Virus record (IMG/VR): IMGVR_UViG_3300043690_000026 | Coordinates: 1-54,439 of that record | DNA from: a virus | Taxonomy: Duplodnaviria > Caudoviricetes | Direction: 5' to 3' (one strand) | DNA length: 54,439 nucleotides | Shown: piece after piece, positions 1 to 54,439 of the stretch | Layout: every line of letters starts with the position of its first letter | Position numbering within the stretch: position 1 is the stretch's first letter | The notes under the pieces: model-generated | Databases searched by the model: none | Told to the model about the DNA's origin: nothing | What the model saw: the letters and a program-made list of their open reading frames with translations, nothing else | Position numbers and translations under genes: made by a program

Positions 1-127
1 GGTCGGAATCGGTCCGCCAAATGCGCGCGGAGCGTAGCCGGTGATGATGATCGAGCCCGCCGGGACACTAACCCCTGTGGCCGAGCCCCAGAGGATAGCG
101 TATTTTGTCGCTCGATAGCGGCCTGCG
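1..127 (+). repeat. Terminal direct repeat, copy 1 (circular assembly overlap)
   Basis: Identical to 54313-54439; 127 nt is a common assembler k-mer overlap, and an ORF reads through the junction. Confidence 0.95.
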
Positions 128-300
128 TCGGAGCCAGAGCCTCGACATACTTTACTAGAAATAGTGACGGTTGTACTTTGGGACAGTCCGATCCCCGGCA
201 TTGTCGCCGAGACGGACAACAGAGATATCTTTCGATAAGGCTCTATGAGAGTGGTATCTCTACAGACTTTGCCGCTAATAGTTGGTGGCGAGAATGGCAT
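1..300 (-). CDS. 5' half of a 199-aa virion/tail accessory protein spanning the contig junction (continues 54312..54013)
   Basis: ATG at 300 overlaps the TAA of 300..1184; open frame MPFSPPTISGKVCRD... continues through position 1; not in the ORF track. Confidence 0.8.
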   Translation of the reverse strand, partial: MPFSPPTISGKVCRDTTLIEPYRKISLLSVSATMPGIGLSQSTTVTISSKVCRGSGSDAGRYRATKYAILWGSATGVSVPAGSIIITGYAPRAFGGPIPT

Positions 301-1184
301 TACGGCACCACTACGAACAGAGATCCTCTGGCCAAGACATTGGTTCCCACATTAGATCCTGTAATGTTGAACCAGTTATGCGAGTCAAAAGTGGCAGCTG
401 TATCAGCAACAAAAGAATCGGTTATAACGGCAGCATCCCACAATTGACCGTAGATGACACCAAGAGCCGACAAATTAGTCGTCCCCCAGGCTATCAAGGG
501 ATCGACAATCAAGGCACTTCCATCCGAGTAATTGAAGTCGGACCCACCAGCAGTCCACGTCTGTTGTATGGCACTCACCGGGACTACGAGGGCATGATTG
601 CCGCTCCCACCTCCAAAATTAGCCCACAGGGTTCCGTTGTAAAGTCCGGAACAATTGGCAGATATACAGCCTAAATTTGTTCTAAAAGATGTTCTAACAG
701 TTGCATCCGTATCGGATTGGGCGTTGCTTGTTAACCATCCTACGGCAGTCGTAGGACTGGCCCCGCTCGTCAGGAATGAAGGGACGTACGGTACTCCCCC
801 GCAGGCAAAGGTCCGAACAGTCGTAATCCCAGGTTGCAAAATAAAGAACTGATACGCACTAGCGATAACTCTATAAACTGCTCCCACGCTCGGCAGCAAA
901 AATATCGGGTTAGTAGTTTGAGTCAGAGATCCGGTTGCATTGTGCATGAACAGTTGCGCACAATTCCCAGCTCCAGGCTCGAAGACTCTTATTCTGATCG
1001 CAAATCCCTGCGGAGTCGTTCCGGATTTCAAGGTCTGATCTGTACCTCCTGATATTCCGGCTACTTGAGTCCAACCAGCAGCCAAGAGTGCAGCTGCGAC
1101 TCCGTTCACGATCTCTTGACGAGTCCCCGTCGTGCACGTGAACGTCGTATTTACAATAGTCAGGCCAGAGTACTGAATCGCCAT
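300..1184 (-). CDS. Minor tail/virion protein, paralogue of 53033..54025 and 51439..53031
   Basis: In tail operon; G/T/S-rich; shared AGWT, YQFF and IAWG...GQLWDA motifs. Confidence 0.65.
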   Translation of the reverse strand: MAIQYSGLTIVNTTFTCTTGTRQEIVNGVAAALLAAGWTQVAGISGGTDQTLKSGTTPQGFAIRIRVFEPGAGNCAQLFMHNATGSLTQTTNPIFLLPSVGAVYRVIASAYQFFILQPGITTVRTFACGGVPYVPSFLTSGASPTTAVGWLTSNAQSDTDATVRTSFRTNLGCISANCSGLYNGTLWANFGGGSGNHALVVPVSAIQQTWTAGGSDFNYSDGSALIVDPLIAWGTTNLSALGVIYGQLWDAAVITDSFVADTAATFDSHNWFNITGSNVGTNVLARGSLFVVVP

Positions 1185-1622
1185 TTAAGCTCTCTGCATG
1201 GTGAACACGCCCGCCGAGTTGATCGTCAATGACGTCACGGAAACGTCCGCAGGCGTGTTATCGAGTGTGGTGAAACAAATCAAATAGCCGGTGACGGAAT
1301 CGTACAGCACGGCGTAGCGCGAGATGATGCCCGGCCCGGTCGGCGTCCAGGTCGGGTTGGAAACCGAGAAGGTTTGCCGCCCCGTGGTGCCGTCGGAATT
1401 GGTCCAGGATGCAGTAACCGCCACGCCGCCTGCCGTGTAGCCGTTTGCCGTCGGCAATTCGTTGGTGAGTGTCGCGAAAGTCGCCGGGGAAATAGCAACA
1501 TTGTTCGCGTTGGACGAGCTTGAGAATAGTGCGCACTTGATATTTGTGGAACTGAGATCGATCAGTTTCTTGCCGATGTTGTATTCGGCAAGGTCGTACA
1601 CTGTCCAGGGATCAGAGGCCAT
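1185..1622 (-). CDS. Minor tail/virion structural protein
   Basis: GYTAGG...WT...RYAVLYD pattern common in small phage tail proteins; operon position. Confidence 0.65.
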   Translation of the reverse strand: MASDPWTVYDLAEYNIGKKLIDLSSTNIKCALFSSSSNANNVAISPATFATLTNELPTANGYTAGGVAVTASWTNSDGTTGRQTFSVSNPTWTPTGPGIISRYAVLYDSVTGYLICFTTLDNTPADVSVTSLTINSAGVFTMQRA

Positions 1623-1625
1623 TTC

Positions 1626-2057
1626 TTATTGCCACTCCACTGTGATTGAGCAAATACCGCCACGGTCCGCGCTCCCGTCAGATGCGAGCACATCCCAACT
1701 CAGGATTGCCAAATCCGCAAACCCTGGAGGCGTAAATGTGGTCGCGACAACGGGCGTATCCACCACAGTCGCTGCTGGAATAGTTAGGGTGATGAGCGCC
1801 ATTCCATTCATCTTCACACGCACCACAAGATCCGACGTTATAGCGTAGTGCAGCACTCCGATTACACGCACTCCTGTTCCGGCCTGCCAAATCGGTACGT
1901 GGTCCGCGATGTCGTCGCCGACGGAGGTGTCCTTAAGCAGCAAGGTACGAACGTATGGACCACCACCAGCGCCAGCCCGTTCGATGATCCAGGAGCTCTG
2001 CGGACCCGTGCTGCGTGGCGCTAACGGCCGATGGGGTCTGACGCCGCGCTGGTTCAT
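1626..2057 (-). CDS. Tail-associated protein
   Basis: ATGA-coupled to tail-tip gene; beta-rich. Confidence 0.6.
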   Translation of the reverse strand: MNQRGVRPHRPLAPRSTGPQSSWIIERAGAGGGPYVRTLLLKDTSVGDDIADHVPIWQAGTGVRVIGVLHYAITSDLVVRVKMNGMALITLTIPAATVVDTPVVATTFTPPGFADLAILSWDVLASDGSADRGGICSITVEWQ

Positions 2058-5000
2058 GTCGAATAGATCCCTCCTGCCGTGATCCGCCAGGTGGCGCCTG
2101 CGCCGGTGAGCGTAGATGTGGTGGTGCCGTCGGAGAAGGTGTCTGATCCATCCGTATTGATGATGGTCGAGTTGGGTCCGCTGTTCCAGACCAGCATGTT
2201 CCGCCCTTGATAGTCGCGCAATTGGAGCAGCGTGAGCGTCACGTCGTTGGCAGAACTATCCACGCGCACCACCTCGTCAGTGGCATCGAGAGTGAACGGC
2301 CCGGGGGCCGGGCCGAGCAGGCGCACCGTCGGCGGCTGCCCGAAGACATAGATCATGCGATAGGCCGCAAAACCGTCGTCAGTCTGGTGGCCCTGCGTGT
2401 CCTCAAGGAAGCCGCCGACCAGAACGACCTCGTCGCTTAGATTTGACACCTCCGTGTGAACCTTGAGGGTCGTCGCGGTAGCGTTGGTGGAAGTGAGTTC
2501 CGGCGTCTCGCTCGGGTCTAGCCAGCCGGGCTCCTCGATAATGTAGATCGAGGTGCTGTCCGGTATTACGTTCCAGGGCGGCGCGATCTGATGCGTGAGA
2601 TGGTCGTTGCCTGAGCAGACGCGAGACTGGCCGGCTCCGGTGCCGCGCAGGATGCGCACGATACGTCCCTGCTCCTCGCCGGGATGCATGCCTGCGGAGC
2701 CCGGATATTGCTGGCGATTGACGCTGTTGTTCCATTTGGTGTTGGTGATCGAGTTGGCATCCGCCGAGCTCGGGGTGGAGTAGACGATCAGCACATCTCC
2801 GATCTGCACGGACTCGGGGTTATCGGTGGAGGACGATCCGCCGGTAACCGTCCAGTTGCCGCCATTGATCATGGGCATCGGCACGCTCGTTCCGATGATG
2901 GCGTCATTGCCGAAGTAGAAGACGGTGCCATAGCTGACCCCGTCGACGCTGAACGGCTTGCCGTTCATGGCGGGCGTGAAATGCGGTCCACTCTCCCAAA
3001 AGAACATGGTCGAACCGGGACCGCCCGAGGAACCTGTGCCGGAGACGTCGACCGGCGTGGCGACTGCGCAGTCCGGACTGACCGTGATCGTTGCTGTCGC
3101 CGGATCGAAGGCCGTGATGGTGAAATTCCACAACGGCACTTCGCCGGCCACGTTGGCGCAGATGAATACGTGCATGCCGATCCAGTCGTCGGTCGAATCC
3201 AGGAAATCTTCGCACTGTATCTGGTTCGGTGCCGTGACGCCCGTCACTAACAGGCCCGCGATCCCGGCATGAAACACGTGCTTGGCCATGATCTTGACCT
3301 TTTGCGCGGCACCTTCAGGCAGTCCTTGAGTCCAGTTGTGGATCGGGCCTGGGATCGAGACGTTCGTAGGCAGCGCGCCATCAGCACCGAATTGCCATGC
3401 GATCTCCCGGCGATCCGGACCGGCCCAGACATCCCAGCCGGTCATGCTGCTATCGGTCGATGGGACGGCGAGAAGGTTCACTTGTTGAGAGGTGAGGCCG
3501 GCTGCAATCCAGATGGCCGTGAGGTTGGAGGGGATCGAAGGCTCGCCTGCGGCGTTACGCTCAGTGAGCGCCGCATAGACCGTCATCGGGCCGTGCAGCG
3601 TGCCGCCACTCGAGAGCGAAATCTCGAGGATGCGCGGCTGCGTCTGCGAGGCGAACTGGTTGACGGTCATGTAGCCCTCAACCCAGATGCGAGGCACCCA
3701 CACGCCGTCCTTGGTGATCACGTAGTCCTGCCATAGCGCGAACGTGCGCTCCCAGGGCGGATAGATCGGGTCGCCCGTTTTGGGTGCGAGAAAATTCGGC
3801 ATCCAGGCCAGGCCCGTAGGCGACTGCAGCAGTTCGGGCGGCGGTGCGGGCGGCGCCACGTCAGCCGGCTTGGGGCCGACGATCAGATCGTACATGTCGT
3901 CAGTCGTCGACGAGCACTGGAAGTCGATCGAGAAGTCGGGATTCAGCGCCCACCTGGCGACGCGCCCCTCGATGTAGCCGTGCCCCGAGACGGAGCTCGC
4001 CGCCTGGTTGGGCAGCGACGGATGGGTCAACGAGACGATGTCGCCCAGCTGCGTGCCGAGCGCGAGCACCGTGCTCTTGAACTGGAAGTTGCGCGCGTTT
4101 AACTGCTCGTTGATGCCGCTTTGGGATTCATGCGGCCCGCTGCCGTTCACCAGGCCGCCGATCTCTTCGCGCAGGCGAGTAGTGATCAGGCGCGCGCACT
4201 GGCTGAGGTTCGAGACGCCCGCGAAGTTAAGGTTCTGCACCAGGTACTGGGGCGATTCCGGAGTGCCAAGAAAGGCCGCATTGTCGATGTCGTAGATGGT
4301 GGCGTTGTTCAGTTGCCACCCGTACTCGGCATCGCCGAACTGGCCGACCAGCCAGTTGAAGGCCGGTTGCAGCGGTGAAACGCTCAAGGACCGGAACAGA
4401 ATCGTTGCCTCGGTGAAGGCATTGCCGGCGAGCACGCTCGAGTTCACACGAATGATCGGGAACAGCTTGCCGTTGGCGAACACGAATGTGCCGGCGCAGC
4501 AGTTGAGAATCTCCCGCAGCCAGTCGCGCAGCGGCTTCTGTTCCTTCAGAACGCCGCGGAACGGGAACTGCAATTCAGTGCCGGAGCCGATCAGAACTGG
4601 AACTGTCGTGTCGCAGATCGCGGCCATCTCGATGGCCTGGTTCACGTCGAAGTAGCTCTCCATCTGAGCCGCCGAAACGAGAAACTCCTGGCCGGGATCG
4701 ACGCGCAGGCCTCGCCCCCGCAGGTAGACGTTGATGGCGATCCAGATGGGGTTGTGCATGGCTTGCATCCAGAAACGGCTCCCCGGTGCAGTCCAATACC
4801 ATCCGCCCAGGCCTCCGGTAACGCTCACGATCATGGCGTGATCGGATACCGAAGAAAGCTGAAGGCCTTTATCGTCAGTGCGCCGGATCTCGGCCATGGC
4901 GGTGCCGCCGGCGTAGGTTGATCCGGGTGGAGCGACATTCCAGGGCGCCTGCGTGATGCCCACGAAGTCATTCGGGTTCGATGGGTCATTGCCCAGCATG

Positions 5001-6334
5001 TAGCGCCAGCCGCCGTTATTCAGCGGATCGTGCGGCGGCTGTCCATCAAGCGTGTGCCGGATGAGATTGCTGTCCATGGTGGACAGCGGCCCCTCGCCGA
5101 TCACTCCCAGCGCAGAGTAGAAATCCGATTCGTCGCGACCCTCGGCGACATCGCAGCTGACCAGCATCTGCACGTCGGTAAAGACCTCCTGCAACGGCCG
5201 CTGGTAGACCGTGTCGTTGACGACGCTTACGCTGGTCATCCCGCTGCGCCCGTAGCCGAACACCCCGGTCGAGTTGTCCTTGATCCTCACGGCCTGGGGC
5301 GGGAATATCACGCCGCCGAACGAATGCGGGACGCCACGCTCGACGCAGTTCGCGTAGCTCTTGTCGCAGGTCGGAAGGCTCGAGGTCGACGGGCAGAAGC
5401 GGCCCTTGTAGACCTTCCAGCAGGTCCTCAGGATCTTGCGCGAGGGATACGGCAAGGTCATCTGGAAGACGCCGTCTGCGGCATTGATCTGGAACTTTCC
5501 GCTTGTGTCGTATTGCCAGTTGGTGACGTAGCCTTGCCACAGATCGAGCAGGCTATTGTCCTGCACGTGGTATAGCGAGAACTGAACCGGAGCCCCGTAC
5601 AGGTTGACCTGATTGATTAGCGTTGTCCAGACGCTGTCCGCATTGCCGAAATTGAAGCTCGCCGCGTCGGAGCTTTCGCCGAGGGTTTGCGAAATGCCGC
5701 TCCAGTCGAGCAGTCGCGGCAGGTAGAGGTGTCCACTGACCGAGCACCGCTGGTTGGACAGATAGAGGTGAGCGCTGCCGTCGCGGCTCGTAATGGCGAT
5801 CAGTGGAATGATCTGCTGAAATTCTGACTGGAGAGCGGCCGTCAGCGAGCTATCAGGGAAACGGTTCAGCCGCACGCGCGGCGTGTAGGTCTGGGTCGTG
5901 GTCGGTATCTCGAGAAACGTGATCCCGGGGCCTTGCACCAATAGACCCACCATGTAGTCGAACGGGATGGTCGGATTCTCGTAACGCACCGTGTAGGTGG
6001 CTGGGCCGCCTGGCTCATAGACGGTCAGCGGGAATTGTGCGTATCCCCCTTGCGCCTCCTCCCAGTGGCCGCGCAGATCGTCGTACTCGGTGCAGGACAA
6101 ATGGTTCTTCGTGAAGCGGAAGCGTCGCGGGCCAAACGGCGCCATCAGGAAACGCTGCTCGGTCTTCAGCCCCGCCTGGCTGAATGTGTGCGTCACGATC
6201 GGCGGCTGATAGTCCGCGCCGGTGCCGAAGTCCGGACGGATTGGAAAGGGCGGGATCGTGGGTGGCGTCGGGATCGGCACCGGGCCAAGGGAGTCACGCG
6301 TGTCGATGCCGGGCAATAGGGTGATCAGACTCAT
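2054..6334 (-). CDS. Fused distal-tail/hub/tail-tip protein (about 1426 aa; probable start MSLITLLPG at 6334, not 6880)
   Basis: ATGA overlap with stop of 6331..6738; Dit-like N-terminus, Cys cluster CWKVYKGRFC...CDKSYANC like gpL/DUF2163 hubs, then gpJ-like tip region. Confidence 0.75.
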   Translation of the reverse strand: MSLITLLPGIDTRDSLGPVPIPTPPTIPPFPIRPDFGTGADYQPPIVTHTFSQAGLKTEQRFLMAPFGPRRFRFTKNHLSCTEYDDLRGHWEEAQGGYAQFPLTVYEPGGPATYTVRYENPTIPFDYMVGLLVQGPGITFLEIPTTTQTYTPRVRLNRFPDSSLTAALQSEFQQIIPLIAITSRDGSAHLYLSNQRCSVSGHLYLPRLLDWSGISQTLGESSDAASFNFGNADSVWTTLINQVNLYGAPVQFSLYHVQDNSLLDLWQGYVTNWQYDTSGKFQINAADGVFQMTLPYPSRKILRTCWKVYKGRFCPSTSSLPTCDKSYANCVERGVPHSFGGVIFPPQAVRIKDNSTGVFGYGRSGMTSVSVVNDTVYQRPLQEVFTDVQMLVSCDVAEGRDESDFYSALGVIGEGPLSTMDSNLIRHTLDGQPPHDPLNNGGWRYMLGNDPSNPNDFVGITQAPWNVAPPGSTYAGGTAMAEIRRTDDKGLQLSSVSDHAMIVSVTGGLGGWYWTAPGSRFWMQAMHNPIWIAINVYLRGRGLRVDPGQEFLVSAAQMESYFDVNQAIEMAAICDTTVPVLIGSGTELQFPFRGVLKEQKPLRDWLREILNCCAGTFVFANGKLFPIIRVNSSVLAGNAFTEATILFRSLSVSPLQPAFNWLVGQFGDAEYGWQLNNATIYDIDNAAFLGTPESPQYLVQNLNFAGVSNLSQCARLITTRLREEIGGLVNGSGPHESQSGINEQLNARNFQFKSTVLALGTQLGDIVSLTHPSLPNQAASSVSGHGYIEGRVARWALNPDFSIDFQCSSTTDDMYDLIVGPKPADVAPPAPPPELLQSPTGLAWMPNFLAPKTGDPIYPPWERTFALWQDYVITKDGVWVPRIWVEGYMTVNQFASQTQPRILEISLSSGGTLHGPMTVYAALTERNAAGEPSIPSNLTAIWIAAGLTSQQVNLLAVPSTDSSMTGWDVWAGPDRREIAWQFGADGALPTNVSIPGPIHNWTQGLPEGAAQKVKIMAKHVFHAGIAGLLVTGVTAPNQIQCEDFLDSTDDWIGMHVFICANVAGEVPLWNFTITAFDPATATITVSPDCAVATPVDVSGTGSSGGPGSTMFFWESGPHFTPAMNGKPFSVDGVSYGTVFYFGNDAIIGTSVPMPMINGGNWTVTGGSSSTDNPESVQIGDVLIVYSTPSSADANSITNTKWNNSVNRQQYPGSAGMHPGEEQGRIVRILRGTGAGQSRVCSGNDHLTHQIAPPWNVIPDSTSIYIIEEPGWLDPSETPELTSTNATATTLKVHTEVSNLSDEVVLVGGFLEDTQGHQTDDGFAAYRMIYVFGQPPTVRLLGPAPGPFTLDATDEVVRVDSSANDVTLTLLQLRDYQGRNMLVWNSGPNSTIINTDGSDTFSDGTTTSTLTGAGATWRITAGGIYST

Positions 6335-6738
6335 ACGATCTCCCGCAGGCCGAGGTTCACGGTGACAGCAGCAACGGTTCGCTCGTAGGTGTAGGTTTCC
6401 GACCAGGCTCCATCGAAGACCACCGTGTAGCGGCCGATCGGATCGCCGCCGGTCGGGTCGTGGCTGAATGGTGGCACCGTCTCGCGCAGGTTGTAGAAGT
6501 AGAATGGCTGGCCCTGATGCGCGTAAAAGAACGCCCGGAGCGCCGCGTAGTCGCTCGCGACCAGCGTCTGCTGCATGGTCCAGTAGTGGCGCGTATTCAG
6601 TGCAAGCGCATTGCGGTCGCTCGAGCCGTCCGGATACAGGTTGATGTCGAGCTCGAGATGCATGTCCTCGTGAAACGCGCGCGCAAGGTTCGCCGGCATC
6701 ACGTCGGCCGGCGCCGCTGGAATGATATTGCCCGGCAT
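6331..6738 (-). CDS. Distal tail protein (Dit/DUF2460-like)
   Basis: Immediately after tape measure; LRAFFYAHQGQPFYFY motif. Confidence 0.7.
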   Translation of the reverse strand: MPGNIIPAAPADVMPANLARAFHEDMHLELDINLYPDGSSDRNALALNTRHYWTMQQTLVASDYAALRAFFYAHQGQPFYFYNLRETVPPFSHDPTGGDPIGRYTVVFDGAWSETYTYERTVAAVTVNLGLREIV

Positions 6739-6741
6739 AGT

Positions 6742-9700
6742 TCAGCCTAGAGCCGTGAGCGGCTCTTGCATCGCCGCGGTGGTGGTGAGGCGGCTGTCGC
6801 CGGCCCTCGATGCGGAAGCCGACGCCATGGCGATCGCCGCGGGGTTTCCCTGAATGGTCTGCACCGCCAACTGCTGCCACTGCTGGCTGATGAGTCCTGA
6901 GGCTCCAGGCACCCCCAGACTCGTCCCGGGCATCATCCCCTGCGCCGAGGCCACTGCAGTGGCGTACTGGTACGTGGTGGTGCCGGTGTAAGGATTCTGG
7001 ACCTGGACGCCGCCCTGATAGACCGGCTGCAACTGCAGTCCCTGCGAGGACTGCGCGACCGTCGCCGCATACATCGGCCGTGGCATGTTCGTGGTCGATT
7101 GGCCAGTCGAGAGGGCGTATAGCCGAACGAGGTCTTGCACCTCCTGGCTGCGAACGCCGACCGACACGCTGCCGCCGTACTTCTGATCGACGATCTGCTT
7201 GATCTGGGCGATGATCTGCAAGTTGGATATATCCACCCCATAGACCTGCTTGATCTGCTGGCGGATCCTCTCGGACTCAGTCTTCACAAACAAGCGCACC
7301 GCGCCCGTGACCGCTCCGATGGCCGCGCCGACGCCAGCCCCGATAAGCGCGCCCATGGGGCCGCCGAACCGCAAGCCGATCATTCCGCCGGCCAACGCGC
7401 CGCCGCCGATGTCCATGGCCATTCCGCCCAGGCCGCCCTTCTGCACGCCCGCGCTAAATAGGCCGATCCCCGCGCCCATGAGCGGACCTTGCAGATATCC
7501 CATGCCCAGCATCTGGCCCAGCTTGACCCCGGTGAGCGCGCCACCCGCTATTTGCATGGCTGAAGACCGGTGCTGAATCCCGGCACTCATCAGGCCCATA
7601 CCGCCCATCAGCGCAAGGTTGGCGACGCCTTCGGAAGTTAGCACGCTACGGATCGACGTGCCGCCCGCTGCAGTGCCGCCGATGCCGAACATTTGCCCTA
7701 GTCCTTTGAGGTTCATCAGACCGCCCAGGAGCGTCTTCTCCGCGCCGCCGCCAGTGCCAACTCCTCCGGCCTGGAACACCATGCCAGCTGCCTTCGCCAG
7801 TTCGTTCTGTTTTGCGGTCATCGCCTGCTCTGCGACCGTTGGCCCAATCGTCGCCGTGCCCAGCTGCTCGGGAGTCAAAACTGGCGGCGCGGGCAACCCA
7901 AATTGCCGCTGCGCGGCCTCCTCTGCCTGCTGCTCCAGCCCCCAATACGGCGAAACCCCCGGCGCGTTCGGATTCTGCGGCCCGGTCATCACGCCCGCCC
8001 TCCAGTCAAACAGACGCTGCGGAGCAGCCTGGACCGCCACCTCCAGCCGGTCCGCCGCGCCTCCGGATTCCAGCGCTTGCACAGCGCGCACGTAGCCCTG
8101 CACCGATTTCGGCAGCGTCCCGCCCCGGCCGATGATGCGGTCCACCGCGCCCGGTCCCATGTTGTAAGCCGCAAGTGCCTTGGCCTCGTCGCCGCCGTAG
8201 CGGGTCAGCAGCTGGCTTAGGTACTTCGCGCCACCCATCACGTTTTGCCCCGGATCGAAGGCGTTGGTCACTCCGAGATCGCGGGCGGTCCCAGGCATCA
8301 GCTGCATGAGTCCCATTGCGCCCTTCGGCGAAACCGCGCCGGGACGCATCCGCGATTCCACCTGGGCCACCGAACGCAGCAGCGTGGAGCTAACGCCCGT
8401 GGCGGCGGATGCCTGGCTGAACACGTCGCCGGTGTCCGCCGCGCCCGTGTCGGCAGAGCCCTGCATCTGCACTGCGGCGCCGGTTTGCTGGCCCGCTCCC
8501 TTCAGCTGCTGCACGGCAGTCGAGAAGTCGATTACGGCTTGCTGGAACTGCCCGGTGCCAGCGGCGAATACCTGCGAACTGATCTCGAGCGGCTTGGTCG
8601 CGGTCTCCATCGCGGGAGTGACCGCAGACTGCACCTGATCGACGACTTTCGACTGGACACGCTCTGGCGTGTACAGCTCCGGTGGTGCCCCTGGCGGTCG
8701 CGGAGGCATGCCGCGCCGCAATAGCGCGCCGATGATCCCGCCGCCCCTTACCAGCTGCTCCTCGGGCCGTCCGTAGCCAGCGGCTGCGGTGGCTCCAGCA
8801 GCCAGCTGGCTGCTGAACCATTCCTTCACCTCGCCCAGCGCGAGTTTCTTGAACATGTCGCCGATGGCCTGGCCCAGACTCTTGGTCTTATCCGTGAAGG
8901 CGTCGAAAACCTGATCGAACAGGCTTTTGAAGCCTTCGAAGACGCGCTTCTGGTCCTCGATGATTAAATCGTTCGCGCGCTTCCATCCCTCCAACTGGTA
9001 TTTCGCCGTCTCGTTTATCGCCTTCTGCTCGATCACCTGCTGCTTATCGACCATCTCCTGCTGGCGATCCGCAATCGCGTCGTTAGCCTGCTTGCGCGTG
9101 AGAAGCCCGTAAGCCACCAGCTGGTCGAGGTATTTTTTCTGCTGCTCGAACACGCCCTGCAATTCGTCGGATTCTACTCGCGCCACCTCTTTCGCCGCGT
9201 CGATGCGCAGCTCGGTGATCTGGTCGACGGCTTTCACCTTGCCGCGCAAATCCTGGGCGTCTAACGCTTCGATGTAGGCGATCCGCGCCTCGTAAGACCC
9301 CTTCACGTACTCGGCGTCGAGCTTGGCTCGTTCGGCGATGTGCTGTTTCTCCTTCTCGAAGACCTTGGCGTCCATCTCCATCCGTTGCGCCGCGCCGAGT
9401 TGCGCGCGCAGCTGGTCGGAGTGTTCCTGGCTGATGACCTTGTCATGCAGCAGCTTATCGAGCTTGGTGAATAGCTCCGCGTACTTGAGGGTCACGGCTT
9501 CCACGGGGGAACTGAGAGCTTGAAGGAGCGTTTTCCCCGCCGCGTCGCTCCATTGATTGACCTGCTCCTGAACCTCCTTGAGTTTCTCTTCGGATTCGAC
9601 CAGAATGGGTCCTCTTTTGGTCTGCTCTGCGCCGCTGCCCGGTTGCTGCTTGGGAGGTCCGAACAGTCCGCTGATGCCGGCCAACTCCTTCGCTTTTGCG

Positions 9701-10887
9701 CCGACCTTATCCACCCATCCCGAAACCCAGGCTTCGACTTCTTTCGTCTGCTTCGGAAATAGTTTCGAGAGCCCCCAGACCGCGGCTGCGATGCTGGCGA
9801 TTGCGACCAGGATCTCTGGGTTCGCGACTACCAAGCCCCATAGGGCTTTCGACAACCCCGCGATGATTTTAATGGCCGGTCCGCCGATCGTCGTAAAAAT
9901 CTTCCACGCGCCAGCGAACAAGGCCACGGCTGCTGCGCCAGCCGTCAGATTAACGATTAATTCCTTGACCGGCCCCGGCAGCTGCTTGAGCCATTCCATA
10001 AACGCGGCGAGTGGAATGATCAATTCCTGAATGTGCCGCGCCAGCTTAGTCAACGCCGGCCCGAAGCCGTTCGGTCCGAAGAACTGGGCCGTCGCGTATA
10101 GGATGTTATCGCCCAGGGTCTTGAAGGCCTGCGCAGCGTCGTTGATTTTCGCGCCAGCGCCCTTGGTCTTCGCCGCCATTGCGTCGGTCATGACGCGCAG
10201 CGTTTCCATGGGGTCGAGCACGCCTTCCTTGATGTATCTCTGAACGTCCTCCTTGGTCACCTTCTCGTGGAGCTGCGCGCTCATCGCGGCTTGCAGAGCC
10301 TTCATGACATCCACGCCGCGCTGAGGCAGCTGGCGCATCAGGTCCATCGCGCCGACCGCATCCTTCTCCATCACGCGCCCGAAGATACGCACGATCGATG
10401 CAACCTGCTCGAAGTCGCCGCCCATCGCGGCCACCTGATCGCTGATTGCCTTCAGCGTTCCGGGCACTTCCTTAGCGGTCATGCCGAAGGCCAGCAGCTG
10501 CCGCCCCGCGTTCTCCAGATCCTTGAAGTGGAACGGACTCTGCTGCGCTATCGCGCGAATCTCCTCGAAGACCTTGCGCGCGTCGTCGGCGCTCCCGGTG
10601 AACAAGGTCATCATTTGCTGGGCGCGCCCGATCTCGGCGCTGACCTCGACCATGGAACTGACCCAGCGCGCGATCCCCAGGTCCGCGAGAGCCGTGGCCA
10701 GTTCGCCGAAGGCCTGGGTGGTTTGCTTGACGGCCACGCTTACGGAATTAACCGCGTTGGTCGCTTGCGTGGATGACTTTTGCGCTGTGGTGCCGGTGGA
10801 TTGGATCGCGCTATTCAGCGCGTTGACGTTCTGCTGCGCCTGCTGGGAGTTGAAATCGACCTGGATGTATATGTTGTTAGCGGCCAT
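6742..10887 (-). CDS. Tape measure protein with lytic transglycosylase (SLT) domain
   Basis: 1381 aa, Ala/Gly-rich helical; SLT motifs VESRMRPGAVSPKGAMGLMQLMPGTA and ALAAYNMGPG at about 8100-8420. Confidence 0.92.
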   Translation of the reverse strand: MAANNIYIQVDFNSQQAQQNVNALNSAIQSTGTTAQKSSTQATNAVNSVSVAVKQTTQAFGELATALADLGIARWVSSMVEVSAEIGRAQQMMTLFTGSADDARKVFEEIRAIAQQSPFHFKDLENAGRQLLAFGMTAKEVPGTLKAISDQVAAMGGDFEQVASIVRIFGRVMEKDAVGAMDLMRQLPQRGVDVMKALQAAMSAQLHEKVTKEDVQRYIKEGVLDPMETLRVMTDAMAAKTKGAGAKINDAAQAFKTLGDNILYATAQFFGPNGFGPALTKLARHIQELIIPLAAFMEWLKQLPGPVKELIVNLTAGAAAVALFAGAWKIFTTIGGPAIKIIAGLSKALWGLVVANPEILVAIASIAAAVWGLSKLFPKQTKEVEAWVSGWVDKVGAKAKELAGISGLFGPPKQQPGSGAEQTKRGPILVESEEKLKEVQEQVNQWSDAAGKTLLQALSSPVEAVTLKYAELFTKLDKLLHDKVISQEHSDQLRAQLGAAQRMEMDAKVFEKEKQHIAERAKLDAEYVKGSYEARIAYIEALDAQDLRGKVKAVDQITELRIDAAKEVARVESDELQGVFEQQKKYLDQLVAYGLLTRKQANDAIADRQQEMVDKQQVIEQKAINETAKYQLEGWKRANDLIIEDQKRVFEGFKSLFDQVFDAFTDKTKSLGQAIGDMFKKLALGEVKEWFSSQLAAGATAAAGYGRPEEQLVRGGGIIGALLRRGMPPRPPGAPPELYTPERVQSKVVDQVQSAVTPAMETATKPLEISSQVFAAGTGQFQQAVIDFSTAVQQLKGAGQQTGAAVQMQGSADTGAADTGDVFSQASAATGVSSTLLRSVAQVESRMRPGAVSPKGAMGLMQLMPGTARDLGVTNAFDPGQNVMGGAKYLSQLLTRYGGDEAKALAAYNMGPGAVDRIIGRGGTLPKSVQGYVRAVQALESGGAADRLEVAVQAAPQRLFDWRAGVMTGPQNPNAPGVSPYWGLEQQAEEAAQRQFGLPAPPVLTPEQLGTATIGPTVAEQAMTAKQNELAKAAGMVFQAGGVGTGGGAEKTLLGGLMNLKGLGQMFGIGGTAAGGTSIRSVLTSEGVANLALMGGMGLMSAGIQHRSSAMQIAGGALTGVKLGQMLGMGYLQGPLMGAGIGLFSAGVQKGGLGGMAMDIGGGALAGGMIGLRFGGPMGALIGAGVGAAIGAVTGAVRLFVKTESERIRQQIKQVYGVDISNLQIIAQIKQIVDQKYGGSVSVGVRSQEVQDLVRLYALSTGQSTTNMPRPMYAATVAQSSQGLQLQPVYQGGVQVQNPYTGTTTYQYATAVASAQGMMPGTSLGVPGASGLISQQWQQLAVQTIQGNPAAIAMASASASRAGDSRLTTTAAMQEPLTALG

Positions 10888-11239
10888 GGCGCGACGCCTT
10901 TTTCATCGTTTCTTCCTGGTAACGCTGCCGCTCGTCGGCAAGCTGCCGCAACAACAAAAACTCCTGGTATGTGATCTCGCTGGAACTAATTGTCACCCCC
11001 GCCTGCAATGCAAAATCCAGATCGATCACCTGCCCGATCAGCTGGCCGCCACCTTTCGCCAGATACTCGTCGAGCAGCGTGAGCGGACAGTCCATGCAGC
11101 GGGGCGATTCGGCGGTAGCCCACGGATTGAACGTGAGCACCTCGGGGCACTCCTGCGGGCCGGGACAGAGGTCGCCCCGTCGAAGCATCCGGTGAAAGAT
11201 GAACTTCGGCGACGGCGTCTCCGGCCAGCCGCCGCCCAT
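10877..11239 (-). CDS. Tail assembly chaperone, gpT-like part (Cys-containing)
   Basis: Between chaperone and tape measure, in the -1 frame of the upstream gene. Confidence 0.7.
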   Translation of the reverse strand: MGGGWPETPSPKFIFHRMLRRGDLCPGPQECPEVLTFNPWATAESPRCMDCPLTLLDEYLAKGGGQLIGQVIDLDFALQAGVTISSSEITYQEFLLLRQLADERQRYQEETMKKASRHGR

Positions 11240-11844
11240 TAGAAATTTGCTTCGTCATGGCGCGGCGACGCTTCCTGCGTGATAGCCTCGATCACCGCTC
11301 GAATGACCGTGTCTTTGTGCAGGCTCGGCACCACGCTCTTGTACCCTTCGCCGCGCCCGTTGCACTTGTCCCAAAGCTCGGCCCCCGCCTCGAGATAAGT
11401 GCGCACCTCGAAGCGATTGAACGGCAGGCTAATCATCCGGGTGCTGCGATTCAGCTTGCGCACTTCTTCGTAGGTGGGGATGCGCAGCTGGTGCCTCACC
11501 TCGCCCAGATTGGTCACCAGCTCGACCTCAGCTTCCTGCGCGCCCAACTGTACGTCCACCACATTGCACAAGCCCAGCCACTCGATCACCTGGCTGGCCT
11601 CGGCTCCGGTCAGCGGCGGCGCGCCGTTCTGTTTTATCGCCTCGAACAGCTTGGCGTCGCCGTCTGCGTTGTCTACCTCGTTCTCAAAGCTGCCGCGCCC
11701 CAGATCCCGCCGGATGACCTTGCGGCGGCGGCGGTGATCGGCCCACTCCTGATCGGTTGGCCAGCGCACCGTAATGTCCGTCAAGCCCTGCGCCTCGGTG
11801 CGAAGCGGCCTGGTGATGGTTGTTTCTGTGTCTACATCGAACAT
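11239..11844 (-). CDS. Tail assembly chaperone, gpG-like
   Basis: Directly after tail tube gene; ends with slippery heptamer. Confidence 0.75.
   Translation of the reverse strand: MFDVDTETTITRPLRTEAQGLTDITVRWPTDQEWADHRRRRKVIRRDLGRGSFENEVDNADGDAKLFEAIKQNGAPPLTGAEASQVIEWLGLCNVVDVQLGAQEAEVELVTNLGEVRHQLRIPTYEEVRKLNRSTRMISLPFNRFEVRTYLEAGAELWDKCNGRGEGYKSVVPSLHKDTVIRAVIEAITQEASPRHDEANF
11242..11248 (-). promoter_or_regulatory. -1 programmed frameshift site A AAT TTC
   Basis: X XXY YYZ heptamer immediately before TAA; the -1 frame reads AAA TTT CTA ATG into 10877..11239. Confidence 0.7.
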
Positions 11845-11847
11845 AGG

Positions 11848-12984
11848 CTAAAGTCCTAGAATCGCGTCTTTGGTCGTTGTCGCCGACATGGTGATGATCG
11901 GCGTGACACCGTCGGTAGGCTGCAAGGCTGTCACTGCGCACTCTACCGTCACAATGTTTGCGTCGTCGCCGTTTACCACGCTCTGCATGCGCGTGCGCGG
12001 CATCGTGATCGTGAAGCCGTGGTACACCGCCCCGCTGATGAGCGCCCCCTGCACGCCGAACGTCGCCGGGCCTTCAACGCCGTTGATGAGGTTGTTGTAC
12101 TCAGTCGATCCCTTTTGCGCCCGCGCGACGAACCTGAGCGTGATCTCGCGAATGCCGTACTCCATGCGGCCCCTCACCGCGTAGCCGTTCTGTGTGCCTG
12201 AGCCGGGATAGAACCCGCTATCCAATCTCACGTTGTTGTTCCACCCAAACTCCAGGCTGATGAACGTCATCGAGAGCACGTAATCGATGCCGTTGATAGT
12301 GATCGTGGCGCCGGCCGCGTTGAGAAAATGCTCCAGCGTCACCGCCGGTAATGGAGTGAGACCGGGAGACTGCACGCGCCCCGTGCTGGGCAGCGTGCAA
12401 GCTACGCGGCAATTCGCGCGGCCAGGCCCGCTGGACATGGTGATGGTGAAGCTCCCCACCACACATCCCACGAGCGCGCGATCGATAACCGAATTAGGTG
12501 CGGCGCGAAGCAGTTCGTCGTAGGTGAAGCACGGCAAATTGATGCAATTCACCGTTGGGTCGTTGGGTACTGCCGCGTAGGTGAAGCCCGTGCCCGCCGG
12601 AGTTTTCGTTGCCTTGCCGGTGGTGAAGCAGAACAGCCACGCCATAAACTCGCTCGAGACGTACTTCTCGAGCGTCACGGCGGCGTCCTGGTAGCTCGGA
12701 AACACCTGGCTCGGAAATTCGTTTCCCTTGCCGATGTCGAGCGCGTTGGTTTCTGTGACCGGATTGACCGTAGAGAGCGCCGGATTCACCTTGGTTAGGC
12801 TCCAGATGTCGGTCAGCAGGTTGGCTGTCGCCACGTCGGTCTGCGGCTTGAAGCCGAACGCGATCTGAGTTTCCTGGATGTTGGCCGGGCAGGATGTGGT
12901 TGTCAACGGCTGCACTCCGGGCGGCGGCGGTGGCGGCGGCGCGCCGGTGGGCACGTCCGTCGGTTCAGGATTGCGCGATGCCAT
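11848..12984 (-). CDS. Major tail tube protein
   Basis: 378 aa, Thr-rich beta protein upstream of chaperones and tape measure; N-terminal poly-Pro. Confidence 0.8.
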   Translation of the reverse strand: MASRNPEPTDVPTGAPPPPPPPGVQPLTTTSCPANIQETQIAFGFKPQTDVATANLLTDIWSLTKVNPALSTVNPVTETNALDIGKGNEFPSQVFPSYQDAAVTLEKYVSSEFMAWLFCFTTGKATKTPAGTGFTYAAVPNDPTVNCINLPCFTYDELLRAAPNSVIDRALVGCVVGSFTITMSSGPGRANCRVACTLPSTGRVQSPGLTPLPAVTLEHFLNAAGATITINGIDYVLSMTFISLEFGWNNNVRLDSGFYPGSGTQNGYAVRGRMEYGIREITLRFVARAQKGSTEYNNLINGVEGPATFGVQGALISGAVYHGFTITMPRTRMQSVVNGDDANIVTVECAVTALQPTDGVTPIITMSATTTKDAILGL

Positions 12985-13000
12985 AGCTATATCTCCTTAT

Positions 13001-13462
13001 TCATGGGTTTGGCCAGTCACCCGTTTCGGCCGTTTCGGTCATGATCACCAGATAGTCAACGTATTCGGAATCGGTGCGGCGCTCGATCTTCTTCACATTG
13101 GTCGGCAGCAGGCCATCCAGGATGGGACACCTGAGCCAGATCAGGCCGTCGCCGGGTTGCGGCACGCCCTCCATGATCACGTCCACCAAATCCATGTCCG
13201 ATGCGCCTGGCAGGCTGCGCACACAAATCTCCATCGAATGCGACCACCTGCTCATCTGTCCTTCGTCCAGGTTCGTATCAGTCCAATTCACGAAGACCTG
13301 TCCCGGCTGCATTTGATAGATAGCCTTCTCTACTGAGTTGCGTATCGGGTTCAGGTCGACGTAGCCCACGATCGGATCTTCGGGAGCGAGGACGGCCATA
13401 AGCTCGGGGATGTTCGAGAGCTTGGTCACCATCGCGTTAACCAGATCCGATAAATGCCGCAT
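13001..13462 (-). CDS. Tail terminator/completion protein
   Basis: Position before tail tube, size, acidic composition. Confidence 0.6.
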   Translation of the reverse strand: MRHLSDLVNAMVTKLSNIPELMAVLAPEDPIVGYVDLNPIRNSVEKAIYQMQPGQVFVNWTDTNLDEGQMSRWSHSMEICVRSLPGASDMDLVDVIMEGVPQPGDGLIWLRCPILDGLLPTNVKKIERRTDSEYVDYLVIMTETAETGDWPNP

Positions 13463-13464
13463 AG

Positions 13465-13944
13465 TTAAAACGCATTCAGCGTGGACGGCCGGCGGTTGGT
13501 CGGCCCTATCGGTATCCAGGCCTTGTTCACGTACTGTCCGTATTGCTTCTGCGTCTCGTCGAACACCGCCTGGGCGTCCGATACCGCGAAGCCGATCATC
13601 TGGTCGTACTGGTTGGCGCGCATCGCCTTCTGCCGCTCGAGGCGCGTCGTGTTCTCGGCTCTGATCCTGCCGTCGGCGGCCTTGCGCAGCGTGAAATTCG
13701 CCAGCGTCTTGCCGGTCATGACCATGTCCCGCACGGGCCGCTTATGAGTGTATTTCTGCTTGATGATGGCGTAGCGCACCGAGAGCTTCTTCGCCGGCTG
13801 ACCGGCGGCGTCCGTCGCTTTCGCCCAACGCGCCTTTTGCTCGGCGACCATGCGGTCGCCGATGGCCTTCAATTGGAGATCGCTCAAGTTCGGACCGCGG
13901 ATCCGCCCCGATTTGGTCACGCTGATTTTTACCTGATTGGCCAT
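13465..13944 (-). CDS. Tail completion/neck protein
   Basis: Basic 159-aa protein between head closure and terminator genes. Confidence 0.55.
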   Translation of the reverse strand: MANQVKISVTKSGRIRGPNLSDLQLKAIGDRMVAEQKARWAKATDAAGQPAKKLSVRYAIIKQKYTHKRPVRDMVMTGKTLANFTLRKAADGRIRAENTTRLERQKAMRANQYDQMIGFAVSDAQAVFDETQKQYGQYVNKAWIPIGPTNRRPSTLNAF

Positions 13945-13945
13945 G

Positions 13946-14275
13946 TCATACCGCCGATCCGCTCTCTTGCAGCACCAGGACCGAAAAGCCGATAGCCAGC
14001 GCTTCGACGCGCACCACCTGATACTGCCGCTCGTCCTTTTGCACCGCGTCGCCTAAGGCCGGAGGCGCCGGCAGGTCAGCGTCCCGCACATCGATGTGGC
14101 TATAGCGGCCGGGCGAAACTTCTTCGTCGCTCGCGCCCTCCTTCCACAGAACCTTTACCGTCGCTTCGTCGAGCGGGTTGGAGACTGGGACGTAGGTCAC
14201 CTTGGTGCCGAACGTTTGGATCTCGGCCGGCCAGAACAGGTGCGGCAGGTAGTCTTTGATAAACGGATTGCTCAT
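13946..14275 (-). CDS. Head-tail joining protein (gpFII-like)
   Basis: 109 aa after capsid; P..GD.V....YQV pattern. Confidence 0.65.
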   Translation of the reverse strand: MSNPFIKDYLPHLFWPAEIQTFGTKVTYVPVSNPLDEATVKVLWKEGASDEEVSPGRYSHIDVRDADLPAPPALGDAVQKDERQYQVVRVEALAIGFSVLVLQESGSAV

Positions 14276-14359
14276 GTAAGTTTCTTCTGCGCCGGCGCGC
14301 CCCCAAACCCCCAGTCATCGATTCGGAGGCGCGCCGCGCGTCCCGCTGGCACGCGAGCT

Positions 14360-15382
14360 TTATAGAACCTTGATCGCGATCGACGCATTGGGCCGGTAGG
14401 GCACCATGATCGGCGCGCTCTGCAACATCACGTACCGCACCGACGGGTCGCTCTGAAGCCACGACTTGACGAAGTACGGCACCGGCTGCAAGCCGATCTC
14501 TTCGTCGCGGATCGCGCCGTAGGCCTGCACGCCCTCTAGCGCCGGCGAGGTCATGATTACGGTGCCCGCCGGTATGATCGGCACTTCCGAGCCGGTCACC
14601 GGATCGACGTACCACCCGCTGTAGGCCCAGATGTTGAAGCCTTCAATCGTGCCCATCAGGACGCCCCCCTCGGTGATCGTCGCCATGTAATCGACCGAGG
14701 GTTCCTCGGTGTATTTGCGGTAGGTATTCAGGATATTCATGACGCTCGTGTCGCTGCGGAACACCTTCCACACATCCGTCGTCATGATCACGTCTGAGGG
14801 GAATACGCCGGTGTCCTGTAGAACGATATTGGCCCAATCCATCAAGTTGTCCAGCTTCACCGCAGCCCCGCTCCACAGCGGACTGGCCGTGAAGGTGTGC
14901 GATGCCGAGCGCTGAAAGTCAACCACCGTGGTGGGGTATTTGTCGCCGCTAATGGTGGACTTGCCGGTGCATAGCACTTCGCCGCACATCACCTCGAGAC
15001 GCCGGCGCAGCATGTTTAACTGGTCCTGCATGTCGTAAGCGATTAGCGCGCGCAGCCGGTCGCCGGGCGAGAGGGTGCCACCGATCTGCTCACCGGCCAT
15101 GCGCTTGAGCGGGCGGTTCGCATCGAAGACGCGCTTGTCCTTGATATACGCCGGGCTAAACGTGTTGGTCACGAAGCCCTGCGAGGCAACGATCTGGCCT
15201 TCGACCAGCGGCGAAACAAATGGCGCGACGCGCCGCTTGCCGAGTAGCACGTCGAAATGAATCTGCTCGCTCGCTTCTGCCTGGGTGATGCCGAAATAGC
15301 GATCCAGCAAAAACTGCGGGTTACCCAGCAACGATTGGAGCACGGCAGTCAGAACATCCGTTGAGAAAACATCAACAGCCAT
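14360..15382 (-). CDS. Major capsid protein (lambda gpE family)
   Basis: FLLDRYF, RVAPFVSPLVEG, PAYIKDKR, W..DPSVRYVMLQSAP motifs. Confidence 0.95.
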   Translation of the reverse strand: MAVDVFSTDVLTAVLQSLLGNPQFLLDRYFGITQAEASEQIHFDVLLGKRRVAPFVSPLVEGQIVASQGFVTNTFSPAYIKDKRVFDANRPLKRMAGEQIGGTLSPGDRLRALIAYDMQDQLNMLRRRLEVMCGEVLCTGKSTISGDKYPTTVVDFQRSASHTFTASPLWSGAAVKLDNLMDWANIVLQDTGVFPSDVIMTTDVWKVFRSDTSVMNILNTYRKYTEEPSVDYMATITEGGVLMGTIEGFNIWAYSGWYVDPVTGSEVPIIPAGTVIMTSPALEGVQAYGAIRDEEIGLQPVPYFVKSWLQSDPSVRYVMLQSAPIMVPYRPNASIAIKVL

Positions 15383-15478
15383 GATTGGCTCTCCCGTTTG
15401 AACTGGGGTGGGTTCACGTTTACGCGGCCCGCCGTCCGTGCCAGGAAGCGATGGGCCGCGCGATGCGAGAGACGATTA

Positions 15479-16417
15479 CTACTTCTTGTGCTCCGGTGGT
15501 TTGCTGTGCTGCTCCGCTGCCGGTCCCTTTTCCGGCGGTCTGTGCGGAGGCGGCGCGGCGACCGGCACGACAACCGGCTGCGGATTGCGCGCGGCTGCTT
15601 CCGCCGCCTGCCGCGCCTGCTCGTCGCGGGCTTTTTGGTTTGCGTCCCGAGTTTGCTGATTTAGCTGCTCGCGCTCCTTGAACTGCTTCTCTGCCAGCGC
15701 GCCAAATTTCTGATCAACCTCAGCCTGGAGCTTTTCACGCTCCTGGCGCTGTTTCTCCTCGAGGTCGCCGGCCTTCTCGTCGGCCTCGGCTTGCGCTTCC
15801 TGCACCGGCGTTTCTCGGGCTTCGCCGAAGGCAGCGTCGGCCCACGGTGCCTGCGGAGCCCTGGGCTGATGAATGGCCGGATCGAAGGGGTATCGTGTCG
15901 CGGCGTGGATCGCTTCGACTTCCTGCTCGCGCAGTTTCTGCGACTCCTGAGGCGGCGTCACGTTGGTGTTGGGCATCACCCCTCCGGTCGCCGGAAGGCT
16001 GATCATCGGGATCAGCTGGCCGGACCGGCCCATTTCGGTCAGGACGTAGATGCCGACGTCCCAGAGCAGTGCGGCATCGCTCGCCGCGCCGGCCGCCGTG
16101 AAGGTCATGCCCAGGTCTATGAATTTGCCTTGTGTGTAGACCAGGCCGGTGACGGCAGCGCCGGTGCCGGTATCGATGTCCTGGGCGAGAATCGCGCGCG
16201 GCGCACCTGATGCCGTCGAGGTTGTCAGGTTGGTGCTGCTCGTGATCGGAGTCCCGACTGCGGGGCCGTACAGCACCTGGCCGCGCTTGAGTACGCCCAG
16301 ACTCGGCGCGATCTTGGCGGTCTGCGAAATGCATTCGCTCGCGAGCAGCGCGTCGTAGTTGAATGTGTCGGCTCGAAAGGACGCCGTTGAGAGTGGGAAA
16401 GTGACAGGTGTGCTCAT
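15479..16417 (-). CDS. Head decoration protein (gpD-like) with long C-terminal extension
   Basis: LKRGQVL...RAILAQDIDT...VYTQGKF motif; position between protease and capsid. Confidence 0.75.
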   Translation of the reverse strand: MSTPVTFPLSTASFRADTFNYDALLASECISQTAKIAPSLGVLKRGQVLYGPAVGTPITSSTNLTTSTASGAPRAILAQDIDTGTGAAVTGLVYTQGKFIDLGMTFTAAGAASDAALLWDVGIYVLTEMGRSGQLIPMISLPATGGVMPNTNVTPPQESQKLREQEVEAIHAATRYPFDPAIHQPRAPQAPWADAAFGEARETPVQEAQAEADEKAGDLEEKQRQEREKLQAEVDQKFGALAEKQFKEREQLNQQTRDANQKARDEQARQAAEAAARNPQPVVVPVAAPPPHRPPEKGPAAEQHSKPPEHKK

Positions 16418-16430
16418 GGATCAGTCTCCT

Positions 16431-17909
16431 TTATCGAGCGGCAACCCGGACGCGCCCCTTCGGCACGAACGCCAGGATGCGCCGCACCTCCGCCTCCGGC
16501 GATTCCTCGTTCGGCGAGTCACCTGAGACACCCACCTTGGGATTCTCAATCTGCCCCATCCGAGCTTCGAGCGGGTTGGTCTTTTTGCTTCCGACCGGAG
16601 CGGCGAGCAGAAGTTTCTTCGCGGCCTCGACCGAGTGATTGGTTTCGAGTGCCAGCACGCGGGCCAGATCCTCGCGGCCGCGTGCTTCCTCGCAGGTTAG
16701 AATCGCAGCGATCCGCTGCCGATCTTCGTCTTGCATAACTAAGCCCTCTCCTTTTGCGGACGAACCCTTCTTGTCGTCCTGATCGTCCTCGTCGTCGTCG
16801 TTCTCTTCCTCTTCCAGGCCTGGGATGTCAGGGAGATCATCCTCGTCCTCGTCGCTCTCTTCGTCCTTCTTGCCGGCGGAGGCCTCGACGCGCAGCCCGG
16901 GCACATCCCGCACCTGGCGAATCGGCGCGGTCGCGTTGGCCTCGCCCTGGAGCAAACCTTCGAGGGAACCGAGCGCGTCGGCCATCCCGACTGCGATGGC
17001 GCTACGGGCAGGGAGAACCGCGCCACGTCCGTAGTCGCGCGTTACCCGATCCACGCTCGTTCCCCGGAAGGCCGCAACATGCTCGATAAAGACCTGAGCT
17101 AGCGCGTCGACCATCGACTGGAGTTGCTGGCGGCCCTCGTCGGTTCCAGGGTCGGTGCGCTTGAGCGGGCTCTGACTGGAGACAACTTCATAGCGCTTGA
17201 TCCCCCGGCGCTCGTCCTGGCCCGAGTCATCCACGGCGGTCGCCAGCACGCCGATGGAGCCCAGCTGCGCCGTCTCATCGGCCACGATCCTGCCGGCTGC
17301 GGACGCAAGCCAGTAGGCACCGCTGGCGGCCATGCCGTCAACATACGCCGTTACCGGTTTGACCTGATTCGCAGCGCGGATCATGTTCGCAAACTCATTG
17401 ATGCCGTCGATTTGCCCGCCCGGCGAATTGATAGCCAACACGATCTGCCGGACCGCGGGATCGTCGAGCGCGGCTTGCAGGTCGATCGCTGCCGACTCGA
17501 TCGAGGCACCGCCCAGCAGCCAGGTCCAGATGGAGCGGTAACGGAAAAGCGGGCCGCGGATGTCGAGCACGGCCGTGCCGTTGCGGTTCTCGATGTTGGA
17601 ACTGCCGTCGTCGAGCGGCTGCCCGATGCGCGCTGCAACCGCGTTGAGGTCTGGATGGCGCGCCGCGACGAGCAGCCCGTTGAGCGCGGCCGGCGTCATG
17701 GCCCAGGCGCGATCCGGGCAGATGACCTCCAGCAGCGAGGCCTGTTCTACACCGGCACCCGTACCGGCACCTCCTCCGGCTCCGCCGGGAATCCCACCGG
17801 TTTCGTCGGCTGCGGGGGCTCCACCCACAATCCGGCATCTTGCAGACGCTTCTTCTCGAGCGCCCGCTGATCGATCACGTCGTTCCAATCCATCCCCTGT
17901 TCTGCGCAT
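16431..17909 (-). CDS. S49-family prohead protease/scaffold (true start uncertain, likely near 17760-17699)
   Basis: INSPGG, AASGAYWLAS, GSIGV motifs; acidic linker; C-terminal scaffold RIAAILTCEEARGRE as in lambda C/Nu3. Confidence 0.9.
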   Translation of the reverse strand: MRRTGDGLERRDRSAGAREEASARCRIVGGAPAADETGGIPGGAGGGAGTGAGVEQASLLEVICPDRAWAMTPAALNGLLVAARHPDLNAVAARIGQPLDDGSSNIENRNGTAVLDIRGPLFRYRSIWTWLLGGASIESAAIDLQAALDDPAVRQIVLAINSPGGQIDGINEFANMIRAANQVKPVTAYVDGMAASGAYWLASAAGRIVADETAQLGSIGVLATAVDDSGQDERRGIKRYEVVSSQSPLKRTDPGTDEGRQQLQSMVDALAQVFIEHVAAFRGTSVDRVTRDYGRGAVLPARSAIAVGMADALGSLEGLLQGEANATAPIRQVRDVPGLRVEASAGKKDEESDEDEDDLPDIPGLEEEENDDDEDDQDDKKGSSAKGEGLVMQDEDRQRIAAILTCEEARGREDLARVLALETNHSVEAAKKLLLAAPVGSKKTNPLEARMGQIENPKVGVSGDSPNEESPEAEVRRILAFVPKGRVRVAAR

Positions 17910-19384
17910 TCCACCTCCAGCGTCGAAATGCCGGTCGCCAGGCGCACCTGGGCTGCTTCTGCTTCCTTCACCGGATCGATCCAGCCACGACCGGGGCCGA
18001 TGAATTTTGCCCGCGTGTAAAACGCGCGCTTTTCATAGAAATCGGGCGCATCGATCAGGCCCGCATTGACGGCCTCTTCAAACCAAAGCTCGTACACCGG
18101 CTGCGCCCAGTAAGTTACGAGCCAACTGCGCCGGGTCGTGAAGTACCTCCAGCTTTCGAGTAATGCTGCGCGGGCGCTCGAGTAGTTCGTTTTGCTGTAG
18201 TCCTTCATCAGCTGCTCGTATGGGAGGCCCATACTGATCCCGATCTGGCGCATAACGAACTCCGAGAACGCAGCGAACTGCGGCGCGGGCCGGTCGGGCG
18301 AGAACGGCGTCATCTTATCGCCGGGGTACAGCGGGATGAACGTGCCGCCCTCCAGCTGCACGCGATACTCGTTCTTGGCTGCGAGGTACGCGTTGGCATC
18401 GCCGCCCACCATCTCAGCGAGCGTCGCCGGATCGAGCGGTGTCTCGATAATCCCTGCCACCAGGGCGTTCACGATGGCCGACTGCAACTCGGCGCGCTGG
18501 TAGCTGTCGAGCATGCGGAACTGCTCAATGACTGGCGCGAGTATCGGCTTGCCGCGCGTCTGGTCCACCCGGTCCGGCGTGTAGATGTGAATGACCCGCT
18601 TGCGCCCCCAGGGCGTCTCGGCCGGAACCTTCTCCCACTCGCCGGCGATTCCGCCGATGGCCGGGAAAAACATGCCGGGCCAGCTGGCGATTTTGCGGAT
18701 GTGATAGGCCGTCGGCCGCCCGTAACCGTCCATCTCGACGCCGCCCCGCAAATACATCGTCGGAGTCATGTTGCCGGGATTCGATAGCCGGTCCGTGTCG
18801 ACCAGCTGCAAGCAGGTCTTGAATTGCCCGAGCTCCGGGCGGTCCATCCACAGCGGCAGCGCCAGGGCCTCGCCGTTTTGCAGCACGCTCCGGTAGACCA
18901 GCGTAGTAAGGCCCGCGAAGGTGAGCTTGTTCGCGACATCGATGAGCGTCGTCTCGGCGTATGACTTCCATAGGCTCTCGACATCGCGGCACCAGCCTTC
19001 GGCCCAGGCGGGAGTCTTGCCGAGCGCGCGGTAGTCGGGCCAAGCGGTGAGGCGCAGGTTGGTGCCGACTACGTTGTCGAGGGTGGTCTGAAAGGCACCC
19101 GCGGCGATACCCGTGTTGCGGTCCAGGTCGCGCGAGCGCGCCACGAGCGTGCCCTGATCGCTCAGTATCTCTGCGTCGGCCGCGGCGCGGATCGGAAACC
19201 AGTTCGATAGCTGCTTCCTGATCCAAGAGGCGCCGGTATAGGGCGTATCGCGGTAACCGTAGCTGCCGTATCCGTAGCCGTAGCCTGTCGCGCCGTCGGT
19301 TGACTGCGCGCGCATGATTGGCCGCAACATGCGCGCTAGAAAGCTTGGCTTCGGTGGGCGTGGCGTCGGCAGGTTCATGGCCAT
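17747..19384 (-). CDS. Portal protein, lambda family
   Basis: ARSRDLDRN, QTRGKP, DYSKTNYSSARAAL, GWIDPVKE motifs. Confidence 0.95.
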   Translation of the reverse strand: MAMNLPTPRPPKPSFLARMLRPIMRAQSTDGATGYGYGYGSYGYRDTPYTGASWIRKQLSNWFPIRAAADAEILSDQGTLVARSRDLDRNTGIAAGAFQTTLDNVVGTNLRLTAWPDYRALGKTPAWAEGWCRDVESLWKSYAETTLIDVANKLTFAGLTTLVYRSVLQNGEALALPLWMDRPELGQFKTCLQLVDTDRLSNPGNMTPTMYLRGGVEMDGYGRPTAYHIRKIASWPGMFFPAIGGIAGEWEKVPAETPWGRKRVIHIYTPDRVDQTRGKPILAPVIEQFRMLDSYQRAELQSAIVNALVAGIIETPLDPATLAEMVGGDANAYLAAKNEYRVQLEGGTFIPLYPGDKMTPFSPDRPAPQFAAFSEFVMRQIGISMGLPYEQLMKDYSKTNYSSARAALLESWRYFTTRRSWLVTYWAQPVYELWFEEAVNAGLIDAPDFYEKRAFYTRAKFIGPGRGWIDPVKEAEAAQVRLATGISTLEVECAEQGMDWNDVIDQRALEKKRLQDAGLWVEPPQPTKPVGFPAEPEEVPVRVPV

Positions 19385-19704
19385 CCAAAAAAGCTGATTG
19401 GCTTGCGAACGTTTAGCCCGCTGCCGTCGGTACCCGTGCCGGTCACAATGCCTTGCAGGTAGTCGATCAGGCGCTGGAGATCGGCCGCGGTGGTTTGGGC
19501 GAACTGTACGCGTCCCAGCTGCGGCGTATCGACCGAGGACGGCATCTTGCCGGTCAGCAGATCGAAATAAGCGTCTTGCGCCTGCTTTAGCATCTTCGCC
19601 GCCTTATCGGGCGTAAGGTCTTTGGGCAGCGCGAGCCGGATATCGGACGGCATCGGGTTCGGTGGTCGGAAAGGCGTCATCGATTCACTCCAGGAAGCTG
19701 TCAT
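19375..19704 (-). CDS. gpW-like head-tail joining protein
   Basis: Between TerL and portal; AYFDLLTGK...VQF...DLQRLI...RKPI pattern. Confidence 0.75.
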   Translation of the reverse strand: MTASWSESMTPFRPPNPMPSDIRLALPKDLTPDKAAKMLKQAQDAYFDLLTGKMPSSVDTPQLGRVQFAQTTAADLQRLIDYLQGIVTGTGTDGSGLNVRKPISFFGWP

Positions 19705-21631
19705 TCGACCCGAACGGCTTAAATTGCGGCATAGGCGTCGGCGAGCGCGTGATCGCCGTCCCTGGAACCGCCGGCGTTAAGCCCCGCCTCAAGGCCTGCT
19801 CTGCCTCAGCCCATCGTTTGGCGGTCCAGGAGTCGATGCGCAGGTTGGATGCCGCCGCGCGCGCGTAGATGCGGCAGTCTAAAGCCTCGTTGCGGTCCCG
19901 CCGCTTTTCCCAGCGGGCGGTGGTGCGCCCCGCGACAGTGTGAGTAATCAGCTGCTCGGCGCACAGCTGCTCGAAAAACTCCTTGCCGTAGCCGGGAAAG
20001 TGGCAGAAGCCCGGGGGCCACGCTTCGCCCGCATCGAGGTCCGGCACGGCGAGCCGCAGGCAGCGGTACAGTTCTTCCTTGCCGATACTCGTGTTGACTG
20101 GCCAGAGCCGCACGCCGCCGCGCAGCGTGCGGCCGCCGGGCGTCAAGTCGATCAGCGTGGGCGGTCCCAGGAAGGCGCTGATGTGCGTGTGGTGTTCACC
20201 CTTGACGGCCATCACGCGCACCGATCCCATGCGCCTGGCCCAGTCATACACGCGTATGGTGTTGAAGCCGGAATCGACCGCCAGCTTCTGAATGCGCAGC
20301 ATGCCGCCGTAAAAGCTGGGGAAGTCTTCGTCCAGCAATCCCGCCAGCTGCTCCCACACTTGCGGCTGGTTGGTGTTGCCCTCGAGCACGCGGTAATCGA
20401 CAGACCAGCTTTCGCGTTGCCGCCCCCAGGCTACGATCTCCACCTCGATGCGGTCGCGCTGAATATCCGCGCCTGCCGTGAGCACCAGGCCGCCCTCGGG
20501 CACTTCCCCGATGGGATAGCTCTCGCGGCGCTCGTACAGACGATCGACATCCGGCACCTCGCCCTGGTCGGCCCATGGCACGCCCAGGATCGTGTTGTAA
20601 AAGGCCTGCTGCTTTTCCGGCGACCCAGCGGCCTTTTCCTGCATGCGCATAATCTGGGACCAACTGAGCCAGCCGTCGGGCGAGTAATAGCTCGACAGGT
20701 GATAACCGCGCGTGACGCCGTCGCCCGGAGCCGTCGCGCGCCATTCACCGGCCTCGAGTATTTCGGTTTTTTCGTGATTGTAAATTTCGCCGCCGCACTC
20801 CTGGCAGCGATAGCAGGCCTGGTGCGAGCGAATGTAGGACCAGCCCAGCTGCTCCGGCAGCAGCGTGATCAGGACGCCGCACCGGGGGCAGGGCACGAAG
20901 TAGAAGTTCTGATCCGACTGCGCAAAGAAAGTCTCGATGCGGCTGCGGCCCGCGATGGTGGGCGTTGACGCGATCAGGATTTTCTTGCGACGAAAATTCG
21001 CCGTGCGCGCAATCGCCAGATCGCATGGTTCGCCCTCGCGGTCCACATTGGGCGGATAGGCGTCGACCTCGTCCAGAAACAGATAGCGCGCGGCCATCGA
21101 GCGCAGCTGCTTCGCGGAGTTTGCGCCGGCCAGAACCAAAATGCCACCCAGAAACTCCTTGGCCAGGATCGTATTGCCGCTATCGCGCGACTTCGGTGAG
21201 CGCACAAGCTCACGCAGAATCGGCGAGTCCTCGATCAGCGGCCCGATGCGCTGTTTCGAGTTGCGCTTGGCCATCGTCTCGGTCGGCTGCACCACTAGCA
21301 TGGGACCGGGCGCGAGATGGATTACGTAGCCGATCCAGTTGTTGCCCGACTCGGTGGCGCCTACCTGCGACCCTTTCATGAACACCACGCGCTCCCAGGG
21401 CGAGTCAGCCATCAGGGAGTCCATGATGTCGCGTAGGAACGGCGTGCGCGAGGTGCGCCATATCCCTGGTTCGGGCGAGGAACGCGTGGACAGGACACGA
21501 TACTTGTCCGCCCATTCGCTGATGCGCAGCTTTGGTTCCGGACGCGCGCCAGCGCGCACCGCCGCACGGGTTTCTTTGAACGCGTCGCCCAGGCCTGGGA
21601 GTGACGCTTGCAGGATCATCGACGGCGTCAT
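19685..21631 (-). CDS. terL: Terminase large subunit, GpA family
   Basis: KGSQVGATE Walker A variant, LFLDEVD Walker B, STPT, CPRCG, DSG, RNEALDC. Confidence 0.96.
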   Translation of the reverse strand: MTPSMILQASLPGLGDAFKETRAAVRAGARPEPKLRISEWADKYRVLSTRSSPEPGIWRTSRTPFLRDIMDSLMADSPWERVVFMKGSQVGATESGNNWIGYVIHLAPGPMLVVQPTETMAKRNSKQRIGPLIEDSPILRELVRSPKSRDSGNTILAKEFLGGILVLAGANSAKQLRSMAARYLFLDEVDAYPPNVDREGEPCDLAIARTANFRRKKILIASTPTIAGRSRIETFFAQSDQNFYFVPCPRCGVLITLLPEQLGWSYIRSHQACYRCQECGGEIYNHEKTEILEAGEWRATAPGDGVTRGYHLSSYYSPDGWLSWSQIMRMQEKAAGSPEKQQAFYNTILGVPWADQGEVPDVDRLYERRESYPIGEVPEGGLVLTAGADIQRDRIEVEIVAWGRQRESWSVDYRVLEGNTNQPQVWEQLAGLLDEDFPSFYGGMLRIQKLAVDSGFNTIRVYDWARRMGSVRVMAVKGEHHTHISAFLGPPTLIDLTPGGRTLRGGVRLWPVNTSIGKEELYRCLRLAVPDLDAGEAWPPGFCHFPGYGKEFFEQLCAEQLITHTVAGRTTARWEKRRDRNEALDCRIYARAAASNLRIDSWTAKRWAEAEQALRRGLTPAVPGTAITRSPTPMPQFKPFGSNDSFLE

Positions 21632-22179
21632 GCGGCTTCCGTCGTTCCTTCAGCGAAAGCCGCGAACACGGAGTTCAATTCGGCTTCGAGCAGAGCTTGG
21701 CATTTCTCGGCACTCGTTTCGGCGGCCAGAATCGCGGACACGCGCGAGGGGATGTTGAAGCAGGCTTCGCGCAGCGTCCGAAACTCCGTGAAGCGGGCGT
21801 TCCGGACGTCGGCCGCCGGGACCAGGTTGCCAGCGCGTTCCTCATAGCGCAGTTTCTTCAGCAACGCCTCGTAGATTTGCGTTCCGGCACGCGCCTTGGC
21901 ATACGCGGTTGATTTTGCGTCTTGCGGCAGTGGTATTTCGGGCGACGGTATTTCGGGCAGATGTCCGTCGATTTGAAGCGGCTGCTTCGCCGCGCGCGGG
22001 GTGCGGTTGTTGTGGCCTTTCTCGTGATGCGTGGTATCCGCGAAATCCTGCATTGCCTGCTCGAGGTCATACATGCCATCGGGCCGCTTGGTGATGCGGC
22101 CGGCGGCTTCTGCTTTACGGATCGCGCCGCGGTCGCGCCCGAGAGCTTTGGCGAGTTCGACCTCGCTTACAACTGACAT
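21628..22179 (-). CDS. terS: Terminase small subunit (Nu1-like)
   Basis: N-terminal wHTH, coiled coil YEERAGNLV; coupled to terL. Confidence 0.85.
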   Translation of the reverse strand: MSVVSEVELAKALGRDRGAIRKAEAAGRITKRPDGMYDLEQAMQDFADTTHHEKGHNNRTPRAAKQPLQIDGHLPEIPSPEIPLPQDAKSTAYAKARAGTQIYEALLKKLRYEERAGNLVPAADVRNARFTEFRTLREACFNIPSRVSAILAAETSAEKCQALLEAELNSVFAAFAEGTTEAA

Positions 22180-22381
22180 CTTTGCCGCGATTTTAACCCT
22201 AAAGTCTCGCAGTTACAAACACTTCTCTTGTGGACGAATAACTCGAAGTGACTGGGGCAGTAACCGCTGGGGTGACTGTTGCGGTTACCGTGTTTGGAAG
22301 GCTCAGGGCAGGAAAAGGCCCGCCAATGACTAGCGGGCCGTGAGAGGTGTACTCGGGTAAGAACTCAATGCAGGAAGCATA

Positions 22382-22531
22382 TCACGGCACGGCGATCGCA
22401 GCGGCCAGTGCCCACAGCGCCAACCCGGCCCAGCCGAGACTCTCGCCTCGCGGCGGTGTTATGCCGACAGCGGCACACAGAAAACAGATGATCGCGAGGA
22501 TCATGAGCACGACGCGCACTGTTACCAACAT
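22382..22531 (-). CDS. 49-aa two-TM membrane protein, holin candidate
   Basis: Read manually: MLVTVRVVLMILAIICFLCAAVGITPPRGESLGWAGLALWALAAAIAVP; ATG overlaps stop of 22531..22860. Confidence 0.55.
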   Translation of the reverse strand: MLVTVRVVLMILAIICFLCAAVGITPPRGESLGWAGLALWALAAAIAVP

Positions 22532-22860
22532 CAGACCATGGCCTCCTTCGCCTTAGTCACAAGCTCGTCAAACATAAGCCGACAGCCCGAGCATAACTCG
22601 GAGGGTAACTCCCCCACGCGCCGCCGCGCCTCGGGATGCTCGAACATGGATACTCCGCAAAAGGCATGCCAGCGATCGTCGAATAGCTCGAGATGCGTCG
22701 CCCCCTCATGCTCGCGAATGCGCAGCTCGATTTCGCCCACGAGCCAGGTCTGGAGAAACCGGCGCTGGTGCTGAAGCATTCCGCGGCGTGCGCGATCGCG
22801 CTGGCAGTCGCGGCACACCAGCTTGACCTCGCGGCCGCATTCCGGGCAGATCATTCGCAC
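22531..22860 (-). CDS. Cys-rich hypothetical protein (Zn-binding)
   Basis: CPECG, CRDC, HAFCG, CSGC. Confidence 0.6.
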   Translation of the reverse strand: MRMICPECGREVKLVCRDCQRDRARRGMLQHQRRFLQTWLVGEIELRIREHEGATHLELFDDRWHAFCGVSMFEHPEARRRVGELPSELCSGCRLMFDELVTKAKEAMV

Positions 22861-22872
22861 TCAGCTTACCGC

Positions 22873-22962
22873 CGGGAGATCCCGAAGTGAAGCGGTGAAG
22901 TGGAGGCGGGGAGAGCCCAAAGTGGATCTGAAGTGGAGGGCGCACGAGGAGTGAAGTGGAGG
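22873..22962 (+). repeat. Motif block A: CGGGAGATCCCGAA plus 3x TGAAGTGGAGG
   Basis: 11-mer at 22896, 22929, 22952; block recurs at 24040-24094. Confidence 0.8.
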
Positions 22963-23116
22963 CGTGCGCGTGGCAGAAGCCACTCACTGAAGCCACCCGA
23001 AGCCACCCATTTCACCCTCCAGCCACCTTCAGGCAACTCGTGAAGCATCCCCAGGCACTCATGAGGCAACCTCCGAGGCCACCTTTTTCGCGACCGAAAG
23101 TCTGCCAATTTCGTCC

Positions 23117-23145
23117 TTGCTAATATCTTTTTGGCATGATGTAAT
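23117..23145 (+). promoter_or_regulatory. Sigma70-like promoter P1
   Basis: TTGCTA-17-TGTAAT; spacer shares TCTTTTTGGCATG with P2. Confidence 0.65.
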
Positions 23146-23200
23146 AAGGATAGGCGGGATGGCCCCGCAAGTTACAGAAACAAAAGAGGATATCAACTAA

Positions 23201-23476
23201 ATGGCAATCACAGAGAAGCACTTTGTATCGGCCGGGGAAACAGTACGGATAGAAATTCCGTACTCGGAAGTCTGCATGCACATGCAGGTCGCCGGTCGCG
23301 TAATGAATGTGCGCTTTGAGCATAAGGTAGGGCATACCGCCTGCGCACAATTGCTCCAGGATGGCCGCGAGTTCAGCGCGCCCATTACGCCCGGAGAAGC
23401 GGGGTTCTATTGGGAGGATGGCCGCTACTACTGCTATCCGGTGAACGGAGATCCCAGTTCGAGAGGGAGGTTTTAA
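23201..23476 (+). CDS. Hypothetical protein (cassette 1)
   Basis: GAGGA RBS, downstream of P1. Confidence 0.7.
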   Translation: MAITEKHFVSAGETVRIEIPYSEVCMHMQVAGRVMNVRFEHKVGHTACAQLLQDGREFSAPITPGEAGFYWEDGRYYCYPVNGDPSSRGRF

Positions 23477-23478
23477 CC

Positions 23479-23619
23479 ATGAATCGCAGAGAGTCCGCCG
23501 CGCTCGACCGCTACATCACCGGCAATTGGGGCGAAGACCAATTCCGCGAGGAGTACGACTGGCCGCAGATCGAACCGGGGGATGACCCCGGTCCGGCTGA
23601 CGAGGAGGTGAGCGAATGA
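23479..23619 (+). CDS. Small acidic hypothetical protein (46 aa)
   Basis: GGAGG RBS, ATG at 23479: MNRRESAALDRYITGNWGEDQF... Confidence 0.65.
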   Translation: MNRRESAALDRYITGNWGEDQFREEYDWPQIEPGDDPGPADEEVSE

Positions 23620-23762
23620 GCCGGTTCGCGGAGATCCTAAAGGCGGTGCAGGAGAGCCTGCACCTAATCAAGCCGCTGCTGTTCGAACTGGTGCTGTTCA
23701 TCTGGGCTGCGGTTGAGATGTGCAAGTTCATTTGGACAGTAGCCCTGGGAGGTGAGCAGTGA
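23616..23762 (+). CDS. 48-aa hydrophobic peptide
   Basis: GAGGAGG RBS; ATGA and GTGA coupling at its ends; not in ORF track. Confidence 0.6.
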   Translation: MSRFAEILKAVQESLHLIKPLLFELVLFIWAAVEMCKFIWTVALGGEQ

Positions 23763-23986
23763 CTACTCCTTACGAACTGATTGCGAAGTGGGAAAGCAGA
23801 TCGGGAAAGCACTTCGCCGAGCTATACCGCGATGGTGCGGGCTATGCGTATTATCGCGGCAATGGCTGCGGCGGAAATCTCGGCAACCTTTCCGAGGCTG
23901 ATGCGATCACTCTGATGCAATCGAAAGTTGATTCTGGCTATTTCCTGCCCGATGACGCCAAGACTCCCATGAAGCGGACAGTCTGA
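23759..23986 (+). CDS. Hypothetical protein (cassette 1)
   Basis: GGAGG RBS, followed by terminator. Confidence 0.65.
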   Translation: MTTPYELIAKWESRSGKHFAELYRDGAGYAYYRGNGCGGNLGNLSEADAITLMQSKVDSGYFLPDDAKTPMKRTV

Positions 23987-24001
23987 AACAGCCAGCGCGC
24001 C

Positions 24002-24030
24002 AAGCCGCACTTCGGTGCGGCTTTTTTTTT
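24002..24030 (+). terminator. Intrinsic terminator
   Basis: AAGCCGCAC-TTCG-GTGCGGCTT followed by T run. Confidence 0.9.
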
Positions 24031-24039
24031 GTCTGCGCG

Positions 24040-24094
24040 CGGGAGATCCCGAATTGAATCCTGAAGTGGAGGGTAACAAGGCCTGAAGTGGAGG
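24040..24094 (+). repeat. Motif block B: CGGGAGATCCCGAA plus 2x TGAAGTGGAGG
   Basis: 11-mer at 24062 and 24084. Confidence 0.8.
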
Positions 24095-24165
24095 GCTCGA
24101 ACTGTCGCCGCAACGAGCTCTGAGTCTTGTGTCACGAGTGCCTGGTCAGTACGACCGGCTACATG

Positions 24166-24258
24166 GTAAGTCAGGGTTCATTGTACGGGGTCGTACGTAG
24201 GTCAGGGTTCAATGAACCCTCACTTACGTAAGGCGGAGTTCATGGTACGCCGACTTAC
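24166..24258. repeat. Three head-to-tail 31-bp imperfect palindromes
   Basis: GTAAGTCAGGGTTCATTGTACGGGGTCGTAC / GTAGGTCAGGGTTCAATGAACCCTCACTTAC / GTAAGGCGGAGTTCATGGTACGCCGACTTAC. Confidence 0.75.
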
Positions 24259-24325
24259 AGAAGGCAGATCCCATTCCTGTTATAGCCTGCTGAAATCTTT
24301 TTTGCAATATTTTCGCTCGAGGGTA

Positions 24326-24354
24326 TTGCAAAACTCTTTTTGGCATGCTTCAAT
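24326..24354 (+). promoter_or_regulatory. Sigma70-like promoter P2 with overlapping 10-bp inverted repeat
   Basis: TTGCAA-17-TTCAAT; TTTTGCAATA (24300) / TATTGCAAAA (24324). Confidence 0.65.
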
Positions 24355-24407
24355 CGTCGTGTGGCCAGATGGCCGCTAATTCAAAAAATTGAGGATATCG
24401 AACACAA

Positions 24408-24884
24408 ATGCAAGTAACAGAGACAATCAAGGCAGAGCCGAAGGCAGAGCCGAAGGCAGAGCCGAAGGCTAAGAAGGCCGCTCCGAAGGCCGCTCCTAAG
24501 AAGGCCGCTAAGAAGGCAGAGAAGGCCGCTAAGAAGGCCGCTCCGAAGGCAGAGCCGAAGGCTAAGAAGGCAGAGAAGGCTGATAAGGCCGAATCGCTCA
24601 AAATCCATGTGAACAAAACAGGCCGAGTATGTTTCGGTAAAGCAGCCGCTGCTAGGATCGGCGAATCGGCTCACATGGCGCTAACAATCGAAGGGAAGAT
24701 TGTACGCATGGATCGCGCGAAATCCGAGGGCGAGAATACGGTACCCGTACGGGATGCCAATGGTCGGCCCTATGTTTCCTGTACGAAGCAATTTAAGCCT
24801 CTCGGCTTCGATGGCTCCGAATCGCTCGATATCGAAGCTAAGCCGTATGGGAGCGCGGGATTCGAATTTAAGCTGGCTGTGTAA
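24408..24884 (+). CDS. Histone H1-like (Lys/Ala/Pro repeat) DNA-binding protein with C-terminal globular domain
   Basis: KAEPKAEPKAKKAAPKAAPKKAAKK repeats; GAGGA RBS. Confidence 0.8.
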   Translation: MQVTETIKAEPKAEPKAEPKAKKAAPKAAPKKAAKKAEKAAKKAAPKAEPKAKKAEKADKAESLKIHVNKTGRVCFGKAAAARIGESAHMALTIEGKIVRMDRAKSEGENTVPVRDANGRPYVSCTKQFKPLGFDGSESLDIEAKPYGSAGFEFKLAV

Positions 24885-24901
24885 GGAAAGGAATTACGAG
24901 A

Positions 24902-25111
24902 ATGGACATTCAAAATAAGCCCGAAGCTGAAGGCGATGAATTACCCGGGCTCGCGGATTACATTTGCGATCACAGCGCCGAATATATCCTGAATCCCGCT
25001 GATACCATTCGCCTCAGGCGTATTCAGATGCGTATGGCCCAATCTGATTATTTTGATACAGATGAATCCCGCTCGGATCTGGCTTGGCTTAGATCCATAG
25101 CGCGTAAGTAA
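24902..25111 (+). CDS. Hypothetical protein (cassette 2)
   Basis: AAGGA RBS, followed by terminator. Confidence 0.65.
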   Translation: MDIQNKPEAEGDELPGLADYICDHSAEYILNPADTIRLRRIQMRMAQSDYFDTDESRSDLAWLRSIARK

Positions 25112-25133
25112 AAAGCCGCTCCGCTCCGCTCCG

Positions 25134-25164
25134 AAGGCCGCTCCCTAACAGAGCGGCCTTTTTT
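25134..25164 (+). terminator. Intrinsic terminator
   Basis: AAGGCCGCTC-loop-GAGCGGCCTT TTTT. Confidence 0.8.
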
Positions 25165-25192
25165 CGTCTCTACGCATCCCGCATCCCGCATC

Positions 25193-25463
25193 CCGCCGCT
25201 CTGGAGCCCTGCCGCCGCTCTGGGAGCCCTGCCGCCGCTCTGGGAGCCCTGCCGCCGCTCTGGGAGCCCTGCCGCCGCTCTGGGAGCCCTGCCGCCGCTC
25301 TGGGAGCCCTGCCGCCGCTCTGGAGCCCTGCCGCCGCTCTGGGAGCCCTGCCGCCGCTCTGGGAGCCCTGCCGCCGCTCTGGAGCCCTGCCGCCGCTCTG
25401 GAGCCCTGCCGCCGCTCTGGAGCCCTGCCGCCGCTCTGGAGCCCTGCCGCCGCTCTGGAGCCC
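25193..25463. repeat. Tandem array of about 14 copies of CCGCCGCTCTG(G)GAGCCCTG (19/20 nt)
   Basis: Direct reading; preceded by 3x CGCATCC. Confidence 0.95.
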
Positions 25464-25601
25464 ATCTGACATCGTATTCCGACCGACATTGTAAGGAGTC
25501 CATCGTAAGCCATCCCGCCGACTCCAGGATCTCCTTTGTTAGGAGTTCCGCCGCTGGCGACGAGGCTTGGATCTCCTAACTTGTTGAAAACAAAGGGGAA
25601 A

Positions 25602-25658
25602 AGGTACTCCGCGGCCCTCCGCTCGCCCGCGGGCTGCGCCGCCCGCACAATTTCGCTA
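25602..25658 (+). other. Putative lambda-like cos site (cosQ-cosN); predicted 12-nt cohesive end GGCTGCGCCGCC at 25632-25643
   Basis: AGGTACT-N23-[12 nt]-CGCACAATTTCGCTA versus lambda GGGTCCT-N23-GGGCGGCGACCT-CGCGGGTTTTCGCTA (lambda sequence from memory); GpA terminase present. Confidence 0.7.
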
Positions 25659-25757
25659 GTAGTTCACAAAATTGGTGATTCAACGGGACTTAGTGCCTGG
25701 GAACTTTAACGAGTGCTTAAGTTGCATCAAATCGCTGCACTTTTTGCCACAGCAGAC

Positions 25758-25784
25758 GAAAAAGCCGGGGCGCGAACCCCGGCT
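25758..25784 (-). terminator. Intrinsic terminator for 25799..26356
   Basis: AGCCGGGG-TTCGCG-CCCCGGCT TTTT on - strand. Confidence 0.75.
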
Positions 25785-25798
25785 GAAATGGTCGGATT

Positions 25799-26356
25799 TT
25801 ATTGGCGCATGCCCGCGACCTCCTCGAGCGCGAGTGCCTCGGCATCCCACTCTTCCTGCCATCCGGCCAGCCACGCGCAGAGCATGTATCGGTAATCCAT
25901 GCCGTAAGAGGGGAGCAGCAATTCGACCGGCCCGAGATTCCGCGACTTCCAGACGATCAATTTCTTGGGCGAGGATTTCTTGCGGCTCGAAAGTTTGCGG
26001 ATCTCGCCCGGAAGTCCGGGATCTCCATTCAGCAGAGTGCGCCCGAAAACTTCCACATACTCCTCGGCGGTGCGCCCATCATCGCGGCCATCCCGCCCTG
26101 GCCTGAACGGGTGAGCGAACTGGTAGCCCTTGGGCAGGATCTCGATCACGAGCCCGAAGGGATACAACCAAAAGTGCTCTGTATCGCTGGCGGGCACATA
26201 ATCCTTCGGAAGCTCCGCCCGCCCGACGCGCCGCTTCGCTTTGCGCCAGACTTTGAGAAGCTCCCTGTCACTCGCTTGTTGCGCTCTTAGATCGATTACG
26301 AACTCTAAATTCGGCTTTACTAGCTTTGCCTTTACAGGCTGTCTCTGTGATTGCAT
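25799..26356 (-). CDS. Hypothetical protein, stand-alone (moron-like) cassette
   Basis: AT-rich upstream region with TTGACA and TATAGT; own terminator. Confidence 0.7.
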   Translation of the reverse strand: MQSQRQPVKAKLVKPNLEFVIDLRAQQASDRELLKVWRKAKRRVGRAELPKDYVPASDTEHFWLYPFGLVIEILPKGYQFAHPFRPGRDGRDDGRTAEEYVEVFGRTLLNGDPGLPGEIRKLSSRKKSSPKKLIVWKSRNLGPVELLLPSYGMDYRYMLCAWLAGWQEEWDAEALALEEVAGMRQ

Positions 26357-26417
26357 ATACCTTTACTATATCTTATTGTCAATCCGCGCCGCTCGTCGCT
26401 TTCGGTAGAATCCGGAT

Positions 26418-26576
26418 AAGGCTGGAGGCCGGGTCGGGAACTGCCGCTACTGTCGAACGTGTGACTTAGGTTCGTAAAACATTTCCCTGCGGCAGATGTG
26501 CGATGGGCTTCCGGCTGACTATGAAGCTGTCATTTCGACCGGGCCTTGCGCCTACCCGCGCGAGGCCTTTTTTTTT
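26418..26576 (+). ncRNA. Candidate structured small RNA ending in an intrinsic terminator
   Basis: Nested stems, TAGAAT upstream, hairpin 26542-26567 plus T9; no credible + strand ORF. Confidence 0.4.
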
Positions 26577-26896
26577 GAAACCTCGTTATTCCATTCAGCA
26601 GCAAACTGCGCAACCTGCTCGGGCGTCGGATCGGGTACGTCGAAGCCCAGTTTCTTCCCGCGCGCGATCAGCGCAATCTCCGCGTCCGATGCGCCCGCTA
26701 CGAACTGGTAACCAGCGGCGTGACAGGTCGCGATGAACTTCACCGGCAGGGGCCGCGCGTCGATCTCGAGCCGCTTGAGCACTTCGATCAGGAAGCGCGT
26801 TGTCTCGACGCAAGCGGAAGCGGCGAAGGCCGCAAGGATGCGCGGGCTCCAGGCCACAAAGCGTTCGAGTGCGAGGTCGGCAGTCATTCGAGCCAC
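26552..26896 (-). CDS. Hypothetical protein
   Basis: Overlaps upstream gene; last gene of the operon. Confidence 0.5.
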   Translation of the reverse strand: MARMTADLALERFVAWSPRILAAFAASACVETTRFLIEVLKRLEIDARPLPVKFIATCHAAGYQFVAGASDAEIALIARGKKLGFDVPDPTPEQVAQFAAEWNNEVSKKKASRG

Positions 26897-27489
26897 CCCG
26901 CCATACGGCCATCATGGACGCGACCCTCATGTTCGTCGCATTCCTCGAGTTGAATGCCACCGGCCGGCAGCCGCCGGTAGGCCTGCCGGATCATGAACTC
27001 GGGCTGGCCTTTGACCTGGACGACAATCATGATCGCCTCGCGCTTGACCACCAGGCCCGCAGCTTCCATCTGCTCAACGTCCAGCTTGACGCCCAGCATC
27101 TGCTCAATCGCGCGCCGCTTCGCTTCGCCGGCGTTGGTGGTGGCCGCGAAGAAGACGTCGGACAGGAACACTGTCGCATATGCGTTTGCTTTACGGCAGC
27201 GTTCGCGGATCATATCGACAACTTCGTCCTTTTGGCTACGGTCGTTCATCATGTTGCCGTCGATGCAAATGACGTCCACCGCCGACTCGCTGAGGATCGC
27301 CACCATGGGGTGGAAGTTGCCATGCCTCTTGAGGTCGGCCTTGGCCTGCTCGAGCCACTTGTGCGCAATGGTTTCAACTTCCGGTGTCATTCGGACCTCC
27401 CCCTCTCGTGCGTCGGCGGCAACGATGTCCTCGCGCCCGTCGATGTGTGGCTTGATTCGCATCTGCAGTTGACAACGCTCATCTGCCAC
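26884..27489 (-). CDS. Hypothetical protein (start possibly MTPEVE at 27390)
   Basis: Protein-like ORF; GGAGG before internal ATG. Confidence 0.65.
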   Translation of the reverse strand: MADERCQLQMRIKPHIDGREDIVAADAREGEVRMTPEVETIAHKWLEQAKADLKRHGNFHPMVAILSESAVDVICIDGNMMNDRSQKDEVVDMIRERCRKANAYATVFLSDVFFAATTNAGEAKRRAIEQMLGVKLDVEQMEAAGLVVKREAIMIVVQVKGQPEFMIRQAYRRLPAGGIQLEECDEHEGRVHDGRMAGWLE

Positions 27490-27748
27490 AGTGGTGCTCC
27501 TCGGGATTCTTCACCCTGGCGCCGCAATGACCGCAGACGTACTCGGTCTCATCGTGAACGTGAAATGTCGCGCCCGTCTCCCCTGCGAGTCTAGCCACGT
27601 CCCCACGGATCATCTGCCGGTTGTGTTCATTAGCCGGGTAGCCGCTGGCCTCCAGCAACTCCTCCTCGTCGATGTGCAGCCCGCCCCGATCGTCGGCGTA
27701 CAGCCCCGGCCTGATCCGTTGTAGCCCGCGCTTCCAGTCTTTGTCCAT
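27479..27748 (-). CDS. Hypothetical protein with C-terminal CxxC
   Basis: Start MDKDWK with GAGGTG RBS. Confidence 0.55.
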   Translation of the reverse strand: MDKDWKRGLQRIRPGLYADDRGGLHIDEEELLEASGYPANEHNRQMIRGDVARLAGETGATFHVHDETEYVCGHCGARVKNPEEHHCGR

Positions 27749-27750
27749 AC

Positions 27751-28116
27751 TCACCTCTCCTTCGTCGCGTTCCAGGCGTCTTCGTCCTGGTGCAGTATCT
27801 CGACCGGGCGCATTGCGCCTTTGTCTGTGAGCCTGGTCCGGACCAGATAGAACGTGTACCGCTGCCAGCTGCCGGAATTGTGCACCCGCATCGGCACCGT
27901 GAAGTCGCGATTGTCCGCCGAATGCACCGCTTGGCATTCGAACCCCTCGGATCCGAACTCGGCCGGCAGGTGCAGATCCTTGCGGATCGCGATCTCGGCG
28001 GCGGCGCAGGCCTGCGAACTAACGCCCATGTCCGGATCGCGCGCGATCTCCTCAGCAGTTTTCAGATGACAGCCCGCCAGCAGTGCGGCTGCGATTGGAA
28101 TGAATAGAAGTCTCAT
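27751..28116 (-). CDS. Lipoprotein
   Basis: MRLLFIPIAAALLAGC lipobox. Confidence 0.75.
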   Translation of the reverse strand: MRLLFIPIAAALLAGCHLKTAEEIARDPDMGVSSQACAAAEIAIRKDLHLPAEFGSEGFECQAVHSADNRDFTVPMRVHNSGSWQRYTFYLVRTRLTDKGAMRPVEILHQDEDAWNATKER

Positions 28117-28210
28117 TGTGATTGCTCTCGGAATATATCCATCATAAAAAATCGGGCCGAGGAAAATTGAGGAACCCCGGCCCGTTGCAAGTACAGAGCC
28201 TTTCCAAATC

Positions 28211-28405
28211 CTACTTCGCCAGCGCCACCACGAAGTACCCGGGCAGGCGCGGCGTCTCGTACTGCCAGCTGGTGACCGTGTACGCAACGCCCTTGTGCGA
28301 AAAGGTGTGGCCCACCGGCAATCGGCCGCGCACGGTCACAAATTCGAGCAGCGGCTCGTGAGCAGCCTGCTTACTCAGCGATTCGACGTATTCGCGGGCG
28401 GTCAT
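28211..28405 (-). CDS. Hypothetical protein
   Basis: ATGA-coupled chain. Confidence 0.6.
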   Translation of the reverse strand: MTAREYVESLSKQAAHEPLLEFVTVRGRLPVGHTFSHKGVAYTVTSWQYETPRLPGYFVVALAK

Positions 28406-28620
28406 GCCTTGGCCACCTCGATCCCCTGATCGGCCAGCAGCGACACGAGGTCATCAAAGCCCGGGTCGCCGGGCATGACCCGCACAGCTTCGCCATCCGC
28501 GCAATGCAGGCGCAGTTCTGTCACCAGATCGGTATTGCCCGAAGAGAAGAACTGAATCCGGCAAACCTGTGCCATGTTCACCGCGGCGAGTTCGGTGTTA
28601 ATCCAGCCGTTCATTTTCAT
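28402..28620 (-). CDS. Hypothetical protein
   Basis: ATGA-coupled chain. Confidence 0.6.
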   Translation of the reverse strand: MKMNGWINTELAAVNMAQVCRIQFFSSGNTDLVTELRLHCADGEAVRVMPGDPGFDDLVSLLADQGIEVAKA

Positions 28621-28814
28621 CCTCCGATCTCAGTGACATCGTGAATAAACTTCTCGCCTTCCTCGCGCGTCTTCACCGGAACAAGCATCCCGTGGCCCAC
28701 CGCGTACAGGCCGTCAGCGCGGCTCTCGATGCGGTACGGCCCGCTGGTGTCGAACTCCACTCCATCGTTGAAGGTAATCTTCATTGCGCCGCCCTCGTGT
28801 CTAATCTCCGCCAT
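28617..28814 (-). CDS. Hypothetical protein
   Basis: Coupled chain. Confidence 0.6.
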   Translation of the reverse strand: MAEIRHEGGAMKITFNDGVEFDTSGPYRIESRADGLYAVGHGMLVPVKTREEGEKFIHDVTEIGG

Positions 28815-29146
28815 CAGTACTCCTCCGCCAGCATGATGGTCAGCACGCGCGTGGTTTGCGCCGGATCTTCCGGGTGCTCACTGCCCATCTCGCATTTCTT
28901 GTCGTAGTAGTCGATTTTCCAGAAAATGCGGTGGCCGCAATGTTCGAAGCTCCCGAAGTCGTGTTCCCCGTACGGGTCATCGCCTGGCGTGAAATTGTCG
29001 AACAATTCCACCTTTTCGCGGATCTTCGACTGCTCGGCGGGATCGAAGGCACAGATCCCCGGCGTCTGTATCAGCTTGCCCGCAACGCCCATCGCGGTAC
29101 GGGCCAAATCGTTTAATTGGGCTATGCGCCCGCTGTGATTGCTCAT
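28814..29146 (-). CDS. DUF3768-family protein
   Basis: IAQLND, DPYGEHDFG, IFWKIDYYD, RVLTIMLAEEY signature. Confidence 0.9.
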   Translation of the reverse strand: MSNHSGRIAQLNDLARTAMGVAGKLIQTPGICAFDPAEQSKIREKVELFDNFTPGDDPYGEHDFGSFEHCGHRIFWKIDYYDKKCEMGSEHPEDPAQTTRVLTIMLAEEY

Positions 29147-29194
29147 ATTTATATTTTAATATTGGCAATCCCAGGACTGCTCGTTCTGATCGCT

Positions 29195-29335
29195 TCAGGG
29201 CTTCTTCGCGTCGATCAGCTTCAGTAACTCCCGCCGGTCGTGATGCTCCTGCCAGCCCAGCCACAGGTCCGCGAGTACCAGGGCAAGCCAGAGGGCGATC
29301 ATAAAGACCGTCTTGCCGCGCGGTGGCTCGATCAT
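29195..29335 (-). CDS. 46-aa single-TM peptide
   Basis: ATGA-coupled to mom-like stop; MIEPPRGKTVFMIALWLALVLADLWLGW... Confidence 0.5.
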   Translation of the reverse strand: MIEPPRGKTVFMIALWLALVLADLWLGWQEHHDRRELLKLIDAKKP

Positions 29336-30120
29336 GCGTTCTCCAATCGGGGCTGGAGCGTCGGGGTCGGAATCGAACCGCCCTCTTCGGCGTGGACCGC
29401 CGATGTTTCAGCCTGAATACTACCGACGCGCTTGCCGCGAACCATCCGCGCGCCCATCTCACCGATCGCCGAGTAAGGGATGATCGGCACCGTGAGCCGG
29501 CTGCGTGCGGCTGGGTTCAGAAAGTATATATACCGCAACTGAAAACCGTCGAGCGGTTTGAAGCCCGCCCGCTTGTAATGGTCCATGTCGGCGCCACCGT
29601 GATATTCCGTGCGCCGCGCAATCTCGTTGACCTTCCTCATGCTCGTGCGCTCTCCGACGTTCGAGATCACGGTCCCATCCGGCCCAATCCACAGCGTCGT
29701 GTTGCGCTTGATCCGCGTCAGCACGAAGCCCGCCGCGCGATAGATCGTGCCGTCGCCGCATTGCGTGGCATCCGCGAAAGAGACGATCCATTCGACCTGC
29801 GGATACTCGCGCCGCATCAGCCGCATGGCCACGCCGAGAGCGCGACTCTCGGAATTGCGCGGCAGGTTGTCGGAGAAGGCCAGCCGGTTCAATTCGAGGA
29901 ACCCGTACCAGCTGGTGCCCTCGACCAGGCCGAGGAGCTTGCGGCGGTCGAGCGAGGGGCCGAACTGCATCGCTCCCTCGAGCCGCCCCGTATTCGAGAA
30001 AACTCCCAGATGAAGTTGGGAGTTCGCGACGACCTTATGAGAGTAATGCAGCCTTCGGACAAGGGCGTTTGCATCCTGGCTCGAGATGGGTGCGACCCGG
30101 ATATCCTTTGCCCCGCTCAA
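29332..30120 (-). CDS. mom: Mom-like GNAT-fold DNA adenine modification enzyme (probable TTG start at 30120)
   Basis: HYSHK, LELNRLAF, NSESRAL, SFADATQCGDGTIYRAAGF, QLRYIYFL motifs; GGAG RBS and TTGA overlap with upstream stop. Confidence 0.8.
   Translation of the reverse strand: MSGAKDIRVAPISSQDANALVRRLHYSHKVVANSQLHLGVFSNTGRLEGAMQFGPSLDRRKLLGLVEGTSWYGFLELNRLAFSDNLPRNSESRALGVAMRLMRREYPQVEWIVSFADATQCGDGTIYRAAGFVLTRIKRNTTLWIGPDGTVISNVGERTSMRKVNEIARRTEYHGGADMDHYKRAGFKPLDGFQLRYIYFLNPAARSRLTVPIIPYSAIGEMGARMVRGKRVGSIQAETSAVHAEEGGSIPTPTLQPRLENA
29354..29429 (-). tRNA. tRNA-Gly(TCC)-like element embedded in mom-like CDS (non-canonical)
   Basis: 76 nt: acceptor GCGTCGG/CCGACGC, T73, CCA, anticodon stem TCGGC/GCCGA with TCC, GGTTCGATTCC T-arm. 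Confidence 0.75.
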
Positions 30121-31055
30121 AATAAGCTCCCTTCGGCTGGATCGTTGAACTTCCTGGAGGTTGGAACAGTCCTTCTCGTTGCAGCTGCTTTCAATTCTGC
30201 AATGCGTCGCGCTCGGACCTCTGGGTCTTTCCACTGGGCTCTTGCATCCTGAGACCGTTTGGCCCTCACTTCCGGCGTGCGACTCCACCCCAGGCTTGCA
30301 GATATCTTTGCCCTATAGCTTGGATCTTGCCAGTTTGCCGTTGCTGCACTGGAAAGTTTGGCCCTAACCTCAGGGCGGGCGCTTGCGTCCCTTATCGCCG
30401 CCGTAACCCGCGCTTTGTATTCTGGGTCCGCCCATCGCGCCGCCATGTTCGCCGCCGCCCGCTGCCTTACCTTCGGGTTTGCCCTTGCAGCTTTTAGCGC
30501 CGCAGATCGTTTTGCGATCATGGCGGGGTTTCGCACTTTTCGCGCTGGTGAAATCGGCCGCGATGCTTCCCAATAAGCCGGACTCTCTGCGGCTTTAACG
30601 AAATAATCGCTCCACGCCTCCGACGATAATTGCCATCGCCCTTCTTTTGGTACACGGGTTTGCAACCCCAATTGCTCTTGAAACAGCCACCGCGCCAACG
30701 CCTCAAACTCTTGAAGCGCCCCTGGATCACTTCTAGCTAGCTCTGGCCAGGCGAAGATTTCTTCAGCGACGGACCGGTCCTCCAGCGCAAGTTGAAGATG
30801 CTTCTCAACGGCCGCCGCCAACGCTGGCGTAGCGAATTTTAAGAGTGGCCCCAAGAGCCACACTTCATTGGGACACTGGGCGGCGTGTCTGTGTAACCGC
30901 TCGTATGGATCTTTAGTCGATCCGATTTTCACTAAGTCTCCCGGCCATCTCAATAAATAGATGTAGCCGAATGGTGCGAATCGTCCCTTAGCTTCAACTG
31001 AATGCTCGGTGAACATGGAGATAGGAGCCACGCGGATGTCTTTAGCGGTCGCCAC
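30117..31055 (-). CDS. GIY-YIG/T5orf172-type putative homing endonuclease with NUMOD3-like C-terminal repeats
   Basis: GYIYLL...VKIGSTKDPYERL; repeated W(A/Q/K)DP(E/S)(Y/V)(K/R)A. Confidence 0.75.
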   Translation of the reverse strand: MATAKDIRVAPISMFTEHSVEAKGRFAPFGYIYLLRWPGDLVKIGSTKDPYERLHRHAAQCPNEVWLLGPLLKFATPALAAAVEKHLQLALEDRSVAEEIFAWPELARSDPGALQEFEALARWLFQEQLGLQTRVPKEGRWQLSSEAWSDYFVKAAESPAYWEASRPISPARKVRNPAMIAKRSAALKAARANPKVRQRAAANMAARWADPEYKARVTAAIRDASARPEVRAKLSSAATANWQDPSYRAKISASLGWSRTPEVRAKRSQDARAQWKDPEVRARRIAELKAAATRRTVPTSRKFNDPAEGSLF

Positions 31056-31329
31056 AGCCCTCCCAGGGAACGCCCAGCAGCTGCGCTCCGAGAGCGGTGA
31101 GCGGCTGGCCGTCTTTCACATGCACGATCCACTCGGGCCGCTGCTTCTTTGCGCGCCGGACCCACTTGCGTTTGCCCGGGCCGTCGGCGGGCAGGCGCGC
31201 GAAGCCGTTCGACCGGAGCCAGCTGCGATGTACGGCCGTCGCCGTCGGCCCAAGAACCGACTTCAAATATTCCAGATGCATCCCCGCGATCCGCGCCTCA
31301 TGCCGGTGGTACTGCTTTCTGTCACTCAT
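31042..31329 (-). CDS. Basic hypothetical protein
   Basis: Start MSDRKQ overlapping upstream stop. Confidence 0.5.
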   Translation of the reverse strand: MSDRKQYHRHEARIAGMHLEYLKSVLGPTATAVHRSWLRSNGFARLPADGPGKRKWVRRAKKQRPEWIVHVKDGQPLTALGAQLLGVPWEGCGDR

Positions 31330-33529
31330 AGCGGCCCATCCCCCGCGCGACGGCCGCCGGCGCATTGTTGCTCGGGTCTGCCAGCGATTTGACCACCGTG
31401 GGCGAGCTGCGGTAATGCGCGTAATCGCAGCCGATCTCATAGGTTTGCGAGTACTGCTTCCCAGCCCATAGCGCTTCGTCCAGGTGATGCTCGAACATCA
31501 GATCGCCCCGCTGCCGATAAAGGTCGTTGCCCGTCAGGTTATACAGCCACGCCCACGCAGGGCAGAAAAGATTATTCAGACCGGAGTGATAAGTTCCGAT
31601 CCCGTTGGCTTTCGGAAGGCCGGGCCACAAAGTCGAGTAAATCAGGTTGTACACCGACCAGCCATAAACGGATGAGCCGCCCAACATAGCGCTCGGATCG
31701 TCGATCGCGGCCCAGGTCCACAGGTAATCCTGATACCAGGCCACAAACGCAGGTATCCAGGTTTTCGTGGGATCGTATTCGTAGCACATCATCAGTGCAT
31801 CAAGGCTGATCCCGTCGAAGAAGGGCTGATCGAAAATTCCTCCTTGAACGAGCTGCGCGAGATGGCCCGCCACTATACTCGCGCCGTGATCGAGATACCA
31901 ATGACGGACTCCGCTCACGTAGGAGTCCATCACCATCGCGGTGAGCATCAGGGCGGATTCTCTTTGATAATTGACCAAAGGACTCGGGTACACGTTCGCG
32001 AGAGAGTTCGCCTGCGTTTGCGCCGCGTTGACCATCAGCGCGAGGGCATCCCTGCAAGCTGCAGTCCCGTATCGCCACCAGTTCATCGCAAGCCCCGGCC
32101 CGAAGGTGCGCCAGCCCGGAATCGTGCCGTTGTTGAAAATGTAGTTGGCGTATTGGCCCGCGATGTTCTGCGATTGCAAATACCAGTTCGGATTCCCGTC
32201 ATCGAGCTGATCGCCGATCTGCAGCATCACGCGGCAGCCGTCATAAAACCAGACTTGAGACTCGACTCCGAATCCGAAGATTTGATCGGTCGGCTGATTG
32301 TATTTCGCGCCCTCCGTTGCCGCCGTACTCCAGAACTTATCGATCCCCGGAATCGCGGGAGTCGGAATGGTCGCGGGCCTCGTGATCGCCGGGATAGCGT
32401 TCACCGTGAATGCCCAAACTAAATTCCTGGTCACAGTACCGTTGTAGGAATGCAGAGGAGCGGTGACCGTATACGTTCCAGCCGGGCACGATGAATCGAT
32501 GGTCAGCCGGAGAAACGGTTGACCATTTCCCGGTATTGGAGTGATGGCGTAATAGAGCCAGTGTTTCGTTCCATCAAAATGCGGGTCCGCCCTTCCCTGC
32601 AACCAGTGCGGCGTGATATGAGCCGTTGCGGGCGAGATAATCACTTCGGAATCTTCCGCGTTCGCCCAGGTGTTGCCGCTTCCCGCGAATCCGGTTTTCG
32701 GATGCCCGGTCGCGATAATGTATAGCTCCATGCCGGGGTATGCGTGTTGCGACCCGGCTGCTCTTTCCTCCCAATCTTGCGGTCCGGTCGTCACAATAGC
32801 CGCGGATTTGAAAGCGTACCAGTTGTTGCTCTGGTAGGGCGGGTATTGATACGGATCGCCGTTGCCGCTCGCGTCTGCGAGCATCACCGCGAACCGATAA
32901 GTCGTCGAGGCCGAGAGCTTTACTGTCACCGATCTCGATGTGCGAGGGGTGTAATCGTTATCGGTCCAGATCGCCCAAGGCTGCGAGAAGGAGTTGTCTA
33001 CCTGCATGAGCACCGAGACGCAGGGCTGCTCCGTTGTCCAGGCGATCACGGCCTCGTAACTCAAAGACGCCACCACGCTCGGGACAGCGGTAAATCCGAG
33101 CGGCTCTAGCGCCTGCCCGTCGACCGTAATGGAGATTAGAAGCGGGTCGCCGGCCGCCGGGGGCTCTGGAGGCTCCGGAGAGGCCGTTTCCCTGGTTACT
33201 TCGCTCTGGACCACCACTACGCCGGCGATCAGCGTCGTGATGGTGCCATCGGGGGCTGTCACTTGCAGATCCCAGCGCATCCCTTTGCCCGCGAGGGTCT
33301 GAGTCTGCACATGCGGGATGGACAGAGTGATGTTCGGCGATTCGACCGTGGCCCCGATTTCGACTATCACGGTCGGGGCCTGGTCGGCGTAATCCTGCCG
33401 GATCTGCGCCTGCGCCGTGTACCCGGCCAGAATTTCTACGGGCGGGACGCTGGGGTCGGAGCTGGTCACCGTAACCTGCGCTGAGTAGTCGTCTCCCTGG
33501 TAGAGATGGAGGTCTGCTTTGCTAGCCAT
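31322..33529 (-). CDS. Large virion-type protein: BppU-like N-terminus, FN3/Ig-like middle, aromatic-rich putative catalytic C-terminus
   Basis: N-terminus MASKADLHLYQGDDY is paralogous to 50696..51088. Confidence 0.7.
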   Translation of the reverse strand: MASKADLHLYQGDDYSAQVTVTSSDPSVPPVEILAGYTAQAQIRQDYADQAPTVIVEIGATVESPNITLSIPHVQTQTLAGKGMRWDLQVTAPDGTITTLIAGVVVVQSEVTRETASPEPPEPPAAGDPLLISITVDGQALEPLGFTAVPSVVASLSYEAVIAWTTEQPCVSVLMQVDNSFSQPWAIWTDNDYTPRTSRSVTVKLSASTTYRFAVMLADASGNGDPYQYPPYQSNNWYAFKSAAIVTTGPQDWEERAAGSQHAYPGMELYIIATGHPKTGFAGSGNTWANAEDSEVIISPATAHITPHWLQGRADPHFDGTKHWLYYAITPIPGNGQPFLRLTIDSSCPAGTYTVTAPLHSYNGTVTRNLVWAFTVNAIPAITRPATIPTPAIPGIDKFWSTAATEGAKYNQPTDQIFGFGVESQVWFYDGCRVMLQIGDQLDDGNPNWYLQSQNIAGQYANYIFNNGTIPGWRTFGPGLAMNWWRYGTAACRDALALMVNAAQTQANSLANVYPSPLVNYQRESALMLTAMVMDSYVSGVRHWYLDHGASIVAGHLAQLVQGGIFDQPFFDGISLDALMMCYEYDPTKTWIPAFVAWYQDYLWTWAAIDDPSAMLGGSSVYGWSVYNLIYSTLWPGLPKANGIGTYHSGLNNLFCPAWAWLYNLTGNDLYRQRGDLMFEHHLDEALWAGKQYSQTYEIGCDYAHYRSSPTVVKSLADPSNNAPAAVARGMGRYE

Positions 33530-33567
33530 AAATTCATTTAGCCGTACTTCACCGAGCATTCGACGCC

Positions 33568-33759
33568 TCATTCGGCGATTTCGTAATATGCGACATCTAA
33601 GTCCTCCCTGACAAACTCTAGATCGAACCGCTGGACCGGCTTGCGCCAGCACGGGCGCAGGCTGATTACGACTCGGGCCGGCGGTCCCAGCTTCCCGTCG
33701 GGCCGCATCTCGGGCTCCACCTCGAAACGTGCGCCCACATCGAAAATCTCAGCCGTCAT
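33568..33759 (-). CDS. Hypothetical protein (63 aa)
   Basis: ATG overlaps 3' end of ParB-like gene. Confidence 0.45.
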   Translation of the reverse strand: MTAEIFDVGARFEVEPEMRPDGKLGPPARVVISLRPCWRKPVQRFDLEFVREDLDVAYYEIAE

Positions 33760-34378
33760 CGAGGTACGCCTCGCAGATCCGCGCCAGCGCGTTGCCGTTC
33801 GCATTATCGTTGTGCGTGCCTTCGAACGGCCCTTTCGCCTTGGCCGCGCCCACGGCCCGCGCCACGATCTTCGCCTGTTCGTCATGCAGCATGAAGGTCA
33901 CCTGCTGGTATGGCGCGCGCTCACCCTCGGGCAGCTCGGGGAAGCCGGTCTGCGCCACCTCCCGCATCAGCTGGTCGAGTTCGGACTGGTCGAACCCGAT
34001 CGTGGGCATGTCGAACCCAAGGTTGCGTAGCTCGAGAAGCTCCACCCCTAGCAGTTCCTCGTCCCAGCCCGCGTTTAAGGCCAGCTTGTTATCCGCGATG
34101 ATGTACGCACGCTTCTTCGCTTCCGACCAGCCCCGGGCTACCATCACCGGAGCTTCCGTGTACCCGTTTATCTCGGCCGCGCTCACGCGCCCGTGCCCCG
34201 CGATGATCCCGCCGGCCTCGTCAGCCAGCACCGGCATCGTCCAGCCCCACTCCCGCATCGATGCTGCGATCTGCTTGATCTGCTCCGGACTGTGTGTGCG
34301 GGCGTTGCGCGCATAGGGGATCAATCGCGCCAACGGCCAACGCTCCACCTTGTCCGCTGGCCATTCGAGAGTCTTCAT
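33749..34378 (-). CDS. ParB/Srx-like protein (type found N-terminal to phage DNA methylases)
   Basis: LIPYARNARTHS, IIAGHGR, AYIIADNKLALNAGWD; ATGA coupling at 34378. Confidence 0.9.
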   Translation of the reverse strand: MKTLEWPADKVERWPLARLIPYARNARTHSPEQIKQIAASMREWGWTMPVLADEAGGIIAGHGRVSAAEINGYTEAPVMVARGWSEAKKRAYIIADNKLALNAGWDEELLGVELLELRNLGFDMPTIGFDQSELDQLMREVAQTGFPELPEGERAPYQQVTFMLHDEQAKIVARAVGAAKAKGPFEGTHNDNANGNALARICEAYLDDG

Positions 34379-34857
34379 TTGACCGGCACGGGAGGTACGA
34401 GCCCCTTCTCGTGCGCTTTTTCTGCCACTTTTGTTGCCCATTCCTCCACCATCTGATCCCGCGCCCGATCCCATTCCTGTAAGAGTAGGTCGGCATCGGC
34501 TGGTTCGAACCCCCAATCTCTTAACGTCTCCTCGATCTCGACGTAGCCGAAAAGCTCGTCGCGCGCTTTACCATTTACGCCGTCAGGCTTCGCTGGTACT
34601 GCCTCATGTCTTTGACCGTGACATGCGTGGCACAAAACCTCCAGATCGTCCAAATGGTCTGGATATTCAAAGCCGCGATGCGCGTACGTTTTGTGATGCA
34701 CTGCCAGACCTTGCCCTAGCGGGAAGGGTTTCGCCCCGCACTCCTTGCAGGTGAAGGTCGCATGAAATTTGAGATAAGCAGCCAGCGAAAGCCAATATTC
34801 ACAGCGGAGAAAGTCCGCGTAAGGAAGCTTTGACGGATGTAGCAGCCGGGTGCTCAT
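34375..34857 (-). CDS. HNH endonuclease
   Basis: CKECG...VHHKTY...LEVLCHACHGQRH. Confidence 0.85.
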   Translation of the reverse strand: MSTRLLHPSKLPYADFLRCEYWLSLAAYLKFHATFTCKECGAKPFPLGQGLAVHHKTYAHRGFEYPDHLDDLEVLCHACHGQRHEAVPAKPDGVNGKARDELFGYVEIEETLRDWGFEPADADLLLQEWDRARDQMVEEWATKVAEKAHEKGLVPPVPVK

Positions 34858-35273
34858 TTCAACCTCTTGGCCTTTGCCATTTCGCGCACTCCCCCATCCA
34901 AGGCTTTGTTTTTTGATACCGGCGCGTCGGCAGGCTCCGGCGCATATTGCTCCGGCCGCGACTCGTGCGGAAACCGCTCGTAAATTTCGCTGTAAGCCTC
35001 GATGCCGTCTTTTGGCCGATACCGGGAGCAGTACAACGCCCGCAGTTCGCCGATCCCCGGCCAGCGGGGATAGAGTTCCAGCGCCCGCTCCGTGAGCCAG
35101 GCCAGCTGCTCCTCGGTCTCGACCATCCGCATCACGGCCCGGACTAACGCGGCACGCGCATCCTCATCCGTGGGGAAGAACGACATCAAGGCCAATTGAG
35201 CGACGGCACGGGATGTTGAATCGATCGTTAGTTTCGTGTTCATCCCAATTCGGCTCCGTATAACTCCCGGCAC
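34854..35273 (-). CDS. Putative helicase loader/replication accessory protein
   Basis: Directly after initiator; WPGIGELRA motif. Confidence 0.45.
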   Translation of the reverse strand: MPGVIRSRIGMNTKLTIDSTSRAVAQLALMSFFPTDEDARAALVRAVMRMVETEEQLAWLTERALELYPRWPGIGELRALYCSRYRPKDGIEAYSEIYERFPHESRPEQYAPEPADAPVSKNKALDGGVREMAKAKRLK

Positions 35274-35752
35274 CGGTCAGCCATCCGTTCGGCCATTGGT
35301 TTTTTTCTAGGAGGACCCGCGCCGTCGCGCTTCGCGCGCGCGCGTTCTTCAACTCCTACTTCAAGTAAATAAGATGCGGCGGGGTTCGAAGGCCCTGTAG
35401 GGCCCACTGAACGGCCCTGTAGGGCCCACTCAGTAGGCCCTGTAGGGCCTACTCGATCGCTGGTTGCAGCAGCGCCCCGCTCTAGGGTGTAACTAAAACT
35501 GCGACGGCGGGAGGTTCGTGTCGCCTTAAGCCAACCCTCCTCGCGGAGCTCGGCCACGGCAATGCGGACCATCTTTCGGGTCAACCCCAGTTCGCCAGCC
35601 AGGGTCTGCATGCTGGGATTGCACTGCCCCCTTGGACGGTTGTAAGCAGCCAATTGCGCGTAAACCACGCGCGCGGTTAACGAGACAGAGGCGTGTGTCA
35701 GCAGGTCTCTATCGATACACAGGGGAAAACTCTTTGCCATTTCAAACGGCAC
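35240..35752 (-). CDS. HTH replication initiator
   Basis: CNPSMQTLAGELGLTRKMVRIAVAELREEGWL wHTH; internal iterons. Confidence 0.8.
   Translation of the reverse strand: MPFEMAKSFPLCIDRDLLTHASVSLTARVVYAQLAAYNRPRGQCNPSMQTLAGELGLTRKMVRIAVAELREEGWLKATRTSRRRSFSYTLERGAAATSDRVGPTGPTEWALQGRSVGPTGPSNPAASYLLEVGVEERARAKRDGAGPPRKKPMAERMADRCRELYGAELG
35391..35453. repeat. Iterons, 3x GGCCCTGTAGGGCC (putative ori)
   Basis: At 35391, 35413, 35436 inside the initiator gene. Confidence 0.75.
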
Positions 35753-35860
35753 TTCCTTTCGGTAAATTCTGGGTTACACACGCGTGCCAGCGCGAGGGAA
35801 AAACACAGCTGGTGCATTCCATGGCTTGTAAGCCACGGGATCCACTCCGTATAATGGGGA

Positions 35861-36298
35861 TCAGTGCGTCGGTCCATCCCTTAAAACTTCCTTTCGGTAT
35901 GGATTCGATTGTGATTGCTCGGGCGCGTCTGATAAACGCGCCCTCTGTTTTTCATGCTCCACGAGAAAATCTGATAACTGCTTCGGGCTGTCGACCACTA
36001 CAATCGGGAGCCGATAGCGGAGCTCCAGGAGTCCGATCTGCACGACCTGGTCATCCGAGAGATCAGCACCAGGCCTCTTCACTTCCAACAGAAAATTGCG
36101 ATGGACCTCATGCAGACATGCGTAATCGGGGGTGCCCTTCTTGACGCCGTGGATATGGCGGCGGCCGTCGAGGGTCTTGAACACGCCAGCATGCAGCTTG
36201 ACCGTCCAGTAGCTGTGCAGCTCGAGGATCGTGAGACAGCCCGCCTCAACGTCGTTCTCGGTCGGCACTTGCGGCCGCAAGCGAAAAGGTCGAGGCAT
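35861..36298 (-). CDS. VRR-NUC nuclease
   Basis: GTPDY...LEVKRPG...Q motif. Confidence 0.85.
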   Translation of the reverse strand: MPRPFRLRPQVPTENDVEAGCLTILELHSYWTVKLHAGVFKTLDGRRHIHGVKKGTPDYACLHEVHRNFLLEVKRPGADLSDDQVVQIGLLELRYRLPIVVVDSPKQLSDFLVEHEKQRARLSDAPEQSQSNPYRKEVLRDGPTH

Positions 36299-36382
36299 CT
36301 CTATTCCTTAAAAATCCTGGGAGCCACGGTCGGAGGAAATGGCGAAGCCATTAGCCGTGGCCCCCAGCCCGCGCGGGAAGAC

Positions 36383-36817
36383 TTACGAGCTTGGCGCGAT
36401 AGGCGGCAGCGTTGACTTCAGCTTGTTGATCGTTGCGGTGCTGGCGCAGACCCACTCATACGGGTAGCACTCGTTCAGCATTTCGCGCTGCCACTCCTTG
36501 AGCGGCGGCAGGCCGAGGCCTGCGAGGTTATCGCGGACGCACTGCGGACCCGGTTGCTTCGGCGGATTGCTGCCGGGGATATAAACGCTATCCGGCGCGC
36601 GGTTGTGAATGCGCACCGGCACATGCGGCGGCTCGAGGTTATCGAGGCACCACTGCTCGTAATTGGTGCACCAGTCTGATCCGAACTGCCGGATCGCGTC
36701 AGCCTCGAAGGCGTCAAAGCTGTTGTCGTCGCCGATGCCGGTGGCCGTGGTGTCGCCCTGGCCGAGAGCAGCGGAGCGAAAGAGTTCTTCATCGGTTGGC
36801 TTATTGAAGCGGCTCAC
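36383..36817 (-). CDS. Hypothetical protein
   Basis: Coupled to upstream gene. Confidence 0.6.
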   Translation of the reverse strand: MSRFNKPTDEELFRSAALGQGDTTATGIGDDNSFDAFEADAIRQFGSDWCTNYEQWCLDNLEPPHVPVRIHNRAPDSVYIPGSNPPKQPGPQCVRDNLAGLGLPPLKEWQREMLNECYPYEWVCASTATINKLKSTLPPIAPSS

Positions 36818-37215
36818 TTCGTACCTCCCGTCTTAGGCATGCCAGCTACCGGTGCCGGATGCGGCCCGGTGTCCTGCGGCGGCTGCGGCGGCTGCATCGG
36901 CACGCAGACCCAGATCCACCCGATGCCGGGGATGAATCCCTGTACCCAGCCGTATCCCGCCGGCGGATCAACCTTCGGCGGCTCGTTGATAGGCAGCTGC
37001 ACGTTGGCCGGCGGCGTCGGCTTGCCCGGCGGTACGACCGGCCCAGGATGGCTTGCAATCGGTGGTATCGGATGTTCGGGGTGCGGCGGTGCTCCTGCAC
37101 TGCCGGGAGGAACGATTGGGCCGGGATGCGCCGGTATCGGCGGTATCGGATGTTCAGGGTGGCCGCCCGGCGAACCACTGCCGATTGGCGTAATCAGTGC
37201 GAGAAACGGGGTCAT
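36814..37215 (-). CDS. Proline-rich protein with HPEHPIPP repeats
   Basis: AAGGAG RBS; duplicated HPEHPIPPI..HPGP(I/V)VPPG. Confidence 0.7.
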   Translation of the reverse strand: MTPFLALITPIGSGSPGGHPEHPIPPIPAHPGPIVPPGSAGAPPHPEHPIPPIASHPGPVVPPGKPTPPANVQLPINEPPKVDPPAGYGWVQGFIPGIGWIWVCVPMQPPQPPQDTGPHPAPVAGMPKTGGTK

Positions 37216-37269
37216 TGTTTCGCTCCTTCAGTTGGTTTTAACGGACTCCAAAAACTTCGCCCGGGCCGC

Positions 37270-38895
37270 TCATGCGGCCCGTCGCTTTCTATTCGCGCGC
37301 CGGGTTTCCCAGCCCTTGTGTGCCGCTTCCGAGAGCGCCGCCGCAGTGCGCTCGGTGGCCACCGGGCATTCGATTACGAAGGGTACGGGGCCGGAAATAC
37401 TGTAATCATCGCGAATGCGCCGATTACGGTTTTTCTCGTCAGCCGCTGGTAAAAGACAGTGGATTTCAGCCTTGCCATCCTCGTATAGGATCTTCTGCAC
37501 CAGCAGCTTCATCGCCTTGCGGCGGCGCTCGAAGGTCTGCAATTCCGCGCGCATAGCCCGCAGAGCTTCACTCGCCGCGGCGACATCCTTGCGCAGCGGC
37601 ATGACGGCCACCTTCGCCGCGCTGGTCAATTGCGCTTCGGCGAGTTCGCGGCGCGCGGCTTCCAGCAGTTCCTTGGATTGCTTGTAAGGCTGGTCCGGAT
37701 CAGCCAGGATTTGTTCGGCCCGCTCCACCTTCCGGCGCGCGCGGTCGATGCGCGCCTTGCCCGGATCTTTCTTGGTGGGCCTCCCGGCCATCCGGTCATG
37801 ATATGCCTCTACCAGCCGCCACAACAACCCAGGATCACATACCGCATCCCAGACAGCGTTCCAGACCGCCGGCTCGATCACCGCCTGGAGGACCTGGGGC
37901 GCGCGACAGAACCGAATGCTACGGTTCTTGGGGTCGACATTGTTGCAGCGATAAACGCCCTTGTCTCCAGGCCTCGGGGCCGTGGTGCATCGCTTCGTAC
38001 AGCGGGCGCACCACAGCAGCCCGCTCAACAGGTAATGCCGGGGCGGTCGCCCTCCGTGCGCCACCTTGTTTTGCGCCAGGGCTTCATGCGCCCGATCCCA
38101 TAGCTCACGAGATACAATCGCCGGAACCTCGATCGTCTCGCCGTTCTGCACAACCTCCCCGTAGTAAGCGGTCTTCTCGACCAGCTGCGCTACGCTCTCG
38201 CGATACCACTCATTGCCCTTTTGCGTCCGGACGCGCTGCGCGTTGAGGTATCGCGCCATCTGGCCCAGGGTCCAGCCTGCTGCCAGCTTGGTGAAGATCA
38301 GCTCGACCACCTTGGCCCGCGCCTTCACGATCACATAGCGGCCCCGGTGGCCGAACTTGTGCCCCCGGTACTCATAGCCGTCTGGCGCATGGCAGGGGTG
38401 GAGAAATTTGTCGCGAGACTTCTGGCGGCGGCAGCGCCGGGCGCGTTCCCGAAACTTGGCCCGCTCATACTTGCTAACGGCGTTCTGCACATCGAAAGAC
38501 AGTTCGCCTTCGGGCGTGTCCTCGTAAGAGCCGGACACGAAGTCCATCTTCGCGCCAGCCTTTTCGAGTTCCATCTTCAGGATCACGGCGTGCATGTCGC
38601 CGCCGCGCGTCCAGCGATCTGGCGAATAGGCGATCACCACCTTGTAGAGTTTCTGCGCCAGGTTGTCGCGCAGCCGATCCAGTTCCGGCCGATCCAGCGT
38701 GGCGCCGCTGGCGTTGCGATCGATAAACTCGTGCGGCTCCTCGCATCCGTATTTCTTGCGTGCCAGCGCCCGCATCTCGTACAGCTGCGAGTCGATGGAG
38801 TAGTTGTCGCCCACCGCGCCTTCGGGCTTGGGCGAGACGCGCGCGTAGATGGCGCAGGTTTGCGGCTTAGGCGGCGTTTCCCTTGGGCGCATCAT
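37270..38895 (-). CDS. int: Large serine recombinase (integrase)
   Basis: YARVS catalytic motif, DRNASGA, DRWTR, recombinase domain, LLSGLLWCARC Zn ribbon, coiled coil. Confidence 0.95.
   Translation of the reverse strand: MMRPRETPPKPQTCAIYARVSPKPEGAVGDNYSIDSQLYEMRALARKKYGCEEPHEFIDRNASGATLDRPELDRLRDNLAQKLYKVVIAYSPDRWTRGGDMHAVILKMELEKAGAKMDFVSGSYEDTPEGELSFDVQNAVSKYERAKFRERARRCRRQKSRDKFLHPCHAPDGYEYRGHKFGHRGRYVIVKARAKVVELIFTKLAAGWTLGQMARYLNAQRVRTQKGNEWYRESVAQLVEKTAYYGEVVQNGETIEVPAIVSRELWDRAHEALAQNKVAHGGRPPRHYLLSGLLWCARCTKRCTTAPRPGDKGVYRCNNVDPKNRSIRFCRAPQVLQAVIEPAVWNAVWDAVCDPGLLWRLVEAYHDRMAGRPTKKDPGKARIDRARRKVERAEQILADPDQPYKQSKELLEAARRELAEAQLTSAAKVAVMPLRKDVAAASEALRAMRAELQTFERRRKAMKLLVQKILYEDGKAEIHCLLPAADEKNRNRRIRDDYSISGPVPFVIECPVATERTAAALSEAAHKGWETRRANRKRRAA
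37394..37435. other. Candidate attP inside integrase 3' end
   Basis: 42-bp imperfect inverted repeat (12/14 arms) centred on AA at 37414-37415. Confidence 0.45.
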
Positions 38896-39263
38896 CGGGT
38901 TTTTCCCTTTCGGCGCGTTCCTCGGCGAGAAGCTGGAGCAGCTTTTCCACTAGCTCTCCCAGTTCCTCGCGGCTTGGCGGTCTTTCCGCCGGCCTTACGG
39001 TCGCCTGGATCTTTTTCGTAGACTTCGCCATTGGCGATCCGCTCCAGCGTCTCTACGATTGCCCGCGCGCGCGGCAGGGTCCGCTCGGCCAGCATCCGTT
39101 GCGCCTCGCGGGCGTCATCCGTGCCCGAGTTTTCGAAATGCGTCTTGGCTGCGGAATCGCGCCAAGCCAGCCACCACTTGCGGCCATGCCAGGACATCGA
39201 CCCGCAGCCCCACGGCATAGGCAGCGGCTTCGGCTGCTCTTTACTGCTGTTGTGTGATTGCAT
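38892..39263 (-). CDS. Small DNA-binding protein resembling tyrosine-integrase arm-binding domain (RDF/Xis candidate)
   Basis: GCGSMSWHGRKWWLAWRD...ENSGTDDAREAQRML; ATGA-coupled to integrase. Confidence 0.55.
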   Translation of the reverse strand: MQSHNSSKEQPKPLPMPWGCGSMSWHGRKWWLAWRDSAAKTHFENSGTDDAREAQRMLAERTLPRARAIVETLERIANGEVYEKDPGDRKAGGKTAKPRGTGRASGKAAPASRRGTRRKGKTR

Positions 39264-39267
39264 AATT

Positions 39268-39471
39268 TCATTTTACGAAACCCTTTTGACAATCCGCTCG
39301 TCGCTTGGCATGGGCTTCCCACAAGGCCTGCCTGGCTCGTTCCACAAACTCTTGGGTCGCCGCCTTATCGCCCATGTCCCCGCGCCTGGCTAACTCTTTC
39401 ATGAGCACCCGCTCCTCGGGCTCCATCAGACTGGTGGCGAATTTATAAAGCGCAAACTGCAGTGGTTTCAT
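39268..39471 (-). CDS. Hypothetical protein
   Basis: Coupled chain. Confidence 0.55.
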   Translation of the reverse strand: MKPLQFALYKFATSLMEPEERVLMKELARRGDMGDKAATQEFVERARQALWEAHAKRRADCQKGFVK

Positions 39472-39659
39472 GGCTTCTTCCGCGTGTGGTCTATGTAAGT
39501 GTGGTGGCTTTTGATTCCGTAGCTATCGCGGGCAGTGGTAAAGGGATGCTTGGCTTCGAACTCCTTCCGCCACTGCGCGGCCTCTTCGGGCGTGAGGCGG
39601 TTGCGCCAGGCCGCGAAGATCCGGGTTAGCTCCGCCTCCCACCACTCCTGCCAGGTCAT
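39468..39659 (-). CDS. Hypothetical protein
   Basis: Coupled chain. Confidence 0.55.
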   Translation of the reverse strand: MTWQEWWEAELTRIFAAWRNRLTPEEAAQWRKEFEAKHPFTTARDSYGIKSHHTYIDHTRKKP

Positions 39660-39668
39660 GAGCCGGCT

Positions 39669-41054
39669 TCACGAGACAGCGACCGGCTGTTCTTGCATAA
39701 CGCGGGCCAGCAACTCGGATAAGTCCGAGATCCGGGGGTGGAGAGCATCAAGCTCCTTGTAGGGCAAAAATCGATTCCTATTGCGCTCGTTCCATTCATC
39801 ATCCAGCGCGAGCAAGGCGCATACTAAGGCAGTGATCGCATCGGGATCCTTTCTGCTGACGATATCGAAGGATGGATTCAGGCTTACTACGATTTGGCTG
39901 CCGCCTGTCTGCACCACGCCAACCTTATCCGGTTGTTGGCAATCGAAAGTAATATTGATGCTGCAATTGTTCAATTTGGACGTGACTGGAGAGGACGGAT
40001 CGGGATGAACTTCAGTAGCTTTCCGTCGTTTTCGTGGCGTTTCTTTCGGTTCACGACTCCCCTCCTTGTCGCCGGGCTTCCGCCTCTCTCTTCCGCGTGT
40101 GACAAAACCGAAGCGGGCGGCAACTAATTCCTGAAGATCACGGAAAGCAAGAGTTTCCTTGGCGGCGGCTGCCGCCTCCAGGATTGGCATAATTTGTGGC
40201 AGTAACTCTTCCTCATAAAAGTCGTCGCGGCCATCAAAGTCGTCCTTATGCTCGGCTAGAATCCAGTCGTCATCGCCTGTATTCAGCAACTCCAGATAGC
40301 CGTAAAATCGCTGACCGCTAAAGCCGCTACAGCCAGTTAAGTCATGCTGGCGTATAAGTCTATGAAGGTATGCTACGTCGTAACCGCATCGCTCTGGCTC
40401 AGACCTCGCGACCTTGATGCCAGCGGTGAGGCGATATGCCTTGTCATCCCATGATCCCTCGAAAACGATGGGCTTACCTTCAAATTCTGGGGGTGGGATG
40501 GGCTGCAATCTTCGACCGTTGATCGAAATCTCCAGACCTTCTTGGAGCCCAGGCGTGTAACGATAGGCCAGCTCGTCGGCGACCTGTTCTAGATTTCGCA
40601 GGCGGCGTTTGCGGATACCCGACAAGGCGATGCGAGTAAACGACGGTCCAGGATCAGGCTTAAAATCTCCAGCCTCCCATTCCCAGATATTCCCCTGATC
40701 CATCAAGGATGGCCAGTCAATTCGTGTAAATGCGCGCGCGTTTTTATGTCGCGTCTCGATGTCGACCGTCGACGCTAGCCAGATAACTGCATGCTTAAAG
40801 CCGACTCCCCAGCGGCCGACAGTACGCCCCGTCCCCGCATGCCTCCCGAGGCGTAGCAAAGCAGACCAGTCGGACACTCCACGCCCGTCATCGGTGATGG
40901 TCAGGGTATCGTTTTCAAATACAACCCAGATGTGCCTGGCCCCCTGGTCGAAGGCATTGTCAAGAAGTTCGGCAAGCATGCCCTTGAGTGATGCCCCGCT
41001 CCGCTCTATGAAGCTATTGAGCAATAAAGTATCAGGGCACAGGTTGATCTTCAT
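39669..41054 (-). CDS. GHKL (HATPase_c/MORC-like) ATPase
   Basis: ELLDNAFD, DDGRG, GRWGVGFK motifs. Confidence 0.85.
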   Translation of the reverse strand: MKINLCPDTLLLNSFIERSGASLKGMLAELLDNAFDQGARHIWVVFENDTLTITDDGRGVSDWSALLRLGRHAGTGRTVGRWGVGFKHAVIWLASTVDIETRHKNARAFTRIDWPSLMDQGNIWEWEAGDFKPDPGPSFTRIALSGIRKRRLRNLEQVADELAYRYTPGLQEGLEISINGRRLQPIPPPEFEGKPIVFEGSWDDKAYRLTAGIKVARSEPERCGYDVAYLHRLIRQHDLTGCSGFSGQRFYGYLELLNTGDDDWILAEHKDDFDGRDDFYEEELLPQIMPILEAAAAAKETLAFRDLQELVAARFGFVTRGRERRKPGDKEGSREPKETPRKRRKATEVHPDPSSPVTSKLNNCSINITFDCQQPDKVGVVQTGGSQIVVSLNPSFDIVSRKDPDAITALVCALLALDDEWNERNRNRFLPYKELDALHPRISDLSELLARVMQEQPVAVS

Positions 41055-41842
41055 TTCGACACCTCATTGGAAAGTCTGTGAAAGCGCAAGGCTATATCTC
41101 CGTGCTTGCTCGGATATTTATTGAACAATCTGCGCGTCGTACTCACCCATCGCGTCACGTCGTCGAGATAGCTCTCTGGCTTGCGTGGGGGCCTCGGCTT
41201 CTTGGCTTTGGCCTTTTTTGCGGCGACTCGGAGAGGCTGAGTTCCGGCAATGACGGCATCCAACTCTTCGGGTGCTTCCTTCGCAACAGCAATAGCTTGC
41301 TCGGCCTTGTGGCGCGATACCTCTGCTTCCTTCGCGATCTGACCCGCCGTGCTTCGCGCATTTCGATCCGGTAAACCTTGCTCTGATGCCTGAGTAAGGT
41401 TTTTCTTGCGGCCCCGACCGCCAGCCGCGCCGTCCTCGCTCTTGCCCGTTAACTGTTTCAGCCGCGCACGTTCAGTCTTGGCCCATGCATTCGCTTTTGC
41501 CGCAATGGATATCCGCTGGTCAGGGGTCAGATCTCGCCGCTGAATGTTTTTGAGAATGATGTAACGCGGAATTTCAAGCGGGCTATCGTACTCGCGAACT
41601 TGTGGCTCGATGTCCAGGTCCAGGCACGCTCGCAGGCGATTTCGGCCGTCAATCAGGATGTCACCCTGCACTACTATCGGCTCAATTAACCCATGAGCCT
41701 CAACTGCTCCTTTGAAGTTCTCGTAGACCGGCCCTGTCAACAGCGGGAACATTGCGGCAACCGGGTGTACGATGTATTTGCCAATACGTTCATCAGGAGT
41801 TGTCGGAGGCTCCACCTGGAGTACGATGCTTTGGCCAGACAT
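41051..41842 (-). CDS. ParB N-terminal domain protein
   Basis: HPVAAMFP, GLIEPIV, LIDGRNRLRAC, NIQRRDLT. Confidence 0.85.
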   Translation of the reverse strand: MSGQSIVLQVEPPTTPDERIGKYIVHPVAAMFPLLTGPVYENFKGAVEAHGLIEPIVVQGDILIDGRNRLRACLDLDIEPQVREYDSPLEIPRYIILKNIQRRDLTPDQRISIAAKANAWAKTERARLKQLTGKSEDGAAGGRGRKKNLTQASEQGLPDRNARSTAGQIAKEAEVSRHKAEQAIAVAKEAPEELDAVIAGTQPLRVAAKKAKAKKPRPPRKPESYLDDVTRWVSTTRRLFNKYPSKHGDIALRFHRLSNEVSK

Positions 41843-41845
41843 TAG

Positions 41846-42241
41846 TCACCGCTTGGTGTCCCGGTCTTCCGGGTCAAAATTAAATCCGAAGCTCGATTGC
41901 CGCTCGTGCAGCGTCATCGGCTCCTCGCGCAGCGTTGCCTCGGGATCGCCCGCCGCTTTGTCAGCGCGCACAATGCGTTTCGTGCCGATTACTGGCGTGT
42001 CGAACAAGGCAAAGACCTCCACCGGGCGCATTTCGTAGCCGGTGTTGACCTTCCGAGTGAGTTCAGCGATTTCCTTATCGAGGTCGCCTATCCTGGCGTT
42101 GAAGGTCGCATTTGTGGATTTCTTCTCGGCCTCGGCGTCGATCCGGTCCTGTTCGCGCGCGGCCAGCTGCAAGCCCAGGTCCCGCAGCTCGTCGGGCGTG
42201 AACGGATAGCGAAGATCCTCGTAGGTCCGCCCGTCACTCAT
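41846..42241 (-). CDS. Hypothetical coiled-coil protein
   Basis: AGGAG RBS; operon position. Confidence 0.7.
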   Translation of the reverse strand: MSDGRTYEDLRYPFTPDELRDLGLQLAAREQDRIDAEAEKKSTNATFNARIGDLDKEIAELTRKVNTGYEMRPVEVFALFDTPVIGTKRIVRADKAAGDPEATLREEPMTLHERQSSFGFNFDPEDRDTKR

Positions 42242-42596
42242 GGCTGGCTCCTATCGGCGACGGCAGCACTGCCCCTTCCGGCGCGTCATCCCACCCGGCT
42301 GGCTTGGGATCCTCCCTGACCTCCAGGCCGTCGTAAGAGGAGTTCATGTCGCACAGCGCGTCGAATTGGGCCTTGGTTAGATCAACTTTGCAATGCGCAA
42401 GCTCCGCGCCGCCGCTGTCGCAGCGGATGCTCACCGCGATCGTGCGGCGATCGCTCGTCTCGGAAATAACAAGCTCCCCGCCGCCGCTGAGGTCCGGCAA
42501 GGTAAATGACTTGTTGCGAATCCCGTCCCACTTCTTCTGTGCCATCAGGCACCTCCTATCAGCATTTGTGACCCTCTCGTAAAACGTGCTTGTCAC
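42234..42596 (-). CDS. Hypothetical protein (start likely MAQKK)
   Basis: AGGAGG RBS before internal ATG. Confidence 0.6.
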   Translation of the reverse strand: MTSTFYERVTNADRRCLMAQKKWDGIRNKSFTLPDLSGGGELVISETSDRRTIAVSIRCDSGGAELAHCKVDLTKAQFDALCDMNSSYDGLEVREDPKPAGWDDAPEGAVLPSPIGASHE

Positions 42597-42776
42597 ACCT
42601 CGTGCAGAACAGGTGACAGTGTGGGCACGGCACTACCGCGAGGGGCCGGTCGTCATCCACCCGCTCAAGGATCTTGCCGGTGTCGAAACATTCCAAGCAT
42701 TTCGGCTTCGTGGTCACCGTAGCCGGGTCGCGCTCGAAGAAAAAACGGGGGAGCAGCTTCCCCCGGTACATCACCC

Positions 42777-43655
42777 TCACTGCTGTTGCTCCTCGGCTGG
42801 CGGCAGAAACGGAGCCTGCGCCTGGACGCGATCCGCCGCGGTGGTGCGCTTCGCCGCTGGTGCGCCCTCCCCGATCATTTCGCTCCAAGTGCCCGAAACA
42901 TCAATCGCCTCAGACTCGCCGGCGTCCATGCGGTTCAGATAGGCGCGGGACTCATGCGAAAGCGGCAACCATTTGGAGTGGCGGCGGAATGCGGTCTTCT
43001 TGCCCATCTCGTTGAAGTCCGTTACCCACGGCCCTTCGCTGGGCGACTTCGAACGCTGCCGGATCTTCTCTACTTCCGCCAGCGTCATCACGTCGAAATC
43101 CTCGCCGCCGTCCTTCAGCCGCACGTAGGAGTAAAACAGTTTCGGCTTGCCAGTACGCACCGCCCCTGGCTTGTGCGTCAGATGGCCGCCCGTGCCGTAC
43201 TGCACTTCAAATTCGTCATCCGGGTAAACGGCGTCGGCGTGGATCACGCTGACATCTCCCGAACGCCGCACCAGCTCGGCCAGACCCTTGTAGTCAACAA
43301 TCAGCTGGCACTCAACGGTGTTGTGCTTTTTGTTTTTGTACGGAATCAGGTGCGCGCGCCGGCCGTCGGGCTCGAGCCCGTAGAACGCGCAATCTAACAT
43401 CGCTTTGAAGAAACTCTCGCGCGTGCACTCGGCCAGCAGCGGCGTTCGAATCATGGCCGTAAGCGCAGCCCGGACGAATCGGTCTGCCCGCATGACATGG
43501 GGCGCGACCTCAGCCACGGCCTTCTTGAAATCGTCGGACTTCAGTAGATCCTTAAAGGTCTTCGGCTGCTTTGCTAAGGCCTGCGTGTGTTCGTCGGCGC
43601 GATCCGCCCGGTCCTCGGGGTCGGTCGACGGTAGTGCTTTCTCTTCTTCTGGCAT
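42777..43655 (-). CDS. recT: RecT single-strand annealing protein
   Basis: GLEPDG, AHLIPY, QLIVDYKGL, PWVTDFNEMGKKT, KWLPLS. Confidence 0.93.
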   Translation of the reverse strand: MPEEEKALPSTDPEDRADRADEHTQALAKQPKTFKDLLKSDDFKKAVAEVAPHVMRADRFVRAALTAMIRTPLLAECTRESFFKAMLDCAFYGLEPDGRRAHLIPYKNKKHNTVECQLIVDYKGLAELVRRSGDVSVIHADAVYPDDEFEVQYGTGGHLTHKPGAVRTGKPKLFYSYVRLKDGGEDFDVMTLAEVEKIRQRSKSPSEGPWVTDFNEMGKKTAFRRHSKWLPLSHESRAYLNRMDAGESEAIDVSGTWSEMIGEGAPAAKRTTAADRVQAQAPFLPPAEEQQQ

Positions 43656-43901
43656 TTAAGTACTCCTTCCGTTTCCTGGCCGCTCCCCGTAGGGGCACGC
43701 TATCCAGTGCGGCCTTGCATCCGGCTCATACGTCTGAATGAACCCACTCGAATGCGGCACGCGGAAAATCGCCGCGCCGCACCCCTGGCAGCGCCCTGCC
43801 TGGCCGACCGCGCAGAGCAGGTTGTGAATCTGATTGCGCAGCTGCAAGACCTGGCGCGCGATCTCGTCCTGCAACGTGGGGTACTGCGGTGTGACGCTCA
43901 T
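43656..43901 (-). CDS. Small Zn-finger protein
   Basis: CQGCG...HWIACP. Confidence 0.6.
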   Translation of the reverse strand: MSVTPQYPTLQDEIARQVLQLRNQIHNLLCAVGQAGRCQGCGAAIFRVPHSSGFIQTYEPDARPHWIACPYGERPGNGRST

Positions 43902-44878
43902 GATGCGACCTCGGCGCCCTCCTTCACGGCTTCCTTGTAGCGGTCAGACACCAGGCCGATAGCCCGCGTTGGGCCTGCAGTGCGGGTTTGAAGGCCTAGC
44001 AGGGTATTCCAGTCCTCCTCGGACACGTACTCTTTCAGGCCGCGCGCAATGGCTTCCCAATTCGTCGAGGTCCTGCCCTTGCGCGTGCGCCAGGTAAACC
44101 TACCGTCCTCCCACTCCAGGCCTTCGCGATCGGCAATCGCCAGCTTGAGAAGCGTTTCGAGTTCGTCCGTCCGGCGCTCGGCCAGCTTTTCCTTAATCCG
44201 AAGATCGACGTACTCGTCGAGCAGCTTGATCTCGTCGGGCTCGGCCGGCCGCAGGTCAGGCCGCTTGTGGGTGGGGTAGGTCTTCAGCAGCCAGCGGTTG
44301 GCCGCCTCGCTGTGTTCGAGCGGCGGGTGTTCACCGCGGATGAGATAACGCTCCACCCATTCGCGCTCCCGCTCCAGCATGATGGCCTCGTTTTTCGGAT
44401 CGCGCTCGACGGTGTAGAGCCGAAGGTCGCCCTCGACGCAGGCATACACGTCCCACGCCGGGTAGCCGTAGAACGCCATGTAGTGCCAGGTCTGAAGCTC
44501 CACCCAATCCGGCACTTCGTATGGCGGATCCCCCCAGGCGTGGGCAAAATCGTGGAACACCATTTTGATCTCGACCCCGCGCTGTTCGTCCACGATCAGG
44601 CCGTCGGGCGTCGCAATCTGGAAAGGACGCTCCGGGTGAATGAATGTCCGGTCAAACATCGGCTCGACGTTCCGCCCGGTCTCCTCCCGGTAAAGATCCA
44701 TCAGCGGTGCCTCGACCTTCTTGCCCAGCCGCATTTGCAAGCTGGGCGGCGTCGGTTCCACCTGGCCGGTCCTTTGAAGCCACAGGTCAAACTGAGTCCG
44801 CCCATATGGATCCGCGCCGAAGATGACGGGCACGTCTGATCCGCCCAGGCCGTACCGCCGCTTGGACTGGTCGATCAT
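43898..44878 (-). CDS. YqaJ-family (lambda Exo-like) exonuclease
   Basis: GLGGSD, ATPDG, EIK, Q..HYM. Confidence 0.93.
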   Translation of the reverse strand: MIDQSKRRYGLGGSDVPVIFGADPYGRTQFDLWLQRTGQVEPTPPSLQMRLGKKVEAPLMDLYREETGRNVEPMFDRTFIHPERPFQIATPDGLIVDEQRGVEIKMVFHDFAHAWGDPPYEVPDWVELQTWHYMAFYGYPAWDVYACVEGDLRLYTVERDPKNEAIMLEREREWVERYLIRGEHPPLEHSEAANRWLLKTYPTHKRPDLRPAEPDEIKLLDEYVDLRIKEKLAERRTDELETLLKLAIADREGLEWEDGRFTWRTRKGRTSTNWEAIARGLKEYVSEEDWNTLLGLQTRTAGPTRAIGLVSDRYKEAVKEGAEVAS

Positions 44879-45120
44879 TCGGCGTTGCCTTCCGGCTTGC
44901 GCCTGCGCCGTCTGGTGAACATATCGATCAGGCCCGGAACTTTCTGGTCGGCCTCGACCAGCAGCATTACAGCTTCCATCACGGCTGGCCGGCGCGGGGG
45001 AGCCACGCGCTTCAATGCCTGTATGACCGCCGCCTGCGCGGCGGACTCGCGCTGTGCGCTGTCCAGCTGCTCATCGGTGATTCCGGTAATCAATAACTGG
45101 GGTTCGGTTTCGCTTTCCAT
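44875..45120 (-). CDS. Hypothetical protein
   Basis: Coupled to exonuclease. Confidence 0.6.
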   Translation of the reverse strand: MESETEPQLLITGITDEQLDSAQRESAAQAAVIQALKRVAPPRRPAVMEAVMLLVEADQKVPGLIDMFTRRRRRKPEGNAE

Positions 45121-45307
45121 GTAAAGGCCTCTTCACTCCCTCGAACGCGATCTCTTTCAAATGCGCCTCGGCGCACCGCTGGCACAACCAGAACCGATCG
45201 CAAAAGCTGGCGCCAGGCACCTGGCGGCAGCGTTCGCACACGTAGAGCGTTTCGTCCCGCTCGTCTATCCCTTGCTCGTAGAGGATAGCGGCGTACCGCT
45301 GTGTCAC
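45071..45307 (-). CDS. Small Cys-rich hypothetical protein
   Basis: CERC...CQRC..H. Confidence 0.45.
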   Translation of the reverse strand: MTQRYAAILYEQGIDERDETLYVCERCRQVPGASFCDRFWLCQRCAEAHLKEIAFEGVKRPLHGKRNRTPVIDYRNHR

Positions 45308-45327
45308 CCTGAAATGTGTCTGGCTTT

Positions 45328-45576
45328 TTAGACCGCTATTTTTTCAAGGCGCGGTGGCTTTTTCTTGTGGCCGTTTTTGCGCGCCGCATTTGGACCGAAG
45401 CAGGTCCTGACGCACTCCGCTATCAGCGCGCCAAAAGTAAAATCCGCGCCGTTGAGTTTCCTGCGGTGAACCCGCTCCGCCTGAAGCAGGTCGAGGACGT
45501 CCACAGGAATGTTCGTTGTAGTTCTTTTCGAAGGCCGGAGGGATTCAGGGTTAGATGAAATTGAACTGCGAATCAT
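45328..45576 (-). CDS. First early gene, RHH/Cro-like regulator
   Basis: GGAGG RBS before ATG 45576; divergent from repressor. Confidence 0.6.
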   Translation of the reverse strand: MIRSSISSNPESLRPSKRTTTNIPVDVLDLLQAERVHRRKLNGADFTFGALIAECVRTCFGPNAARKNGHKKKPPRLEKIAV

Positions 45577-45648
45577 GGCTAACCTCCAAGTATTGGACCG
45601 ATTTGCTATTAAACTGCGTTCTACGTTTCGGTCCGGCGGACGAGTTTG

Positions 45649-45678
45649 AATATAATTCTGAATCCACCCCGCTGTCAA
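45649..45678 (-). promoter_or_regulatory. Early lytic promoter
   Basis: TTGACA-18-TATATT in AT-rich divergent region. Confidence 0.6.
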
Positions 45679-45786
45679 GGACATTTTTACTATTAACTCT
45701 TGTAGTTGTAATCAGATAGCGACTCCAAATGTGACCAGCAATTCAACTACAAAGGAGCACAAAATTTGTCAGCAAACCTTTAAGCC

Positions 45787-46137
45787 TTGGCCAGTCTGTT
45801 AGATACGGAACATATTCCGTGGCGGCGCGCGGCTGAATCGCCCACAATGGGGGAACGCTTGGAAAAATTCTTCACGCCGACGTCTGGGATGATCCGGCGG
45901 GCGGTTGGGCAGACGATTCGGGATCTGCGAAAGCAACTGGGCATCGCGCAGGAGACGTTGGCAGCCGACTCAGGGGTGGATCGGAGCTACGTAGGACAGA
46001 TCGAGCGCGGCGAACACACCCCGACGCTCGACATGCTGCATCGATTGTTACCGACGCTGCGTGTAACGTTCAGCGAGTTCGCGGTGGGGTACGAACGAAG
46101 GCTGTACCGCGCCGCCCGAAAGAACAATGGGCCGTAG
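45787..46137 (+). CDS. XRE-family HTH repressor (no S24 peptidase domain)
   Basis: IRDLRKQLGIAQETLA...DRSYVGQIERGEHTPTL. Confidence 0.9.
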   Translation: MASLLDTEHIPWRRAAESPTMGERLEKFFTPTSGMIRRAVGQTIRDLRKQLGIAQETLAADSGVDRSYVGQIERGEHTPTLDMLHRLLPTLRVTFSEFAVGYERRLYRAARKNNGP

Positions 46138-46144
46138 GAAAAGC

Positions 46145-46189
46145 AAAAAATGCCCCCGGTCGAATCGTGCCGCTTTTTTCCGGGGGCAT
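46145..46189 (-). terminator. Terminator between convergent genes
   Basis: ATGCCCCCGG/CCGGGGGCAT stem with T run on - strand. Confidence 0.6.
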
Positions 46190-46214
46190 CCAAAAGTTCT
46201 TGCGCTCTAATTCT

Positions 46215-46676
46215 TCACCGCGGCGGCGCAGGGCATATCTTGATGACGCCCCGATAGTCGGTAAACCCGTCGCAGTGCTCTTTGTCCCAGCCGTAGCTGA
46301 GCTGAGTTTCGGTTCTGGCGTCGAAGATCCAGGCGTCCACGCGAACACCTTCCGCGATGGTATAGAACCACTCCTTGCCCTCGGTGATGCGGAACTCGGT
46401 CGGGTAGGTGCAGGTCGCGCCCATGTACATGGTTGCGCTGATGCCGGCGTCCATGCCCGGCGGCGTGCTGTGGCAGATCGCAACCGCCTCTCCGCTCAGG
46501 GTGTGAAAGCCCTGAAACTCATCGTCCCGCCCGGTGGTTAGCTGCGGCGTACAAGGTGGGGCAGCTGGCGAGTAGTTGAAGTAGCATTCGAGCGTGCCGG
46601 GCTCGAGGTAATAGATCGGCGCACTGGCCGCTGAACAGACGGCCGTGGCGATCAGAACGAGCAGCAGGTGTCTCAT
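46215..46676 (-). CDS. Secreted Cys-rich protein
   Basis: Signal peptide MRHLLLVLIATAVCSAASA; 6 Cys in mature part; ATGA coupling. Confidence 0.7.
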   Translation of the reverse strand: MRHLLLVLIATAVCSAASAPIYYLEPGTLECYFNYSPAAPPCTPQLTTGRDDEFQGFHTLSGEAVAICHSTPPGMDAGISATMYMGATCTYPTEFRITEGKEWFYTIAEGVRVDAWIFDARTETQLSYGWDKEHCDGFTDYRGVIKICPAPPR

Positions 46677-47305
46677 CGCGTGACCTCCGTGGCGCCCTTC
46701 GCTTCTGCGAGGTATTCGTCGGCACGGGCTACAGCAGCTTGCAGGCCATGCTTTTTCAGGATGCGGCTGAGTTCGCCGTAGTAGACCTGCGCCTCGTTGA
46801 CATAGTTGCCGTCGGTGTCCTTGCGCCAGTCCTCGCGGTCGACGAAAGAGTAAGCATCGCTCGGATGCTGCGATAAGGCGAGTTCGCGAAAGCGCAAGAA
46901 GATATCGCGCCGCGCCCTCCACTTCGCGTTGACCAGCGCGCCGAGGCCGTACTCATCCGGCCCGGCCAGCTTGCCATTGGCGAATACCACGCCGTCAAGC
47001 GACAGCGAGTCGATGGCCACGCCGTCGAACTTCGGAGTGTGGTCGTGCGTGTCGATAACGAGCGACTGGCCGCGCAACACAATGGGATCCCGGTGCTCTT
47101 GCCAGTTGATGAGCTTGAACGCCATGCGACGCCCGTTGGCGAAGCGGAAAAACAGTTGCAGCGCGATGATGTCCTGTTGAGTGTTGTTGGTTATTGTGAC
47201 CTGATGGTCGTGGACCGACACGTCCACTCCCGGCAGGCCCGTAATGAGCGACTGCGCGATGAGCGGAGCCGCCAAAAGAAGAAACAAGAGGTGTTTTGCC
47301 TCCAT
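46673..47305 (-). CDS. Secreted protein
   Basis: MEAKHLLFLLLAAPLIAQ signal peptide; GGAGG RBS. Confidence 0.75.
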   Translation of the reverse strand: MEAKHLLFLLLAAPLIAQSLITGLPGVDVSVHDHQVTITNNTQQDIIALQLFFRFANGRRMAFKLINWQEHRDPIVLRGQSLVIDTHDHTPKFDGVAIDSLSLDGVVFANGKLAGPDEYGLGALVNAKWRARRDIFLRFRELALSQHPSDAYSFVDREDWRKDTDGNYVNEAQVYYGELSRILKKHGLQAAVARADEYLAEAKGATEVTR

Positions 47306-47308
47306 GGT

Positions 47309-47378
47309 GTGTAGCCTCCGGTGGTAGAGCATAGCACATGGGGCCGGGCGCGGATAAGTTGGAGGCTACACCGCGCCC
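47309..47378 (-). promoter_or_regulatory. SD/anti-SD inverted repeat with internal extended -10 promoter
   Basis: GTGTAGCCTCC (47309-47319) / GGAGGCTACAC (47361-47371); TGcTATGCT at 47336-47328. Confidence 0.55.
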
Positions 47379-47442
47379 ATTCGAGTCGTCACTCTAGGCC
47401 CCACACCCAGATTACGACTCGCTTCGGGGCTTCGCGATTGAA

Positions 47443-47628
47443 TCATTTCGCCAGCAGCTGGCGTTGTGGCTTTGCCCGGACGTATTGCTCCACCGCTTCG
47501 CGGTAGATGCGGCAGAGTTTCACGTCTGCCCCCTCAAGCTGGTGGCGCGCCTGCCGGATGGCCCGCATGTCCTGATGCAGCGTCGCGGGCAGCTGTACCT
47601 TGATGAAAACCGTGCCTTTGGGCGTCAT
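47443..47628 (-). CDS. RHH-like small DNA-binding protein
   Basis: IKVQLPATL...IYREAVEQYV. Confidence 0.55.
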   Translation of the reverse strand: MTPKGTVFIKVQLPATLHQDMRAIRQARHQLEGADVKLCRIYREAVEQYVRAKPQRQLLAK

Positions 47629-47637
47629 CGCGCGGCA

Positions 47638-47931
47638 TCAGAGCATCTTGTTGATGGCAGTCTCGACCGCCGACTGCAACATGTCGTCGGGGATATCGGC
47701 CCCGAGGGTTTGCACGTTCGGGTCGCCGACCACGACGGGGGTAATATTGGTGGCCACGAAATCGGGTTGCGCGAGCGTGTTTTGCGCCCACTGGTAGCGC
47801 GTACGGTGCGCGTTCGTGCCCGGATCTTCGCCCGTGATATAGCCAGCAAAATGCAATGCCGCAACCTTGACGCGGGCCTTGAACGCCCCGTCATCCATGA
47901 GTGCCGCCGTGGCGGCGTAATCGAGTGCCAT
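47638..47931 (-). CDS. Small fibre-associated protein
   Basis: AGGAG RBS, directly after fibre gene. Confidence 0.7.
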   Translation of the reverse strand: MALDYAATAALMDDGAFKARVKVAALHFAGYITGEDPGTNAHRTRYQWAQNTLAQPDFVATNITPVVVGDPNVQTLGADIPDDMLQSAVETAINKML

Positions 47932-47940
47932 TTGATTCTC

Positions 47941-50751
47941 CTATGCTACGGTAATCGTTCCCTGCTTAATCGTTCCTGTCGAGAACTTCACCCGGAAGGT
48001 CAGAGCGTTTCCGGCCTCATTGATGTAGCAGTACACCATGTTGTTCGCCACGAGCGCCGTATCTGATGCAGCCGTTGGGCAGGATGTGGCGACAACAGCG
48101 GACGAGGCTTGAATTTCGAGCCACACCGGGGATGCGTTGTTTCCAGTCAGGCGAAACTCCTGCGCCGAGACGTTCGTCTGATTCCCACTCTGCAAATAGT
48201 TGATTGTGGTATTGCTCCTGAGTGCTAGTGTGCCGCCCGTCGCAACGTTGGTGCAGATAACGAGGCCTTGGTTGGCAGTAGGAGAATAAAAGTTGAAAAA
48301 GTCTGCTCCGCCGAGAAACGATCCAGCCTGAAGTAGACCGTTCCTGTTGATCCGCATCCTTTCGCCCGCAGCAGCGGAGTCTGCCGTATAGAAAGACAGA
48401 AAACCTGCGGCCGCGCCGGTAGTAGCTGTGCTGCACGCAATGTATGCGATTCTCTTGTCCACCGCCGCATTGGCGAAATTCACGAAATCAAGTTCGCCGA
48501 TGACCTGCGATGCGGTCGGCTGATTGGAACAGACCATCACGCGCCCCAGCGTTGTAGCTGAGTCAGTACCGACCTGGAGGTAGATACCGGGGCTGCTCAT
48601 AGGAGCCGCCGCGAGCGCATTCCCCACGCCGACGGCTGAGGCAGACTGTGAAATGTACATTCGAATGTTGGAGCCTGCCGCCACGTTGTTCGAAAGTGGC
48701 GCAGTATAGAAAGCCATGCCGAGCAGGGCATTCGTTGTTCCGCCAACGCAAACCGCCCCGCGCATGAAACCCGCATCGTCCACCCAGGTGTAGTCAGCAG
48801 TTCCGGTCGCTGTATTGATTTGGGAGGCGAACCCCATTCCTGAACTGGAAACATGCACGGGATAACTGGGCGCGCCCGATAAGCCGACGCCGATTTTTCC
48901 AACGTTGGTCAAATTGAACGTCGCGGCATTGATGTTTTGCAGCCAGGGGGTCTGAATAGCAGCGATATTCGCATTCAGGGTCACGTCCGCCGATAACGCC
49001 CCGCCGCCCGTCAGCGCCGTTCCCGCTATGACTTGCCGCGTATTTGGCACGGCATTGGTTACGTTGGATGGAACGCCAGTGAGCTTGGCATAAGAGAGCG
49101 CAGTAATCCATGCCGGATCGGCATAACTGCCCGTACTATCGACCGCGTTTGTCACCATTGCTGCGCTGTAGTCGCCCGCAGCGGGCACCACCGCGCCCGT
49201 GCGCGCGTTGAAGCTGTTCACCATCGCTGGCGCCCCGGTGAGCTTTGAGTATGAGAGTGCTGTAAGCCATGCTGGGTCGGCGTATGCCCCCGCCGTCGAA
49301 ACCGCGTTCGTCACATTCGCCGCCGCGATCTGCGCGCCGTTGATGAGGTAGTTGCCCGACGTGTTAACGTTGCCGACGACATCCAACGGGAAAGTAGGCG
49401 TACCCGTCCCGACGCCGACATAATAGTTCGATGCCCGCAGAGCCAGCATAATCGGACTGGTCGCACCAAAGGGTGTAAATCGTAAATCTTGTACCGAGCC
49501 AGTGGTCGTGTCCAAGCCGGTCTGAATGTAATTCGCGTTATTGGCGGTGGTAACGCGCAATATGCCCTTATTAGGTGCCGTGGTCTGAATGAAAGTAATG
49601 CCGCCGTTGCCGCCGCTCGGTCCCGCCACGGCGAGCGTATCGTATGAGGTCTGCGATCCGATAGTCAGGTTGCCGCTGTTGAATAGCCGCATGCGCTCGG
49701 CGACTGCGCCAGCATTGGCGGTACAAAACGCGAGGTGAGCATTGTTACCCGCCGTGTTGCCAGTAATAGCTTGGATGTCCGCGACGCGCTTGTCGGCGGC
49801 GGCGTTGCTGAAATTGGCAAATGATAGCGCACCGAGCACGACGCCCGAGGTCGGCAATTGTGCGCACACGACCACGCGCCCGACGGTCGCCGCCGCATCG
49901 TTGCCGACTTGGGCATACGGGCCAGGCGAGCTCATGAACGCGGTTGCGAGCGAATTGCCGATACCGACGTTACCGGCGTTCAGCAGCCGGAAGGTCGCGG
50001 CATTGATGTCCTGCGTCCAGGGTGTCTGAGTGACGCTCGAAGGCGTCGACCAGCGCAAGCCAGAGGACTGCGTAGAATCGGCCGTCAGCACCTGCGTGTC
50101 GGCCCCGACGCCGAGCCGCACGAGCGACACCGCTGAGCGCGTCACCAGGTCGCCTTTGGTCGTGGTCGGGTCGACCAGGAAACTGGGTTCGCCCGTGATC
50201 TTGCCCCAGGCGAGAGAGGTGATCCAGGGTGGGTCTGCATAGGTCACGGTCGCGTCGACAGCGTGTGTGACCTGCGCGGCGGTATAGTCGCCCGCCTGGG
50301 CCACTACTACACCGCCGCGGCCGAACACGCTCGAGACGCCGGCCGGCGGGACGCCAGTGAGCTTCGCGTAGGACAAGGCTGTGATCCACGGCGGGTCTGC
50401 GTAATTGCCAGTCGAGTCCACAGCGTTGGTCACCATGGCGGCTGTGTAGTCGCCGCTCTGCGCAACCACCGCTCCGGTGCGACTGAACACGCTCGATACG
50501 TTCCCGGTGATCGTGACATCCGTGCGGTCGTTGACCGGGTTATCGGATGCGACGACTCCGGAGCCGATGAAATTGAGGTACGGCCGCTGCGTCAGGGAGA
50601 CGCCTTCGTCTTGCACGTTAAGGGGCGGCCCTTGCGGACCTGGCGGCCCGGGTATCGCGATTCCTGCGGCTAGAGTCGCTGAGAACTGCTGGCCGCTAGT
50701 TAGGGTAGCACTCAGATTCTGGCAGTTGTTGGCGGATTTGGGATTGCGCAT
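47941..50751 (-). CDS. Tail fibre / receptor-binding protein with internal repeats
   Basis: Collagen-like GPPGPQGP, repeated VSSVFGR.G.VVAQ.GDYTAA and YADP.W..LSY.KLTG, VGIG/ERMRI beta repeats. Confidence 0.85.
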   Translation of the reverse strand: MRNPKSANNCQNLSATLTSGQQFSATLAAGIAIPGPPGPQGPPLNVQDEGVSLTQRPYLNFIGSGVVASDNPVNDRTDVTITGNVSSVFSRTGAVVAQSGDYTAAMVTNAVDSTGNYADPPWITALSYAKLTGVPPAGVSSVFGRGGVVVAQAGDYTAAQVTHAVDATVTYADPPWITSLAWGKITGEPSFLVDPTTTKGDLVTRSAVSLVRLGVGADTQVLTADSTQSSGLRWSTPSSVTQTPWTQDINAATFRLLNAGNVGIGNSLATAFMSSPGPYAQVGNDAAATVGRVVVCAQLPTSGVVLGALSFANFSNAAADKRVADIQAITGNTAGNNAHLAFCTANAGAVAERMRLFNSGNLTIGSQTSYDTLAVAGPSGGNGGITFIQTTAPNKGILRVTTANNANYIQTGLDTTTGSVQDLRFTPFGATSPIMLALRASNYYVGVGTGTPTFPLDVVGNVNTSGNYLINGAQIAAANVTNAVSTAGAYADPAWLTALSYSKLTGAPAMVNSFNARTGAVVPAAGDYSAAMVTNAVDSTGSYADPAWITALSYAKLTGVPSNVTNAVPNTRQVIAGTALTGGGALSADVTLNANIAAIQTPWLQNINAATFNLTNVGKIGVGLSGAPSYPVHVSSSGMGFASQINTATGTADYTWVDDAGFMRGAVCVGGTTNALLGMAFYTAPLSNNVAAGSNIRMYISQSASAVGVGNALAAAPMSSPGIYLQVGTDSATTLGRVMVCSNQPTASQVIGELDFVNFANAAVDKRIAYIACSTATTGAAAGFLSFYTADSAAAGERMRINRNGLLQAGSFLGGADFFNFYSPTANQGLVICTNVATGGTLALRSNTTINYLQSGNQTNVSAQEFRLTGNNASPVWLEIQASSAVVATSCPTAASDTALVANNMVYCYINEAGNALTFRVKFSTGTIKQGTITVA

Positions 50752-51088
50752 TCTCTCTGGTAACCTCGCTTTGTACCTTCACGTTGCCGGCCAGCAGCGT
50801 GGTTATGATGCCATCCGGGCTGACCACCTGGAGATCCCACTTAAAGTTCCCCGAAAGCGTTTCCGTCTGATCATGCGGGATGGACAGGATGATGAGGGGC
50901 GACAGCACCTGCGCGGTTATCTCTAGCACGACCGGCGTCGCATCGGCCGTGCCCGTCCGTATCTGAGCCTGCGCCGTGTATCCGGCCAGCAGATGGTCCG
51001 GCGGGATGGTTGTGTCACCGCTGGTCACTGTGACGTTTGCAGCATAGTCATCTCCCTGGTAAACATGGAGATCAGCTTTGCTGGCCAT
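50696..51088 (-). CDS. BppU-like fibre adaptor
   Basis: YQGDD...AQAQIR...WDLQV...TLLAG motif; directly upstream of fibre. Confidence 0.7.
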   Translation of the reverse strand: MASKADLHVYQGDDYAANVTVTSGDTTIPPDHLLAGYTAQAQIRTGTADATPVVLEITAQVLSPLIILSIPHDQTETLSGNFKWDLQVVSPDGIITTLLAGNVKVQSEVTRENAQSQIRQQLPESECYPN

Positions 51089-51097
51089 GGTGCCTCC

Positions 51098-51418
51098 TTA
51101 CGGGTTTAGTACGGGTCCATTGACGCGCTCGACCGTAGCGTCGGCAGCCTCCGCAACAGCCAGGGGGATGCCGTCGGGCACGGTGGCCAATATTGCGCCA
51201 TTGCGCACCTGTGCGTTCTCGTAGCGCTCCACGTTGCGCTTCTCGAGTGCCTGACGGATGAATGTGCGTTGCCGTTCGGCGGAGGCCTCAAGGTTCTTCT
51301 TGGCCGCCTCCATATCGAGCGAGAGTGCGCCGATTACGGCCAGCACTTGCGTGCGCTCCTGATCCAGCTGCTGCAGCTGTGTGGTTTCTTTCTGATCTAG
51401 CGGAAAAGCCTTTTCCAT
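51098..51418 (-). CDS. Coiled-coil tail accessory/chaperone
   Basis: Operon position, heptad pattern. Confidence 0.6.
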   Translation of the reverse strand: MEKAFPLDQKETTQLQQLDQERTQVLAVIGALSLDMEAAKKNLEASAERQRTFIRQALEKRNVERYENAQVRNGAILATVPDGIPLAVAEAADATVERVNGPVLNP

Positions 51419-51438
51419 GTTCTTTCAATTCTATTTGT

Positions 51439-53031
51439 TCAGCTATCCCATGTCATCCACAATGACTGCTCTGGCCTGCGCCCGCCAACTGCTACGGCCG
51501 AAACGCTCGTCTCCACCATCTTCCAGTTGTGCCCCATGAAGGTGGAATCCTGCTCGTAGGTGCTATCCGGCATAGACCCGGCGGCATCATTCGGTGAACC
51601 GTTTCCGTACATCGTGCCATAGTGCTTGGACAAATAGGCCATGTCCCAAGGGATGCCTACGATCACAGCCTCCGAGCCGGTCGCCGTCGGATCGTCCGGA
51701 GGCGCAAGCAGGTAAGGTGTGCTGGCTATTACAGAGCCGTTCATCGAATACACCGGATAGCCGCCGGCGAGTCCAAGCCCAACGATTCCGCAGGCCCTGT
51801 AGGCGTCGGTGTACCCTACCTGCCCCATGGAAGCAGGCAGAACCTTGAACCCATCGTTCAGCGCAACCGCGAATCCGTTAACCCACGATGGACTCTGGCG
51901 GGCACAGGGAACCTCAAAGTGAATGAACGGATAGTTTGGAGGGCTCGGGTACTGGGAAGCATCAAACATCCACCCGCAGTGCGTTATAACGAGGTAATTG
52001 ATGGCCGGATTGTCCACGTATGGGGCAGTGGCGAACAAGACGGCTGCTCCCGAACCGAACGGCCCCAATGCGTACCCTTCCGCCCAGAGGAAGAACTGGT
52101 AGGGGTTGGCAATTATCTTGTACTTGTTGGCCTTGGGATATACGCCCGAGCCGGTAGACCATCCCGGCCACAATTCGTATGTGACCGTGCCGCCGTACTG
52201 GTCGATGAACTTTACCACTGCGATGTTGTACTCGAATTGGCCGCCCGAGCTTCGGTCGCCTGGAAACACGGAATAGGGCGAATTCGCAGTAAGGCCGCCG
52301 CTGTAATCCGGGCCGCCAAATGGGCTAGTCGCTACCGAGCCGTAAACCGGACCGCCCCTGAGCAAATGAACCCAAAATTGCGTCTTGCCGTTGGCGGCTT
52401 GGCTTCGCAGCTCCGCGCCGCCGTTAACATAGTGGACGTTGCCTGCCCCGAGCGGTGTGCTGAAAGAATATTGGCCGTGATAGCCCCACGCTGGCGCGCG
52501 GCCCGCCCAGATTTGACCCGCATGTCCGTTGCTGTTAAAGAATGAGCCGCCTAGCACATCGAAGAAGCGGAGAAAATAGTTGCCGCTGGAATCGACATGA
52601 TGCGTGTCATAACCGGCCCCCGTTCCAGCCGCAATACCGTTGCCCAGATTATCCAGTGTCTGAAACGTCGTCGTCCCGATGTCCACGAGGATTATGAAGG
52701 GGCTCGAAATTGTCGGACGCACATACCTCGACGGATCGAACCAGTAGAGCGAATAGACATAGCCGGCAGGATCAATTTCCGTGCCAATAGTCGGCGAACT
52801 CGGCCAGGACCATGTGAGCAGCGGAGAATGCGGGTTTTGCGTTGGAATCGACGTCAGGATCAGAAACCACTCGTCTGGAATGACATTGGTTTCCGTCCAC
52901 CCGGCATCGAGCAGGGTGTCGTGAATCAGCCTGAGCACGATGTCGGCATTGTTATCGCTGATGGGTGCCTCGCGATACACACTTGCACCGGAATAATGCA
53001 GGTCGCACATGTTGAGAGTTGGAACGCTCAT
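51439..53031 (-). CDS. Minor tail/virion protein (paralogue family)
   Basis: DAGWT, IIANPYQFF, GIPWD motifs. Confidence 0.65.
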   Translation of the reverse strand: MSVPTLNMCDLHYSGASVYREAPISDNNADIVLRLIHDTLLDAGWTETNVIPDEWFLILTSIPTQNPHSPLLTWSWPSSPTIGTEIDPAGYVYSLYWFDPSRYVRPTISSPFIILVDIGTTTFQTLDNLGNGIAAGTGAGYDTHHVDSSGNYFLRFFDVLGGSFFNSNGHAGQIWAGRAPAWGYHGQYSFSTPLGAGNVHYVNGGAELRSQAANGKTQFWVHLLRGGPVYGSVATSPFGGPDYSGGLTANSPYSVFPGDRSSGGQFEYNIAVVKFIDQYGGTVTYELWPGWSTGSGVYPKANKYKIIANPYQFFLWAEGYALGPFGSGAAVLFATAPYVDNPAINYLVITHCGWMFDASQYPSPPNYPFIHFEVPCARQSPSWVNGFAVALNDGFKVLPASMGQVGYTDAYRACGIVGLGLAGGYPVYSMNGSVIASTPYLLAPPDDPTATGSEAVIVGIPWDMAYLSKHYGTMYGNGSPNDAAGSMPDSTYEQDSTFMGHNWKMVETSVSAVAVGGRRPEQSLWMTWDS

Positions 53032-53032
53032 G

Positions 53033-54025
53033 TCAGTACGCGATGTTCTCGGGCGTGATTGGAGACGGAAACTTCAGGAACAGCGTGTTGCGTGCGGCGT
53101 AGCTGTCAGCCTGGCTGTTGTTGTAGCTCATCCACTTGATCGGCTGCCCCGAGCCGTCGAACCCAAACGGCCAGATTTGCTCGATTGGATAATAAGGCGC
53201 AGTCGAGCAAACGCAATCGAAGAGTGCGCCACGCACTTGGCAGTGGCCTGCGTCGGTGTCGCCCCAGGCGATGATGGCGTCTGCTAACGCGGGTTTTGTC
53301 GCCGGATCGCCGTACTTAAAAAGCCCCTTGTGCAGATACGCATCGGCCGTTCGGTATTCCGGCACGATGGGCACAACCATCGAAAGCGCACCCGGCCCTG
53401 CCGAGGACGTGAAGGCTGTATTGTTCAGTACGCCATTGAAGCACCCCGAATAGGAGCCGTACTGCTGCCGGTAAATCGAGCCTCGCATTCCCGATGAGCC
53501 GCCAGTGCCGAGCAGTGAATACGAATCGGACGTGCTGAACCACGCCTCTGTCGCTATCGGCAACGGGTGGGCAGGATCGGTACATGAACCGGAAGGGGCC
53601 TTTGTCGCGATAACGCCACCCTGCACTGCGTACTGATAGCAGCTTCCAGTTGTCGGCTTCGACGGTACGCCGGTGAACACGCTACAGCAGTTCATCCAGA
53701 GCAGAAGGCTTGGATTGAAATTCGGACTTCCTTCGGCCCGATACTTGAGCGGGTGCACGAACCCAGGATTAGATCCGCCCACCGAGGAAAACTGCACGTT
53801 CAGCCTGGACGAGCCCGCGTACCATATCTTGCACCAGCACGAGAGCCCCTCGGGCGAGGTCAAGAGATACAGCCCTGAGCTGACCGTCGTCCAGCCAGCC
53901 TTGCCCGCCAGCACGTCCCAGTGCCCGAGCACGGTTGCCCCATGATCATCGGTGGTTGGCAGATCGAAAATATCCATGACAACGACATAGCTAGGGCCGA
54001 AGAAATCGGTTGTTATAACGCCCAA
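53033..54025 (-). CDS. Minor tail/virion protein (paralogue family)
   Basis: KAGWT, IIAWG...VRGALFD motifs. Confidence 0.65.
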   Translation of the reverse strand: MGVITTDFFGPSYVVVMDIFDLPTTDDHGATVLGHWDVLAGKAGWTTVSSGLYLLTSPEGLSCWCKIWYAGSSRLNVQFSSVGGSNPGFVHPLKYRAEGSPNFNPSLLLWMNCCSVFTGVPSKPTTGSCYQYAVQGGVIATKAPSGSCTDPAHPLPIATEAWFSTSDSYSLLGTGGSSGMRGSIYRQQYGSYSGCFNGVLNNTAFTSSAGPGALSMVVPIVPEYRTADAYLHKGLFKYGDPATKPALADAIIAWGDTDAGHCQVRGALFDCVCSTAPYYPIEQIWPFGFDGSGQPIKWMSYNNSQADSYAARNTLFLKFPSPITPENIAY

Positions 54026-54312
54026 TTCTGAAGCTCCGAACTGACTCCGCCCAAGCTCTCATCCGGCACGGTGCAGCAGGATATCTGTCCAGCCGTATCG
54101 ATGTAGTTTGTAACCGTCGGGGCCTTTCCCGATATGACAATGGCCCCAGCCGGAACCGCAGTGGTTCCGGCGAACAACAGCGGGATGCCGGTTATCTTGA
54201 TCCCGCCGGCCGGAATCGCTATCGGTATCAGTGGCGGATAGCCGGTGATGATGATCGAGCCTGCGGGAATCCCAGGCTCGGAGGGAGCATAGCCCGTTAT
54301 GAGCAGCCGTCC
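54013..54312 (-). CDS. 3' half of junction-spanning 199-aa protein with (I/V)PAG.I.ITGY.P repeats
   Basis: Frame continuous with 300..1; ends LQNWAL-TAA at 54013. Confidence 0.8.
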   Translation of the reverse strand, partial: GRLLITGYAPSEPGIPAGSIIITGYPPLIPIAIPAGGIKITGIPLLFAGTTAVPAGAIVISGKAPTVTNYIDTAGQISCCTVPDESLGGVSSELQNWAL

Positions 54313-54439
54313 GGTCGGAATCGGTCCGCCAAATGCGCGCGGAGCGTAGCCGGTGATGATGATCGAGCCCGCCGGGACACTAACCCCTGTGGCCGAGCCC
54401 CAGAGGATAGCGTATTTTGTCGCTCGATAGCGGCCTGCG
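54313..54439 (+). repeat. Terminal direct repeat, copy 2
   Basis: Identical to 1-127. Confidence 0.95.

What the first reader, a model, noticed from the sequence alone, without database searches (positions are those of the whole stretch)
29354..29429. tRNA-Gly-like RNA encoded inside the Mom-like DNA-modifying gene: enzyme and possible dedicated glycyl donor in one locus
Seen (- strand): GCGTCGG TA GTATTCAGGCTGAAAC A TCGGC GGTCCAC GCCGA AGA GGGCGG TTCGATT CCGACC CCGACGC T CCA, 76 nt, which is also translated as ...RVGSIQAETSAVHAEEGGSIPTPTLQ. It has a perfect 7-bp acceptor stem, a perfect 5-bp anticodon stem, a TCC anticodon and encoded CCA. Established: bacterial GlyRS identity elements G1-C72, C2-G71, G3-C70, U73, C35 and C36 are all present, while features needed for translation are altered (G32/G33 instead of Y32/U33, irregular T-stem and D-arm), reminiscent of non-proteinogenic staphylococcal tRNA-Gly. 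Mu Mom makes N6-carbamoylmethyl-adenine; my recollection that Gly-tRNA-Gly is the donor should be verified. Inference: the phage supplies a chargeable, ribosome-avoiding tRNA-Gly mimic for DNA hypermodification, and its excision would cut the mom mRNA, giving autoregulation. Best candidate here for an undescribed system.
Basis: partly seen in the sequence, partly recalled or inferred. Interest (0 to 1): 0.92.

Follow-up and report, generated by a model that had tools for sequence, protein, structure and literature searches.

The report
tRNA-Gly-like RNA nested in mom
The end of this phage's Mom-type DNA-modifying gene also encodes a conserved, non-decoding relative of glycine tRNA, which probably gives the enzyme its own glycine carrier for chemically masking phage DNA.

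Summary
The 76-nt sequence is exactly as described. On its own it is unconvincing: ARAGORN finds nothing, Rfam gives a sub-threshold match, and the fold z-score is -1.6. Comparison settles it. A covariance model built from 20 relatives finds the element at the 3' end of mom, on the mom strand, in 79 of 80 related viral loci. About 95% of cells are paired, against 32-48% in slid controls, and 20 of 22 pairs show compensatory changes. The element lies in all three reading phases, sometimes contains the stop codon, and is intergenic and duplicated in a cultured Psychrobacter phage. Selection therefore acts on RNA, not peptide. G1-C72, C2-G71, U73 and an NCC loop, the bacterial GlyRS determinants, are near-invariant. 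The model's only match in the E. coli K-12 chromosome is tRNA-Gly(UCC). Mu Mom is now known to use Gly-tRNAGly (PMC13219725), and that paper describes no dedicated RNA. Best reading: a phage-encoded, ribosome-excluded glycyl carrier for Mom. Charging, processing and use are untested.

The parts
29354..29429 (-). tRNA-Gly-like element, 76 nt, cloverleaf, nested in the 3' end of the mom ORF
   Evidence: Sequence read. R1 scores it 87.8 bits and it is the only hit in the 54-kb window; it was part of the training set.
29423..29429 (-). Acceptor stem, 5' strand (positions 1-7). G1 C2 G3 are near-invariant in the family.
   Evidence: Acceptor pairs are 100% paired in A2; pairs 4-7 all show compensatory changes. 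GCG is found in 69 of 70 elements.
29405..29420 (-). D arm (positions 10-25), a 4-bp stem with an 8-nt loop. In the window pair 12-23 is an A-A mismatch.
   Evidence: Pairs 11-24, 12-23 and 13-22 covary. This arm is missing in the 67-70-nt class.
29387..29403 (-). Anticodon-type arm (positions 27-43). 32-38 is paired and the 5-nt loop is G33 T34 C35 C36 A37 (29393-29397).
   Evidence: 5 of 6 pairs are compensatory in A2. The loop holds NCC in 70 of 70 elements: TCC 41, ACC 26, GCC 2, CCC 1.
29365..29382 (-). T arm (positions 48-65): 5-bp stem, 7-nt loop TTCGATT, bulged A at 29367.
   Evidence: The 5' and 3' strands of the T stem change together in every variant, and the bulged A is present in 70 of 70 elements.
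29354..29364 (-). Acceptor stem 3' strand (29358-29364), discriminator T73 (29357), CCA (29354-29356).
   Evidence: The discriminator is T in 70 of 70 elements and CCA is encoded in 58 of 70.
29332..30120 (-). mom-family gene, 262 codons. The likely start is TTG at 30120, preceded by AAGGGAG; the stop is at 29332-29334, 20 nt past the CCA.
   Evidence: Pfam PF25680 Mom, E 3.3e-51. PHROG 1384, Mom-like. 39% identical to Mu Mom over 223 aligned columns. Start region read. In the AlphaFold model the domain is confident and residues 234-254 and 258-262 fall below pLDDT 50.

Best explanation
The element is a tRNA-Gly(UCC)-derived RNA gene that travels with mom-family genes. In this clade it is nested in the last 25 codons of the mom ORF.

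Shown: it is a conserved four-arm (in some clades three-arm) structure on the mom sense strand. The sequence features that bacterial GlyRS uses are kept. The features needed for decoding and for EF-Tu binding are altered.

Inferred: it is released from the mom transcript by ordinary tRNA processing (RNase P at the 5' end; trimming, or CCA addition where CCA is not encoded, at the 3' end). The host GlyRS then charges it with glycine, recognising G1-C72, C2-G71, U73 and C35/C36. It stays off the ribosome because of the 5-nt loop without U33, the bulged T stem and the non-TPsiC loop found in most members. It hands its glycyl group to Mom, which transfers it to N6 of adenine in phage DNA, as Mu Mom does with host Gly-tRNAGly. 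The phage thereby makes enzyme and private co-substrate from one locus without competing with translation.

Because the RNA overlaps the ORF, excision would also cut the mom message. This may limit Mom dosage, but that is conjecture.
For: (1) The structure is real. In A2, 95.7% of cells pair against 32-42% in slid controls, and 14 of 22 pairs are compensatory. RNAalifold gives the same cloverleaf independently. In the 73 distinct model-fitted matches, 95.3% of cells pair against 33-48%, and 20 of 22 pairs are compensatory. G-U pairs fit the sense strand only.

(2) The constraint is on RNA, not peptide. Of the 70 loci where the mom frame could be placed (of 80 tried), the CCA phase is 2 in 53, 0 in 10 and 1 in 7. 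The stop codon is inside the element in 8 and before it in 1. In Psychrobacter phage vB_PmaS_Y8A two tandem copies lie in the intergenic gap after mom. The encoded tail is predicted to be disordered.

(3) The link to mom is tight. R1 hits 79 of 80 Mom-selected viral loci, always on the mom strand at the 3' end; the one miss is a contig that ends inside mom. A nucleotide pattern that carries no Mom information gave 81 matches in 80 viral loci. Of these, 74 abut a Mom domain (60 with Mom upstream, 14 downstream), 5 have a cut flank and 2 have none.

(4) Glycine identity. In 70 distinct elements: GCG at 1-3 in 69, T73 in 70, and NCC in the loop in 70. The determinants G1C72, C2G71, C35, C36 and U73 are taken from PMC10464925 (passages read). 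In the whole E. coli K-12 chromosome R1 matches only glyT, tRNA-Gly(UCC), at 49.5 bits. ARAGORN calls two family members tRNA-Gly(tcc).

(5) Signs that it is handled as a tRNA. 12 of 70 elements lack an encoded CCA, as many tRNA genes do. Tandem copies occur. One member is followed 7 nt later by a tRNA-Cys gene.

(6) Signs that it does not decode. 115 of 137 elements have a 5-nt loop. ARAGORN reports a two-base anticodon in 9 further members. The bulged A in the T stem is invariant. The T loop starts TGC or TGT in 35 of 70 elements and TTC in 13, like the staphylococcal non-proteogenic tRNAGly that bind EF-Tu poorly (PMC7826273, passages read).

(7) Mom chemistry. Mu Mom needs Gly-tRNAGly with its terminal riboadenosine, accepts all three isoacceptors and rejects Gly-tRNAAla (PMC13219725).
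Against: There is no direct evidence for the RNA. The one RNA run found holds only two 151-nt contigs, both inside the mom ORF.

Mu Mom works with host tRNAGly. Mu, JD024 and pAEv1818 lack the element anywhere in their genomes, so a private carrier is not required for the chemistry.

Pair 4-69 is mostly pyrimidine-purine (U-A 36, C-G 25 of 73). This is the opposite of what L. plantarum GlyRS prefers (PMC10464925).

4 of 70 elements have G3-U70, which I recall as the AlaRS determinant.

Whether GlyRS can read C35/C36 in a 5-nt loop is unknown.

In bacterial genomes, 11 of the 35 true elements with enough flank have no Mom gene that I could detect beside them.

Excising the RNA would destroy the mom message, which is awkward if both products are needed. 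Nesting inside the ORF, at the 5' or the 3' end, also fits a role in cis.
Confidence: 0.6

Rival explanations
1. A tRNA mimic that acts in cis. The element stays within the mom mRNA and is bound by Mom (or by GlyRS) to control its own translation or stability, in the manner of the tRNA-like operator of thrS mRNA (recalled). It is not charged and donates nothing.
For: The element is nested in the mom ORF in most loci. The stop lies after it in 60 of the 69 placed loci that do not run off the contig. In 21 of 22 'Mom downstream' loci the Mom frame runs straight through it, with candidate start codons 7-52 nt upstream of it or, in two loci, only inside it (one locus has none before the Mom domain). 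That is a position where a bound structure could block initiation. Mu mom is known to be under tight translational control; the Mu record annotates Com as a translational activator.
Against: Tandem intergenic copies, elements with no mom beside them and a member inside a tRNA array do not fit a cis operator. An internal CCA cannot mimic a charged end. C35/C36 are GlyRS determinants, whereas Silva et al. suggest that Mom reads the acceptor end. Nothing in this rival explains the 12 of 70 elements without an encoded CCA, which would need tRNA-type maturation to gain one. This rival can also coexist with the carrier model.
Confidence: 0.17
2. A pure processing or stability signal. The tRNA-like fold recruits RNase P and 3' trimming enzymes to separate mom from neighbouring cistrons or to cap the 3' end. 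It has no role after cleavage.
For: The element lies inside a same-strand gene string. The next ORF starts at 29335 and overlaps the mom stop. Sequence similarity to other phages in metagenome contigs stops at or within 8 nt of the CCA end (tables 5 and 7).
Against: RNase P does not need U73, G1-C72/C2-G71 or an NCC loop, yet these are kept in 69-70 of 70 elements. The exclusive partnership with mom across many phyla is left unexplained.
Confidence: 0.1
3. A working translational tRNA-Gly, or a decoy that protects host tRNAGly from tRNA-targeting defences. Its place next to mom would then be historical accident.
For: A few family members look nearly canonical. ARAGORN calls L227 and L229 tRNA-Gly(tcc). 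Phage tRNAs with altered anticodon loops that evade host nucleases have been described (PMC10264068; search listing and start of abstract only).
Against: 115 of 137 elements have a 5-nt loop and the window's has no U33. The D arm is lost in about half of the Mom-selected elements. ARAGORN rejects the element in the window and in 52 of 52 scanned loci of the window's clade. The association with mom is far too tight for accident.
Confidence: 0.05
4. Only the C-terminal peptide (GGSIPTPTLQ) is selected and the fold is coincidental; or the sequence is a DNA site, such as an attP that copies a host tRNA gene.
For: The peptide motif is conserved in protein alignments down to about 55% identity.
Against: Every conserved residue is dictated by an invariant RNA position. 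Radical amino-acid changes accompany perfectly compensated stems. The element occurs in three reading phases, with internal stops, and in intergenic copies. The tail is predicted to be disordered. An attP would match one host tRNA half and would not covary in all four helices.
Confidence: 0.02

Closest known systems
Non-proteogenic tRNAGly of Staphylococcus (NP1-3), dedicated to the Fem/FmhB glycyl transferases (PMC7826273)
   Same: A tRNAGly(UCC) paralogue that keeps the GlyRS identity set but departs from the features used in translation. TGC or TGT replaces TTC in the T loop in most family members. It is paired with an aminoacyl-tRNA-dependent GNAT-fold transferase that uses glycine.
   Different: It is phage-borne rather than chromosomal. 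The presumed acceptor is DNA, not peptidoglycan. The loop has 5-6 nt, the T stem has an invariant bulged A, and the D arm is often missing. It is physically nested in the ORF of its partner enzyme. It has no lineage relation to the staphylococcal genes. Its function is untested.
Phage Mu Mom with host Gly-tRNAGly (Silva et al., Nat Commun 2026, PMC13219725)
   Same: The enzyme family is the same: PF25680, 39% identity over 223 aligned columns. The ELNR arginine and SES serine are invariant. I infer that these are the paper's essential R111 and S124, assuming a numbering offset of 10. The same glycyl chemistry is expected.
   Different: Mu scavenges host tRNA and has no such element anywhere in its genome. 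The terms 'tRNA-like' and 'mimic' each occur 0 times in that paper.
Aminoacylatable 3' tRNA-like structures of plant RNA viruses (recalled; review PMC5723415 seen as a search listing only)
   Same: A virus-encoded tRNA mimic within a coding transcript, ending in CCA, and presumed to be a substrate for a host synthetase.
   Different: Those sit at the 3' end of an RNA genome, use pseudoknotted acceptor stems and serve replication or translation. This one has a plain 7-bp acceptor stem, lies inside a DNA-phage mRNA and is tied to a DNA-modifying enzyme.
tRNA-like translational operators such as the thrS leader (recalled)
   Same: tRNA mimicry inside the mRNA of a protein that binds that tRNA.
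   Different: Those mimic single arms in a 5' UTR. This is a full cloverleaf with discriminator and CCA, lies at the 3' end in the window, and is found free-standing and in tandem elsewhere.

Membership tests
Canonical bacterial tRNA gene | Cloverleaf with a 7-bp acceptor stem and D, anticodon and T arms | tested here: met
   The D arm is absent in the 67-70-nt class.
Canonical bacterial tRNA gene | 7-nt anticodon loop with U33 | tested here: not met
   The window has G32 and G33, and 32-38 is paired. 115 of 137 elements have a 5-nt loop.
Canonical bacterial tRNA gene | Regular 5-bp T stem and a T loop of the T-Psi-C type | tested here: not met
   The bulged A is present in 70 of 70 elements. 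The loop starts TTC in only 13 of 70, although the window itself has TTCGATT.
Canonical bacterial tRNA gene | Recognised by tRNA finders or by Rfam at the curated threshold | tested here: not met
   ARAGORN finds 0 genes in the window and 0 in 52 loci. Rfam gives 22.3 bits against a gathering score of 47. A minority of distant members are called tRNA-??? or tRNA-Gly.
tRNAGly identity set for bacterial alpha2beta2 GlyRS | G1-C72, C2-G71, U73, C35 and C36 (PMC10464925); G3-C70 (recalled) | tested here: met
   All are present in the window. In the family: GCG in 69 of 70, CGC at 70-72 in 65 of 70, T73 in 70 of 70, NCC in 70 of 70.
tRNAGly identity set for bacterial alpha2beta2 GlyRS | Actually charged with glycine by GlyRS | not testable with these tools
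   This needs an aminoacylation assay.
Non-proteogenic tRNAGly (staphylococcal type) | T loop TGC or TGT instead of TTC; weak EF-Tu binding; preferred by a dedicated transferase | tested here: inconclusive
   TGC or TGT in 35 of 70 family members, but TTC in the window. EF-Tu binding and transferase preference cannot be tested here. There is no lineage relation.
Mom family (Pfam PF25680) | Profile match above the curated cut-off, with conserved catalytic motifs | tested here: met
   174.3 bits against a cut-off of 27.1. The ELNR and PRNSESR motifs are invariant in 30 sequences. The mapping to the paper's R111 and S124 is inferred.
Viral 3' tRNA-like structure (plant-virus type) | Located at the 3' terminus of the genomic RNA, with a pseudoknotted acceptor arm | tested here: not met
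   This is a DNA phage, the element is internal to a gene string, and the acceptor helix is a plain 7-bp stem.

The most novel reading that the evidence does not exclude
A widespread class of mom genes, found in phages and prophages of hosts in at least seven bacterial phyla, is dual-coding. Inside the enzyme's own reading frame, at its 3' or its 5' end, lies a tRNAGly derivative that is kept off the ribosome. It is cut out of the message, glycylated by host GlyRS and used as Mom's private glycyl donor for adenine hypermodification of DNA. Each transcript therefore yields either enzyme or co-substrate, which gives a built-in dosage control.
Probability: 0.35. Interest if true: 0.93.

Novelty: new variant of a known kind. 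Interest (0 to 1): 0.88.

Why it matters
Mom's co-substrate was only recently identified as host Gly-tRNAGly. This finding says that many Mom relatives, unlike Mu, bring a tRNAGly-like RNA of their own. If that RNA is the donor, it would be the first phage-encoded, non-translational aminoacyl carrier dedicated to modifying DNA, and only the second clear case, after the staphylococcal Fem system, of a tRNA paralogue reserved for a transferase.

It also gives a natural example of an RNA gene and a protein gene sharing the same nucleotides. It offers a compact enzyme-plus-carrier module of biotechnological interest. It has a practical lesson for annotation too: tRNA finders miss these genes, and the conserved 'C-terminal motif' in Mom alignments is a by-product of the RNA.

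A cultured phage-host pair (Psychrobacter phage vB_PmaS_Y8A) carries free-standing copies, so the hypothesis can be tested directly.

Tried and rejected
Single-sequence detectors. ARAGORN on the window and on 52 loci found nothing. Rfam in E-value mode gave only a sub-threshold tRNA-Sec match and no other family. The MFE z-score was -1.62. None of these alone would have supported the finding.

Peptide-only reading. I rejected this after looking at the DNA.

attP or DNA-site reading. Rejected because all four helices covary and the G-U pairs fit only one strand.

RNA evidence. One search for runs and one laying of reads. The only RNA run (X16, contigs) has two 151-nt pieces at 29439-29589 and 29945-30095 and nothing over the element. 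This says nothing either way about the element, and DNA carry-over in the library cannot be excluded.

Cultured phages. blastn of the elements against 50,697 phage records found only the Psychrobacter phage. The more canonical L157-type element matched ordinary phage tRNA-Gly and tRNA-Ala genes weakly, over its 5' 60 nt.

Orphan elements in bacterial genomes. Pfam scans of 20 flanking stop-to-stop ORFs found no Mom. My choice of ORFs may have missed genes, and three of the loci end close to the element.

The genome contigs pattern scan was half noise. By model R1, 40 of 80 loci hold a true element.

My first hairpin parser picked the D arm in many sequences. Its loop table is superseded.

Supplements of PMC13219725 are closed. 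I could not check whether the 'Mom Homolog A/B' constructs in that paper contained an element.

Literature searches for prior description. Terms used were Mom, carbamoylmethyl, tRNA, tRNA-like, glycyl-tRNA, momylation, Mom-like and phage-encoded tRNA. None described a Mom-linked tRNA-like RNA. Subscription journals are not covered.

The counts are therefore samples. The two viral sets share at least 9 contigs.
Full report
OBSERVATION. It lies in ORF 29332..30288(-), which matches Pfam Mom (PF25680, E 3.3e-51, residues 63-273) and PHROG 1384, Mom-like. Relatives begin M-x-T-A-K-D-I-R-V. The DNA shows AAGGGAG followed by TTG at 30120. The gene is therefore most likely 30120..29332, 262 codons, and the element covers codons 230/231-255. 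The window is a complete 54,439-bp virus record with terminal repeats.

THE SINGLE SEQUENCE DOES NOT STAND OUT. ARAGORN finds no tRNA in the window. Rfam in permissive mode gives only tRNA-Sec at 22.3 bits, E 0.13, against a gathering score of 47. The fold is -30.4 kcal/mol with z -1.62, and 14 of 200 shuffles fold as well.

RELATIVES SETTLE IT. A protein search gave thousands of Mom relatives. The tail peptide VGS..ET....EGG[SA][IT]PTPTLQ is conserved down to about 55% identity.

I fetched 80 viral loci that encode relatives and looked at the DNA under the motif. The stems differ in sequence between loci but stay complementary.

Twenty 76-nt elements align without a gap (A2). With the cloverleaf written out, 95.7% of cells pair. 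Shuffles give 73.8% and partners slid by 1-3 columns give 32-42%. Fourteen of 22 pairs have changes on both sides. RNAalifold predicts the same cloverleaf on its own, with 13 of 21 pairs compensatory.

A covariance model (R1) finds full-length matches, E 4e-19 to 1e-5, in the window and in 79 of the 80 loci. All are on the mom strand, at the 3' end of mom. One locus has two tandem copies. The single miss is a contig that ends inside mom.

On the 73 distinct matches, 95.3% of cells pair against 33-48% in slid controls, and 20 of 22 pairs are compensatory. This alignment is fitted to the model and includes 3 weak hits. G-U pairs (for example 12 at pair 10-25 and 4 at pair 3-70) fit the sense strand only.

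RNA, NOT PEPTIDE. In the 70 loci (of 80) where I could place the mom frame, the CCA falls in phase 2 in 53, phase 0 in 10 and phase 1 in 7. The mom stop lies after the element in 60, inside it in 8 and before it in 1; one ORF runs off its contig.

In the cultured Psychrobacter phage vB_PmaS_Y8A, the Mom-like CDS (52% identical) ends 7 nt before two tandem elements. These fill the gap before the terminase small-subunit gene, are the only copies in that genome, and are unannotated.

Each conserved residue of the tail is dictated by an invariant RNA position: GG and PT by the T stem, S/A and I/T by the T loop, LQ by C72-U73-CCA. Where stems change, the amino acids change radically. An AlphaFold model puts the Mom domain at pLDDT around 90 and residues 234-254 and 258-262 below 50, without secondary structure.

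ANATOMY. In the 70 distinct elements of the Mom-selected set:
- Lengths: 35 are 75-77 nt, one is 73 nt, and 34 are 67-70 nt and lack the D arm.
- G1C2G3 in 69. Positions 70-72 are CGC in 65, UGC in 4 and GGC in 1; the GGC case compensates the single GCC.
- Discriminator U in 70. CCA encoded in 58; the other 12 read UUUC, UUUA and similar.
- T stem: 5 bp with an invariant bulged A between the third and fourth pair. The two strands change together in every variant (GGCGG/CCG-A-CC 53, GACGG/CCG-A-UC 6, GGCAG/CUG-A-CC 4, and so on).
- T loop: 7 nt, starting UGC 29, UUC 13, GGC 8, CGC 7, UGU 6.
- The 32-38 positions are usually Watson-Crick paired. The loop is N-[U/A]-C-C-[A/C], and an NCC triplet is present in 70 of 70 (UCC 41, ACC 26, GCC 2, CCC 1).

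Over all 137 distinct elements, 115 have a 5-nt loop. Part of that larger set was selected by a pattern that fixes the T stem and CGCUCCA, so those invariants hold there by construction.

IT IS A tRNA-Gly RELATIVE. R1 scores E. coli glyT, tRNA-Gly(UCC), at 49.5 bits. thrT scores 36.2, glyV 34.6, thrU 28.1 and tyrU 5.5. In the whole K-12 chromosome glyT is the only match at E <= 0.01, with the stricter filters. The window's D arm and T loop resemble those of glyT.

Members next to more distant Mom genes look more canonical. ARAGORN of 18 such loci 'tRNA-???' with a two-base anticodon (tc). It calls two others tRNA-Gly(tcc); one of these lies directly after mom in an Anaerococcus cruorum isolate. 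One element is followed 7 nt later by a tRNA-Cys gene.

ASSOCIATION WITH MOM. I scanned with a nucleotide pattern for the 3' half of the element, which carries no Mom information. All are full elements by R1.

A Mom-domain HMM, cut before the tail so that the test is not circular, places a Mom domain directly upstream in 60, directly downstream in 14, nowhere in 2 (one of them has Mom 1.4 kb away), and 5 have less than 700 nt of flank.

In bacterial genomes the same pattern is half noise. By R1, 40 of 80 loci are true elements. Of these, 24 abut Mom, 5 are flank-limited and 11 have no Mom that I could find.

Hosts named in the records with element plus Mom include Micavibrio, Pseudolabrys, Oceanicaulis, Anaerococcus and Clostridium. 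They also include members of Chloroflexota, Actinomycetota, Planctomycetota, Verrucomicrobiota and Acidobacteriota.

Mu, Pseudomonas phage JD024 and Aeromonas phage pAEv1818 (Mom 36-37% identical) have no element anywhere in their genomes.

A SECOND ARRANGEMENT. In 21 of the 22 'Mom downstream' loci the Mom frame runs open through the element, in the same phase as in the window (..LQ or ..LH, then the N-terminal I-R-x-x-P-I motif). Candidate start codons lie 7-52 nt upstream of the element in 18 loci; two have a start only inside it, at about +14, and one has none before the Mom domain. Only one locus has stops between element and Mom. The element is therefore nested at the 5' end of mom in those phages and at the 3' end in the window's clade. 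I have no firm explanation for this nesting.

WHAT IS KNOWN. Silva et al. (Nat Commun 2026, PMC13219725; abstract and sections 9, 10, 14 and passages read; preprint 10.1101/2023.03.24.534169 seen in listings) show the following. Mu Mom transfers glycine from Gly-tRNAGly to N6 of adenine in dsDNA, and the product then rearranges to 6-NcmdA. All three E. coli isoacceptors work. Gly-tRNAAla and a 2'-deoxy-A76 tRNA do not. The authors describe the tRNA as scavenged from the host and suggest that Mom reads the acceptor end. 'tRNA-like' and 'mimic' occur 0 times in that paper.

Determinants for bacterial alpha2beta2 GlyRS are G1C72, C2G71, C35, C36 and U73 (PMC10464925, passages read). G3-C70 is my recollection.

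Staphylococcal non-proteogenic tRNAGly carry TGC or TGT in the T loop, bind EF-Tu poorly and are preferred by FmhB (PMC7826273, passages read).

MECHANISM. Shown: a conserved tRNAGly-derived RNA structure on the mom sense strand, tightly linked to mom, that keeps the GlyRS determinants and has lost decoding features.

Inferred: processing by the tRNA maturation machinery, glycylation by host GlyRS, exclusion from EF-Tu and the ribosome, and use by Mom as glycyl donor. I put this at about 0.6.

The main rival (0.17) is a cis-acting mimic through which Mom controls its own message. The nesting favours it. The free, tandem and orphan copies, the anticodon conservation and the CCA-less members count against it. 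The two readings could both be true.

Points against the carrier model:
- There are no RNA data. The only RNA run covers two stretches inside mom.
- Mu manages without the element.
- Pair 4-69 is mostly Y-R, which L. plantarum GlyRS disfavours.
- 4 of 70 elements have G3-U70.
- The 5-nt loop is untested as a GlyRS substrate.
- 11 elements in bacterial genomes have no Mom gene beside them that I could find.

The window's Mom looks active. It is 39% identical to Mu Mom over 223 aligned columns, and the ELNR and PRNSESR motifs are invariant. I infer that these contain the paper's essential R111 and S124, given a numbering offset of 10.

NOVELTY. I found no description of a Mom-linked tRNA-like RNA (searches; Rfam scan). 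The concept of a tRNAGly paralogue reserved for a transferase exists in staphylococci. What is new: the phage setting, DNA as the target, the nesting inside the enzyme's ORF, the shortened anticodon loop, the invariant T-stem bulge and the breadth across phyla. I rate it a new variant of a known kind, of high interest, and directly testable in a cultured phage.

Noticed in passing
window 30117-31055 (-), and 30081-30120: A T5orf172/MUG113 (GIY-YIG-like) ORF sits directly upstream of mom. It begins with its own Shine-Dalgarno sequence, GTG, and a copy of the first 12-13 mom codons (MATAKDIRVAPIS). 8 of the 10 shared codons are recoded synonymously relative to the real mom start. This looks like a homing-endonuclease-type insertion that carries a recoded copy of its target.
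   Followed up: partly
window 30118-30120: The listed ORF start (GTG at 30288) is probably wrong. Relatives and an AAGGGAG motif point to TTG at 30120 as the mom start.
   Followed up: partly
L090-L160 and L209-L283 (22 loci): In a divergent Mom clade the element is nested at the 5' end of the mom ORF. The frame is open through it in 21 of 22 loci. Candidate start codons lie 7-52 nt upstream of it in most, only inside it (about +14) in two, and one locus has none before the Mom domain.
   Followed up: partly
L006 3295-3432; L113 4375-4519; L082 2162-2302: Tandem duplicate elements occur in three independent contigs, one of them the cultured Psychrobacter phage.
   Followed up: partly
L017, L019/L020, L023, L032, L040, L052, L054, L055, L060, L061, L062, L065: 12 of 70 distinct elements keep U73 but do not encode CCA; they read TTTC, TTTA, TCCT and similar. 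This implies post-transcriptional CCA addition if they are functional.
   Followed up: no
4 of 70 elements, e.g. L044 1885-1960 and L045 1297-1372: Pair 3-70 is G-U, the alanine identity pair (recalled). These members might be charged with alanine, or they may simply tolerate the wobble.
   Followed up: no
L220, L221, L229, L244, L248, L254, L259, L272, L273, L274, L282: True elements by R1 in bacterial genomes or MAGs with no detectable Mom gene beside them. In L254 an ORF with a weak ParB_N match (below the Pfam cut-off) runs through the element. In L259 a tRNA-Cys gene follows 7 nt later.
   Followed up: partly
window 29184-29354: In metagenome contigs of other samples, similarity to the window breaks at or within 8 nt of the CCA end. 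X12 replaces 29185-29345 with 13 other letters, and an X9 contig diverges exactly at 29354. The 3' end of the element is therefore a mosaic boundary between related phages.
   Followed up: no
window 29195-29335 (-) and 28814-29146 (-): Downstream of mom lies a 46-codon hydrophobic ORF whose ATG overlaps the mom stop (ATGA). After it comes a DUF3768 gene. Neither has a known function.
   Followed up: no
window 29439-29589 and 29945-30095: A soil metatranscriptome run holds two 151-nt contigs identical to the inside of mom. This is a weak hint of transcription, and DNA carry-over is not excluded.
   Followed up: no

Follow-up and report, generated by a model that had tools for sequence, protein, structure and literature searches.

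To our knowledge, homing endonuclease genes have been thought to survive within coding sequence only by way of introns, inteins or gene splitting. The free-standing GIY-YIG and HNH homing endonucleases of T-even phages, encoded by the seg and mob genes, practise intronless homing with co-conversion of flanking markers, and a mobE-type insertion splits nrdA of Aeromonas phage Aeh1 into two working polypeptides. Synthetic 'home-and-rescue' and 'cleave-and-rescue' drives link a nuclease to a diverged, cleavage-resistant rescue copy. A third solution, known to date from the 3' ends of fungal mitochondrial genes, is to bring along a spare copy of a gene end. As set out in PMC3630166, the fungal mitochondrial mORFs carry an in-phase foreign C-terminal gene segment, while the native C-terminus stays behind as a relic closer to relatives; the duplicate pieces have diverged in DNA and are nearly identical in protein, and the hybrid cases given there are atp6 of Allomyces macrogynus (via its ref. 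48) and atp6, atp9, cox2 and nad3 of Glomus sp. In phages, the T5orf172 homing endonucleases of vibriophage ICP1 and others were described by Barth, Dunham and Seed in 2023 (PMC10448857) as genes near or inside important phage genes, with repetitive DNA-binding parts, that mark the boundaries of genetic exchange.

Here, we describe what appears to be a 5'-end version of this third solution in a bacteriophage. The locus lies in a window of 54,439 bases, the whole stretch of viral DNA that was analysed, and its features are collected in Table 1. We consider it probable that a free-standing homing-endonuclease cassette with 5' carry-over invaded the 5' end of the phage gene mom, with cleavage and immunity as predicted properties of the element. 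Two things are added here that the fungal cases do without: a ribosome-binding site for the restart, and an overlap of stop and start codons.

Table 1. Features of the interrupted mom locus (positions in the window; all on the minus strand)
Feature	Position	Strand	Basis or remark
Upstream gene (no family match)	31042..31440	-	ORF list
Shine-Dalgarno-like GGGAGGG belonging to the original mom start	31058..31064	-	2-3 nt 5' of GTG 31055
Remnant of the resident mom 5' end, GTG and the next 12 codons (MATAKDIRVAPIS); in-frame nuclease leader holding copy 1	31017..31055	-	sequence, relatives
Predicted homing-endonuclease gene proper, ATG 31016 to TGA 30117, 299 codons (P0001)	30117..31016	-	ORF list, homologs
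Nuclease domain, residues ~30-157, T5orf172/GIY-YIG fold	30585..30968	-	Pfam, predicted structure
C-terminal helical repeats, W-x-DP-x-[YV]-[RK]-A-[KR] type; presumed DNA-binding module	30171..30539	-	model, homologs
GGGAG Shine-Dalgarno of restarted mom, inside the last nuclease codons	30127..30131	-	6-nt spacer to TTG 30120
TTGA stop-start overlap: mom TTG 30120-30118, nuclease TGA 30119-30117	30117..30120	-	sequence
Putative imported foreign mom 5' tract, ~50 codons, including copy 2	29971..30120	-	GC3, third-position break, P0255 differences
Hybrid mom (262 aa), foreign in its 5' tract and resident in its body	29332..30120	-	Pfam, PHROG

The locus shares with the T-even seg and mob systems an intron- and intein-free nuclease gene beside its target, co-inherited donor flanks and a sporadic distribution; unlike those genes, which lie between genes, the window nuclease sits inside the target coding sequence, in frame, and the 5' end of the target is duplicated. 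As in Aeh1 nrdA, a homing endonuclease gene lies inside coding sequence without splicing and the function of the target appears to survive, but mom would be restored as one polypeptide by the carried duplicate of its start, whereas nrdA yields two. Like a home-and-rescue drive, the element combines a nuclease with a sequence-diverged copy of the disrupted part of its target, the resistance of that copy being putative; unlike the synthetic drives it is natural, uses a protein nuclease and would rescue only the first ~50 codons. The closest likeness in architecture is to the mORFs (PMC3630166), which also pair an endonuclease ORF with an in-phase foreign target end that restores the gene, the native duplicate being the one closer to relatives. 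The window element nevertheless carries the 5' end where mORFs carry the 3', C-terminal end, and is thus a mirror image of that group and not a member of it. With the 5' end as the carried part, mere in-phase continuation does not suffice, and the gene has to be given another ribosome-binding site and another start. Further differences are that its native remnant is not silent, serving as leader and start of the nuclease, and that its host is a bacteriophage, its target mom and its nuclease of the T5orf172 branch. With the T5orf172 nucleases of ICP1 and other phages it has in common the nuclease domain family, a repetitive tail, placement near or inside an important phage gene and a position at a boundary of genetic exchange (PMC10448857); in the passages found, the text of that paper uses neither 'recoded' nor 'synonymous', and a duplicated target 5' end is not described there.

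The peptide AKDIRVAPIS is encoded twice on the minus strand, at 31046-31017 (copy 1, GCT AAA GAC ATC CGC GTG GCT CCT ATC TCC) and at 30111-30082 (copy 2, GCA AAG GAT ATC CGG GTC GCA CCC ATC TCG). The copies agree at 22 of 30 bases; each of the eight differences falls in a third codon position and none changes an amino acid, and identity ends at once on either side of the 30 nt. The first-pass annotation had described this duplication, with eight of ten codons synonymously different, and a restart of mom at a TTG that overlaps the endonuclease stop and has its own ribosome-binding site; both sites and the overlap of TTG and stop read as it said, the ribosome-binding site being GGGAG. It had also put copy 1 at the start of the endonuclease ORF, which is right as to neighbourhood but off by three codons, the ORF beginning upstream of the repeat, at GTG 31055. 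A six-frame search of the window with a loose Mom N-terminal motif pattern returned exactly two matches, the two copies, on the same strand. With the same kind of loose peptide pattern, none of the loci L003-L084 held a second Mom-like match, in a scan where many loci, bearing another N-terminal motif, give zero matches. Second matches did occur in L023, on the same strand and not resembling Mom, and in L069, on the opposite strand.

The synonymous divergence between the copies is high, yet not out of the ordinary for a pair of independent mom alleles. When natural mom alleles with the motif are compared (104 pairs), a mean of 56% of identical-residue codons differ, and 13.5% of the pairs differ at 80% or more of such codons. 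Since natural alleles reach the same divergence, the repeat gives no evidence of selection for recoding, and we reject such selection as a claim; the restriction to synonymous changes over ten codons follows from the conservation of that peptide in the Mom family.

The fused nuclease ORF (30117-31055, minus strand, 939 nt, between the two repeat copies) opens at GTG 31055 with the product MATAKDIRVAPIS-MFTEHS..., the repeat beginning three codons in, whereas the database gene call P0001 starts internally, at ATG 31016. Its N-terminus, MATAKDIRVAPI, is identical to that of P0255, the closest Mom among the matches listed, with 12 of the first 12 residues matching. Copy 1 agrees with the mom loci L004 and L012 at 27 and 26 of 30 nt, against 22 and 20 for copy 2. 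By these comparisons the 13-codon leader is of resident mom origin, and the GGGAGGG motif of the original mom start would now serve the nuclease ORF. The proposal that the endonuclease takes over the original start of mom is upheld by the GTG, the GGGAGGG upstream of it and the N-terminus shared with P0255. The TAA of the upstream gene (31044-31042) sits 11 nt inside the fused ORF, implying that the original mom start overlapped that gene. The upstream gene itself had no Pfam, PHROG or NCBIfam match and no homolog in 80 related mom loci. In the predicted structure, residues 1-26 of the nuclease have a pLDDT below 50, which suggests that the leader is not part of the nuclease fold. Promoter-like sites (3 against 1.4 expected) and terminator-like sites (3 against 3.2 expected) occurred at chance level.

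The insert is predicted to encode a nuclease of T5orf172/GIY-YIG type with a helical repeat tail. The Pfam T5orf172 profile matches residues 30-96 of the window protein at 22.8 bits (cut-off 20) and, among its homologs, P0002 at 22.0 and P0121 at 21.6 bits, so that these three scores are barely over the cut-off; P0250, at 17.1, falls below it. The NCBIfam scan gave no match. The nuclease domain is modelled with a pLDDT of about 80-88, and a comparison of the model with 48,161 chains gave a Z of at least 5, over model residues 22-157, for three only: two chains of the GIY-YIG nuclease Slx1 (Z 6.1, 5.4) and one of the GIY-YIG nuclease HIGLE (Z 5.9, with 96 residues aligned at an rmsd of 3.2). 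These fold matches are modest (Z 5.4-6.1), and the ten best Foldseek matches, all to Slx1, have weak E-values of 0.19 or worse. Residues within the GIY-YIG-type core are invariant across all five members of the family. In the tail, the model has seven helices (residues 177-294); the repeats alone match more than 2,000 proteins, many with PF01541 GIY-YIG and some bearing the source name 'group I intron endonuclease', and PHROG 22215 matches at 5.5e-8. No curated DNA-binding family was found in the tail, NUMOD3 being absent in the Pfam scan; in its repeats the tail resembles those on GIY-YIG homing endonucleases and is presumed to be a DNA-binding module. The T5orf172 match, the GIY-YIG fold matches and the repeat tail together bear out the reading of the inserted ORF as an endonuclease gene, cleavage itself being a prediction. 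The nuclease gene also stands apart in composition, its GC3 being 0.55 where mom has 0.78 and the upstream gene 0.75, which points to a foreign origin.

Downstream of the nuclease, the restarted mom is predicted to give a full-length Mom. Pfam Mom (PF25680) matches residues 7-217 at 1.8e-51 (175 bits, cut-off 27.1) over profile positions 2-201 of 202, and PHROG 1384, 'Mom-like DNA modification protein', matches at 3.5e-47. The product would thus be a DNA adenine-modifying, GNAT-type enzyme (for the chemistry of Mu Mom, see PMC13219725). The M-x-x-AKD spacing after the new start is that of the relatives with the shortest N-termini, among them L005, L009 and L012.

The replacement appears to extend well beyond the repeat. 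The imported tract has a GC3 of 0.60, against 0.81 in the rest of mom and 0.70-0.95 over the same region in eight relatives. In comparisons with L003, L004 and L005, third positions agree at a near-random 0.33-0.38 on the 5' side of a breakpoint and at 0.67-0.70 on its 3' side, the maximum chi-square falling at codons 37-48 (permutation p 0.0005-0.0065); the strongest break lies at the 5' end in 0 of 28 pairs of relatives. P0255, for which there is a protein sequence only, is 97% identical in the body of Mom, and its differences from the window protein are concentrated at the N-terminus: 11 in residues 1-45 (ten substitutions and one indel) against six in the 213 residues 46-258 (Fisher p = 8e-6). 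These comparisons place the inner boundary between residues 45 and 102, codon 50 or thereabouts being the best estimate, about 37 codons beyond copy 2. The replacement would therefore consist of ~50 codons of foreign mom and not of ten recoded ones, a point that goes beyond the first-pass annotation: its replacement 5' end, with GGGAG and TTG of its own, stands, and its ten-codon recoding does not. The tract resembles the nuclease gene in GC3, and its synonymous divergence does not exceed that between unrelated natural alleles, which argues for a foreign mom allele over a purpose-made recoding, and it looks like a co-conversion or carry-over tract that came in with the nuclease gene.

With the five relatives that are less close (L006-L010), third-position identity breaks most strongly at the 3' end of mom and not at the 5' end. 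A 3' break is present in most pairs, owing to a tRNA-like element. As a separate observation, the 3' end of mom contains a covarying tRNA-Gly-like cloverleaf; ARAGORN called no tRNA in the window.

An alternative reading makes the insert a self-splicing group I or II intron whose ORF is in frame with exon 1, spliced from 31017 to 30081. Deleting 31016-30082 would indeed join codon 13, at the end of copy 1, in frame to the codon after copy 2, and fusion of intron ORFs to the upstream exon is common in organelles. We regard this reading as very improbable, because a search of 28800-31800 on both strands against Rfam, with E up to 10, returned no intron family and four weak non-intron matches only, because the ORF occupies the entire interval and leaves no non-coding room for a ribozyme core, and because the foreign tract continues about 37 codons past copy 2. 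Copy 2 has, moreover, its own GGGAG and TTG, the usual M-x-x-AKD spacing and unchanged amino acids, none of which the 3' end of an intron needs. The locus was accordingly not assigned to either intron group. An intein was rejected as well: the nuclease ORF ends in TGA, mom lies in another frame and the Pfam scan held no Hint or intein family. A joint that skips the nuclease gene was found neither in the DNA contigs of X6, X8 and X9 nor in those of the RNA library X10 over 27500-33000; X10 contigs within the nuclease gene (30495-30645, 30792-30942) and within mom agree with the window at every base, such contigs being unable to show transcripts and the library possibly holding DNA. The first reading had called the insertion non-splicing, and the Rfam result agrees with it.

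Since the record is a metagenome assembly, and Logan contigs end close to the repeats in three runs (at 31049 in X6, between 30003 and 30223 in X8 and X9), the duplication might be an assembly chimera, or a chance repeat, present in no real phage genome. That is hardly credible. The left junction is spanned without differences by X8 record 21 (30169-31304) and X9 record 30 (30922-31129), and the right junction by X6 record 10 (28502-31048); as both occur in contigs from other sequencing runs, the locus is not an assembly artefact of one record. The same kind of fusion recurs in an independent contig (P0002), and the motif occurs at these two sites only in the window. The contig breaks could reflect co-existing variants.

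Alleles of mom without the nuclease exist, though no isogenic empty allele was recovered as DNA. In 80 related mom loci, from 163 stretches found, tblastn detected no homolog of the nuclease, and P0255, one of more than 7,500 Mom proteins matched, begins as an ordinary Mom protein. The upstream ORF carries a nuclease family of any kind in 0 of 78 other mom loci and is a ParB_N protein in 53 of them. Judged by these sequences, the nuclease is distributed sporadically among otherwise related mom genes. The genes upstream in the window also have no homolog in the 80 loci, a situation where mom alone offers homology.

Five full-length members of the nuclease family were present among the proteins searched (P0001, P0002, P0121, P0254 and P0250), and one of them shows a second fusion. 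P0002, a protein of 349 aa from another phage that is 67% identical to the window nuclease, begins with 20 Mom residues, MTTAKDLRVAPISSRDANAL, and continues with FTEHSVEAK. As its junction has no methionine, translation of that nuclease must begin from the start of Mom. An unbroken alignment joins P0001 and P0002 from end to end, both reading frames being intact. In the more distant P0121, residues 1-235 match residues 14-252 of the window protein, so that it starts at the junction methionine and the 13-residue leader is extra. The junction follows Mom residue 13 in the window and residue 19-20 in P0002, a difference that two separate events would explain, as would a single event with a later deletion. 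P0002 and P0121 are known as proteins: the DNA encoding them was not found in viral, metagenome or genome contigs, a search of metagenome contigs for their context gave only two distant repeat matches (L083 and L084), and tblastn against 50,697 phage records gave none.

This second fusion bears on the chief alternative, in which the locus is a one-off relic of illegitimate recombination: a nuclease gene upstream of another phage's mom would have been joined by accident, with no homing, the leader and the in-frame fusion would be functionless, and the nuclease would be decaying or domesticated, for instance as a regulator. The left neighbours of mom are variable, which makes an illegitimate left junction plausible; the divergence of the repeat requires no selection; the family is very rare, with the five members just named; and T5orf172 domains have been domesticated in phage satellites (PMC8096241, PMC10448857). 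Even so, we judge such a relic unlikely. P0002 is uninterrupted, and is also fused in frame to Mom, at another junction and with no start codon of its own. Two in-frame fusions by accident are improbable (about 1 in 9), and they imply that the fusion is expressed. The invariant GIY-YIG-type core residues in all five family members also argue against this alternative.

The invasion by a homing-endonuclease cassette that we favour could have proceeded as follows. A free-standing homing-endonuclease gene would have entered the mom 5' end of a temperate soil phage as a cassette made up of the nuclease gene and, immediately behind it, a foreign mom 5' end of ~50 codons that has its own GGGAG and TTG. 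The resident mom would have received the cassette in frame behind its codon 13, so that its ribosome-binding site, its GTG and its opening 13 codons would now drive the nuclease, made as MATAKDIRVAPIS-nuclease. Mom itself would have become a hybrid, with a foreign N-terminal part joined to the resident body, translated from the TTG of TTGA by way of its own Shine-Dalgarno sequence, by termination-reinitiation, or by both. We infer that mom alleles without the nuclease are cut by it near codons 13-20, that the occupied allele owes its resistance to the carried tract and that the mom restart is translationally coupled to the nuclease. Being flanked on both sides by mom sequence, the element could home into the mom genes of phages whose neighbour genes differ. 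Of the homing element proposed in the first-pass annotation, the nuclease, the captured start, the replacement 5' end and the lack of an intron signal are retained; the ten-codon recoded duplicate is replaced by the longer foreign tract, whose divergence might, as that annotation proposed for its duplicate, destroy the cut site or limit deletion.

More tentatively, and as a possible and not a probable reading, the cassette may be a mom-specialised natural 'home-and-rescue' element: its nuclease would cut nuclease-free mom genes in their conserved opening 13-20 codons, its diverged tract would provide immunity and mom would be reinitiated at TTGA. Bounded by mom sequence on either side, it might then also jump between phages that are otherwise unlike at this locus, the captured start placing the nuclease under the translational control of mom. 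The differing junctions of the two phages would, on that supposition, record separate invasions.

Given an active nuclease, such a cassette would explain movement between phages with unrelated neighbour genes, would explain how mosaic boundaries arise inside genes and would offer a natural model for nuclease-plus-rescue gene drives. The displaced native start of mom would become the nuclease's own expression signal. The arrangement also matters for annotation: the nuclease ORF has been called too short (P0001, from an internal ATG), and the start of mom is a TTG inside the preceding gene.

The peptide AKDIRVAPIS is encoded twice on the minus strand of the window, once at the head of the inserted nuclease ORF (copy 1) and once at the head of the restarted mom (copy 2), and a loose motif pattern applied to the six-frame translation matches these two copies only. 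The first-pass annotation described the duplication as differing by synonymous changes alone, with mom restarting behind a ribosome-binding site at a TTG that overlaps the nuclease stop, and both descriptions hold. The copies are identical at 22/30 bases, with all 8 differences in third positions; the mom TTG overlaps the nuclease TGA as TTGA, and GGGAG lies 6 nt upstream of the TTG. Contigs from other sequencing runs span both junctions with zero differences, which excludes an assembly chimera.

Positions of the features discussed, in window coordinates
Feature	Position	Strand	Remarks
Gene with ParB_N-like match	33749-34516	-	match at 34118-34300, 18.6 bits, below cut-off
Nuclease ORF	GTG 31055 to TGA 30117	-	holds copy 1; begins MATAKDIRVAPIS-MFTEHS...
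Copy 1 of AKDIRVAPIS	31046-31017	-	
L-F codons with GGGAG immediately upstream	30117-30131		codons contain the TTGA stop-start overlap
Restarted mom start	TTG 30120	-	precedes copy 2; reads MSGAKDIRVAPISSQDANAL...
Copy 2 of AKDIRVAPIS	30111-30082	-	
Mom	29332-30120	-	PF25680 1.8e-51; PHROG 1384
tRNA-like cloverleaf	29354-29429	-	last 70-76 nt of mom ORF
46-aa ORF	29195-29335	-	hydrophobic stretch; overlaps mom stop; downstream of mom
110-aa ORF	28814-29146	-	downstream of mom; 67-75% identity in L005, L009 and L011 (related mom loci), also 3' of mom

On sequence and model evidence, the 13-residue leader of the inserted ORF is mom's, with mom's original start, and not the nuclease's. The alignment to a distant nuclease homolog, P0121 (34% identity), begins at query residue 14 (the M of MFT), where the database gene call for the window's nuclease (P0001) begins as well, and the leader is unstructured in the AlphaFold model. 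P0255, the closest Mom protein among 5.8 billion clusters, starts MATAKDIRVAPI, matching the leader at 12/12 residues. At the DNA level, copy 1 agrees with the related mom loci L004 and L012 at 27/30 and 26/30 bases, respectively, compared with 22 and 20 for copy 2. GGGAGGG precedes the GTG that opens the leader, and this start overlaps the upstream gene's end.

The working mom is itself a mosaic. The nuclease gene has a GC3 of 0.55, compared with 0.78 for mom and 0.75 for the upstream gene; inside mom, GC3 is 0.60 over codons 1-40 and 0.81 over the remainder, with codons 1-40 at 0.70-0.95 in eight nuclease-free relatives. The existence of such endonuclease-free alleles, anticipated in the first-pass annotation, allowed the mom 5' end to be compared codon by codon: third-position identity between the window and these eight relatives is 0.33-0.42 over codons 1-40 and 0.56-0.69 thereafter, giving a mean 5'/rest ratio of 0.61 versus 0.91 among the relatives themselves. 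In comparisons with the three relatives closest at the DNA level, chi-square is maximal for a break at codons 37-48 (numbering from Ala4; permutation p 0.0005-0.0065). The remaining five comparisons, like most pairs of relatives, have their strongest break at codon 219-239, owing to the tRNA-like element at the mom 3' end; the strongest break lies at the 5' end in 0/28 relative-relative pairs. At the protein level, the window Mom is 97% identical to P0255 over residues 48-250 and 80% over residues 4-47, where P0255 is no closer than any other clade member; 11 differences fall in residues 1-45 and 6 in 46-258 (Fisher p = 8e-6). Read from composition and alignment, these breaks show that the mom body and the 13-codon leader are resident, and that the nuclease gene is of outside origin, together with approximately 50 codons at the start of the working mom. 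The proposed synonymous recoding of 10 codons thus gives way to the visible tip of a ~50-codon foreign tract; the 10 shared residues are the most conserved stretch of the Mom N-terminus, and 13.5% of 104 natural-allele pairs are as divergent as the 8 of 10 synonymous codon differences seen here, a level that is no evidence of selection for recoding.

As a separate observation, Logan contigs from runs X8/X9 stop at 30024/30003 and restart at 30169/30223, and those from run X6 break at 31049, positions that coincide with the imported tract's inner end and both repeat copies. The breaks at 30003-30223 and 31049 could reflect co-existing variants in the samples or merely low coverage.

The earlier call of the insert as an endonuclease stands at the level of family and predicted fold. 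The ORF carries a T5orf172 domain (GIY-YIG clan; Pfam, 22.8 bits against a cut-off of 20, residues 30-96), and an AlphaFold model based on an alignment of 5 sequences reaches pLDDT ~80-88 at residues 30-130 and <50 at residues 1-26. In a structure search of 48,161 chains, Z values of at least 5 were obtained only for the GIY-YIG nucleases Slx1 (Z 6.1, rmsd 5.0, 106 aligned; second match Z 5.4) and HIGLE (Z 5.9, rmsd 3.2, 96 aligned); Slx1 also fills the best ten Foldseek rows, at weak E-values (0.19 upward). The C-terminal half is modeled as seven helices with a W-x-DP-x-Y-R-A-K-type repeat and matches >2,000 proteins; a PF01541 GIY-YIG domain is present in many of these, and some are listed in their sources as group I intron endonucleases. 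An intron in mom is unlikely: no Rfam intron match appears in 28800-31800 even at an E of 10, the ORF leaves no non-coding space for one, and copy 2 is equipped with start signals of its own. The insertion was proposed to be non-splicing, and the intron search agrees. The stop codon and frame change between the nuclease ORF and mom rule out an intein. Barth et al. 2023 treat T5orf172 genes as phage homing endonuclease genes (PMC10448857).

Among the proteins searched, full-length members of this nuclease family number five: P0001, P0002, P0121, its cluster mate P0254, and P0250. P0002, 67% identical to the window nuclease and from a 42,967-nt contig, starts MTTAKDLRVAPISSRDANAL and continues directly into FTEHSVEAK, with leucine in place of the window's methionine. 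Judged from its sequence, this is a second, well-diverged phage in which the nuclease continues in frame from 19-20 Mom residues; the junction differs from the window's, and the Mom start is the sole possible start. It is possible that the window preserves the relic of a single recombination event, its nuclease being dead or domesticated, a reading weakened by this second fusion and by the intact, conserved nuclease ORFs. In all five members, L-F stands at the C-terminus with at most one residue after it; since the L-F codons hold the TTGA overlap in the window, the conserved tail may be a restart signal for the downstream gene and not a protein feature. P0250 has a different 14-residue extension before the L-F-T with which the family starts; this may be a leader derived from another target gene.

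Starting from this anatomy, with its foreign and resident parts established, the homing cassette would comprise the nuclease gene plus the carried mom 5' end. A naive mom would be cut near codons 13-20, as the two junctions suggest, and repair would then copy the cassette, with the right crossover inside mom (near codon 50 in the window) and the left junction in mom's first codons, formed by short homology to the donor's existing leader or by an illegitimate join. Mom would emerge intact, the nuclease would come under mom's translation start, and mom sequence would flank the element on both sides, which is useful where neighboring genes differ among phages. That the nuclease cuts, that the carried tract resists cutting, and that the two genes are coupled at the TTGA overlap are inferences. 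The element resembles intronless homing by the T-even seg and mob genes as well as synthetic home-and-rescue drives. In Mu Mom, a 10-residue N-terminal truncation is tolerated and a 20-residue one lowers activity (PMC13219725), which fits a gene start that tolerates replacement.

The nearest described system is a fungal mitochondrial mobile endonuclease ORF that carries in phase a foreign C-terminal segment of atp6, atp9, cox2, or nad3; the native C-terminus stays behind as a second copy, closer to relatives (PMC3630166). The phage element mirrors this type: it carries the 5' end rather than a C-terminal segment and therefore, unlike the fungal type, requires a new ribosome-binding site and start. 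No description of 5' carry-over was found in the literature searched, including the available portions of PMC10448857.

The virus record is complete (54,439 bp, direct terminal repeats), carries all its long ORFs on the minus strand, and derives from soil metagenomes, judged from the sequencing runs containing it. By its gene content (large terminase, portal, head protease, tape-measure-like protein with lytic domain, and serine integrase), the window is a temperate tailed phage; a Mu-like transposable phage was rejected on this gene set. Nuclease homologs occur in 0/80 related IMG/VR mom loci, and a nuclease family of any kind is present in 0/78 definable ORFs upstream of mom. In 53/78 loci, that upstream ORF encodes a ParB_N-domain protein of ~200 aa and its stop overlaps the start of mom, an arrangement that suggests a conserved ParB-like and Mom gene pair. 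Between the window's sole ParB_N-like match and mom lie three genes, one of 776 aa, a small one, and that for the nuclease, and the window's genes upstream of mom have no counterparts in the 80 loci. Downstream, the 46-aa ORF has no Pfam or PHROG match.

The 3' end of mom folds as a tRNA-like cloverleaf, with a 7-bp acceptor stem, an anticodon arm, a T arm with a TTCGA-type loop, a single discriminator base, CCA and, in some versions, a D arm. With a covariance model derived from 15 copies, the element is detected in 80/81 sources (the window and 79/80 loci; 82 matches), always on mom's strand and at mom's 3' end. Across 65 distinct sequences in an alignment fitted to the model, 93.4% of cells pair versus 36-40% with slid partners, and 15/21 pairs show two-sided changes (248 cells versus 24-49 in slid controls); an unfitted 15-sequence alignment gives 92.1% versus 34-45% and 41 versus 4-8 two-sided cells. 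Acceptor pairs 1-3 are G-C, C-G, and G-C in 64-65/65 sequences, 77/82 matches end in T-CCA, and the anticodon triplet is ACC in 38/82 and TCC in 36/82 (74/82 together), both glycine anticodons. Bacterial tRNA-Gly has these features as its identity elements. ARAGORN calls no tRNA at the cloverleaf, Rfam gives only a sub-threshold tRNA-Sec match there, and the phage Mu mom region has no match to the covariance model (best 6.4 bits, E 0.94). A recent paper shows that Mu Mom takes Gly-tRNA-Gly as the donor when it modifies DNA adenine; the main text of that paper makes no mention of a tRNA-like, minihelix, or embedded element (PMC13219725). Taken together, the tRNA-Gly-like RNA inside mom looks like an undescribed, dedicated part of the modification system; it may be a cis-encoded glycine carrier dedicated to Mom, and merits study in its own right. 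Two related loci, L015 (2799-2936) and L016 (4792-4929), carry two tandem copies at the mom end.
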